This document shows positions 1-64,000 of a DNA stretch of 64,000 nucleotides, one piece after another. A program made the position numbers and the translations under genes. This DNA comes from Octopus vulgaris. Taxonomy: Eukaryota. Below the pieces are notes generated by a model. The model had not been told where the DNA came from. It made no database searches and was given only the letters and a program-made list of their open reading frames with translations. The stretch's first letter is position 1. Each line of letters starts with the position of its first letter. The DNA lies in contig OX597832.1 of the NCBI GenBank assembly GCA_951406725.2, forward strand, positions 44,764,001 to 44,828,000, written 5' to 3'.

Positions 1-275
1 TCGTTACCAATGTTGCTTCACTGGCACGTGTAAAAAGATTCGAGCGAGGTCATTGCCAGTACCGCCTGACTGGCCCCCATGCCGGTGGCATGTAAAAAGC
101 ACCCACTACACTCTCGAAGTGGTTGGCGTTAGGAAGGGCATCCAGCTGTAGAAACTCTGTCAGATCAAGACTGGAGCCTGGTGCAGCCATCTGGTTTGCC
201 AGCCCTCAGTCAAAATCGTCCAAACCATGCTAGCATGGAAAGCGGACGTTAAACGATGATAATGATGATGATGAT
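1..275 (+). mobile_element. SINE family C, (GAT)n-tailed, 3' part
   Basis: GGTTGGCGTTAGGAAGGGCATCCAGCTGTAGAAA...CCATGCTAGCATGGAAAGCGGACGTTAAA(GAT)n. Other copies at about 9505-9875, 14359-14735, 20768-21045, 26951-27182, 31183-31383, 48660-48860 and 55220-55480. Confidence 0.85.
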
Positions 276-929
276 ACAATATGATTTAGATGAAGAAACG
301 GTAAAATGTACTAGAGTATAAAAAAAATCCAACCAGTTGCTATTTTTTTCTCATGACCTATATAGTAATTGTGTGTGATCTTTTCTCAAACTGATAGTGA
401 TTAGTTGGGTTTGTTTATTTTCTTCTTTGCAGCCCTTTCACTTACTTCTCTTCAACTCAGTTCAAGCAAGTTTGTTCCAGGTTCGTCTAGGTCGGAATTC
501 ACTTATGTTAATGCCTTTGTTTGATTCTTACCAGTTATTCATAAATAAACCTGATCATATAAATATTTACCTGTACATGAGAAGAAACTTAACCTTGTAA
601 TGGTGTTAAAATCCAAGTTCAACTAAGAAAAAAAAAAAAAAATTCCCTCACATGAAACTAATTTTATTGCTTAATTTATTAATTTATATACTGTATAGCT
701 ATTATCATTAACAAATTGTCCACTAACTCAGTGCTTTCAAAGACGAGTCGAATTAAATATCCCTTACTTGGAAAATTGGTAAGCGTTAACAAAAGGAAAG
801 GCATTAGCTATAAAACAATACCACAATAATCTGTTTGTCTAACCCATGCTAGCATGGAATAACAGACGTAAAATGAACAAAGGAAATATTGTCAGGTGCT
901 TATTGTGAAGTTAGCACTAAATTACTTAA

Positions 930-1148
930 CCCTTTAGTGTTCTGATTATTCTATCAAACATAATGCTTATTGATTCACATTGATTTGAGTTAATCATGCA
1001 TTATCTCATATCTTTAAGATCTTGATGGTGTAATTACTTGATGTAGAATAACATTGTAGGGTAGGTGTGAGAGCCTGGATCTGGTCAGTTTGAACATAAA
1101 ACAGATTAAATATTTTGGCCGGATATGGCCGGTTTAAATACTAAAGGG
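930..1148. mobile_element. piggyBac-type MITE
   Basis: TTAA|CCCTTTAG...CTAAAGGG|TTAA, i.e. a TTAA target duplication with CCC/GGG termini. Confidence 0.8.
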
Positions 1149-1749
1149 TTAAAGCTGTTTATACATAGAAAAGAGAGCATGCAAGGTTTGCGGTACTGGA
1201 GTTGGTATCTTAAACAGCAACTAGAATTATGAACCTCCACCTGCTACCTCTATGTTCACAACCACCCCTACTCTCTCTCTCTCTTTTTGGTTTTTAATCA
1301 AAAATTTCTTCACAGCAAGAATGTCTACATGTTACAAAATTCACTAATTCATATGCTATGTGCTGATATTGGCAATTTTCTCTATACTACCTTTTCATAT
1401 ATTACAGGTTTTAATCCATATTATCTAAGTTTCACTCCCATACAATATATATCTATTGATATCATGACTAATCCAAGTTTAGTCGACCTCAACAATACGG
1501 AATAAACTTATAAATATTCTTATCTATAAAGTCGACTATTTTTAATTCAAAGTTTATCAAATAAAACACGCAACTTAACAAGCAAGGTATTATGAGTAAT
1601 TCTTCATAACTGAATCAACATATTAGAAAATCAAGCCATTTAAGATATACTTATAACCTCTCCAAAAGTTCTCACTTTTGCTAGAAATAAATTTCCAGAA
1701 AAGGAAAATATGAATTATGATTAATCAAGTGAAAATAAAATAATTTTAA

Positions 1750-1950
1750 CCCTTTAGAATTCGGATTACTCTGCCAAAATGTAATATTTATTTATTCACA
1801 ATGCATTATTTTGTAGCTACAAGATTTCAATGATGGGTTTATTTTTAGAATGACATTGTAGGGTAGAAGTGAGGGGTGGTATCTAACTGATTTGAACATA
1901 AAACAGGTAGTATATTTGGGTCAGATATGACCTGTTTTAGTGCTACAGGG
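1750..1950. mobile_element. piggyBac-type MITE, diverged copy
   Basis: TTAA|CCCTTTAG...CTACAGGG, with internal homology to 930-1148. Confidence 0.7.
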
Positions 1951-2113
1951 CTAAAGGACACACATATCAATAACCTATCACATTCACAGATCCTATCTAA
2001 CTAGTGAGATTTTGGCTGTGGGATATTTGTGTAGTGCTACTAAATTTTTTATCTTTTAAGAGATGCTTCTGATGTTGTTAGATGTCAGAATTTGAGATAC
2101 ATGTTCAGTGCAG

Positions 2114-2145
<32 letters not shown>

Positions 2146-3197
2146 GTACAAAGTAAGATAGGGGTTATGAGGGTAACCCACTATGGGATATCAGTTATCC
2201 AATATATTGCTGGTGAAGCACCCAAATGCCAAATACATAAATGCTTATAATTGCAATGCAATTAATTCATTTATTGTATCGGATTGGCGAAGGTAAACAA
2301 GGACAGAAAAATGGATTAAGTCGATTACATCGACCCCAGTGCGAAACTGGTACTTAATTTATTGATCCCGAAAGGATGAAAGGCAAAGTCGACCTCGGCA
2401 GAATTTGAACTCAGAACGCAATGGCAGACGAAATATTCTGAGTTCAAGTTCAAACTCCGCCGAATGGCATGAATTTATATAATTCAGATGGATTATGATG
2501 TACTGAGTGATGTATGCAAAAAAAAAAAAAAACCCTTGATAAATTGAAATTGAAATTCATCTTTTAGTTAGAGAATTAGTTTAGTTAACACAGTTATCAA
2601 GAAAAGGTACAAGATCCTCAAGAAATGTTGACACAGACCATCACTTCTGTCTTCTTTCCAGCTACTCCCATCCACCCCAATATACTGAGGAGTAGCCATG
2701 TAGCTCTCTATAGCAAGACACCCATGCTTGTTTCTCCATCATACTTCAGCCTCTCAACACCTGGCACAAAGAGTGATGAGATAAATTCTTGTGATACTTG
2801 CAAGTTGTTGATTTGAGATCATATTAAAAGCTATACAGTTTTGGCATGTTGGCAAGTAGCTGGTATGCTGTTATTAGCTTATTGTCTATGAATGTGAGCG
2901 TAATTTGTTTTTAATAAGTGAATGAGGAAAGAATAGATCACTGGCTTTAACAAGGCCAGTAATAATCACTGTGATGGGTGAAAGATTTCATTTCCTTATT
3001 GAAGGCTTTTGTTAAGGCCTTTTAATAAGTGTGCAATAAAGTATGAGAAAAAGGGATAGTATTAAGTGAAGGATGTGAACCATGTTTAGTGGTTGGAAAT
3101 GGTGTGTAAGGCTTAGTTACATCAAGAATGAATTGAGTATTTTTAGGGAGAAATAAAATTATAAGGTTGTGTCTGGTTTCTAATAACATTGTTAAAT

Positions 3198-3600
3198 TCC
3201 CTTTAAGGGACTGTCATGTTAAGTTGACATTATACAACCACTCTATCGCTCCACCACCGCTCATGTCTCTTTGAGACATTTAGAAATTCAATATTTCTAA
3301 TTACGGTGACCAGTGAATAGATTTCACTGTAAATATATATATTTGTGAAGGCTTGGCAAAGTATCTCATCTAGCAGGACTTGCAACCCTGGACTGATGAC
3401 GGGCAAGACCCAGAAACATGCATGTCTTCAGGTTGCTAGTCCTAGCTGGTGGAGGTGCTTGCCTCCCCTTTGCAAATATAAGGACACAGGAAATGTGTCA
3501 AAGCCGACAGGAAGCGTCGATGCTTCCTAGGGCTAAACAGCGGTGGTGTAATTCCCTTTATGGGACTGTCACGTTAAGTTGACTGTATACAACCACTCTA
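3198..3600 (+). mobile_element. Retrozyme-like non-autonomous retroelement, copy 1 (355-nt unit plus about 50 nt terminal redundancy)
   Basis: 3196-3246 is repeated at 3551-3601 (period 355). The flanking direct repeat TTGTTAAAT occurs at 3189-3197 and 3601-3609. It has an internal hammerhead, many short hairpins and no credible ORF. Confidence 0.75.
3375..3443 (+). ncRNA. Type I hammerhead ribozyme
   Basis: CTGATGA (3393-3399), helix II GGG-caaga-CCC, GAAA (3413-3416), palindromic helix III ACATGCATGT and GTC triplet (predicted cut after 3426). Long helix I: aggacttgcaacc(c)tgga / ttcaggttgctagtcct. Confidence 0.85.
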
Positions 3601-3879
3601 TTGTTAAATCTACATATAGAAAAAGAAGTACTGTTTCATATGTACTATCATGCACATACACACAAAATCCACCACAGCTACCTCTCACACAAACACACCC
3701 TTTCCAAGCAATTCCTAATGATTAATCAGTCAAGTACAGACATATCCAAAATAATTAACAGATAATTAGGAAAGGATAGCTTCTACGAGGAAGGGCGTCC
3801 AGCTGTAAAAACATTGATATTAGAAAAAACAGAAACATCAAATCTATGCCAGCAAGGAAATTAAAATCTTCAATATATA

Positions 3880-4262
3880 GGTGCAGGAGTGGCTGTGTGG
3901 TAAGTAGCTTGCTAACCAACCACATGGTTCCGGGTTCAGTCCCACTGCGTGGCACCTTGGGCAAGTGTCTTCTGCTATAGCATCGGGCCGACCAGAGCCT
4001 TGTGAGTGGATTTGGTAGACGGAAACTGAAAGAAGCCCGTCGTATATGTATATGTGTGTGTGTTTGTGTTTGTCCCTCTAGCATTGCTTGACACTCGATG
4101 CTGGTGTGTTTACGTCCCCGTCACTTAGCGGTTCGGCAAAAGAGAACCGATAGAATAAGTACTGGGCTTACAAAAACAGAATAAGTCCCGGGGTCGAGTT
4201 ACTCGACTAATGGCGGTGCTCCAGCATGGCCGCAGTCAAATGACTGAAACAAGTAAAAGAGT
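3880..4262 (+). mobile_element. tRNA-derived SINE family A (internal TA/TG microsatellite), full length
   Basis: A box TGGCTGTGTGG, B box GGTTCAGTCCC and a tail of gtaaaaga repeats. More than 15 copies occur in the window. Confidence 0.9.
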
Positions 4263-4671
4263 ATATCACTCTTCTGTCCCCCCCCCCCCACATACATCAC
4301 TATCAAAGTAATAATGCTGCTGTTAAGAGGGATGAAAATGGTGATGATTATCAATTCTAGAGTATAATTGTGTAGTTCATATCTTCAAGCATAAAAAACA
4401 ATGTAAATTCTGGGCTAAAATCTTACCAGAATTAGTTTTCTTCTTTTTTTTTCCCCAAAGTTTCTTATACTACTTATCTTAGCCTATTGAAAATAAGGAG
4501 TATCTCATTTAGGTAAGGACATCAAAAAACCATAAAAAAAGCATTAATTCTTAGGACTCACGCAAACTAGCCAATACAAGATTTCTTTTTAAAACAATTT
4601 GTCCAACCAACAAAAACAACAACCAAGTTCTCCATGATTGATTTTATTTGTTGACGAGTAATAACACATTT

Positions 4672-4703
4672 CATATATACATACATATATACACATACAT
4701 ACA

Positions 4704-4755
<52 letters not shown>

Positions 4756-4759
4756 TATA

Positions 4760-4807
<48 letters not shown>

Positions 4808-5062
4808 CATATATATATATACACACATATACATACATATATATATATAGATATACATATATATACATATATAGATATACATATATATACATATATATAC
4901 GTATATATATACACATATATATATACACATATATACATATACACATATATATACATATACACACATATATACATATACACATATATACATACACACACAT
5001 ACATACATACACACACATATATACATACACACACATATATACATACACACACATACACACAC

Positions 5063-5144
<82 letters not shown>

Positions 5145-5145
5145 G

Positions 5146-5179
<34 letters not shown>

Positions 5180-5200
5180 TGCACGTATATACGTATGTAT
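4672..5200. repeat. Compound (TA)n/(CA)n microsatellite
   Basis: Direct reading; it explains the YI/HT/CV ORFs. Confidence 0.95.
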
Positions 5201-6657
5201 GTAAAGTATATGAAATATAGTTGACATAGTTCCAGTTTATCAATAATGATTATTGACTACTGAGATAAAAGGCAAGAGAGCAGTGTTCAAATTCAGAACT
5301 ACCAACCACTGAATTTCATTCCTTATAATAGCAAGTCTAGTTCTGCAACAATTCCATTACCTTGTGTGATAGATAATAAACCAGTCATTTGAATATATAT
5401 ATAAAAAAAAACAAAAAAAAACTAAGTCACGTGTTGAGTTATGTTGGTTAGTTACTCTCTGTCACAATGGGAGAAGAAAGCTGTTGTTATGGTGAGAGAC
5501 ATGAAAGAGCAAAAAGGAAAGTGCCGTGAAGAGAGGCAAATTATATAGATTGCAGAGAGAGAGAGAAAGTGAAAGTAGTTTGTAAGAGAGATAATCATGA
5601 ACGAATTGTTAGATATAGTGAGAGATGGAAAAAAATAGTGAGAGGGAAAGAGATAGCATCAATATAAGAGGGATGGAAGGAGAATGAAGCTCTACAATAG
5701 AGAGAGGAATTAGAAAAGTAGTGTGATGAAATAAAGAGGTATAGAGTGTATGAGAGAGGGAGGGAGAGAGAGAGACAGATGTAATGTGATAAAGGAGGTA
5801 TTGAAATGTTGGAAAATGAAGAGAAAATGTGGAGACAGAATTTGATTGGGAGGATATAAGGCAACGAGGGCAAGAACAAGGGAACACAGAAGGGACATGT
5901 TTTAATAAATGTTGTATTAGTTAGTTTAATGCTTAATAGAGAGGAAAGGGTTTTGACGTTTTGGACATGTAGTTTTTCATCAGGAAAAAAAAAAAAAGAA
6001 TGAGGAAAGGCAGTAGGAAAAATAAAAAGAATGGCAAAAGATGGTTTGGGGGAAAATGGGGAAAAGAAGTCAAGGACCAGGTGAGAATGCAGTTCTTTGG
6101 GGCTGGGTAGATGTACAAAGAGAGAGATAGAGAGACAGACATAGACAGAGAGAGAGAGAGAAAATAATGAAGTGTGAGAATGAGTCAAGGTGAATAATGG
6201 AGAAGAGTAGATAGACTTAAAAATACAAACTGTTGAAGACAAAATGAAACACAAGACAATGAGTTAGGCTTGAAGCAAAAGCATTTAAGAATTACAGGTA
6301 AGTGGCAGAAATAAATCCCTTCATTTACGACAGATACTACACTAGCAGGTTTATATTATAATTCAGGATGAATATGACCAAAGTCAACTTGACCTTTCAG
6401 GTATTCATATCATTAGAATTATTGGGGCAAGTTGTCAAAATCAAGGCTAAACGTAGTGCATTAAATTTATGGTTACTGCTCCCAGTTGTACCTGATCAAG
6501 GTGGAGGGTGGTGTTAAGTACCAAGAACTGCTGGAAACAATCTGCTTGAGTAGAGAGTGAAAAACCAAATGTCAGAAAGGATGAAGGTCAAGGCATAACT
6601 TCACAGCACCACCTGTAACACTGTACATTGTTTTAGGCATTAGCTCTCATATGAATT

Positions 6658-6872
6658 ACTCTTTACTCTTTTACTTGTTTCAGTCATTTGACTGTGGCCA
6701 TGCTGGAGCACCGCCTTTAATCAAGCAACTTGACCCCGGGACTTATTCTTTTTGTAAGCCCAGTACTTATTCTATCAGTCTCTTTTGCTGAACCACTAAG
6801 TGACGGGGACATACACACACCAGCATCAGTTGTCAAGCAATGCTAGGGGGACAAACACAGACACACAAACAT

Positions 6873-6939
<67 letters not shown>

Positions 6940-7040
6940 ATAAAAATGGTAAATAAAATGGAAAAAACAGTCTTTGACTGCCATTTCTAATTCCTTCGGT
7001 ATGAGGCGAAGCAGCCTGCTGCTAGCCCTTTTATTTGCTT

Positions 7041-7083
<43 letters not shown>

Positions 7084-7253
7084 TATACATATATACGACG
7101 GGCTTCTTTCAGTTTCCGTCTACCAAATCCACTCACAAGGCTTTGGTCGGCCCGAGGCTATAGTAGAAGACACTTGCCCAAGAGGCCACGCAGTGGGACT
7201 GAACCCGGAACCATGTGGTTGGTAAGCAAGCTACTTACCACACAGCCACTCCT
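6658..7253 (-). mobile_element. SINE family A with a foreign insert of about 110 bp in its TA tract
   Basis: Reverse-complement match to 3880-4262. Confidence 0.88.
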
Positions 7254-7621
7254 GTAAATGAATTGAAATGAAAGTATGTGTATAAATAGAAATCAAATTT
7301 TAGAGTACTGTCTACTTCATCTGACTATTCACACATGAATAATATAGATAGATATATACACATACACTTATATATGGGGATAGAGAAAAAGAAAGTCCTA
7401 TGAAGATGGAAATTGAGAAAAAAAAAAAAACTTAATCAAATCTATTTTTTTGTTTTAATTTGTCGAAATTTGAACTTTAGATAGTGATAAGATAATAGTT
7501 AATTTTAGATAAATAGCAGAATTGTTAAGAGTGAATTTATTTTTGTGGCTACAAAATATATTTAAATTACTTTTCTCATATTTAACAAATATGCCATCTG
7601 AACTTCACAACGCAAAACTGT

Positions 7622-7943
7622 GTGGACTTATTCTTTGTAAGCCCAGTACTTATTCTATCGGTCTCTTTAGCCAAAACACTAAGTAACGGGGACATAAACA
7701 CAACAGCATCGGTTGCCAAGCAATGCTAGGGGGACAAATACAGACACACAAACATACACGCACACATATATATACATAAATACGACGGGCTTCTTTCAGT
7801 TTCCGTCTACCAAATCCACTCACAAGGCTTTGGTCGGCCCGAGGCTATAGTAGAAGACACTTTCCCAAGGTGCCACGCACTGGTACTGAACCTGGAACCA
7901 TGTGGTTGGTAAGCAACTTACCACGCAGCCACTCCTGCGCCTA
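7622..7943 (-). mobile_element. SINE family A (3'-truncated)
   Basis: Match to family A. Confidence 0.85.
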
Positions 7944-8911
7944 TTGTGTATTACACTCTGTTTTCAGATTTACCACATCAAAGTTAATTTTTGATGTTTT
8001 GTTAAGCTAATATATGCTATTTGTCTGACTTGCTCTGTCTAGTGATCATATTCCCACAGTATCACTGTAGGAGCGTTTGGCCCAGTGATAGCAGTTTTTA
8101 TGAATAAGCAGTGCTTGCTTTCAAGTGGTTGGTGTAAATATACAGTGAACCGTTGTCATGTGCTGAGTGCTAACCTCAGCCAGGACAATTGCTATTGGTG
8201 TGGCCTGGTTGCCTGATAAACAACAATTGTCACAGGGTTAATTATTAGTCAATAAAAAAAAAATAAAATAATAATAGCATACTTTAGAAAAGTTATATTA
8301 CAATGATATTACTCAGAAAGCAGTTCGGGTTTTTAGTCATCATTGTGGACAATTGTAAACAAATGTCTTGTCTTTCCCTTAGGACAGAAAAAGGAGGACT
8401 GGCCTTCAGAAGCCATGCATTCACCTTTGCTATCTACAAAGATATATATAGCTACATGTATCTGCTACATGTAATGGCTTCACTAAATTGGTTAATCTAA
8501 TTTACCAAAATAGGAACTTCACTGGCTATTGTATAAAGCCGTGTTTCAATATACACTTCAAAGTACTGAACACATGGTTTAGTGTGTCTAAAAATAAATA
8601 ATTGACAATGTACACAGCAAAAGTACCAGTTATTTAATTCGGTCTCATTAATGTAGTTAAGTGATGATATTTAGTCGCTGTAAATAGCTATAAGTAAACA
8701 TCTCTCTTCATGGGCAAACAAAGGTGCATGGTCTCTAAAAAGATCCTAAGATTGAAACCAGGCCACAGGGATCATTCTTTTTTCTGTCCAGAGATAGATA
8801 AAAATGACATTTCTGTGTTTGCATATTCAATAACACATCACAGAGATAGTCAAAGACTTGCATTGCTTATAAATGCATACTCATATATACAATTAGAAGT
8901 GGATAAGTAAA

Positions 8912-9245
8912 GACTCCCTTCGGTCATGAATGACCATGGGATTGCACACCTAGAAAGTTACTCTCCGAGGAACAAGTCTGGGCAGGGTTGTTTATGGAAG
9001 ACCAGTAGTCACCTGTACATACCGGTCTCCCTTCTCCATACCACCGATGTTGTCCAAGGGAAAGGCAAAGGCCAATACGGCTTGGCACCAGTGATGTTGC
9101 AACTCATTTCTACAGCTGAGCGAATGGGAGCAACGTGAAAGAAAGTGTCTTGCCCAAGAACACCAACACACAACCCAGTCCAGGAATTGAACTCACAACC
9201 TCACAATTCTAAGCGTGACACTCTAATCACTGAGCCGTGTGCCTA
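8912..9245 (-). mobile_element. tRNA-derived SINE family E
   Basis: Homologous copies at 27668-28005 and 41018-41345. Confidence 0.82.
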
Positions 9246-9898
9246 TAGAAGTACTGAACACATATTTAGAACATCAGTAATCACACTGGAATTGTTTAGA
9301 ATGGATTATCTAAAGAAAGTAAATTAAGCTAAATATAGATTAAAATAACTAAAAATAAAAAGTAGATATAGGACTATCAAAATAGAAGACTGGAAACAGA
9401 AATTAAACTTTGCTTTCATTAGGCTATTTATATATAAAAAAAGGACAGCCACCCTGATTAGTAATTAATTCTCTAATCTGAAATGTCAATAATATCTATA
9501 TATATCATCATCATCATTTAATGTCTGTTATCCTTGCTGGCATGGGTAAGATGGTTTGGTCAGGGCTGGTAAGCTGGAAGGCTGCGCCAGACTCCAGTCT
9601 GATTTGGCATGGTTTTTATAGCTGGATGCCCTTCCTAATGCCAACCCTCTCAGAGTGTAATGGGTGCTTTTACATGCCACCAGTATCTGTCACAACTGCG
9701 ATTTTACTTGGCTTGATGGGTCTTCTCAAGTATGACATAATGTCAAAGGTCTTGGTTATAACCTCAGCGAGGCCCAATACTCAAAAGGCATTTTTCATGT
9801 ACCCCCTGCATCAGCCACTTTTGCCTCCAAGAGGCCCAACACTTGAAAGGTGCTTTTTGCGTGCCATCGGCATGTAATATATATATACATATATATAT

Positions 9899-10115
9899 AG
9901 TTAATCCAAACAAGAAAGCACAAAAAAAAACACAACAACGCGAGGACGTGGAACAAATATAGTATTAGTGGATGCTCAGGAAAGAAGGAGGATTTAACGT
10001 TTCGAGCGGAGCTCTTCGTCGGAAACATAGGAGAAGGAAAGATACAGAGAAGGGAAGACAGAGGAGAAAAAAAAAAAAAAATCGCCAACGGTACACACGC
10101 GGTCACATTTTGAAA
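9899..10115 (-). mobile_element. Penelope-like terminal (pLTR-type) fragment with variant hammerhead core
   Basis: Inserted at a TA microsatellite. The minus strand reads CCGACGA-a gagc tcc gctc-GAAACGTTA. Close relative at 37197-37402. Confidence 0.55.
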
Positions 10116-10721
10116 TTTTGTATATATATATACACACACACACACACATAGATATTCAAATTGCTAAACTGTAATGAAACGGTAACACTATGGATACATT
10201 TTGGTATGTAACATTCTTTCACATTATTCATATTTTATTTAAATAAGTTAGCCAATGGGTGAGGAGGAGAAGTGGGGAAGGCAATTCTCATAACTTTTGT
10301 CCCCACCCATCTACCCACTCCTCAATACTGGTGAGATTGTTGTGGCAGTTGCTCCGGGCCCCAATGTTTGCAGACCAATGTTCTCTAAGAATAACATTGG
10401 AGAGAAGAATGATAGTCCAAATGCTTAACTTCACTAAAGGCATCAAAGGGCAACATGGACAGTGGTGGTTATGTTAAACAAGGTTGCATGTTAGGTTTAC
10501 CAACCGTAACTATGCCAAAAAAATGCTACTAATTATAGTGTAGCTTACATATAAAGCTGACAGGTACTAATTATAAATAATAAAATGGTATTTAAATAAC
10601 TTTCTTGTATCCATCCAATCTAACTGTGGACCAGTTTGATGGACAGTTTAAGAACATCTTGGACACAATTTCATAAGTTACAAGTAAACTGAATAGAATA
10701 ATGTTTATTAATAGAGAAATA

Positions 10722-10965
10722 CATCATCATCATCACTGTTCGACCGTGGTCGAGACAATGGAATTTACTATGTTACGCCAGACTTCACGGTCCATCATAG
10801 CATTACGGAGGTCCTGTTGCTGGATGCCTGTATCCCTGGAGATTACATCAAGGTAGGAGAGTGTACGCCCTCTGGTATCGCGAGCAGATGGCTTCCAGAG
10901 GAGAAGAGTAGAAATTACCTCGTTTTCAGCTCTACAACTATGTCCAGGAAACTGGACTCTTCTAC
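10722..10965 (-). mobile_element. RTE-type LINE 3' end
   Basis: The ORF ...LLLWKPSARDTRGRTLSYLDVISRDTG...AMMDREVWRNIV resembles RTE ORF C-termini and is followed by a (GAT)n tail. Confidence 0.75.
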
Positions 10966-11795
10966 CAGAGAAATACAAATTTTCCAGGCAATCAGTTTGT
11001 TTTGTATGTTTACCTATCCTTGTGATCTGATTGGCCTATTCTCTGATCACTTTTCAAATTTACTTTTTCATATCACCATCATTGTTTTAATATCCACTTT
11101 TTCATGCTTGCATGGGTCAAATGAAATCTGTTGAAGCAGACTTTTAACAGCCAGATGCTCATCTTGTTTCCAAGCAAAGTGATATTTGCCCCTGATCCTT
11201 CGAACATGAAGAGTACAGTGGCCAGACATGTCTTCATGGAAGATTGTAAACAAACGACACCACTTGTATGACAGTGATGGTCGTTTACAGTTAGCATGCA
11301 CTGTCAAAACAAAGACACACACACTCACAACGGCCTTCATTCAGTTTCCATCTACCATTCAAAAAGCTTTGGTCACCCTAGAGGACATTTAACACAAGAC
11401 ATCAGACAGAGTAACTGAACATAAAGTCAGAAGGTTGCAAACCCACAAAACCATGTCTACACACACATTGAGGTGTGCATTTAGTTTAATGTTAAATATA
11501 TATTAAAAACCTGACTATACTCAAGTTTGATCTTTTCCATTAAAGAGTCTTCATATTTCTTCATTAGCCCTTTGTGGTAGATTTGGAACAATATTCCATT
11601 TGTCTAGCATTTCATAATCCCATTTCCAAATTGTTGCAATGGTGTGTAGTCTACTTATTCTGCAGTAAGTTGCATAGGTCTTGGGAATAATTTTATAACT
11701 GATAAAATCAACAATGCTGAGTTTAAAATTACACAACAGTAAATCCAGATAGATTTCATAATACCAAGATGTATTTTTTTTATTTATTTATATAT

Positions 11796-12200
11796 AGGCG
11801 CAGGAGTGGCTGTGTGGTAAGTAGCTTGCTTACCAACCACATGGTTCCGGGTTCAGTCCCACTGCGTGGCATCTTGGGCAAGTGTCTTCTACTATAGCCC
11901 CGGGCCGACCAAAGCCTTGTGAGTGGACTTGGTAGATGGAAACTAAAAGAAGCCTGTCGTATATATGTATATATATGTGTGTGTATGTTTGTGTGTCTGT
12001 GTTTGTCCCCCTAGCATTGCTTGACAGCTGATGCTGGTGTGTTTATGTCCCTGTTACTTAGCGGTTCGGCAAAAGAGACTGATAGAATAAGTATTGGGCT
12101 TACAAAAGAATAAGTCCCGGGGTCGAGTTGCTCGATTAAAGGCGGTACTCCAGCATGGCCACAGTCAAATGACTGAAACAAGTAAAAAAGAGTAAAGAGT
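11796..12200 (+). mobile_element. SINE family A
   Basis: Full-length match. Confidence 0.9.
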
Positions 12201-12924
12201 ATATGATATATCTATGCATCTGAGTTTGTCTTTTCCTATCGGTAAAGCTTCCATTGCTATTTCTCTCAATTTTTATGAACTGCAATATAAAATCGCAGTG
12301 CTGTCAACTAGCATTTTTCTATCTGATTTTATTTTGTATACTGCATTGTAATTTGGAAACGAGATAGTGAAGGCCTCGAAATATCTGACTAATGGATTTA
12401 GGAACATTATTGTTCCCAAACCGAACATAAAGGAAATAATAAAGTAAAACGAAAAATTCTTAATAAAAAGCATCAAACTTGTACACAGTAGTAATACGTT
12501 CAAAAGAAAAAAAATTGTCTGCTATTTACACAAACATGAATGTGGGGTTGAAAAGTTCCTTTCAGTCATATGGTTTCTGGTTTGATTGTATTGCACAACT
12601 TGTTAAGCAAGTGCCCTCACAAGAGTGAAATTTACTAGATAGAAATTATATGGAAACCCATTGTATGGACTAAGGGATATGTTAGTGGACATTCAAACAA
12701 GAGGCTATCAGCACTATGTTGAGTTAGCGACTTAACTCTCAAAATGGCAAAACTGCTCCCTTGGATATTCCATAGAGCATCAGAAATCACATTTGACTTG
12801 ACAGTTCCATACATTACATGTTATTGATAGTATAGGGGAAGAAGTTCCTAAACAGAGTCTGCAAACCTGGTTCAATTTCCAGTTGTATCTATTTCATTTG
12901 TTATTTGATTTCCACCATTATTCT

Positions 12925-13124
12925 TTTATTCTTTTAATTCTTTTATTTGCTTCAGTCACTTGACTGCGGCCATGCTGGAGCACCCCAGGACTTATTGTTT
13001 TGTAAGCCTAGCACTTATTCTACCAGTCACTTTTGCCAAGCCACTAACCTATGGGGATGTAAACACAACATCGGTTGCCAAGCGATGGTGAGGGGACAAA
13101 CACAAACACATAGCTATATATATG

Positions 13125-13174
<50 letters not shown>

Positions 13175-13365
13175 CATATATACATATACATACATACGGC
13201 CAGGCTTCTTTCAGTTTCCGTCTACAAAATCCACTCACAAGGCTTTGGTCAACCTCAGGCTTCAGTAAAAGACACTTGCCTAACCAATGGTGCCATGCAG
13301 TGGGACTGACCCTGGAACCATGTGGTTGGGAAGCAAGGTTCCTACAACACAACCAAGCTTGCGCT
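12925..13365 (-). mobile_element. SINE family A (diverged)
   Basis: Match to family A. Confidence 0.85.
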
Positions 13366-15336
13366 TATAGATTGAAATAATAATTCAGACTCAAATTCTT
13401 CACTGAATATCACGGACAATAAATGAGGAGGTGAAGAACAATTATAAAGGCAAGAAATAATGGTATTTGAACAATTTTTAACTACAATAAAGATTACTCA
13501 AAAACAATACTATATAACAATGAAATAATTTCCATACTGTACAAATAGAAAAAGTACTAAGCTTACAAAGAATAAGTCCTGGGGTCAATTTGTTTGACTA
13601 AAGGTGGTGCTCCAGCATGGCTGCAGTCAAATGACTGAAACAAATAAAAGAATAATATATCTGTATATTTGTATGCAAGCTCCATTATTTTTCCACTATG
13701 AGCACTATTTTCCCATCTTCAGAATAAGTAGTGTAAGCTTATGTAATTGCTACTTCTAAAAAGAGCCACACACACACATACATACACACATCTATACAAA
13801 ACTTCTTCACCCAAAGGAAAGAATTCTGAACTGTTTCTTCAATGTGCATCTATCTCTATGAAAGAAACAGATGCATTTGAAGTAAATGAACAGTGTGCAT
13901 TACTCAGATAACTGCTTTAATATCGCATCAGTTGAAAAGAATCACCATAGGACAGATATATAGGACGACGTTCAAAAGGTTTTCAATAATGCCTGTCAGG
14001 TATGTGTTTCCAAACATGATTTCAGAAACCCCCACAATTCATTGGTTCTTTGTAATATCAATATCTTACTTTTGTATTATCTATCAGTTTCTTCATTCTA
14101 TATGGTGATTGTTAAGCAGGTCAGTCAGTAAATACTGAAATCTTGTCAATTTCTGAAATTTCGTATCAGTTCTTTTGTTTCAAAATTGTTAACACACACT
14201 TGCTCTCCAGATATTTCAAGTTTTAATATCTTTCTTTTGAGTGGAATCATATAGCAGAATGGCGGATTAAATGCTTTGCAGAGGATTGTTATAGACCTTT
14301 AGATTCCAAGTTCAAATCATACACAGTTCATCCTTTTCGTGTTTAATAAAATAGATACATCATCATCATCATCGTTTAACATCTGTTTTCCATGCTAGCA
14401 TGGGTTGGACGGTTCAACTAGGGTCTGGGAAGCCAGAAGGCTGCACCAAGGCTCCAGTCTGATCTGGCAGTGTTTCTACAGCTGGATGCCCTTCCTAACA
14501 CCAACCACTCCGTGAGTGTAGTGGGTGCTTTTTACATGCCACCAGCAGAGGTGCCAGGGGAGGCTGGCAACGGCCACGATCGGTTGGTGATTTTTACGTG
14601 CCACTGGCTCGGAAGCCAGTCAGGGTGGCACTGGCATCGACCATGTATGGATAGTGCTTTTTACGTAACACCAGCACAGGTGCCAGGGGAGGCTGGCAAC
14701 GGCTATGATCGGTTAGTGGTTTTTATGTACCACCGAGGTCAATTAATTTGACAATGCCATCTCCTTCAAATTTGTGACATTTTGCTTAATGAAATCAATA
14801 TCTACCTTACAAGAGAAACAGGTTGGCAAAAGTAATACAGCAATACAACAAAATATATAACACTATTTATCTAACAAATAGGTCATACCAGAAATAGGTG
14901 GGAACACAAATATTTGACAACTCAAAAAGTGTTCATGAGAGCGTGAAGGTTACAGTCAATGATTTGCAAGCTTCTTAACCTCATGGTGACTGTGTTGTTA
15001 AGAAGCTTGCTTCCCAAAGATGCAGTCTTCAGTTCAATTCTACTGCATGGTACCTTATTAGTAGATTTGGTTGATAGAAGCTTAACGAGGCCTGCCATAT
15101 AAGTGTGTGTGTTTGCGTGTGCCCTTGTCTAGACATCACGTGATCGTTTTAAGTGGGCATCATTGTCATACAAGTGAAGTTGTTTATTTTGAGTCTTGTG
15201 TAAAAACAGGTCTAGCTTTAGGGAAATAATACCTTACTTGAAAACAGGTGAGTGGAAGGGAATATGGTTTTATGATAATGTTAGTCTATGGTCTAATAAA
15301 AAGGTATATGACATGAATGTATCAAGTATAGGCATA

Positions 15337-15718
15337 GGCGTGGCTGTGTGAGGCTAAGAAGCCCACTTTGCAACCATGTGGTTTTGGGTTCAGTCCCACT
15401 GCATGGCACCTTGTATAAGTGTCTTCTGTTAAATCCCCAGGTCAACCAGTCCCCCGAGAGTGAATTTGGGAGATGGAAACTGTGTGGAAGTCATATTGCA
15501 TGTGTGTGTGTGTGTATGTGTGTGTGTAAAAGTTTGTGTTTGTTCCCAACACAACTGCTTGACAACTACTGTTGGTTTATGACACTGTGACTTAAGGGCT
15601 CGGCAAAAGGGGATCAATAGAATGAATACCAGACTTCGAAAAATAAATACTAGGATTGATTTCTTCGACCAAACCCTTCAAGGTAGTGGCCCCAGCATGA
15701 CTAAAAGAAGTAAAAGAA
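15337..15718 (+). mobile_element. SINE family A (old)
   Basis: Diverged match. Confidence 0.8.
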
Positions 15719-16687
15719 GTATCAGTATTTTCCTCTATGTTATCTGGAACAGGTACCATCATTTACACAAATTTCTCTAAGGATCAATAGTTTGGAGTCT
15801 CTTTCTATTTCACCATTCTCCAGGTGAGAGAGTGCAAGGAAAAAAAAAACATAGAAAAAGTAGCAATAAAAAAATCCTGATGAGAAAATGATGAATGAAT
15901 AAGTCCCATAAGTGTAAATATATATGTATGTATGTATGTATATGTCCTCGTTTTAAGAAACTAGCAATACAAGGTGAGCTAATGGGAAGTTGTAGTCATG
16001 ACCTGATTCTCATTTAAGTTATTTCACTTCGTTTACATTGCTAATGACCTTGGAAAAGAAATTAATGTCATTACTCTCATTCATATACCATCTTCCCAGA
16101 GTTGATTGTCCATCACTGATTAATGTTCGTCATGAAAGATAGATATTTTATCTGTCATTTAAAATATCTAACATATATTAAATATGCAAATAGTTAAGAA
16201 ATAAAGAAAAAAGAATTAACCACCCATATGCCGATTAAAAAAAAGAACATGCCAGAATTCATAGCATTAGATGTTAAATGGTGAATTAATTAATGTCCAT
16301 TTTAATTAATAATAAAAGGAAAAGGAAAGAGAGAAAGAGGGAAGTCTGCAATTAGTGACAAAAATGAACAGAAATTGGAAGGCTGATTGAACCATGGTAG
16401 TAGGAATAGGGAAAAAAAACGGTTAAAACTTTAGAAATATTTTATAAGAGTTAAAGAACAAGATTTTATTTTTTCAGGATGTACATTAAGGTTTTGAAAA
16501 TAATTAACATTAAAACAAGTAAATGTTATTAATTAAGTGTTATAGTATGTACAGAAAAATGAAATGAATTAAGAACATATGTATGTATGTATATTTTCTT
16601 CTAGTGGCTTCAATCACTGGACTGCATGAAGGCCAAGACACCACCTTCAAGGACTAGTTGATTATATCAACCTCAATTTTTATATAC

Positions 16688-16862
16688 TAACTAGCACTGT
16701 TGACCTGTTGCGGGGTGACTGGGGAAATGTAAAGATGTGCACGACCACCCTTGGACAGTTTTGAATGACCATAGAAAGTGTGAGCCCTCTAACTGAAAAA
16801 TTGTGGATTTGTATAAAAGACACACACACAGACAGACATTTCGCCGTTTATATATATAGAGA
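16688..16862. mobile_element. Possible Helitron/HINE-like non-autonomous element
   Basis: Begins at actagc and ends cacacagacagac...tttatatatatagag, an architecture seen in invertebrate Helitron-derived repeats. Confidence 0.35.
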
Positions 16863-19374
16863 TTGTATTCATTGTTTCTAAAGAACAGCTGAGTTTAGCA
16901 TGGGTAACAGGTATTATATCTCCTTAAGGAATAACCACCACAAGGAATTTACACTGATAGGTAAGATTCAGCATAGTTCAACCTGAGACCAAGGTAGAAA
17001 ATATCAGCCTGTCAGTCCACAAAGTAGGATCAAACTAAACTTCAGAGACCTCACTGTCACACCTGTAAACAATTAAAGGGGACCACTAGGCTGTAGTAAT
17101 AATAGTGTGGGTTCTGAACAAAGTTGTTTTGTCTTCTACTTCTCCAGGTCAAACAGATATCACTGTTGCAATGAATACAGTATGAAATTAGAACCAATTT
17201 TGCAATGAATGTGAAGAACAGAAAAAAAAAATGAACCCGTTTCCCCAACAAATGCCTTAACTCTTTAATAGGAATTCCTTCTTCCCATACACTGATGATC
17301 TCTATACCATCATCATTATTCTTTTTTAAATGCTCAACATTCATTGGGAAACTTTCTGTCCATCTTCAGCTGCAGTGAAGATGTTTCTGTTAATATTTCT
17401 GCCATAAAGCATGCATAAAGCCGTACATCAATGAGTTTATATTACTCTGGAGACATTAGAAAAACAATGAGACATCAAAGACATTGGAAAGCCAAGAAAC
17501 ATTAGAAAACAAAATAATTATTAAAATACTAGAAGTCAGTGCTTCAGAAAATCCTTCAGAAAATCTTTAATACAAAAGAAAACCAGAAGAAAAAATAAAT
17601 AAAAGTAAACATAAAGACAGGCAATTCTTGAGAGATTCAACCTTGAACTTCAAAGTCTTTGAAGTTCAATCATGTCGCATTTAACGCTATTTCACACCTT
17701 ATCCTATCTGTCTGCATGAAATTATTATTATGTTGAGATTGAGATACACTTCAAAATGGTTTGCAAACATAAAAAAAAAAACCTGATATTTCAGAAAGAA
17801 AAACAAAAAATGTAAAATATGAGGTTAATAAATTCATCTGCACAAATTCATTTCTGTCTTAAAAGCCACGAAAGAACCATCTATTATTATTACTCTGCAT
17901 GATGTTTAATAATTAAAATAGACACCTAATGCTCTTTTATATATAATCTTCCCAATTTGATCTCCATTGATTTCACTCCACAATCATTATCAACTTCCAT
18001 ATATAGAAACAGCATTAAGTATTTTAAGTTCAATAAAATTTACAAAATGGTTTTAAAATAAATGGTGAAGTTAATAATTATACCTGACCTTGTGAATAAT
18101 AATTTTGCCTTTTTAACCTGAGGGCAGGCAACTCCAGCATTGATTTAATTAATTCTCTATTTATTTCAGCCTAATTAATCCAGATTAAACTTGACAATTC
18201 CCTGAGCCAGTATGTTATAGTATATGAGGCATGCATTGAGAATACTTAATATTAGAGGTTGTCTGATAATTTTTTTCATGTACTCCTAGTAATATTTTCT
18301 CGAATGAATTTGGAGGTCTTAAGTAATTTCTATATTACAATACTTTAAAATACTCTGAGGGTTTTCTGCTAGAGACATCAGACCCAGTCAGCTGCTTCAA
18401 ATTTTGTTCAAGGAATTTGATCGACACAGGCACACAACAAAGCCTTATTACAATATAAATCTATTAGCAAAGAAAGATTAAAACACTGAAAATCAATACA
18501 ACCGAGCCTAAGTCATGGTAATACAAAAGAAAAATACAAAATACCCCAACCTTATAATTAAAAAATATATATAGCTCTGGTCTTAGACTAAAATATTTTG
18601 CTTCTTGTTATAAAGCATTAACTATGCTCTGTTCAAATTTCCAATATTTCTTTTTTCTTTTAAGATATAAATCAAATGTTGTTTCTGAAACAATGTGAAA
18701 TTTGTCCAAAATGTCAGATTTGTTATCATTCTTCATCTCTTTTCTGTTCGGTTTTTAAAATATACAACCTAAAAATTATTTGTTAGAAATGAAGAAGACA
18801 AGACATTCAAAAGTAAATACAATTTAAGTCATATGTTTGTTTGTTTTTTTGTCTTTCATTCCTTTCTTAGAGAAATGTCAAGTCAATTATAAATTGAGTA
18901 AGTTAAAATAATTCAGAATGAACTAAAATAAAATTTTAGTCAATTCCAAACACCAAGAGTATACTTCCAATAATCTAATATGCTAAAACATTTCCATAAC
19001 TAGGCTTTTCAGATAAATGATTGCAACAAACCATTAGTTTTTATCCTTTTTAAGAGTATAAATGTCCTTTGAAAAGGAAAAAAATCTAGAGTCTAGTTAT
19101 TCAAGGAAGACAAAACATAGATTAGAGATAATTATCAACAACCACTGAAGTGTCTCACCAACATTTTAAACAGGCTTGAGAACATTATTATTATTATTAT
19201 ATATTTATTTTTTGGCACCAATTAAGAGCAGCTTCAATTTTTAATTCAACAATTCTTGTGTTTCAGTTTGAACCATTTCTTTCTTAGTTTCATATTACAA
19301 AATATATCTTACCAACTCTCTAAATTTTGAAGTTCAATTTGTTAGACACATTTATATATGTGTATTTTTTCCTC

Positions 19375-19760
19375 CCTTTTAGTTTGTTTCAACAATTAGA
19401 CTGCGGCCATGCTGGGGCACCACCTCGAATAATTTCTAGTCAAATGAATTGACCCTAGTACTTGTTTTTGCTTTTTTTTTAAAAGCCTGGTACTCATTCT
19501 ATCAGCTTCTTTTACCAAATCACTAAATTATGGGGACATAAACACACCAACACCACTTGTCATGTAGTGGTGGACAAACACACACACACACATACTTGCG
19601 ATGGGCTTTCTTCAGTTTTCTGTCTACAAAATCCACTCACAAGGATTTGGTTGGCCTGAGGCTATAGTAGAAGACACTTGCCCAAGGTGCAATGCAATGA
19701 GATTGAACCCGGAACCATGTGGTTGGGAAGCAAGCTTCTTACCATACAGCCATGCCACCT
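19375..19760 (-). mobile_element. SINE family A (diverged)
   Basis: Match to family A. Confidence 0.82.
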
Positions 19761-19789
19761 ACCATTTTCATTAATTTTCTGTTTACATT

Positions 19790-20260
19790 CTCATGCTTCC
19801 ATAGGCCAGAAGAGGAGTCTTTTCTAACACAGCTTCTCACCATTTCTTGGCTTTCCTCTTCATGAGGTTCACTATTCTCAGACTGACGTTCACCACTTCT
19901 GGCCGTACCTTCCTTGGGCTTCCTCCCCCCCAGTTTCTTTCAACTTGGATCCCTTAGCACTTGTTGACCTATCCGTTCCTTCACCCCTACATCACATGCC
20001 TGCATCAGTGCATTGTTTTATCTCTCACTCTCTCAATCACATCTCACACCTCATCTACACAACATTCCTCTTGCATACTACAAATACACATCCGGCAGAG
20101 CATTCTTGCTTCCCTTCTTCTGACTTCACACATCGTCAGCATTCACTGACTCCATCTCACTACACAGCAGCATTGCAGTTCACATGCAAACAGTGCTTAG
20201 GCTACCCTTTGCTCTCACAGAGAATCCCTTTGTTGTTAGAAGCATTAGCTCCCTGAACAT
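19790..20260 (-). mobile_element. Degenerate LINE (RTE-like) fragment
   Basis: Decayed minus-strand motifs such as RGKPKEG..WxT, with many disruptions. Confidence 0.35.
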
Positions 20261-20647
20261 TCTCTATTTTATTCTTATTCTGGTTACTAAGCTTTCAGGG
20301 CACCTTCCTCAACTGCTGATTAGAAATACCTACACAACAGAAGTTATCAACTACATCTATATACACCCCTCTGAACATTGCAAGGAATCTAATTTACTGG
20401 TACTATTGATGCTTAGCTACTCCTGTGCATTTGCTATATACATATATATATATAATTATTCTACACACAGATATATATTTACATATAATTATTCTGCACA
20501 CACACACACATATATACATATATGTATATATATATATATGTATGTATGCATGTATATATGTATGTATGCATAAAACTGTCCGACAAACGGGAATGTGAAA
20601 CTCCGAGTAACAGGTTTTGTTGAATTTCTGCTGCTTTTAAATAAAGT

Positions 20648-20684
<37 letters not shown>

Positions 20685-21077
20685 TACACGCACACACACA
20701 TACATATTCATATATGTATAATTGTATATAAATATATATATATACATATATATAGATGATTATATTATCATCATCATCATTGTTTAACATCCGCTTTCCA
20801 TGCCGGCATGGGTTGGATGGTTTGACTGAGGACTGGTGAACAAGAAAACTACACTAGGCTCCAATCTGACCAGGCAAAGTTTCTACAGCTTGATGCCCTT
20901 CCTAATGCCAACCACTCCAAGAGTGTAGTTGGTGCTTTTATATGCCACCGGCACGAAGGCCACTCAGGCAGTTCTGGCAATGATTACGCTCAAAAGGTGT
21001 CTTTTATGTGCTACCTGCATGGGAGCCAGTCCGTTGGCACGAGCAACAACATATGTACATATAATTATTCTACACAT

Positions 21078-21145
<68 letters not shown>

Positions 21146-22138
21146 ATGTACAGAAGAGAGTGCAGTGTGTTGCAAGCATCTGGGTCAAGTTTCTAGCTTG
21201 CAGATGTCTTCCTATTTTCCATCCACCAGTCCTAGATTATCTATAAAGGATGGGGGGACCCTGACCATTGCCTTTTCTTCTGACTAAATGGTATATAAAA
21301 AAATAACACCAAAAGAAGCATGAACCCTACAAGCTGCAGTAACTAAGGAAAACTAATAAAGGTAGGGAAACATTATAGTCCTGCCATGGCCAACCATTCT
21401 AGTGCCAGCAAATCAATAAAATACACCCATTCCATACTGCAAAGAGACTGGTGATAAAAAAGGGCTTTCAACCATATAAAAAAGGTTGGGTGGTTTTCTT
21501 CTCTATTGCTGTGCATACTAAACAACGAAGAACCACAATAAGCAGGAAGACAAACCCATACTAACAGAGAAAAACCTATGTGCATATATGTATGCTCAGA
21601 AAAAAGCAAACACACACACACACACACATAAAAATATAAATAAATATTTCATATTGCTTTCAAGGTTTTCTATAAGTAAATGTTTATTAAATAATGTGAT
21701 CAATAAGCCAGCACCTAGTATAGAGAGACTCGTACAATTTCCTTTTATTTTTTTCTCTACATGAATAAATGCCACCAGAGATTATATTAAAATTTCGTTC
21801 CACAAGCTTTAGCTGTGATATTCTCATTGATATAGTACAAAATTATATTTTAGTTGACTTTGTTTTACTACAGCAACCATTTTATTCAGTCAGGAGTGAA
21901 TTGAAAAGGTCGAGTTCAACTCACATTCCACCAGAGCATTTTTTGATTTACATTCATCGAAAACTGAAACAGGAAATTTGAAGTGCTTTAAAATTGCGGG
22001 ATGGATATTTTAGTAATAATTCTCACCATAGGGAAAAGAAGTTATGCAATCCCTTGTACTACTAGAACATTTCTAAGGATATTTGTCTTTAGATAGTCAT
22101 TCAGATAAGGTGATTAATTGACAAGTTGGCAGAATTAA

Positions 22139-22360
22139 CCCTTTCATTACCAACCCGGCTGAAACCGGCTCTGGCTCTGTACTACAAATGTCTTGTTTTT
22201 GTAAGTTTTGAATTAAAACCTTCCACAAAAACCTTGGTCACAATTTATGTTCCTAACACTAGCTGAATGACAACTAAGTTATTTTACTAAATTCTTTGTT
22301 ATATTTAACGTAATTGAAAGAAACACAGAGCATCTCAAAATAAATACAGTAACGAAAGGG
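22139..22360. mobile_element. piggyBac-type MITE, second family
   Basis: TTAA|CCCTTTCATTAC...GTAACGAAAGGG|TTAA. Confidence 0.8.
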
Positions 22361-23261
22361 TTAAGATTGTTGGGTAGGATCCTCATCATCATTGTTTTAA
22401 CATCTACTTTTCCATGCTTGAATAGGTCAAATGGAATTTATTGAGGGAGATTTTTTTTTTTATGGACAGATGCCTTTCCTGTTGCTAACCTTCACCTGTT
22501 CAGACATGCTTTCACGGAAGGTTGAAAATGAAGAACACCACTTGAATGGTGACACATGTTTTACAAATATCATATGATGTCAAAGTAAGGAAATAGATAT
22601 ATATGGGTTTCTTTCAGTTTCAGTCTTCCAAATTCAATTACAAGGTACTGCATTGGAGTTATTTCACTTGGGGTAGTGTGCGTGTGTGTGTGTGTTTTTT
22701 TTTTTTGGGGGGGGGGGTCAGTTCTGGGATCAGTTCTTTTTCTCCTTTCCACTCTCATTTTCTGTGTTCAGTTTTGTTCAGATTTGATGAGTGATGTGTT
22801 TCACCAGGTTTAAAATGTTCAAGATATTTCTATGTTGTGGAGGTGCTTGTTTGACTCCATCAGTAAATGAAAGCCCAAGGAAGGAAGTCTATAATGAGTC
22901 ATAGTTCTTAAAGAAATGGGAATGAGAAATGAAACCAAACCCAGTATTTGACTGGCAAGTCCTATTTAAAAGCACCAAAAAAAAAAAAGGGAGATAAATT
23001 CAATGATGGTGGAATTTAAATCCAGACTGCAAAGTATTTTGTCCTGGCTGCAATTGATTCTGCAAGCCAATGCCCTTTAATAGATTTTAAAATATCAAAA
23101 ATGGATGCTTTTGTTTGGATGTGAGTGGAAATATCTGTAACTATTGAAGCTTATATGAAATATCCTCGAACCAAAATAGTTGATTAATAAATAGAACATC
23201 TTTTGTAGCTGACATTCTTAATTGAGGGGTTAAATGGTTAAAGTTGGGACCTAAAATCATA

Positions 23262-23652
23262 CTCTCTCTTTTTACTTATTTCAGTCATTTGACTGCGGCC
23301 ATGCTGGAGCACCGCCTTTAGTCGAGCAAATCGACCCCAGGACCTATTCTTTATAAGCCCAGTACTTATTCTATCGGTCTCTTTTGCTGAACCGCTAAGT
23401 GACGGGGACGTAAACACACCAGCATCGGTTGTCAAGCAATGCTAGGTGAACAAACACAGACACACATTATATATATATATATATATATACGACAGGCTTC
23501 TTTCAGTTTCCGTCTACCAAATCCGCTCACAAAGCATTGGTCGGCCCGGGGCTATAGCAGAAGACACTTGCCCAAGATGCCACGCAGTGGGACTGAACCT
23601 GGAACCACGTGGTTGGTTAGCAAGCTACTTACCACACAGCCACTCCTGTGCC
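23262..23652 (-). mobile_element. SINE family A
   Basis: Full-length match. Confidence 0.9.
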
Positions 23653-24238
23653 TAAACTATGTCACTACTTTTGAATCTAAATACATCTACAATATCCAGC
23701 GTTAAAAACCTGCTTTTACAACTGACGTGTATGACTTTGGAAAATCCATCAATTCACTGTATGCAGCCAAATAACAATTTTCTCCCTCTCTCTCTCTCTA
23801 TCTATCTATCTATCTCTTTCTTTTCCTCCTTCACTCTTGGATGAACAAACCGGAATCTTCTTCACTCCTCGTGGCAAATGAACTTATTGAACACATCTAA
23901 GAGCTGTTCAATGCACTGGATTCGCTGTTGCTTAGTGCAGATCAGCACCAGTTCACTTGGTTTCCTGATGTTGCCTTATGCAAAGAAAACCTGTTTGCAT
24001 GTGCGTAGGTGGGCTGTAAGTCCATATGCTTTTCTTGTAAAACACTAAGTACAAGACAAAAAAAACAAAAGCACAAGCGAAGAGGACATCAACAGTCAAT
24101 ACTAAACTCCATTAAAATATTTGAGAACTGAGAACATTGGTTGAACATCCAACTATACATTACATTTATAGACAGATCCCCCTACAAATGAAATAATTGG
24201 TTGGTAAGAGATATTCAAGTCATGCCCGAGACTCTTAA

Positions 24239-24459
24239 CCCTTTAGCATTTAAACCGGCCATATCCGGCCAAAACTATTCTGCCTGTTTTATGTTCAAAC
24301 TGGCCAGATCTGGTCTCTCACACCAACCCTACAATATCGTTTTAAAAATTAACAGCTACCTCATCAAAATCTCATAGCTACAAGATAATGCATGATTAGT
24401 TCAAAACAAAGTGGATGAAAAAGCTTTAATTTTGGCAGAATAATGCAAACACTAAAGGG
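24239..24459. mobile_element. piggyBac-type MITE (opposite orientation to 930-1148)
   Basis: TTAA|CCCTTTAG...CTAAAGGG|TTAA, reverse-complement homologous to 930-1148. Confidence 0.8.
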
Positions 24460-24528
24460 TTAAAAGACTAAAAAGGGCCAGCAGTGGACTAAGCGGTGAA
24501 TTTTACATACAGATGAATGTCTGTGAAT

Positions 24529-25116
24529 CAGTGCTTTTCAACCTTTTTGCTGGAGCAGAACCCCAAGAAAACATTCCACTGGCTCGAGGAACCCCTGTGC
24601 AATAATTTAATTGTCTTATGCGCACATATCTGCACAGGAGAATTAAAAATTACTCTCTTACTCTTTTACTTGTTTCAGTCATTTGACTGCGGCCATGCTG
24701 GAGCACCGCCTTTAATCGAGCAACTCAACCCCGGGACTTATTTTTTTGTAAGCCCAGTACTTATTCTATTGGTCTCTTTTGCTGAACCGCTAAGTAAACA
24801 CACCAGCATCAGTTGTCAAGCAATGCTAGGGGGACAAACACAAACACACACATGCATATATATATATATATATATACATATATACGATGGGCTTCTTTCA
24901 GTTTCCGTCTACCAAATCCACTCACAAGGCTTTGGTCGGCCCGAGGCTATAGTAGAAAACACTTGCCCAAGGTGCCACGCAGTGGGACTGAACCTGGAAC
25001 CATGTTGTTGGTAGACAAGCTACTTACCACACAGCCACTCCTGCGATTTTAGCATTTTTGTAACTTCTTGCGGAACCCCTGGACTGTACTGGTGGAACCC
25101 TGGTTGAAAACCACTG
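24529..25116. mobile_element. hAT-type MITE with a nested SINE (about 24653-25045)
   Basis: TIRs CAGTGCTTTTCAACC / GGTTGAAAACCACTG and a perfect 8-bp TSD CTGTGAAT at 24521-24528 and 25117-25124. Confidence 0.85.
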
Positions 25117-26604
25117 CTGTGAATTGTCTTTGGAGTTCTCAAAGAGTTCATCACGTAATCTCCATGGAAACTTCTGTATGACATTGTCATTTCATATTAC
25201 GGAGTTTGTCAAAGAACTGTGGAACAGGTTTTGATAAACGATCTTATGGAGCAGAGTTGAGTGTTGAGGTGAGAGAGTTAACACGGACGGATTTAAGGTA
25301 CTAGTGAACAGAGACGGAACCGAGGTGTGTATTAATCAATATAAAACAATGTCAAACTGACCGAACTTCAAGTGAACTAGAACTAATAACTAAATGGATT
25401 AAAAGATGACAGAGAATCGAGGAAGCTTACTTGATGCAGTAGAAGACAGAGATGGTGGAGCAGCTAGTGATAATGTAGAGGAGGTTGGAGTTTGCTAAGA
25501 ATATTAGAGATTTAGAGTGGTTGCTACTTCTGTAAGTAGCGAATGGTTTATCTCGTGATACCACAGGAAAATTATGTGAAGCATTATTATAATGAATCAT
25601 GGGGAATGAATATAAAGAAATTTATATAATTCATTGGATGTGCAGTGTTAACTGATAAGAATGTTGGAACTCGAGAAACTGAGAAAATTAATTCAAGACA
25701 ACTGACTAGAATAGTTAAGCCTGTGATGTTGGATAAATATATGAAGAGTTGGTGGTAGAAAATATCCAGGGAAAAGTGAGATTAAGAATGAATCAGAGGC
25801 AAAGTAATTAAATCAGAGGTGGAAAACATTAGGTCTTTTGGATGAAGTTTATATAAGATGGAAGTACTCAGAAGAAATCTGTCTAGCAATGCCAGCCAAG
25901 AAAGACAAATGTTAAAATGATGATGACACACACACACACACATATATATACACACACACTCTTATAATAATAATTTAGTATTCTACTACTATGTCAACCA
26001 AACATGTAGCTCAAAACCTATTTTGAGTGCTTTGATTGCTGAACAGAGACAAAACGTTTTCACCGATATTAAATCAATATTTGGAGCTAAATTTAATCTG
26101 GACACAAAATAATTTCTTTTGCTGCTTAAAAAAACACAAATTTGCTGAGTTAATGTCTACACATTTGCTGCATTCCTTACATGATGTAACCTTATTAGTA
26201 GCAGAATTAATAAGTCGCTGACTGAACAAAAAAAGACTAAATTCAACAGAAATAGTGTTAAATGGGGAAGATTTGTTATCAAGACAACTTAAATTGAGTT
26301 TGACAAAAGCATTATTTTTTTTTTTCCTTCTTTAGTCAACTAGTAAACCTTGCAATGAACTCAAAGACTATGGTTTCAAATCTCACTACAAGTAATATTA
26401 TATCTTTAAACAAAGACACTTGTATTAATTTTACCGGATAGGAAATTCCTTTTGATTCATGTGTAAGAAAGTAACATAGTTATGTGATGAGACTATCTTG
26501 TTGATTTTGATATGTAAGGGTCCAACTGCTCAGTCATATATCGCGTAATTGTGTCTATGTCATCAAAGTAACTTTAGATTTACAAACAAAAACCACAAGC
26601 ATAT

Positions 26605-26905
26605 ATAACAAAACAGGAAATTGAAAACTTTTCGGTATTAGTTGTTCACCATTACATATGTTTCATTTGCTAATAGGAATTACAAAGTTTCATATGTTAG
26701 ATGGATATGTAAGGAATTTCCTGTTAAAAATTCTCCAGACAGGGAAATTAAATGATGGTATTTAATTTTTCTTTCTGAAGAATTTCTAATAGGAAATTCC
26801 TGATTATGTCTATCTAACAGGCAAGACTTTGTAGTTCTTATTAGCAAATTAAACATATGTAATAGTGATTAATACCAAAACATTTCCAATTTCCTGCTTT
26901 CTTAT
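26605..26905. repeat. About 300-bp imperfect palindrome (fold-back, MITE-like)
   Basis: Arms 26614-26753 and 26759-26896 are reverse complements at roughly 75-80% identity (by eye) around a loop of about 5 nt. Confidence 0.85.
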
Positions 26906-27667
26906 ACAATAACTTTGCAAATAATATTTCCATAATTCTCAATTTTCAATATCATCATCATCGTTTAACATCCGTTTTCCATGCTAGCATGGGTTGGACG
27001 GTTCGACTGGGATCTGGGAAGCCAGAAGGCTGCACCAGGCTCCAGTCTGATCTGGCAGTGTTTCTACAGCTGGATGCCCTTCCTAACGCCAACCACTCCG
27101 TGAGTGTAGTGGGTGCTTTTTACGTGCCACCGGCACAGGTGCCAGGCGAGGCTGGCAAACGGCCACGATCGGTTGGTGCTTTATTTTGATTAACATACAG
27201 CAACAACTGATACTACATACTGCATAGCAACAAAGGAATAAGTAGAAGTGCTTCAAGAAGAAACAGCTGGGATTAACCATAACTACACACATTCCCACAC
27301 ACACATATCACATATATACACGCAAACACATTTTGGCATCTATTGCTTACAACTAGCTGCAAAGTGGCAATGTAGAATAAAGTGTTCTATTCCAAAACAA
27401 TAAAATGCCAGCCATAGATTTGCACTCACAACCTATGACCAGATGGACAGGCTGTTTAATACACACTCTAGCTGTGAAAAACAGGATGGTCAAAATGAAT
27501 AGAAATATCTGTATTCTTGCCATCTGATATAAGCAGAGTCTCATAAGGAAAGCAATAGTCACTCATACTTCATTTTCAACAGTGCTAGAACTTAACATAT
27601 TGTCCTCAGGCAATATTGTTCTTCAAATTAATATGAAATTTATATTTGACAACCTATCATACATCCG

Positions 27668-28005
27668 GGACCCCCTTCGGTCACGACACTGACCATGGGA
27701 TTGCACCTAGAAAGTTACCCTTCTAGTCACAAGTCTGGGCAAGGTGGTTTTATGGAAGACCAGCAGTCGCCCATGCATACCAGCCTCCCCTCTCCACGCC
27801 ACCAGTGTTATCCAAGGGAAAAGCAAAGGGGCCGATACAGCTTAGCACCCGTGATGTCGCAACTCATTTCTACAGCTGAGTGAACTGGAGCAACGTGAAA
27901 TAAAGTGTCTTGCTCAAGAACACAACACGCAGCCCGGTCCGGGATTCGAGCTCACAACCTCTCGATTGTAAGCTCGACGCTCTAACCACTGAGCCATGCG
28001 CATTC
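27668..28005 (-). mobile_element. tRNA-derived SINE family E
   Basis: Minus-strand head GCGCATGGCTCAGTGGTTAGAGCG...GAGCTCGAATCCC. Confidence 0.85.
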
Positions 28006-29727
28006 ACAATCATACATATGGAACATAATTTGCCACATATATTTCTTTAGTGTTTTATAGCTAAGCCAAAATAAATAATATTAAGAGAAACACTCAGAGT
28101 CTAGAAGATGGTAGGGGTTAGCTCCCCTGTTTGCAATATATATCGGGTGCACACTGCATCAATAACCAGCTGGAGGAGGCTCCTCCTAGGGTTGAAAACA
28201 GTAGTAACATTGGTTCCTACAGAACAGCTATGATGATGTGGTGACAAACATTACTTCTCAGTATAGCTACGACTCTGATTTCTTCTCAGAATGATTTTTA
28301 AAGAGAATAAAACTGCTCCAACAACTTAGATGCAAATCTTCAAAATTTGTACATCCATTCAATTCATGGAGAAATAGAATTTCAAATTATTCGAAATAAA
28401 CTGACTGAAAATGATTATTTAGCAAAGTATTTTTTTTAGTAAAATGAGAAATTTGTTGATTTACTTGCTACAATTAGTTTTTACTTTTAACATAGGTTTA
28501 ATACCAATTTTTTGTTTCCAATAAATTCTTTGTATAACAACAAAAAATTCCACAAAATTTGGATGTCTGAATTTCTGCAATGAATACTTCAGCAATGTTT
28601 GAACTACACAAGTAGTTGCCGAGACGTGCAGCTGAGGAACAGTCGTAGTTGGAAATTCTGTGGTTAGTTGTCTTGTAGCCAAACCCATTAGCCATCTGCT
28701 CTTATACTTGTCTCTGACTGCTCAAAGAGCTAAAAACTATGAAGGGATCCGTCTTCCAAAAAACAATTTACCCCTAGAGAATATATATCTACAACTGAAA
28801 CCATCTCTTTCAGCTGGCAATGACAAATTAATTTAAAAAAGAAAAATACACATCAATGTTTTTTATAACATACTGCTTTGAGCCAGGATTGAACTCTCAA
28901 ACCTTTATTATAAATCCCCTCTATCTCTCTTTCGGAGAGGCACTGAGCAGCTATAAGCACACATACACACACGGCAGTAACTTCCACCTACCGAATTCAA
29001 TCACAAAGCTCCGGTCGGCTCGAGGCTATAGTAGAAGACACCTACCCAAAGTGCCACGCAGTGGGACTGAACCCGAAACCATATAGCTAGGAAGCAAGCT
29101 CCCTAACCACACAGCCATGCCCGCGCCTACTCAAATTTCTAATTTTTAAAGGTCCACTACATGTTTCCAAGAATCCAAATCCTGAATCTTTCAATGAACA
29201 TAATGATTTTTCTCCAACTCTCTTTTAATTATGATTTGGTACAAGTTCATTAATGTATACTAAACGAGATTAACATGATAAAAAAAAATCTCTATGACAG
29301 AACCTAGAGAAATGCAGCTCTTTACTGACCACACACACACACACACAGACAAATATCCCTTTCAATGAACAACAGGATGTTTATATTCAGACCAACTTGC
29401 TACTGCAGTAACAAGTATTTCTCAATCAATAACACATCCGTTAACAATGCAACAATGAAGTACTAGAACATTCAATTTCATACTACACAAAGATGTTTTC
29501 ACACCATAGGTCTAAACTATTGATGTTTTTCAACAAGCCTTTTACACCTACACGTGTGTGTGTGTGTATTAGCATACATATACACACTCATACACACACA
29601 CACACACACGGTGTGGTTTGATCTTATGACCCAGAGTTAGTAACCTGATTGGAAATGATTTAATTCACTTTCATCTTTATAACTACAAGACATGAAAATC
29701 ACAAAAGCTGATTATGAAGAGTCAAGC

Positions 29728-29793
<66 letters not shown>

Positions 29794-29907
29794 AGGGGCT
29801 CTATTTAACACATTCTTTTTCAGCCACAGTAAACATCTAGTTTAGAAAGTCAGTGACCTGGTTTCAATTCTCGATTATACCAATTTTCATTCCTTGTTTT
29901 TAAGAAG

Positions 29908-29942
<35 letters not shown>

Positions 29943-30447
29943 GTGTATATATATATATATATATATATTGGCCTGCTCGCTTAGCCAGCGGGGTGGCATC
30001 GTTTGAAGGCTAAAACAATGCAAAGCGCATTGTGACCAGCGATGTGTAGCAACATCTGATAGCCTGGTCGGTCACGGAAAAAATATATATATATAAATTC
30101 GTCATCATCATCATTTTAATGTCCAATTTTTGTGCTTGAATGAGCCAGACAGAATCACTGAAGCAGATTTCTCTACAGCTGGATGCCCGTCCTGTTGCCA
30201 ACCTTCACCTGTTTTCAAGCGAGGTGACAATCTCCTAGTGTCTGTTAAACAAGAAACAGTGCAGACACGGGTACGAGCCTAATTTTTTGTTAACAATATC
30301 ATGCATGTCAAGAAGCCCAGATATGCTTTTGCAGTTGACTGCAAGCAAACGTAACTCCTCGCATATGATAGTGAGGCTGTTGTTTTGTTTACAGTTAACT
30401 AATACACGTGTGGCAAGGATGATCACACACACACACTAGTGTGTATG

Positions 30448-30497
<50 letters not shown>

Positions 30498-30509
30498 AAC
30501 ACACACACA

Positions 30510-31175
30510 TTACCACCCACCTACCTATGTTCGGCCTTCGCCATGATAGATCACTAGCCACAACACATTCTTTATTTTCTCCCCTTTGTTTGTTTCTGTG
30601 TTCCTTTCTGTGGAAGAGCATAGGCTCGAAACGTTAAAGACTTTTTCACTTCCCGAGCGTTATACTAATACATCTGTTTGCTGTCTACACCACCTGTCTT
30701 CATCTTTTGTTTGTGAATTCTCCACATATATTACACGCTCATGAGGTTGCACCAGTTCATCCTGTCTCCTCTCATCACACCCATGAACTTCTACAGATTC
30801 TACATGTCTTCTCTCATCACGTACCAACTTCTACTGGACTTTCTACACTTCAGCTGCACCTCTCCTGCCTATGGATTACACTGGACTATATATATATATA
30901 TATATATATTGGAAGTCACTTGATCCTGTTATCTCCCCTACTGTCCCTCTCGCGTCTGACCACTGTCCGAAGTCAGGACACCATGATAGATCGTTAGCCC
31001 CTACACGCATTTTTTTTCGCTCCTTGTTTTTTTCTGTGTTCCTTTCCGTAGAAGAGCGTAGGCTCGAAATGTAAAAGACTTTTTCTATTCCTGAGCGCTA
31101 TACTAATACATTTGTTTGTTTGTACTCCACCTGCCTTCGTCTTTTGTTTATTTTCGTAAACTTTCCCTTTATTTA
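30510..31175 (+). mobile_element. Two related Penelope-like 3' fragments (about 30510-30725 and 30910-31175)
   Basis: Both share ccatgatagatc...gaagagc(a/g)taggctcgaaa..ctttttc and abut TA tracts. Confidence 0.45.
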
Positions 31176-32017
31176 TATATATCATCATCATCATCATCAT
31201 CATCATCATCGTTTAGCGTCCGTTTTCCATGCTAGCATGGGTTGGACGGTTCTACTGGGGTCTGTGAAGCCAGAAGGCTTCATCAGGCCCAGTCAAATCT
31301 GGCAGTGTTTCTACGGCTGGATGCCCTTCCTAACGCCAACCACTCCGTGAGTGTAGTGGGTGCTTTTTACGTGCCACCCGCACATTATATATATATAATG
31401 TATACCTGCCTGCCTTGTATCCAACAACTGGCTTTACCAAACCAAAAGAAATTACATAATAAAAAAAAAAAGATGCTTATCATTTGAAAAGTTGAAATGT
31501 TTGAATCGGTGAATCCCATAATTACAATATAGAGACATCACCAAAAATTTTTTCGCTAGGTCATGTAACCAGGAAAAAATAGAATTTAAAAAAAAAACAA
31601 TGTCAGATTTCATCTTGCTTCAAACAACAATTCATTCTACACATCCATTTTTCCATGCAAGCATGAGTTCCAATACATACAAGAGAAAACTGAGCACTTG
31701 TTTATTTCATTGCTTTGCTGCTCGCAGTAGTGAGCCATACCAGTCTTTGGTATTTGTTTAAAAATAGAGACAGACAGATGGTAGTCCAGAAAGCTTTAAC
31801 TTGGTCAACTGTGACTTTTACTGAAGAAATTACAGGTTAGTTCATTTTAGCTAATTCTAATTTTACAAGAAAATTGATGGGAATATTATTTTAAATTGCA
31901 GTTGTGATTAAGAAGGCTTGAGTCAGTGAAACCACCTAAAGAAAAGCTACTGGTTAACCCTTATGAACAAAACAGAAAAATAAACTTCTGAGCCGATTGT
32001 ATATTTGAGAGAGTAAA

Positions 32018-32420
32018 GTTAGTTAAGTTAATTTTTTGGCTCAAAAAGCAAAAGCAAGGCCATGTAGGGGGGTCATAGAGTTATGTACAGGGAGGGTGTT
32101 CATGCAAAGAGTTCAGGCCATTTCTGGTCAAGAGAGTCTTTGAACCGAGCGGTCGTCGGCATCTTCACTATCTCGTCCGGCAGCTTATTCCACGGATCCG
32201 CAACCCGGACGGAGAAAGCCCCTCTCCTTCGATTGAGATGAAATCATCGCAGATAGAGCTTTTCAGAGTGACCCCGCAGCCGACGCTCTGGAGCAGGAGT
32301 GAAGAACAGCTCTTTCGAGAGGTTACACTTTCCGCTTATGATGTTGTGAGCGAGAATAAGATCAGCACGGCGTTTTTCTAGAGAATAAAGGTCGAGCGTC
32401 TTCAGCCTTTCTTCATAAGA
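32018..32420 (-). mobile_element. CR1/L2-group LINE 3' end
   Basis: Minus-strand translation gives ...LKTLDLYSLEKR...DLILAHNII...RLRGHSEKL...FSVRVADPWNKLP..., typical of CR1 ORF2 C-termini, with a short TTAAC-repeat tail. Confidence 0.8.
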
Positions 32421-32505
32421 GTATTACAATAATGATGTATTTTATGTCAGAAAGGAAGGAAGTTAATCAAATTGATCTCAATCTATTACTTGCACTTATT
32501 CTATT

Positions 32506-32790
32506 CATTGAAATTTCACTGAAAATTTATATATATATTTACGAAGTCAAGACAGATATCTTCAGCTAGCAAGCCTCTGCTACTCTAGACTGATGATGGG
32601 CAAAGACCCTGAAACATGTGTGTCTCTAGATGCAGGCCTAGCTGTTGGGGGTATTTGTCTCCCCTTCGTAAATATATAAGGACACAGGAAATGTGTCGAA
32701 GCCATCAGGAAGCGTTCGATGCTTCCTAGGGCTAAACAGTGGTGGTGTAATTCCCTTACTGTCACGTTAAGTTGACAGTATACAACCACT
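32506..32790 (+). mobile_element. Retrozyme-like element, copy 2 (5'-truncated, diverged)
   Basis: Collinear homology with about 3320-3597 and the same 3' end (tatacaaccact). The direct repeat CACTTATTCTATT occurs at 32493-32505 and 32787-32799. Confidence 0.72.
32570..32642 (+). ncRNA. Type I hammerhead ribozyme, copy 2
   Basis: tctaga-CTGATGA(32590-32596)-t GGG caaaga CCC t-GAAA(32611-32614)-catgtgt-GTC(32622-32624)-tctaga. Confidence 0.8.
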
Positions 32791-34629
32791 TATTCTATTG
32801 ATCTCCAGAAAAGCCAAAGACGATATTGACTTTTTTACAAGATGTCAAGAAGGGCCACAGAAGGATCAAACCAAATAATTGTAAATATTTCATCCAACAC
32901 TCTTCTTCTCACTAAATAATAATTAAGAAGCTCCATTTACCACCATAGTTTTGGCACCTTGGGCAAGTGTCTTCTGCTATAGCTCTGGGCTGAACAATGC
33001 ATTCTGAATGAATTTTGGAGATGGAAACTGTGGAAGCCCTTCGTATATACGTGTGTATGTGATTCTGTGTTTCTGCTACCAGCACTTAACAAGCAGTTTT
33101 GGTTTGCTTTATGTTTCCTGTAACTTAGTAGTAGTTTGGCAAAAGTGTAAGTATCAGACTTTAAAAATAAGTACCGGGGTCAATTTGTTCAACTAAGGCA
33201 GTATCCAGCATGGCTGCCATCCAATGATTGAAACAAGTGAAAGATAAAAGAGGGAAAATAAATCACTACCTTGTATTAATAACAATTTCTAACATAGGCA
33301 CAACGCTACAAATCTGTAGAGCAGATTGATTGATTAAATCGACTCTGGCATGCAATTGGTAAATATCGACACCAGAAAGATGAAAGGCAAAGTCAATCAC
33401 AGCAGGCTAGTGGAGGCACATGGCCTAGTGGTTAGAGCAGCGGACTCGCGGTTGAGGGATTGCGAGTTCGAATCTCAGGCCGAGCGATGTGTGAGTTTAT
33501 GAGCAAAACACCTGAGCTCCACACGGCTCTGGCAGAAGGTAAAGCCGAACTTCTGCTGACTCTTTCGCCACAACTATTTCTCATTCTTTCCTCCCGCATC
33601 TTACAGCTCACCTGCGACGAACTGGCGTCTTGTCCAGGTGGGGAACCTATATGCCAAGGAAACCGGGAGACCAGCCCTAATGAGCCAGGTATGGCTCGAG
33701 AAGGAACAAACAAAAAATCAGAACACAAAAGAGCCAAAAAAAAAAAACATTGCAAAGCATTTTGTCTTATGTTCTAATAATTCTTCTAAAATGCTTGAGT
33801 GTTAAGTTTTGAATCTACAGGCAGTAAAAATGTAAATAATTATAACAGGCATATACTACAAATGATGGTGCATCTGTCAAAAGGTCCATTTTAAGGACAA
33901 ACAGAACGCTGAAAACATATATACATCTACTCTAATCTAAAGTAAGATCTAAACATATGGCTTTGTATATCACTCTTGTTCCTATTTCTCTCTCTGTAAA
34001 CGAAGGCTTGAAAATGTATCTTGGTCTTGTGACTATCTCTACAGCAAGATGCTAAAGATAACAGAAGTTATGCCATTTAATGAATTCAAAAAACTTTGTA
34101 GGCTAATAATACAGAAAGTAACGATGTTGTGATATTGATCAAAACAATTTTAAATATGCAAAAGATAGAAAAGAAATATCAATGGGGAAAAAAAAACATA
34201 TAAATTCAAATGTTAACATAAATTTTACTTTTAAGACCACACTCCCACATTCTTATAGTTACTTTTTATGAATTTGAAAAGGTTCGAAATGTCTGGTAAA
34301 ATAGGTTTATTTAACAATGTTAATAACGCTATTGTCCTAATTGCCAATAAGCCACAGGAAACTAATGATAATGATTTCTATTGTTGAGGCTCTTCATACA
34401 TAAAGGAAACAGAACCCCCCACCCCCCGCCTAAAAATAGCAGCCAAATCTTCCTCAAATCATATCCTACTAACCTTAAAGAAAATTTTTTTTAAATACAA
34501 AAAAAAAAAACATAGGTTTTTATCTCAAATGTATTACTGAAATACAAATGAACTGGTCAAGACTAGACTACCTTTCATCATTTGGAGATGACCTGGGGCT
34601 AAACGAAAGCTCAAAACAATTTCAGTCTT

Positions 34630-35012
34630 CCGTGCCGGTGGCACGTAAAAAGCACCATCCGATTGTGGCCGTTGCCAGCTTCGTCCGACCCCCGTGCTGG
34701 TGGCATGTAAAAAGCACCATCCGATTGTGGCCGTTGCCAGCCTCGTCTGGCCCCTGTGCCGGTGGCATGTAAAAATCACCATCCGATTGTGGCCGTTTGC
34801 CAGCCTCGTCTGGCACCTGTGCCGGTGGCACATAAAAAGCACCCACTAGACTCACAGAGTGGTTGGCGTTAGGAAGGGCATCCAGCTGTAGAAACACTGC
34901 CAGATCAGACTGGAGCCTGGCGTAGCCTTCTGGCTTCCCAGGCCCCAGTTGAACCGTCCAACTCAAGCTAGCATGGAAAGCGGACGTTAAACGATGATAA
35001 TGAAGATGATGA
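34630..35012 (+). mobile_element. SINE family C with internal tandem subrepeats of about 63 bp
   Basis: gtgccggtggcacgtaaaaagcaccatccgattgtggccgttgccagc repeated about 3 times, followed by the family C 3' end. Confidence 0.85.
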
Positions 35013-35292
35013 TAAAAATGCTCAGATTCAATCAATGATTATTGTCAGTGCTGCTCAACATCATTTTGCACCCTCTTTCAATGAGTTGGGCAATAATTTC
35101 CCCCAAAAGAACACCCACAAAGTAAACTACTAAAATTTAAGCATGCACTCATTTAAACATATTAGAAAAGTACATACAGGTTAACTGATTAGCCACGACA
35201 GACTAATTAATAGTCTTACAGAAAGAAGTAATCTTGTTTATCAACTAACCTCATTCCTGCTCATTAGCATTTCCAAATTCTATTCAGATATA

Positions 35293-36107
35293 TGTGGCTG
35301 TGTGGTAAGAAGCTTGCTTCTCAACCAACCACATGGTTCCGGGTTCAGTCCCGCTATGTTGGCGCTTTGGACAAGCGTTTTCCACTATAGCCTCGGGCCA
35401 ACCAAAGCCCTGTGAGTGGATTTGATTGGCAGAAACTGAAAGAAGCTTATTCGGTATATGTGTGCGTGTGTGTGTGTGTCTTTATGCCTATGTTTGTCCC
35501 CCACCACTGCTTGACAACCAGTATTTGTGTGTTTATATCCCTGTAACTTAGCAATTCAACAAAAGAAACCGATAGAATAAATACCAGGCTTGAAAAAAAA
35601 ACAAATACTGGGGTCAGTTCATTCAACTAAAAATTCAAAGCAGTGCCCCAGCATGGCCAGTCTAATGACTGAAAAACATATATATATGTGTATATATATA
35701 TATATATATTTTTTTTTTTACTCGTTTCAGTCATTTGATTGCGGCCATGCTGGAGCACCGCCTTTAATCGAGAAACTCGACCCTGGGACTTATTCTTTGT
35801 AAGCCCAGTACTTATTCTATCGGTCTCTTTTGCCGAACCGCTAAGTGACGGGGACATAAACACACCAGCATCGGTTGTCAAGCAATGCTAGGGGGACAAA
35901 CACAGACACACAAACACACACATACATATATATATACACATATATACGACAGGCTTCTTTCAGTTTCCGTCTACCAAATCCACTCACAAGGCTTTAGTCG
36001 GCCCAAGGCTATAGTAGAAGACACTTGCCCAAAGTGCCACGCAGTGGGACTGAACCCGGAACCATGTGGTTGGTAAACAAGCTACTTACCACACAGCCAC
36101 TCCTGTG
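35293..36107. mobile_element. Two SINE family A copies tail-to-tail (+ 35293-35675, - 35715-36107)
   Basis: Opposite orientations separated by about 40 nt of TA microsatellite. Confidence 0.88.
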
Positions 36108-36719
36108 TTTATATATATATATATATACATATATGAACACATACATATACATACATATCCACATACACACTTCTGATTGTCATTTCTTAGTGACGGTACG
36201 AACAGCTTTATGCGACAGTCTCATAGCCTGAGGCTTTTGCTATAACCAAACCTTTGGGCTGCCTCATACAACACTCAAGGACGTAGTGTACCTATGTGTG
36301 TGTATCACACACTGAATACCAACACAAATTTATTCAGAGGGTGATAATGTCTACTCCTAGTATACTATATATTAAAGGTAGTTATTTTATACACTCATGG
36401 ATGGGAAGAAAAAGTCGACCTAAGTTGACCTGGGTAAAATCTGAACACAAAAACATGAACAGGTCTAACTAAATTATTCACTGCCTTCGCACACTGAATG
36501 GTCAAACCACTAGACCTACCAGAAATAATAGTCTAATATTCGAAAAAAAAAAACAACGCATCGGATAATGTAGTCTAGGATAAAAGGTGGGATGGGCATG
36601 ACTAGAAACGTCTTAATCGGACTGGCCTGGGGCTATACAGTAATAATTCAATATTGAGAATATGAAAGAAGAAAGTATTGAAGAAATGCCTGCAAAGCAA
36701 GCTGTTCCACGCTGCATCG

Positions 36720-36760
<41 letters not shown>

Positions 36761-36937
36761 GTAAATATAATATGTGACAATTATTCGGTAGCCAAGATAA
36801 AACTGAGTTTCGGATGCCGAAGTGGAAATCCACACCACCATCTCTTCGAATAATTGTCATATTATTTTACAGATAAATTTCCTCTATTTACATAATATTG
36901 AGGTCTCTTTCTTTCTTTTGTTATCTTACCGTTTTTA

Positions 36938-36971
<34 letters not shown>

Positions 36972-36974
<3 letters not shown>

Positions 36975-37180
36975 TTTATTTCAAAGCAGCAGAAATTCAA
37001 CAAAACCTGTTACTCTGAGTTTCACGTTCCCGACACTGTCCGATGAACGGGAACGGGAAACTCAGAGTAACAGGTTTTGTTGAATTTCTGCTGCTTTGAA
37101 ATAAAGCATATTACTCTACCCCTGGTATTTGAGTACTCTTTTTTTCCACCTTGTTTCACATTTATGTGTTTACTCCGGTG
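36972..37180. mobile_element. Penelope-like fragment with inverted duplication and hammerhead-like motif
   Basis: 36973-37032 is the reverse complement of about 37048-37108. Motif ctgt-CCGATGA-acgggaacg(g/t)-GAAAC-tcaga-GTA-acag. A single-arm copy lies at about 20575-20650. Confidence 0.55.
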
Positions 37181-37196
37181 TATATATATATATAAA

Positions 37197-37402
37197 GTTA
37201 ATCCAAACAAGAAAACAAAAAGACAACAACGCAAGGACGTGGAACAAATAAAGTATTATTGGACGCTCAGGAAAGAAGGGAAGAAGGAGGGTTTGACGTT
37301 TCGAGCGGAGCTCTTTGTCGGAAACATAGGAGAAGGAAAGAACTCGAGAAGGGAAGACAGAGGAAAAAAAAAAAAATTGCTAGTGATACAGACGAGGTCA
37401 CA
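37197..37402 (-). mobile_element. Penelope-like terminal fragment, same family as 9899-10115
   Basis: Near-identical sequence between TA tracts, with the degenerate core ccgacaaagagctccgctcgaaacgtc. Confidence 0.55.
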
Positions 37403-38002
37403 TACTAAAAGACCATATATATATATATATATGAGAGATATATGTATGTATGTAAGAGAGAGAAAAGGACATATATACACGTTAACAGCTAAGATTTTGA
37501 TATAAAGATGATATTAGAAGTAGGAACCGATTTTATATAATTATATATATATATAGGCTACAGAAGATAGTCTGTTGTTGAATTCCTCAATAACAGCAAA
37601 AGACAGCAACTGAGAGATGCTATGCTAGGCACGAGAAATATGGGAATGCGAAAGATGGATAGAAACTACCAGACAATTCTTACACGCAACACGTTCAAGT
37701 GTCAGTCTGCTGCGATGTTGTGTGTTGAAGATTCTGGTATATAAACTCGTGACGAAAACAAGTTTGTCAAAACTGAGAGAGAGAGAGAGAGTTTTCCTAC
37801 TTTTATTGATTATTATACTCTTGCCTAAAAACGAAGGTAAAAAAAAATGTATAAAATATAAAATAGCTAAATGAATGAATGGATGACCGAGGAAACGATT
37901 GATGTGGTTAAGAGGAATCAATATTTTGGTAAAGAGAATATAAAAGCTACCAGTGTTTTATAAATGTCACCTTACAATGAATAATGCATTTGAATTCAAA
38001 CT

Positions 38003-38026
38003 CACATACACACACACAGACGTGTG

Positions 38027-38057
<31 letters not shown>

Positions 38058-38236
38058 TTATGTACATATGTGTGTATGAACACATTCATTTATGTATACA
38101 AGCACATTATACACACATATGTACATGTGTATATATATACATACACACACACATATATATATACATACACACATACATATATATATATATATACACACAC
38201 ACACATATATACATACACACACACACATATATACAT

Positions 38237-38271
<35 letters not shown>

Positions 38272-38456
38272 CACATATACATACACACACACACACCATA
38301 TATATATACATACACACACACACACCCATATATATATACATACACACATACCCATATATATATACATACACACATACCCATATATATATACATACACACA
38401 CACATATATATATATATACACACACACATATAAATATATATGTATATACACACACA
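38003..38456. repeat. Compound (TA)n/(CA)n microsatellite
   Basis: Direct reading; a similar tract lies at 39680-40140. Confidence 0.95.
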
Positions 38457-39687
38457 ATTGGGGGTATATAAGAACCACAGCAACATCAAAAGACGACTGG
38501 GGGAGGTGGGAGACGAACACACCTTTCAGCATGACTGTTCAAAAACGGTTATCTAACGATTCCTTTTGCTTTTCGCATCTAGAAAAAAAAAATGGCTTCT
38601 TCTGCGACAGAACACAAAAAAAGAATGAAAGAAAGAGAGAGAGAGACTTGGAGAGAAAACGGATGTGGAATTTTAAATCAGGAAGATACTAATGGGGGAA
38701 ACGTGATAGCTCCGCAATTTAGACAATGTGAATATATTATATTATGGAACGTCTACCACCTTCAAGAGGCGACGACGGTCTATACCGTCGTTTCACCTGT
38801 ACATTAAGAAAATAGAATTAAGAATGGAAAACAAGCGAGGGGCGGGGTAAAAATACAGCAACGATCCAAGGAAACACATGTGTGTAAAATATGAGGAAAA
38901 AAAAATAGGATGTCCAGTCAAGAACTGGGGCAATTTCAATTGACAATAATTCACTGGTGTCCCAACGAATTTGACTTATGTCTGATCTGGTGCAAAATGT
39001 TGGACAATTCTAGTAGCGCCGTCGCATCTACGAAGACTGTTTTTTGGGGATCACTTGTGGTTCGTTTATGACAATAAGGACCAAGTCTTTCTCTGCCCCC
39101 CACCTTTTTATTATTATTATTATTTTTTTTTTCGTTTGATTCTGAATAAAGTAAATTTTTTCGTCCCACTTCAAAATTCTAAAGAAATATATATATATGG
39201 AGATTCAGGTATGTTATGTCTGTCTGTCTGTATCAGTTGGCCCACAATAAATACGAGTATATATTTATTTACTAACAACACACAACTTGATAATCAGGTG
39301 AGAATTCCATTAGAAACACACCCTGAATGACATTTCACTAAATATAATTTCCTTCGCAAATACTAAAGTGTATCTATGTACACACACGGTAAAATCATAC
39401 GCCTTTCCTGTCATTCCTCCTCAGCCACCAATAAAAATACGCGTGACTACTTACACACAAACACACACATATATATATATATATAGTGCATATGTACAAG
39501 CGACATTCTCTTTCGAAAAGGTTTATCAGGGGACGACACATTATTAACGAAAGACAGCAGCAGAATGTTACGAAAGAAGCACATTTTTATAGATTGACAG
39601 CAGCACCAAGTTAGGATGGCAACGGTTATATACACAACGGGATACATACATCGTATTAAAACTACACAAATACATGTGTGTATGCAT

Positions 39688-39731
<44 letters not shown>

Positions 39732-39944
39732 TGTCTGTACACATATATACACATGCATATATTTATGCAAATATACACACATATATGCATACACACGTAT
39801 ATATACATACAAATACACATATACATACACACGTATATATACATACATACACACACATATATACACACACGTAAACATACACACGTATATATACATACAC
39901 ACAAACATACACACGTATATATACATACACACACACATATACAT

Positions 39945-39991
<47 letters not shown>

Positions 39992-40415
39992 TACTATATA
40001 CACATCCTTATATAATATACACATATGTATATCCATACAGATTATATATATATACACACACAAGCATATCCATACAGATATATCCATATCTATCTATATA
40101 CACATGCATATATACATATACTACACACACACACACACAAATTCCAGCATGGAAAAGTAGATGTTAAACAATGATGATGATCATGGTTGAGAAGTCTGCT
40201 TCCCAACTACATAGTTTCAGGTTCAATCCCTCGGTGGGGCACCTTGGGCAAGTGTCTTCCATAGCCCGCCCCGAGCTGACCAAGGCCTTGTGAGTGAATT
40301 TGGCAGATAAAAACTAAAAGCCAGTAATTCTGTGTGTGCAATATGTGTGTGTGTGTATAAATTCTTTAATACATTTCAGCCCTAAGACAGTGGCCATGCT
40401 GGTGCACCACCAATG

Positions 40416-40449
<34 letters not shown>

Positions 40450-40855
40450 CACATGTGCTGGTTTGTGTTTCTTCATTATGACAATGCATGTTAGTTGTAA
40501 AGGAGTGTCACCAACACACAAGCAGTGTTGTTTATTTCTCATCTTTCGTAAAACATATGACTGGAAACAGGCGAAGGTTGGTGACAGTTGAGGCATCCGG
40601 CTGTAGAAAATGTTGCCTCAATGAATTCAGTTTGATCGATGCAGGCTTACAAAAGTGGAAGTTAATAATGATGATATATAGACATACATAGACATATACA
40701 TATATATATATATAGTGAAATATATATATATATATATATGTTGTATTTAGGAAAGGTCATTTTGCCAGTTTAGCCAATAAAAACACACGCACTATATATT
40801 TGGTGTTACTTTGCTTCAGCGTTATTTATTTTTTACATTAATCTTATTCTTATTT

Positions 40856-40901
40856 CGGCCAGAGTTCTTTCATCACACTTCTGTGACCTCATCAGTGGTC
40901 C
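40856..40901 (-). ncRNA. Minimal hammerhead-like motif in a Penelope-like fragment beside a (TA)n tract
   Basis: Minus strand gacca-CTGATGA-g gtcaca gaag tgtgat-GAAA-g aa CTC-tggcc. The core is intact, helix II is strong and helix III is minimal. Confidence 0.6.
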
Positions 40902-41017
40902 TTTGCTTTCTGCTTTCTTATTTCTGTGTCTCTCCTTACCAATGTGTGTGTGTGTGTATTTATAAGACAGATAGATAGATAGACAGACAGATAGACATGC
41001 ATATAGTTACATAAAAA

Positions 41018-41345
41018 CCCTACTTGGGTAAAGAATGACCATGGTACTGCACTTAAAAGGTTCCCCTCCAAGGCACATGTCCAGGCAAGGTTGTTTGTGG
41101 AAGACCAGCAGTTGCCCACACACATAAAAGCCTCCCCTCTCCATGCCACCAATGTTGTCCACGGGAAAGGCAAAAGCCGATACAGCTTTGAACCAGTGAT
41201 GTCACAACTCATTTCTACATCTGAGTGAATTGGAGTAAGGTGAAATGAAGAATCTTGCTCAAGAACACAAAACAGCTCAGTATGGGAAATCAAACTCACA
41301 ACCTCAACATTGTAAGCCCAAAACTCTAACCCCTGAGCCATGCAC
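41018..41345 (-). mobile_element. tRNA-derived SINE family E (diverged)
   Basis: Homology with 27668-28005. Confidence 0.8.
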
Positions 41346-41642
41346 CCCCTCTCTCTCTCTCACACACACACACACATGTATATATGCATATATACATTCG
41401 TTGCTTAATGTTACACGAACAAGTGTTCAATATATGTAAAATTAAGTTTATATACATATATACACATGTATATACATAAACACGAATCACTGGGGCCTTG
41501 TAAAAAACAGCTAGTACACTCAGTAAAGTGGTTGGCATTAGGAAGGGCATCCAGCCTTTGAAATCATGTCAAAGTGGACAGTACAGTTTGGAGCAGTTCT
41601 CATTGCCCAACCCATGCCAGCATGGAAAAGGGACGTTAAATG

Positions 41643-41688
<46 letters not shown>

Positions 41689-43055
41689 TCACACACACGT
41701 GTGTATAATCAGACAGACATATAGTTACGGAGACGTAAACACACCAACACCGGTTGCCAAGCGGTGGTGGTGAGACACATACACACACACAGAAATATAT
41801 GACGGGTTTTTTTCAGTTTCCGCCCCCACCAAATCTGTTCACAAGGCTTCGGTCAGGTCAACCCGAGGCTATAGTAGAAAACACTTGCCTAAGGTGTCAC
41901 GCAGTGAAACCGAACCCGGAACCAAGTGGCCGGGAAGCAACATCTGACCACACAGCTACGATCACACATACATGCATATACACCATATATACACACACGT
42001 ATATACATCAAATAGACGGTGGCGTGGATTGGGTGGATCTTTCCGGTTCAAATTCTTGCTCAGAGTTGCGGCCCTCCCCAGACGCATTTTCAGTTTTGAC
42101 TTGCCATCAACAACCGGATGCCCTTCCAACCGCCAACAACTCTATAGTGTCCTTCCTGCATTTCATCACGGGACCAGCGAGAGAGAGGTCGTGAAACCGT
42201 CATGTGTGTGTGTTTCTCTACGGATGGCTGGATATATGGACCAGACCATCAGATACTTGTTGTACATAAACGGTCATATATATATATATATAAATGTATA
42301 CATACATTATATATATACACACACAGAGAGATATGTGTCTACATACATATATATATATATATATAGCCACCAACATATATAGTTACATAGGAACTCTACA
42401 ACGAGACAGCATATTACTGGGCGGTACACATACCTTAAAAATTTTATTCTACTACACGTATATATCATTACATTTACACAAGAAACGTTTCACTATTTCC
42501 AGTAAAGTTCACTCTGCCCACCACATCGAAATGTCTGTTGGTTTTGCGCGTTAGGAATATTCTTTTAACCGCCCTACCCCTATGTGTGTATGTATGTATA
42601 TATATATATATATATATATATAGGGGTGGGGCAGATAAATGAGTACATATGTGCTTATACATACACAGGGAAAACCACATACACTACCATCTTGTTAATT
42701 TAAAAAAATAGGAAAAAAATTCTTCTTTTCAAAGAACGACTACAAGATGGAACGATGCCGGTTAGGAAGAACCGTTTCTGCCAGTGTAAGTGACGAAATC
42801 TCGACGAACGAACAATCGGTGGCCTAAATATGTCCTTTAAAAAGCAAGAAAAATCGTGAATTGTTATAGAAATAAAAAGAGAGAGAGAGAGAGAGAAAGC
42901 CATGTAAAGAAGGAAACGGACGGGTTGGTTTTAATGTCTAACCAACCTAGTGATGATGTTTTAAACATGAAGGAATGTTGCAAGTACTGACATGTCACAT
43001 ACCCCCACACAAATTATACATGTACAGGAGAGGAATGTCACGACGGAAACACCAT

Positions 43056-43089
<34 letters not shown>

Positions 43090-43276
43090 GTGTGTAGTTA
43101 GTATTCAGTCCAATTTACCCCGATTGCTATTTCGAAGCAAAATGTATGAAGAACAAGAAGCACTGTCCACTATTAACTGAATGGGACTCCTTCCTATCCA
43201 TGGACAAACGTAATAAAATGAAGGTTATAATGCAAATAAACGATGTATATTCTCTCTTTCGACCACACACCCACAT

Positions 43277-43307
<31 letters not shown>

Positions 43308-43580
43308 ATTAATTAAGGGTAGAAATTGATATTTATCAATTAAAACCAGTGGTCTAGCATATTAAAAAAAGAATCCGAAGATTAAAATATTTATATATAC
43401 CAATTAAGGACTGAACACGAAAAGTGGACAGTCAACATGCTAGATATAGACGTCAAATCGCCATTCTCCACAAAAGATTATGAGTTTGATTTGAGAACAT
43501 AATCTTTTGTGGAGAATTGGCGATTTGACGTCTATATCTAGCAATGTTGACTGTCCACTTTTCGTGTTCAGTCCTGAATT

Positions 43581-43590
<10 letters not shown>
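43308..43590. mobile_element. TA-microsatellite-embedded element with a near-perfect inverted repeat of about 90 bp
   Basis: About 43393-43482 pairs with about 43498-43590. A direct copy of the left arm is at about 44315-44480. Confidence 0.7.
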
Positions 43591-43635
<45 letters not shown>

Positions 43636-44094
43636 ATGTATGTATAATTTGGTGGCTTTAATTCAGACGTCTCTGTAGACGTCACCCACCACCTTTGGTT
43701 GTCTTGTAAAAAAGAAAAAATTATGTTTTAAATTAACTCTCGACACAACCACGATTTTTTTTCTTCTTCTTACTGAGAAATAATAATCCAAAACTAAATA
43801 AAAATCAAGCTGTCTACCACCGCAATGAGTTATTTATTTCATCAAACATCAATAAAATAATAAGCAAAATCCAAAAAAGAGAAAAGGAACAGATCTTGGA
43901 ATATCATTTTCTATGAATAAAAACCATCAAATCTTCCCACGAGATGCACTGGAGATATGTATATATACATACATTATACATACATGATCTAAGTTATAAT
44001 ATGGTGTATAAAAAAATGTAATATACAAATAAATATCTGTAAATAATAAACCATCCGATTTTCTGAGTACCTCATTTTTTCCTTTATACATACA

Positions 44095-44277
44095 TTATAT
44101 ATACACATATCTCAGAATATATAACTGAATGTATATATATATGAATGTATATATATACATATCTCAGAATATATATCTGAATGTATATATATATATGAAT
44201 GTATATATATACATATCTCGGAATATATATCTGAATGTATATATATATATGAACGTATATACATATATCTGAATGTG

Positions 44278-44300
<23 letters not shown>
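44095..44300. repeat. About 52-bp TA-rich minisatellite
   Basis: catatctcagaatatatatctgaatgtatatatatatgaatg repeated about 3.5 times. Confidence 0.8.
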
Positions 44301-44308
<8 letters not shown>

Positions 44309-44628
44309 TTAAAACTAATTAAGGGTAGAAATTGATATTAGTCAATTAAAACCCAGTGGTTTAGCATATTAAAAAGAATCCGAAGATTAAAATATTTTTT
44401 TACATACAAATTAAGGACTGAACACGAAAAGTGGACAGTCAACATGCTAGATATAGACGTCAAATCGCCATTCTCCACAAACTCTTTGTATATATGTATG
44501 TATGTATGTATGTATTTGAAGAAATGGGGGGGAGAGAGAGACCGATTATCATTGATGATGAAATTAAGGAAACATTTTTCTTAAATGGGTGTGTGTCCTC
44601 TTTTCTTGAGGTAGGGTGCTCTCCCTAC

Positions 44629-44661
<33 letters not shown>

Positions 44662-45119
44662 TATACATACATGTATATAAAACTAAATTGGTGTATTTGA
44701 AATTAGTGATGTTTCATTGTCCGGATTTATATAATTAATATCACTTTGGCAATTGATAAAATGAGTGGTGTTATAAAATGTAAGAAAGGAACATTCGATG
44801 TAGAAATGAAGATATTAATATATACATATATATATATATATATGTATATGAAGAGGCTGTATATAATCGATTCGGCTCTGACAGTTGAAATGTCATTTTG
44901 TTGTGTGTGAGGAAAAAGAAAAAAATGTAATTCCAAATAGAGAAGAAGAAGAAAGACACCCATTTATTTCATGGCCGAACCGAAGTTAATTTAGATTTTA
45001 GAAATGAAACAACACCCGACTTAACATAATATAAAACCATTGCCATGACAGGACACACGACACACACCCTCTTCACATTTAGGAATGAAATGGCAGTTTA
45101 AGGAAGGTAAATGGTTTAT

Positions 45120-46310
<1,191 letters not shown>

Positions 46311-46444
46311 TTTAAATTAAAATATCTTCCTTTCGTTAAATAATACCTAACGTAACCTGTCATATCGTTTTTGTTCCACTTCTTTTAATTTCTAGTGGCT
46401 TTTTTTTTTTTTTTTTCATTTCTTCTTCTTCTGATTCAAATGTG

Positions 46445-47285
46445 GTCGAATGGCTTGGCAGAAACGTTAGCACACCGGGCGAAATGCGTAGCCGTATTTC
46501 GTCTGTCGATACGTTCCGAGTTCAAATTCCGCCGAGGTCGACTTTGCCTTTCATCCTTTCGGGGTCGATTAATTAAGTACCATTTACGCAATGGGAGTCG
46601 ATGTAATCGACTTAATCCCTTTGCCTGTCCTTGTTTGTCCCCTCTGTGTGTAACCCCTTGTGGGTAGTAAAGAAATAAGAAACGTTAGCACGCCGGGCGA
46701 AATGCGTAGCCGTATTTCGTCTGTCGATACGTTCCGAGTTCAAATTCCGCCCAGGTCGATTTTGCCTTTCATCCATCCTTTCGGGGTCGATTAATTAAGT
46801 ACCAGTTACGTACTGTGGTCGATGTAATCGACTTAATCCCTTTGTCTGTCCTTGTTTGTCCCCTCTGTGTTTAGCCCCTCGTGGGTAGTAAAGAAATAGG
46901 TATTTCATCTGCCGTTACGTTCTGAGTTCAAATTTCGCCGTGGTCGACTTTGCCTTTCATCATTTCGGGGTCGATTAATTAAGTACCAGTTACGCACTGG
47001 AGTCGATGTAATCGACTTAATCCCTTTGTATGTCCTTGTTTGTCCCCTCTGTGTGTAGCCCCTTGTGGGTAGTAAAGAAATAAGAAACGTAGCCGTATTA
47101 ATGTCTGTCGATACGTTCCGAGTTCAAATTCCGCCCAGGTCGACTTTGCCTTTCATCCTTTCGGGGGTCGATAAATTAAGTACCAGTTACGCACTGGGGT
47201 CGATGTAATCGACTTAATCCCTTTGTCTGTCCTTGTTTGTCCCCTCTGTGTTTAGCCCCTCGTGGGTGGGTAGTAAAGAAATATA
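46445..47285 (+). mobile_element. Tandem array of about 4 SINE family B units (Meta-type core)
   Basis: tRNA-like head plus GTCGACTTTGCCTTTCATCCTTTCGGGGTCGAT..AAGTACC, resembling the MetaSINE central domain, repeated head-to-tail. Confidence 0.85.
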
Positions 47286-47587
47286 TTGTAAGGGAGAAGA
47301 TATTGTCACACAAACCAGCAAGCATATATATAATACTTAATTTATTAATCTCAGGAAAATTTTTTTAAATGGAAAATTGGTTAATTTGTCTTCATTCATC
47401 TGTCATTCTTTGAACTCAGAATATCTTCAGTTATGGCCACTGTCATATAAGCCTGTATTTATTGATTTATATAACATGAACACAATGCCACAGCAGGAGG
47501 GAACTGTGAATTGTATTGACTTGTTTATTCCCATACTGTCCTGCACATCGGTCTGTCCTTGGACGGTTTCAACCAGTTGCATATCAT

Positions 47588-47980
47588 TCTCTTTACTCTT
47601 TTACTTGTTTCAGTCATTTGACTGCGGCCATGCTGGAGCACCGCCTTTAATCGAGCAACTCGACCCCGGGACTTATTCTTTTTGTAAGCCCAGTACTTAT
47701 TCTATCGGTTCTCTTTTGCCGAACCGCTAAGTGACGGGGACGTAAACACACCAGCATCGGTTGTCAAGCAATGCTAGGGGGACAAACACAGACACACAAA
47801 CATATACACATACACACATATATACATATATACGACAGGCTTCTTTCAGTTTCCGTCTACCAAATCCACTCACAAGGCATTAGCAGAAGACACTTGCCCA
47901 TGATGCCACGCAGTGGGACTGAACTCGGAACCATGTGGTTGGTAAGCAAGCTACTTACCACACAGCCACGTCTGCGCCTA
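47588..47980 (-). mobile_element. SINE family A
   Basis: Match with an internal deletion. Confidence 0.88.
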
Positions 47981-48333
47981 TGTTTGTTTGTTTTTTTTCT
48001 ATGGGAACTCAGCCATTTCTCATTTCTGGAAGGTTTGTTGGGGCGAGGGGGTTACTCCATGAAACCTTCTTACTGCACAATGTAGCCCATTCAAAGAGAA
48101 AAGGAAGGGGAGAGAAGAAGAAGAAGAAGAAGAAGAAGAAGATGATGAAGTAGAAAAAAATGGAAGAAGAATTGACCCCAGTACTTGACTGGTACTTTAT
48201 TTATCATCCCTGGAAGGATAGATGGTAAAGCTGACTTCAGCCGTTCAGCAGGATTTGAACTTCGTGTGGAGAACTGAAATAAATACTATCCTCCTCCTCC
48301 TCCTCCTCCTCATTATCATCATCATCATCTTCG

Positions 48334-48365
<32 letters not shown>

Positions 48366-49762
48366 GTCGTTGTCGTCGTCCTCATCACCATCATCTTTTT
48401 AGTGTCCACTTTTCCATGCTAGCATGGGCTGGATGGAGTTTACAAGGGAAATTTTTCTCTGACTGGATGCCTTTCCTGTTGCTAACCATCGCCTGTTTCC
48501 AAGTAAAGTAATATTTTCCCATGGCGCAGACGTATTCTTGCAGAATGTAGGAAATGAATTACACTGCTTGTAAAACAGGGACATTCATTTACAACTGTCA
48601 CATGATATCGAGACAAGGAGATACAAACATACTCTCAAACATACATATACGAGTCATCATGATTATGATGATCATCATCATCATTTAATGTCTGTTTTCC
48701 ATGCTGAAATGGGTTGGGTGGTTTTACAGAAGCTGGTAAGGCTGAGGGCTGCACCAGGCTCCCATTGTCTGTTCTGGCATGGTTTCTATGGCTGGATGCC
48801 CTTCCTAATGCCAGCCACTTTGCAAAGTGTACTGGGTGCTTTTTATGTGACACCAGCACTGGTATCAATTCTACTGTGGTGGTCAGGTCTTCTTGAGAAC
48901 AGCAAGGTGCTAGACATCTTGCTCCTTTGTCAAGGTGCCAAACATCTTGGTATATGTGTGTGTGTATATGTATGTTAAATATCTACATGATGGGCTTCTT
49001 TCAGTCTCCATCTACCAAATCCTTTCATAATGGTTTGGTCAGCTCAGGGTTAAGTAGAAGACATTTTTTCAAGGCGCCATACAACGGGATTGAACCCAGG
49101 AAAAATGCAATTAAGAAGCAAACTTCTCAACCACCCACCCACTCTGAAAACAGAATCGTTACCTATTTCTATATTACCCACAAGGGGCTAAACATAGAGG
49201 GGACAAACAAGGACAGACATAGGTATTAAGTCGATTACATCGACCCCAGTGCGTAACTGGTACTTAATTTATTGACCCTGAAAGGATGAAAGGTAAAGAA
49301 TCATTACCGCGACCGATAAAGTACTTGGCAGCATTTCATTTGTTGTTACATTCTAAGTTAAAATTCCACTGAGGTTGACTTTGTCTTTCATCCTTTTGGG
49401 GGTCAATAGAATAAGTACCAGTTGAGCACAGGGGTCAATTTAATTGACTTACTCCCTCTCCCAAAATAACTGTCCTTGTGCCAAAATTTCCCTTGCCACA
49501 GACCTGTAAGAAAGAGGCTATTTTGAACCTGCCGCTTCTTGATGTGACATCATTTTCTTCCCCTGCCCCTTCCAGTCCCTTTCTGATGTCACAACCTCTC
49601 CCTTCCAGTCACACATCATTCCTCCACAATATATTAAGAAAAGAACCTACCGACTATATTTTTACAAATAGCCTTAGTCTCTACAAAATCTTGTGAGTGG
49701 GTTTCATAGGCAGAAGCTAAAAAAAGAAGCCTGTTATTTATGTATGTGTATGTGTGTTGTGG

Positions 49763-50512
49763 TGGAGGTGCGTGACTTAGCGGTTAGGGAGTCAGCACCA
49801 TGATCGTAAGATTGTGGTTTCGATTCCTGGACCGGGCGACGCGTTGTGTTCTTGAGCAAAACACTTCATTTCACGTTGCTCCAGTTCACTCAGCTGGCAA
49901 AGATGAGTAACGCTGCGTTGGACTGGCGTCCTGTCCAGCTGGGGAACACATACGCCATAGAAACCGAGAAACCAGGCCCATGAGCCTGGCTAGGCTTTAA
50001 AAGGGCGCAAGGAGGCGCATGGCTTAGTGGTTAGGGTGTCAGCACCATGATCATAAGATTGTGATTTCGATTCCTGGACCGGGTGACGCGTTGTGTTCTT
50101 GAGCAAAACACTTCATTTCACGTTGCTCCAGTCCACTCAGCTGGCAAAAATGTGTAACGTTGTGGTGGACTGGCATCCTGTCCAGCTGGGGAACACATAC
50201 GCCATAGAAACCGGGCCCACGAGCCTGGCTAGGCTTTAAAAGGGCTCATTTATTATTGTGGAGGCGCGTGGCTTAGTGGTTAGGGTGTCAGCACCATGAT
50301 CGTAAGATTGTGATTTCGATTCCTGGACCGGGTGACGCGTTGTGTTCTTGAGCAAAACACTTCATTTCACGTTGCTCCAGTTCACTCAGCTGGCAAAAGT
50401 GAGTAACGCTGCGATGGACTGGCGTCCCGTCCAGCTGGGGAACACATACGCCATGGAAACCGGAAAACTGGACCCATGAGCCTGGCTAGGCTTTAAAAAG
50501 GGTGCATTTATA
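49763..50512 (+). mobile_element. Three head-to-tail tRNA-derived SINEs, family D (V-domain-like)
   Basis: Each unit of about 250 bp starts GGAGGCGCGTGGCTTAGTGGTTAG, has a B box and contains GCGATGGACTGGCGTCCCGTCCAG. Relatives at 33413-33710 and 52527-52660. Confidence 0.85.
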
Positions 50513-50766
50513 TTTTATTTTATGTGTGTGGTGGAGTACCCTTGTCCTGATACCATGTGATGGTATGGTTTTAAACCAGCATCACAGTCCTACCACTGAT
50601 GTCATTCATTTCCAGTCTTCCATGAAAAATGTGTCCAGCTATGAAGAAATATTACCTTGCTTGGAAACAGGCACAGGTTGGCAGCAGGAAGAGCATCAAT
50701 CTGTAGGAATCTGCCTAAACAAGTTCTATCTGACTTATGCAAGCAAGGAAAAGTGGACATTAAATT

Positions 50767-51020
50767 GATGCTGAGGATGATGATGATGAGGATGACGATG
50801 ATGATGATGACGACGACGATGATGACGATGATGATGGTAGTGATGGTGATGATGATGATGATTATGATGATGATTATGATGATGATGATGATGATGATGA
50901 TGATTATGATGATGGTGATGATGACGATGACGATGATTATGATGATGATGATGATGATGATGACGACGACGACGATGATGACGACAATGACGACAATGAT
51001 GACGATGATGATGATGATGA
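50767..51020. repeat. Expanded imperfect (GAT)n tract, tail of a family-C-related SINE
   Basis: Follows ggaaaagtggacattaaa, the family C 3' end. Confidence 0.9.
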
Positions 51021-51986
51021 TATTAAGCTATTGCTTATATTTTTAAACTATACTTCAGAGTGACTGCATGAAGTTGCATTGATAAGGTACCAGGCATAAT
51101 CAGCATCAACATCATCACCAATACCATCATCATCATTATCATGATAATGATCATGATAAACCTCATCATCATCTTACATCAACTCGTCTATGCCGGCATG
51201 GGTTAGATGGAAACTTTTGAGGTAACATTTTACAGCTGTATACCTTTTCTGACGACAAACATTTTCATCACTTCTTAAGGCATGCAGAGATATAGAGTAC
51301 CTATTCTAAAAAAAACTATGTTCCAAGGCAAAATATAGCAATATATGAAATTCTCTATGTGGTCACCTGACCTGCTAGAAAAAGAAGCCAAATTTTCCCT
51401 CAAATTGCATTCCACCTTCCTAGAAAGAAAAAAATGAAGTCAAAATACTGGATCATGTAGTCCTAAATACGGTATGTCTGAAGAATAGATAGGTTAGTCA
51501 TGACCGAAATGCTTTGATCTAGGTCTAGTCAATCAGAATTTACCTGAGGCTAAACATCACCATCACCATCAACAACTGCAATAATGATGGTTTACCATTT
51601 CTCAGTTCCCGATAGATCAAATGAAGATCTGTATTAGTCTCTTGGTGCAGTCTGTCATTACAAAAGGCTAATCATTCTATTTTTAATACATTCCAAGACC
51701 ACCTTGATTGCTACAGATGCTATTTAGCTCTAGGTATCAATTTCTTTAGATGGTAAAATGTCAGCTTAAAATCAGAGGAATCGAAACAACAGCAGACCCC
51801 TAACTCTTTAAACTAATGAATAAATGAATAATAAATAAATATAGGTGCAGGTATGGCTGTGTGGTTAGAGACTTGCTTCCCAACCACATGGTTTCAGGTT
51901 CAGTCCAACTGCATGACAACTTGGACAAGTGTCTTGTGAGTGGATTTGGTTGATGGAAACTGAAAGAAACTTGTTGTATACAAACA

Positions 51987-52019
<33 letters not shown>

Positions 52020-52308
52020 TGAAAAGTGCATTTTGTGCACTAATTATGAAATCATATGATCTGCAGCTGAATCTGTTTTTAAAAGGTTCGCTTTGAGAGT
52101 TGCATTCCCTCGCGTTCAGTACAATGTGTTTATTATGGTAGTTTTGACTATAAGAGTCCCTCCTAGCATGAGGCATTTAAGTATAGAATGCCCTTAATAT
52201 AAATAAATATATTTTAAAAGGAATAATTAATAAATTTTTTTCCCTTATGAAGTTTTTCACGCTAACTACTTGATAATTTCTTATAAAAATTTTATCCTAT
52301 TTTTAAAT

Positions 52309-52344
<36 letters not shown>

Positions 52345-52481
52345 CGCACATACATATGCATGTCCTTGTGTCTGTGTTTGTCCCACACACATGCACACAA
52401 AGACACCACTTGACAATTAGTGTTGGTGTGTTTATGTCCATGTAACTTAGCGGTTTAACAAGAGAGACTGATATATATATA

Positions 52482-52526
<45 letters not shown>

Positions 52527-53189
52527 GGAGGTGCGTGGCTTAGTGGTTAGAGTATCACCATCATGATCGTAAGATTGTGGTTTCAATTCCTGGACCAGGC
52601 CACGCGTTGTGTTCTTGAGCAAAACACTTCCTTTCATGTTGCTCCAGTCCACTCAGCTAGCAAAGAAAACAAGAGAGAGTCATTCGGAGTTTTCTTTCCT
52701 CAGTCAAGTACCAGATTATCTTCGCAATTTTGGCTGATTATACTTAAGATTGCTCCAATATGGCCAGCCCCAAGGAAAAACTAAACTGAGAGCATTAGAT
52801 TCCTTGGAAGAAAGCAGCGAATGTAAACAAAAACAAGGGCGGAAAAAAAACAAACAAGGTTACACAAATACAATAAAAATAATAACAGGACATAACAACA
52901 GGTGTCTTTCAACTAAGGACAAATTAAATTAAGCTGGCGTGTGTGGAAATGAAGTGTTAAGGCAGGAACACAAGATTTCACAAACACGGAGGAATATCGA
53001 TGTTGTACGGACATCGGCCATATATGACAGGCTTAAACACAGTTTCCATCTGTCAAATTCACTCAGAAGGCTCTGGTCAGCCTGGTGATATGGTATAAAA
53101 CATTTACCCAAGATGTCACTGAACCTAAAAGCATGTCACTGCAAAGCAAGCTTCTTAACCACACAGCTATGCCTGTATCTGTGAGTTTA

Positions 53190-53578
53190 GTATAGGAGCA
53201 CTCCGTCGGTTACGACGATGAGGGTCCCAGCTGATACGATCAATGGAACAGCTTGCTCGTGGAATTATCGTGCAAGTGGCTGAGCACTCCACAGACACGT
53301 GTACCCTTAATGTAGTTCTCGAGGAGATTCAGCGTGACACAGAGAGTGACAAGTCTGGCCCTTTGAAATACAGGTACAACAGAAACAGGAAGTAAGAGTG
53401 AGAGAAAGTTGTGGTGAAAGAGTACAGCAGGGATCACCACCACCCTCTGCCGGAGCCTCGCGGAGCTTTTAGGTGTTTTCGCTCAATGAACACTCACAAT
53501 GCCTGGTCTGGGAATCGAAACCGCGATCCTCTGACCGCGAGTTCGCTGCCCTAACCACTGGGCCATTGCGCCTCCACA
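53190..53578 (-). mobile_element. tRNA-derived SINE family F
   Basis: Head GGAGGCGCAATGGCCCAGTGGTTAGGGCAGCG...GTTTCGATTCCC, shared with 33413-33480 but with a different body. Confidence 0.8.
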
Positions 53579-54639
53579 TCTGTGAGTTTAATGCATCAAA
53601 GAAGAGAAATAGATTGACAAGTCTATTAATTAGCATCTGCCAAAAACAAAGTAAGTTTGTCTATTTACCAATACTGATCGATCAATTATTGTAATTTGTT
53701 TATAATCCAGCACAGATGATCCTCCCTGTAAGCTTTTAGTGGTGTTCAAGAGTTTTTCATCCATGAAGGTCATTCAAACTGCTGAAGTTTTACCTGGTAA
53801 GAACGAAACTAACCTTTATTGTTCAGTGGAAATATTCCTTAATGTAGACAGGTCCCTTCACTAACAAACTGCCCATGTCTGTTATACAAACATGTGCCCT
53901 ATGTCTTCGTACATTAAATTCTTTATTCAAAACGAGGTAATTAATATAGCATTTTTTTTAGCATCTTTCACATATAATTTTCTCTTCCTGCTAGAATAAT
54001 TCTCAATGTCTTTTATGCTCTTTTATTTAGCAGATATTGTTGTAATTATTTTGTGTTCATTGTAAAGCGTAACGCGAAATTTTGAATCCGGTTAAAGTCT
54101 AATATTCTTTATTGAAAATGACATGATTTGTGAATGATGCAAAATTATATTATACTAATGACAGAAAAACGTCAGATCTCATTTTAAATAAAGAATTTAA
54201 ATTAAGTGGTTGTTTGTCTCCAATTATCGCATTAAACATCGTTTCACTGTCGGCTAAACAGGGATTTATTATGTGGCAGAAGAATTCCATTGCATTACAA
54301 ACATTAGTCTCATTTTTACTGCACAAAATTTCACCTATTTGAATAAACTTCCTCAATGTTAAAATATTGAAACATTATCTGAGAAAGGCAATTGAAGAGG
54401 TATTAAATTAAAATAGTCATCTATGTATCACACTCAATATATATACATCAAGTTACTCCTGTGTTTGTTCAGAGACAACATCTCTTATGGACATGCTGTG
54501 TTTAAAGACAGAATACATATCAGAGGAAAATGAAAAATCCTCCTAGCAGTGGATAGCAAATACACCAGATACATTTTGTTTAGGTGGGCCTTATGAATCG
54601 CATGTACTCACTGTCAGCTGTTTACTTAGATGGTATTCA

Positions 54640-55217
54640 AAACAGTGAATAAAAAAAAATTACTGATGTTGCAAATAAGCCACCTGGCAGAATAAAAATC
54701 CAGTATATGCAATCCAAGCACTGTCAGCTGTATACTTTGAAGAGGTTTGTCTCCTCTGGTATAGAAAACAGTGAATAAAAAAAATTACTGATGTTGCAAA
54801 TAAGCCACCTGGTAGAATAAAAATCCAGAATATGCAATCCAAGTACTGTCAGCTGTATACTTTGATGAGGTTTGTCTCCTCTGGTATAGAAAACAGTGAA
54901 TAAAAAAATTTACTGATGTTGCAAGTAAGCCACCTGGCAGAATAAAAATCCAGTATATGCAATCCAAGCACTGTCAGCTGTATACTTTGATGAGGTTTGT
55001 CTCCTCTGGTATAGAAAACAGTGAATAAAAAAATTTACTGATGTTGCAAGTAAGCCACCTGGCAGAATAAAAATCCAGTATATGCAATCCAAGCACTGTC
55101 AGCTGTATACTTTGATGAGGTTTGTCTCCTCTGGTATAGAAAACAGTGAATAAAAAAATTTACTGATGTTGCAAGTAAGCCACCTGGCAGAATAAAAATC
55201 CAGTATATGCAATCCAA
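54640..55217. repeat. 125-bp tandem repeat, about 4.6 copies
   Basis: Near-identical units; ORF-track hits recur at 54660, 54785, 54910 and 55035. Confidence 0.95.
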
Positions 55218-55574
55218 TCATTGTTTAATGTCCATTTTCCATGCTGGCATGTATTGGACAGTTTGACAGGAGCTGGCCAGCTCGAGAGCTCTCCAGGCTC
55301 CAATTATCTCTTTTGGCATGGTTTCTATGGTTGGATGCCCTTCCTAATGCCAACCACTTCACAGATGGTGCTGGGTACTTCTTATGTGCTACCAGCATGG
55401 GTGCTTTTGCATGGCATTGGCACAAGTGCATTCTACATGGCACCAGCATGAATGCATTTTATGTGGCACCAGCATCTGCAAACAGAAAAAAGACTCTCAG
55501 TTGGGAGAGGGAGTAGGGGGTACGGCAATAAAAGACATGCCTATATATATGAATGGCCACAATTTTACATAGCC

Positions 55575-55967
55575 CCATACTGAAGCAGTATCAAATTACA
55601 TCAATGGAAATTGTAGCTGTGATACCAGTGCCAATGGCACGTAAGAGAACCATCCGAATGTGGCTGTTGCCAGCGCCGTCCTGACTGGCCCCCGTGCTGG
55701 TGGCACGTAAAATGCACCATCCGATCATGGCCGTTTGCCAGCCTCGTCTGGCACCTGTGCAGGTGGCACGTAAAAAGCACCCACTACACTCACGGAGTGG
55801 TTGGCGTTAGGAAGGGCATCCAGCCGTAGAAACACTGCCAGAGCAGACTGGAGCCTGGCGCAGCCTTCTGGCTTCCCAGACCCTGGTCGAACCGTCCAAC
55901 CCATGCTAGCATGGAGAACGGACGTTAAACGACGACGACGATGATGATGATGATGATGATGATGATC
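55575..55967 (+). mobile_element. SINE family C
   Basis: Match to family C with a (GAC/GAT)n tail. Confidence 0.85.
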
Positions 55968-56397
55968 AAGGCAATTTACTGTAGAATCCATTCAGAGATA
56001 ACATCATTTATGGATGAGCTGTGTTTAAAAGCACAATATGTATTGGAGGAAGATAAAAAAAATAATCATCATCGTAGCAGCTGGTAGCAATGTTAAATTA
56101 ACAAAAACCTCTGTAAAATTATTCGAAACAGGCTGGCTTCTAACTATTCTTGAGAGAATCCGGTGATGACTGCTGATCTGAAAATTAAAGTCAATATAAG
56201 TATTTAATGGATATCTTTTCTTTTTCTCACACGATGAAAGAATTTTTTTTTTTATATTTTAAGTGCAAAAGGCCTGTTTTGGAACGGAAGGATGATGTCT
56301 TGACTCAAATTTAGCAACAATGACTAATACGTGTAGAGATTGAAAGAAGGTACAAAGGAGTGTCGTGACTAGACTGTTTTGATTGTTGAAGACTGTA

Positions 56398-56411
56398 TGC
56401 ACACACACACA

Positions 56412-56445
<34 letters not shown>

Positions 56446-56841
56446 TGCATGCACGCACATGTACAGACATACATGTGTGCACACACATATATGCACACAT
56501 ACATTCATACACACATGCATAAATACATTCATACACATATACATGCATATATACATACACACATTTATACATACATGCATACATACTTACAAACATATGT
56601 CCATATACATGTACATACATGTACGTACATGTGCTCACACAAGCATACACACTCACATACATACATGCATGAATACATACATACATACATACATACATAC
56701 ATGCATGAATACATACATACACACATACATACATACATGCATACATACATACATGCATACATATATACATACATACTCACATACATACATACATACATAC
56801 ATACATACATAAATACATACATACATATATGCATACATACA

Positions 56842-56875
<34 letters not shown>

Positions 56876-56985
56876 CATACATACATACATACATACATAC
56901 ATACATGCATGAATACATACATACATACATACACACATACATGCATACATACATACATGCATACATATATACATACATACATACA

Positions 56986-57018
<33 letters not shown>

Positions 57019-57130
57019 GCATACATACATACATACATACATACATACATACATGCATACATACATATATGCATACATACATATATGCATACATACATAC
57101 ATACATACATACATACATACATACATACAT
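56398..57130. repeat. (CA)n / (CATA)n microsatellite
   Basis: Direct reading. Confidence 0.95.
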
Positions 57131-57296
57131 AGGGGAGGAGGAAAACATCCATTATGCCGAATTAATGAGAAACTTACACCACATATTTCATTTTTGGATT
57201 TGGTTTGCAAGATTCTTTATGTGAGTTCGTGTGTTGAAGCATATTCTGTTGTGTCTGGGGAGAGTCATTTTCTTTTTGTGCCTTATTATGTAACAC

Positions 57297-57705
57297 ACTC
57301 TTTACTCTTTTACTCTTTTACTTGTTTCAGTCATTTGACTACGGCCATGCTGGAGCACCGCCTTTAGTTGAGCAAATCGACCCCGGGACTTATTCTTTGT
57401 AAGCCCAGTACTTATTCTTTTGCTGAACCGCTAAGTGACGGGGACGTAAACACACCAGCATCGGTTGTCAAGCAATGCTAGGGGGACAAACACAGACACA
57501 CAAACATATACACACACACTTATATATATATACATATATACGACAGGCTTCTTTCAGTTTCCGTCTACCAAATCCACTCACAAGGCATTGGTCGGCCCGG
57601 GACTATAGCAGAAGACACTTGCCCAAGATGCCACGCAGTGGGACTGAACCCGGAACCATGTGGTTGGTTAGCAAGCTACTTACCACACAGCCACTCCTGT
57701 GCCTA
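57297..57705 (-). mobile_element. SINE family A inserted in a fold-back element
   Basis: Match to family A; the flanks are mutual inverted repeats. Confidence 0.88.
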
Positions 57706-58007
57706 TTGAAAAGGTTGCAAGATGCAACGAAAATTTTAGGAAAATAAAAATAAAATGAGTGGAAATTTTATCGGGGAGTGTATTAAATTATAAGGCACAA
57801 AAAGGAAATGACTCTCCCCAGACACAATAGATTACACCTCATATATTCAGACCATAAATTTTCATTTGTACCAATTATCATAACTGTACTTAGTTAAGTA
57901 ATAACAGACATGCGATAAAAGTCTCCAAATTCTGGGTTTCTCTTGGAAAGAACAAAGTAAATTAACACACATCCTTCGATTCCAATTGGGTGCAGTGAAA
58001 ATTTGTA

Positions 58008-58392
58008 AGTGGCTGTGTGGTAAGAAGTTTGCTTTCAAACCACATGGTTCTGGGTTCAATCGCACTGTGCAACACCTTGGGCAAGAGACTTCTAATCTAA
58101 CCTGAAGCAAACTAAAGCCTTGTGAGCCGATCCGCTAAGTTACGGGGATGTAAACACACCAGCATTGGTTGTCAAGCAATGTTGGGGGGACAAACACAGA
58201 CACACACATATATATATATATATACATACAACGGGCTTCCTTTAGTTTCCGTCTACCAAATCCACTCACAAGGCTTTGGTCGGCCCGAGGCTATAGTAGA
58301 AGACACTTGCCCAAAGTGCCACGCAGTGGGACTGAACCCGGAACCATGGGGTTCGTAAGCAAGCTACTTACCACACAGCCACTCCTACGCCT
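58008..58392. mobile_element. Fused inverted SINE family A halves
   Basis: A plus-strand head (58008-58127) is joined to a minus-strand copy (about 58128-58392). Confidence 0.75.
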
Positions 58393-58954
58393 AATTTTAC
58401 ATCATAAAAATTTCAAGGCTTATGAGATAATGTGTGATTAATTTCTAAACAATGTGAATAAACAAACATTACATTGGACCGAGTAATCTGAATGCTAAAG
58501 AGTTAAACCACAAACTAGAGTGAGACGTATACACATCCACTCATACATACCAGCCACAAAGTTAAAATACAACCAACCAGCTATTGTTTTGTGAGACCAC
58601 AAGAGAAAAAAATATGCACACTTGTGAAAATTAATGTGGTCAGAAAATTACAGGGAAAGTAAAAGCTTATGGACCATTGATAAGGGGTTTGCTAATATCC
58701 GGTACCCAAAATACGCTTTTAGTTTCATGCCAATTGTTACAGAAGCAATAGAATACAAACCGACCTGCCTGGAACAAATTATGACTGAATTAGGATTCTT
58801 GGGAACAGATATGACAAATGGTTATGATATGTAGGGCAATGGAAATATAAAAAAAAATGCAAGACCTTAAGAGTTAAAAGATGTTCCTTCACAACCTTAC
58901 TTCAAAGTAGGGGACCAGTCAAAATTAACCCTAAATTAAAAAGGGGAAAATGAA

Positions 58955-58988
<34 letters not shown>

Positions 58989-59253
58989 CACACAAGTGCA
59001 CACACACACACTCATGCATACATAAACAGACAGATACATACATACATGCTTGCATATATACATACAAAATGAACATATATTTATTTAAAAGAACATGTGA
59101 AGGCCAAATTGATATACTAATTTGGCTTACAATTGTATGAGCGCAAATCTCGTAGCCAAGAATGAGAACACCTACTTGGCAGTGACTTATTGGTCTATTG
59201 CTTGCATAAATGTTATACATACATACATACATACATACATGTATATATATATG

Positions 59254-59299
<46 letters not shown>

Positions 59300-59313
59300 G
59301 TATACACACACAC

Positions 59314-59344
<31 letters not shown>

Positions 59345-59611
59345 AGCTTTACACAAGCTGTCTCATTCAATTCTTTCGTGGTCATTGCAAGTGAAACAAG
59401 ATAGTGACTAATCAGCAAGCAGGTAGACAGAAGAGTTTGCTAAATAACTTCTAGCTTGTCAAGTATACAAGATAAACAAAAAAAAAATGAAAAAAACCCC
59501 AAAAAAACAAACAAACAAATCGACCATGCTCAAACCTTGTGACAGTATGGCTTCATTATAGAATGGTGTTTGACTCAATTTGTTCACTAATGGCATTTGA
59601 AAATCGAATGG

Positions 59612-60220
59612 AGGGCAACGAGCTGGCAGAAACGTTAGCACACCGGGCGAAATGCTTAGCGGTATTTCGTCTGCCGCTACGTTGTGAGTTCAAATTCCGC
59701 CGAGGTTGACTTTGCCTTTCATCCTTTTGGGGTCGATAAATTAAGTACCAGTTACGCACTGGGAGTCGATGTAATCGACTTAATACCTATGTCTGTCCTT
59801 GTTTGTTCCCTCTGTGTTTAGCCCCTTGTGGGTAGTAAAGAAATAGGTATTTCGTCTGCCGCTACGTTCTGTGTTCAAATTCCGCCGAGGTCGACTTTGC
59901 CTTTCATCCTTTCGGGGTCGATAAATTAAGTACCAGTTATGCACTGGTTCGATGTAATCGACTTAATCCGTTTGTCTGTCCTTGTTTGTCCCCTCTGTGT
60001 TTAGCCCCTTGTGGGTAATAAAGAAATAGGTATTTCGTCTGCCGCTACGTTCTGTGTTCAAATTCCGCCGAGGTTGACTTTGCCTTTCATCCTTTCGGGG
60101 TCGATTAAATAAGTACCAGTTTTGCACTGGGGTCGATGTAATCAACTTAATCCGTTTGTCTGTCCTTTTTTGTCCCCTCTGTGTTTAGCCCCTTGTGGGT
60201 AGTAAAGAAATAGGTATTTG
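59612..60220 (+). mobile_element. Tandem array of 3 SINE family B units
   Basis: One full head followed by repeats of about 185 bp. Solo fragments also occur at about 2290-2460 and 49160-49480. Confidence 0.85.
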
Positions 60221-60859
60221 AAAATCGATAAATGGAAACTGTAGAGCAGTGTTCCCCAACCTATTTCCCAGCCCCATGTCCCATTATAACTTTCCTCAAA
60301 AAGTGCATGCTCCGTCAGAGGTTGGAGACAAACAACTTATCACAATTATTTAATACAAAAGAATCAACCGGTAACTCTTTTATTAAGTACAGAGTACAAA
60401 AGAAAAGTACATTATTGACTAAGGAAAAGAAAAGACTTCACAATTCCAGGTCCTTCTAAAAAAAAATGTAAAACAAATGTAGGCGTAGGAGTGGCTGTGT
60501 GGTAAGTAGCTTGCTTATGAACCACATGGTTCCGGGTTCAGTCCCACTGCGCAGCACCTTGGATAAGTGTCTTATAATATAGCCTCGGGCCGACCAAAGC
60601 CTTGTGAGTGGATTTGGTAGCCGGAAACTGAAAGAAGCCCTCCTCCTCCTCCACCACCACCACCCTCCACCTCCTTCTCATCCCTCTTTCATTCCTCCCC
60701 CCCTTCTCCTCCCGACCATTTCCCTTCTGCCTCCTTCTTTTCCCCTCCAACCCTTCTCCTCCTTCCTTTTCCTCCTTCTCCTCTTCCCTGCCTTCTCCCA
60801 TCTCCTCCTCATTCCCCTCGCCACCTCTCCTCACGACCAGACCATCGTTGTCTATTTTT

Positions 60860-63800
60860 CAGAGTATGTCCAGGATAAAATTATCCAGTATATCTTTTCC
60901 TTTCCCAAGAGAGTAGAGGGTATGATTTGAGGAAAATTTGCTTGCTATTTCTAGCAGATCAAGCAAATATATAGAGCCTCTCTCATTTAGAGTATGCCCA
61001 GGATTAAATTATCCAATATAGCCTTTCCTTTCCCAAGAGAGCAAAGGGTATGATTTGAGGAAAATTTGCTTGCTATTTCTAGCAGATCAAGCAAATATAT
61101 AGAGGCTCTCTCATTTAGAGTATGTCCAGGATAAAATTATCCAATATATCCTTTCCTTTCCCAAGAGAGTAGAGGGTATGATTTGAGGAACATTTGCTTG
61201 CTATTTCTAGCAGATCAAGCAAATATATAGAGGCTCTCTCATTTAGAGTATGTCCAGGATAAAATTATCCAATATATCCTTTCCTTTCCCAAGAGAGTAG
61301 AGGGTATGATTTGAGGAACATTTGCTTGCTATTTCTAGCAGATCAAGCAAATATGTAGAGGCTCTCTCATTTAGAGTATGCCCAGGATTAAATTATCCAA
61401 TATATCCTTTCCTTTCCCAAGAGAGCAAAGGGTATGATTTGAGGAAAATTTGCTTGCTATTTCTAGCAGATCAAGCAAATATATAGAGGCTCTCTCATTT
61501 AGAGTATGCCCAGGATTAAATTATCCAATATATCCTTTCCTTTCCCAAGAGAGCAAAGGGTATGATTTGAGGAAAATTTGCTTGCTATTTCTAGCAGATC
61601 AAGCAAATATATAGAGGCTCTCTCATTTAGAGTATGTCCAGGATAAAATTATCCAATATATCCTTTCCTTTCCCAAGAGAGTAGAGGGTATGATTTGAGG
61701 AACATTTGCTTGCTATTTCTAGCAGATCAAGCAAATATATAGAGGCTCTCTCATTTAGAGTATGCCCAGGATTAAATTATCCAATATATCCTTTCCTTTC
61801 CCAAGAGAGCAAAGGGTATGATTTGAGGAAAATTTGCTTGCTATTTCTAGCAGATCAAGCAAATATATAGAGGCTCTCTCATTTAGAGTATGTCCAGGAT
61901 AAAATTATCCAATATATCCTTTCCTTTCCCAAGAGAGTAGAGGGTATGATTTGAGGAACATTTGCTTGCTATTTCTAGCAGATCAAGCAAATATATAGAG
62001 GCTCTCTCATTTAGAGTATGCCCAGGATTAAATTATCCAATATATCCTTTCCTTTCCCAAGAGAGCAAAGGGTATGATTTGAGGAAAATTTGCTTGCTAT
62101 TTCTAGCAGATCAAGCAAATATATAGAGGCTCTCTCATTTAGAGTATGCCCAGGATTAAATTATCCAATATATCCTTTCCTTTCCCAAGAGAGCAAAGGG
62201 TATGATTTGAGGAAAATTTGCTTGCTATTTCTAGCAGATCAAGCAAATATATAGAGGCTCTCTCATTTAGAGTATGCCCAGGATTAAATTATCCAATATA
62301 TCCTTTCCTTTCCCAAGAGAGCAAAGGGTATGATTTGAGGAAAATTTGCTTGCTATTTCTAGCAGATCAAGCAAATATATAGAGGCTCTCTCATTTAGAG
62401 TATGCCCAGGATTAAATTATCCAATATATCCTTTCCTTTCCCAAGAGAGCAAAGGGTATGATTTGAGGAAAATTTGCTTGCTATTTCTAGCAGATCAAGC
62501 AAATATATAGAGGCTCTCTCATTTAGAGTATGCCCAGGATTAAATTATCCAATATATCCTTTCCTTTCCCAAGAGAGCAAAGGGTATGATTTGAGGAAAA
62601 TTTGCTTGCTATTTCTAGCAGATCAAGCAAATATATAGAGGCTCTCTCATTTAGAGTATGCCCAGGATTAAATTATCCAATATATCCTTTCCTTTCCCAA
62701 GAGAGCAAAGGGTATGATTTGAGGAAAATTTGCTTGCTATTTCTAGCAGATCAAGCAAATATATAGAGGCTCTCTCATTTAGAGTATGCCCAGGATTAAA
62801 TTATCCAATATATCCTTTCCTTTCCCAAGAGAGCAAAGGGTATGATTTGAGGAAAATTTGCTTGCTATTTCTAGCAGATCAAGCAAATATATAGAGGCTC
62901 TCTCATTTAGAGTATGCCCAGGATTAAATTATCCAATATATCCTTTCCTTTCCCAAGAGAGCAGAGGGTATGATTTGAGGAAAATTTGCTTGCTATTTCT
63001 AGCAGATCAAGAAAATATATAGAGGTCCTCTCATTTAGAGTATGCCCAGGATTAAATTATCCAATATAGCCTTTCCTTTCCCAAGAGAGCAAAGGGTATG
63101 ATTTGAGGAAAATTTGCTTGCTATTTCTAGCAGATCAAGCAAATATATAGAGGCTCTCTCATTTAGAGTATGCCCAGGATTAAATTATCCAATATATCCT
63201 TTCCTTTCCCAAGAGAGCAAAGGGTATGATTTGAGGAAAATTTGCTTGCTATTTCTAGCAGATCAAGCAAATATATAGAGGTTCTCTCATTTAGAGTATG
63301 CCCAGGATTAAATTATCCAATATATCCTTTCCTTTCCCAAGAGAGCAAAGGGTATGATTTGAGGAAAATTTGCTTGCTATTTCTAGCAGATCAAGCAAAT
63401 ATATAGAGGCTCTCTCATTTAGAGTATGCCCAGGATTAAATTATCCAATATATCCTTTCCTTTCCCAAGAGAGCAAAGGGTATGATTTGAGGAAAATTTG
63501 CTTGCTATTTCTAGCAGATCAAGCAAATATATAGAGGTTCTCTCATTTAAAGTATGCCCAGGATTAAATTATCCAATATATCCTTTCCTTTCCCAAGAGA
63601 GCAAAGGGTATGATTTGAGGAAAATTTGCTTGCTATTTCTAGCAGATCAAGCAAATATATAGAGGTTCTCTCATTTAGAGTATGCCCAGGATTAAATTAT
63701 CCAATATAGCCTTTCCTTTCCCAAGAGAGCAAAGGGTATGATTTGAGGAAAATTTGCTTGCTATTTCTAGCAGATCAAGAAAATATATAGAGGTTCTCTC

Positions 63801-64000
63801 ATTTAGAGTATGCCCAGGATTAAATTATCCAATATATCCTTTCCTTTCCCAAGAGAGCAAAGGGTATGATTTGAGGAAAATTTGCTTGCTATTTCTAGCA
63901 GATCAAGCAAATATATAGAGGTTCTCTCATTTAGAGTATGCCCAGGATTAAATTATCCAATATATCCTTTCCTTTCCCAAGAGAGCAAAGGGTATGATTT
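60860..64000. repeat. 128-bp satellite array, at least 24 copies, running off the window
   Basis: tatgatttgagg starts at 60921, 61049, 61177, 61305 and onward (period 128). Confidence 0.97.

Follow-up and report, generated by a model that had tools for sequence, protein, structure and literature searches.

The stretch of Octopus vulgaris DNA analysed here, hereafter the window, is 64,000 nucleotides long and carries a 355-nt retrozyme unit (family A) at positions 3198-3552. All features of the retrozyme copies given below lie on the forward strand. The unit bears a type I hammerhead motif, identified by sequence and by script, and a fold together with an ORF scan describes it as non-coding and highly structured. 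It is followed by a partial second lap at 3553-3601, which repeats unit positions 1-49 and stops at the 'short' 3' end of the family. The first-pass annotation had proposed that the first ~50 nt recur 355 nt further on, and this is the case: 45 of 49 positions are identical, and the direct repeat 3195-3246/3550-3601 has a spacing of 355 and an identity of 92%. Repeat comparison likewise recovered the proposed target-site duplication (TSD), ATTGTTAAAT, at 3188-3197 on the left and 3600-3609 on the right. It is 10 bp long, above the >4 bp used to recognise retrozyme TSDs, and its first two bases are common with the end of the element. The claimed lack of an ORF holds, as the longest ORF inside 3189-3609 is at most 61 aa. 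A long-range closing helix, seen as an inverted repeat and in the fold, has its 5' arm at 3252-3261 and its partner at 3539-3548. End mapping places the phase at which other copies have their 'long' (tailed) 3' end, unit ~102-106, at 3299-3303, which is internal here. The site at 3365-3386 is an empty target: in other copies it is occupied by a half-LINE cassette with part of the arm duplicated, and the window copy is without this cassette. A second, older and 5'-truncated family member lies at 32513-32790. It consists of unit 124-355 followed by 13-45 (81-94% identical), and it has a hammerhead of variant form and stops at the short 3' end. Tandem arrays are also found in the window at 60861-64000, 54631-55224, 49762-50463, 14525-14734 and 34632-34843, with periods of 128 (24.5 copies, 98%), 125, 249 (with a tRNA-like head) and 62. 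A protein family in the neighbourhood has named relatives in Octopus and Argonauta, as expected for octopus DNA.

The hammerhead has the type I core, with CUGANGA, GAAA and NUH in order and helices I to III. The core CUGAUGA (CTGATGA in the DNA) lies at 3393-3399, GAAA at 3413-3416 and GTC at 3424-3426, where the first-pass annotation had put them. The arms of its long, extended helix I (3370-3392 and 3427-3449; fold and script) pair outward from 3392:3427 with one bulge and one mismatch. Helix II (3400-3412) has three pairs, 3401-3403 with 3409-3411, all of them G-C. It is closed by a C3400.A3412 mismatch where G-C is usual, a detail absent from the first-pass annotation. The stretch 3413-3426 comprises GAAA, helix III and GUC, with the cut predicted after 3426. 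Helix III is the palindrome ACATGCATGT at 3416-3425, again as proposed. The predicted fold of the unit has an energy of -146.7 kcal/mol (z = -9.5; none of 100 shuffles matches it), and a fold as a circle, one of the suggested checks, gave -140.3 (z = -9.6 against 60 shuffles). Most of the hairpins named beforehand occur in the predicted fold, CAGTGAA/TTCACTG only in part. GGAGG/CCTCC is absent, and CCTCC pairs within a long stem instead. The GC content of the unit is 44%, below the 50% that bounds retrozymes, and its 355 non-coding nucleotides with one hammerhead per unit fall within the retrozyme range of 150-450 nt.

A second suggested check went the other way. The Rfam hammerhead search returned zero matches at the gathering score and zero at E<=10, so that the ribozyme is called from its motif and from covariation. 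Compensatory helix changes are present among 112 family hammerheads, a set picked by core motif whose copies are related to one another. Across these, helix II positions are G-C (85-97) or A-U (3-19), the pair of positions 3 and 8 is C3-G8 in 102 copies and U3-A8 in five, and in the main types listed helix III is fully or almost fully self-complementary. The covariation argues for selection on a putative ribozyme fold and for a predicted dimer cleavage of the kind described in PMC4209133. The same source, in its accessible text, calls G10.1-C11.1 highly conserved in hammerheads. Here this pair is C.A in 65 of 112 copies, the window copy included, U-A in 16, A-U in 15 and G-C in 3. The prevalence of C.A counts against the ribozyme explanation. 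For comparison, 8 of 9 Xenopus retrozyme dimers were inactive in vitro according to the part of a recent preprint that was available (bioRxiv 10.64898/2026.07.22.740005). Deletions at the cleavage site were considered as an indel scar and turned out to be helix III subfamily variants.

The window copy has many relatives. A first look gave 2,973 candidates for the family A unit in the 2.8-Gb genome (40 scored). A 22-mer from the 3' end has 754 exact matches and a hammerhead 20-mer has 267, with 0 matches for either control. We mapped the ends of 137 arms at 82 loci (contigs C1-C2 plus one locus on C7), which were taken from 100 listed of the 754 22-mer matches minus two, plus one 20-mer locus; the choice by 22-mer was meant to avoid a bias to long copies. 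The 3' ends fall at unit 38-58 in 62 arms (short), at 88-110 in 56 (long) and elsewhere in 19, which gives two fixed sites ~55 nt apart, and the 5' ends are scattered. The expectation of circularly permuted copies was thus disappointed: ends are not random, and 118 of 137 arms stop at one of the two 3' sites. There are 40 inverted pairs, of which 30 combine a short with a long end, 8 include another end, 2 are long+long (both from one duplicated locus) and none is short+short. TSD-like repeats flank 34 of 76 loci; when flanks were swapped as a control, the count was 10 of 76. Family A is dispersed, and genomic tandem multimers, the object of another suggested check, do occur: four exact loci have two hammerheads, and the longest array has 3.8 units (L130).

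Family B has a unit of 352 nt, is 55% identical to family A and gives 393 exact matches. Its layout is that of family A, with two 3' ends of its own near 45 and 88-91. Tandem multimers, which the window copy does not form, are thus a property of both families, as dimers and up to 3.8 units in A and as at least nine units in B. The family B array (L402-L410, G000:C2:14086533-14089369) has a period of 352 and ~99% identity, and it is a candidate source of unit-length RNA. Several long contigs match unit 268-355 onward only and diverge upstream (window position 3465); these perhaps represent a further related family or a partner element. No new families were found through loose-end motifs of the contig comparison. 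We conclude that the copies are a dispersed animal retrozyme family of a known class, and that the window copy alone is an ordinary member of it and probably dead.

The insertion anatomy points to a type of enzyme. Partial tandems, inverted 5'-truncated partners and a one-sided tail are features of Penelope-like elements (PLEs) in the text available of Craig et al. (bioRxiv 10.1101/2021.04.23.441226), and all three are present here, with 30 of 40 inverted pairs being short+long. The first-pass annotation had named a LINE or Penelope reverse transcriptase (RT) as the probable copying enzyme. The short+long inverted pairs and the two fixed 3' ends point to a Penelope-like RT more specifically than that broad choice, and we regard it as likely that the retrozyme was mobilised in this way.

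The nature of the template can be read from the same arms. Fifty-five of 116 arms span the predicted cleavage site, 17 of 116 are longer than one unit and 3 cross the site twice. No pile-up of 5' ends was found there, the hazard being 0.15 against 0.06-0.24 in neighbouring bins. Since the cut is spanned and 5' ends do not accumulate at it, the template was a circle or a multimer. Of the earlier claim for a circular or multimeric template, mobility and copying beyond one monomer therefore stand, and the circle itself is plausible. The subfamily alleles of redundant laps agree at 139 of 158 diagnostic sites, against ~50% between loci, and those of inverted arms at 185 of 210, against ~0.5 between loci, the lap and arm pairs not being independent of each other. 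This agreement suits a single template. The laps disagree at the other 19 of 158 sites (~12%), with position 33 recurrent. The window copy is among these cases, its two laps having T and G at unit position 33, and a mixed multimer or a template switch fits it better.

One circle does not predict such disagreement, and this leaves an opening for an account with no circle at all, which we consider somewhat unlikely. Here linear multimeric or read-through transcripts would serve as templates, over-unit copies would be uncleaved multimers or template jumps of the PLE RT, and the hammerhead would be slow or vestigial. The disagreeing laps, the C.A at 10.1-11.1 and the lack of a 5' end excess at the cleavage site all suit this account, and Naiad PLEs are described as making partial tandems without a hammerhead in the accessible part of bioRxiv 10.1101/2021.04.23.441226. 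Against it, families that are 55% identical show compensatory substitutions in helices I-III and an exchange of C3-G8 for U3-A8, and this implies selection on the ribozyme fold. Long family A source arrays were not found, although 17 of 116 arms are longer than a unit, and the laps agree at 88% of sites against 50% in controls. Few family A loci are multimers from which a monomer could be released (four exact loci). Family pieces occur in the contigs of organisms A and B (four runs), with the hammerhead half less covered. These contigs have no molecule ends, only 'goes back' joints of the kind that genomic partial tandems give, and the pattern does not speak to a circle in either direction. 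Circular RNA is favoured as the main template.

In other copies a shared sequence of ~1.65 kb, recognised by flank comparison, enters the unit between ~170 and ~190, in the 5' arm of helix I and immediately upstream of the ribozyme core. This cassette has a single ORF of ~460 aa (P0001), stops ~170-300 nt past it and has a tail with AATAAA, which resembles by eye the tails of the complete LINEs of this genome. A protein model (pLDDT 81) predicts two RRM-like domains and a CCHC knuckle. The Atlas score is 0.90 to ZCCHC3-like clusters, VIA-align matches the protein to RRM-type folds at Z ~8, near the common-fold level, and Pfam returns a sub-threshold zinc knuckle only. The dN/dS is 0.13 over residues 20-240 (28 pairs of 8 long open copies). 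The N-terminal ~240 residues (about 10-245) are 28-38% identical to ORF1 of complete LINEs of this genome with APE, RT and zf-RVT domains. No RT-sized ORF, and hence no ORF2, was seen in 12 wide regions. With ORF1 homology, no ORF2, a LINE-like tail and a TSD, the cassette is an L1/Tx1-type half-LINE, the clade being taken from the domain content of the partner LINEs and one distant 'Transposon TX1' match of theirs. The half-L1 elements known as HAL1 have the same ORF1-only build.

The wider protein family of the cassette gives 63,091 first-look candidates. Other ORF1-only subfamilies, many with intact ORFs, lie in tandem arrays or at other repeated targets (L247, L250, L253-L255, L257, L263, L265-L267, L272, L273). 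Complete L1/Tx1-type LINEs with an intact ORF2 of 1,132-1,149 aa form head-to-tail arrays with periods of ~5.87 and 5.28 kb (L367, L369), and such arrays fill small contigs such as C47 and C50. Others adjoin (TC)n, (ATT)n or (TATC)n. A tRNA-like SINE (L307-L336; window 46712-47283 and 59661-60219) has ~37,600 exact tail matches, forms head-to-tail arrays with a period of ~184 and has a 3' tail type in common with the half-LINE superfamily and the L1/Tx1-type LINEs.

A search with the tail of the cassette gave 116 exact matches. The first 30 ends read are not independent, because composites are amplified and some ends lie at the same locus. A retrozyme hammerhead follows in 19 of them, just the arm in 2, the arm plus a further cassette in 4 and unrelated DNA in 5. 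Twenty-five of 30 thus adjoin a retrozyme arm, where target preference is recognised at >20% of flanks (PMC4494074). A 14-25-nt piece of the local host's arm stands on both sides of the cassette in most composites; several composites gave short or spurious matches only. Tandem stacks of cassettes occur where the site has been regenerated, and junction positions differ among subfamilies. The hosts are of several families: cassettes that are 92-95% identical reside in hosts that are 53-63% identical, and the seven cassettes of an outlying host clade need four changes on the cassette tree, their monophyly being rejected (p-AU 8e-8; 31 rows, 7 of 38 having been dropped, six as long branches and one as a compositional outlier). 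The cassette has switched hosts among retrozyme families. Composites of ~2 kb with Penelope-type ends were found at L126, L187, L190, L192, L193, L199 and L208, often with inverted partners. They end at the same short or long sites as the empty units and were therefore reinserted whole. At one locus (L229) an uninterrupted ORF of 463 codons lies between hammerhead cores 2,036 nt apart, the downstream core being altered. It is likely that the cassette inserted repeatedly near the ribozyme and was then carried along.

Could the cassette have spread instead by RT template switching, or by recombination of co-packaged RNAs aided by its own RNA-binding protein? We think this unlikely. The insertion site, at the base of the extended helix I, is conserved between hosts in structure more than in sequence, and families A and B have little sequence in common in their target arms, an unexpected feature if the endonuclease were sequence-specific. 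A cognate LINE with the exact tail or target of the cassette, and thus an autonomous partner, was not found among the 16 regions read; the complete LINEs were tried as cognates and rejected, as they adjoin microsatellites or their own arrays and not a hammerhead arm. In one copy (L194) the 5' end of the cassette resembles a fragment of U1 snRNA, presumably its 5' end. Template switching is nevertheless at odds with the 14-25-nt duplications, which copy the arm of the local host on both sides, and with the tandem stacking at a regenerated site. Both the tail and the ORF1 are of the kind found in target-preferring LINEs of this genome, and the 5 of 30 ends in unrelated DNA show independent insertion. 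A different possibility is that the 2-kb form with the ORF came first and that deletions between its short direct repeats left the empty 355-nt units; this is very unlikely. The composite is indeed mobile as a whole, and its ORF is under purifying selection and in some copies intact. The reading is nonetheless largely refuted by the near-identical cassettes in distant hosts, which reject vertical descent, by the junctions that vary between subfamilies and by the LINE-derived ORF and tail. Repeated insertion of a half-LINE is the preferred account.

The genome has an abundant autonomous Neptune-type PLE, which encodes an RT with a GIY-YIG domain and has many open frames of 781 aa. Its two 3' ends lie ~28 nt apart (a 28-nt optional tail), and one short+long inverted pair was found (L047). 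About 90 nt before its 3' end this PLE carries a degenerate hammerhead, in which helix III is palindromic and U3-A8 is present (L041-L064). No sequence likeness between this PLE and the unit was found, and no homologous terminus was seen in an autonomous PLE among 30 GIY-YIG loci (6,136 candidates). As none of these PLEs shares the terminus of the unit, a putative PLE donor would have mobilised it in trans. No ORF for RT and GIY-YIG stands directly upstream of the unit within the flanks examined, mostly 1.2-1.5 kb. Among 268 (redundant) loci with retrozyme pieces, 5 match Neptune-like proteins and none has such an ORF leading into a unit; at L158, a rejected candidate for this arrangement, a CA-rich stretch and a SINE lie between. 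The first-pass annotation had asked whether all copies might be termini of an autonomous Penelope element, and the loci examined have no such arrangement. That the unit is the pseudo-LTR (pLTR) of an autonomous PLE, with 5'-truncated termini as copies, is the least probable of the readings weighed here: the insertion features are all PLE-type and, in the available part of bioRxiv 10.64898/2026.07.22.740005, 24 of 57 Xenopus retrozyme families show homology to known repeats, nearly all of them PLE termini, but upstream of the octopus unit stands another unit, flank or an ORF1 cassette.

We therefore favour a 355-nt hammerhead retrozyme that is copied by the RT and GIY-YIG enzyme of a PLE and that is host to an ORF1-only half-LINE, with a probability of about 0.75. 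A cycle can be proposed on this basis. Read-through transcripts of the rare multimeric loci would probably self-cleave after GUC, as dimers via the palindromic helix III. A host ligase, by analogy with other animals, may then close the cleaved units into circles. Reverse transcription would begin at either of the two fixed positions, which lie 55 nt from each other, and continue beyond the ligated cleavage site, in some cases through more than a full lap, which would yield 5'-truncated or over-unit copies. If both target strands were primed, two copies in inverted orientation would result, one ending short and the other tailed. A smaller share of the copies, the one in the window possibly among them, probably stems from mixed multimers or from template switches. 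The half-LINE likely arrived by target-primed insertion with the ORF2 of an autonomous L1/Tx1-type LINE, and the duplication made by the cassette would leave the ribozyme arm intact downstream. Whether cassette-bearing retrozymes are also released as ~2-kb circular RNAs that encode their own RRM-zinc-knuckle protein is doubtful. If they are, the 2-kb circle would be a genome-born coding ribozyme circle organised like delta-like and obelisk agents; two unrelated retroparasites would have supplied its parts and a third its retrotransposition. PLE, retrozyme and half-LINE likely form a three-layer parasitism, in which a ribozyme RNA without coding capacity may acquire an RNA-binding gene. The two-end copies would further provide a short, non-coding substrate on which to test the unexplained formation of Penelope 'tails'.

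The retrozyme class and circle-to-more-than-unit copying are already in print, as far as the accessible text of the sources goes (PMC4209133, PMC7229834, bioRxiv 10.64898/2026.07.22.740005). We found no description of the octopus retrozyme families or of the ORF1 cassette in the literature searched, which held few subscription papers. A 2026 annotation of octopus repeats lists active Penelope and L1-Tx1 families and, in the text available, does not mention ribozymes (PMC13282606). Animal retrozymes and their circles are known, and units of 350-390 nt occur in Mytilus mussels (PMC7229834, available text). The non-LTR retrozymes of that source are like family A in unit length (~355 nt), type I hammerhead, GC below 50%, lack of an ORF, TSDs of >4 bp, stable fold and the occurrence of some tandem arrays. 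Unlike them, family A is mostly dispersed and 5'-truncated, its copies have inverted partners and its 3' ends fall at two fixed sites; the portion of PMC7229834 at hand mentions no fixed ends, protein-coding insert or cephalopod.

The proposal that retrozymes are non-autonomous PLE derivatives comes from bioRxiv 10.64898/2026.07.22.740005. In its accessible text, the preprint draws on 35 species (31 vertebrates, 3 insects and 1 coral) and builds its case on co-occurrence and on homology to pLTRs. The octopus case, with no homologous pLTR found, argues from insertion anatomy, and what had been based on co-occurrence and terminal homology is now favoured by this anatomy as well. For EN+ PLEs with hammerhead pLTRs, circle-templated copying of more than a unit has been proposed (PMC4209133; bioRxiv 10.1101/2021.04.23.441226; both as available in part), and the octopus unit has in common with them the partial tandems, the inverted partner, the one-sided tail and the palindromic helix III. 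It differs from those descriptions in that it is without RT and endonuclease, has a long helix I, has a tail of 55 nt against the 30-40 described and carries C.A in place of G-C at 10.1-11.1. Elements of the Tx1 clade target other repeats, Tx1 inserting into Tx1D and SINEU-3 into Mariner-N4 (PMC4494074, available text), and the cassette is like them in its repeat-target preference and TSDs. It differs from Tx1-clade LINEs in that its target is the ribozyme arm of a retrozyme, that it switches between host families and that the resulting composite is amplified with Penelope-type ends.
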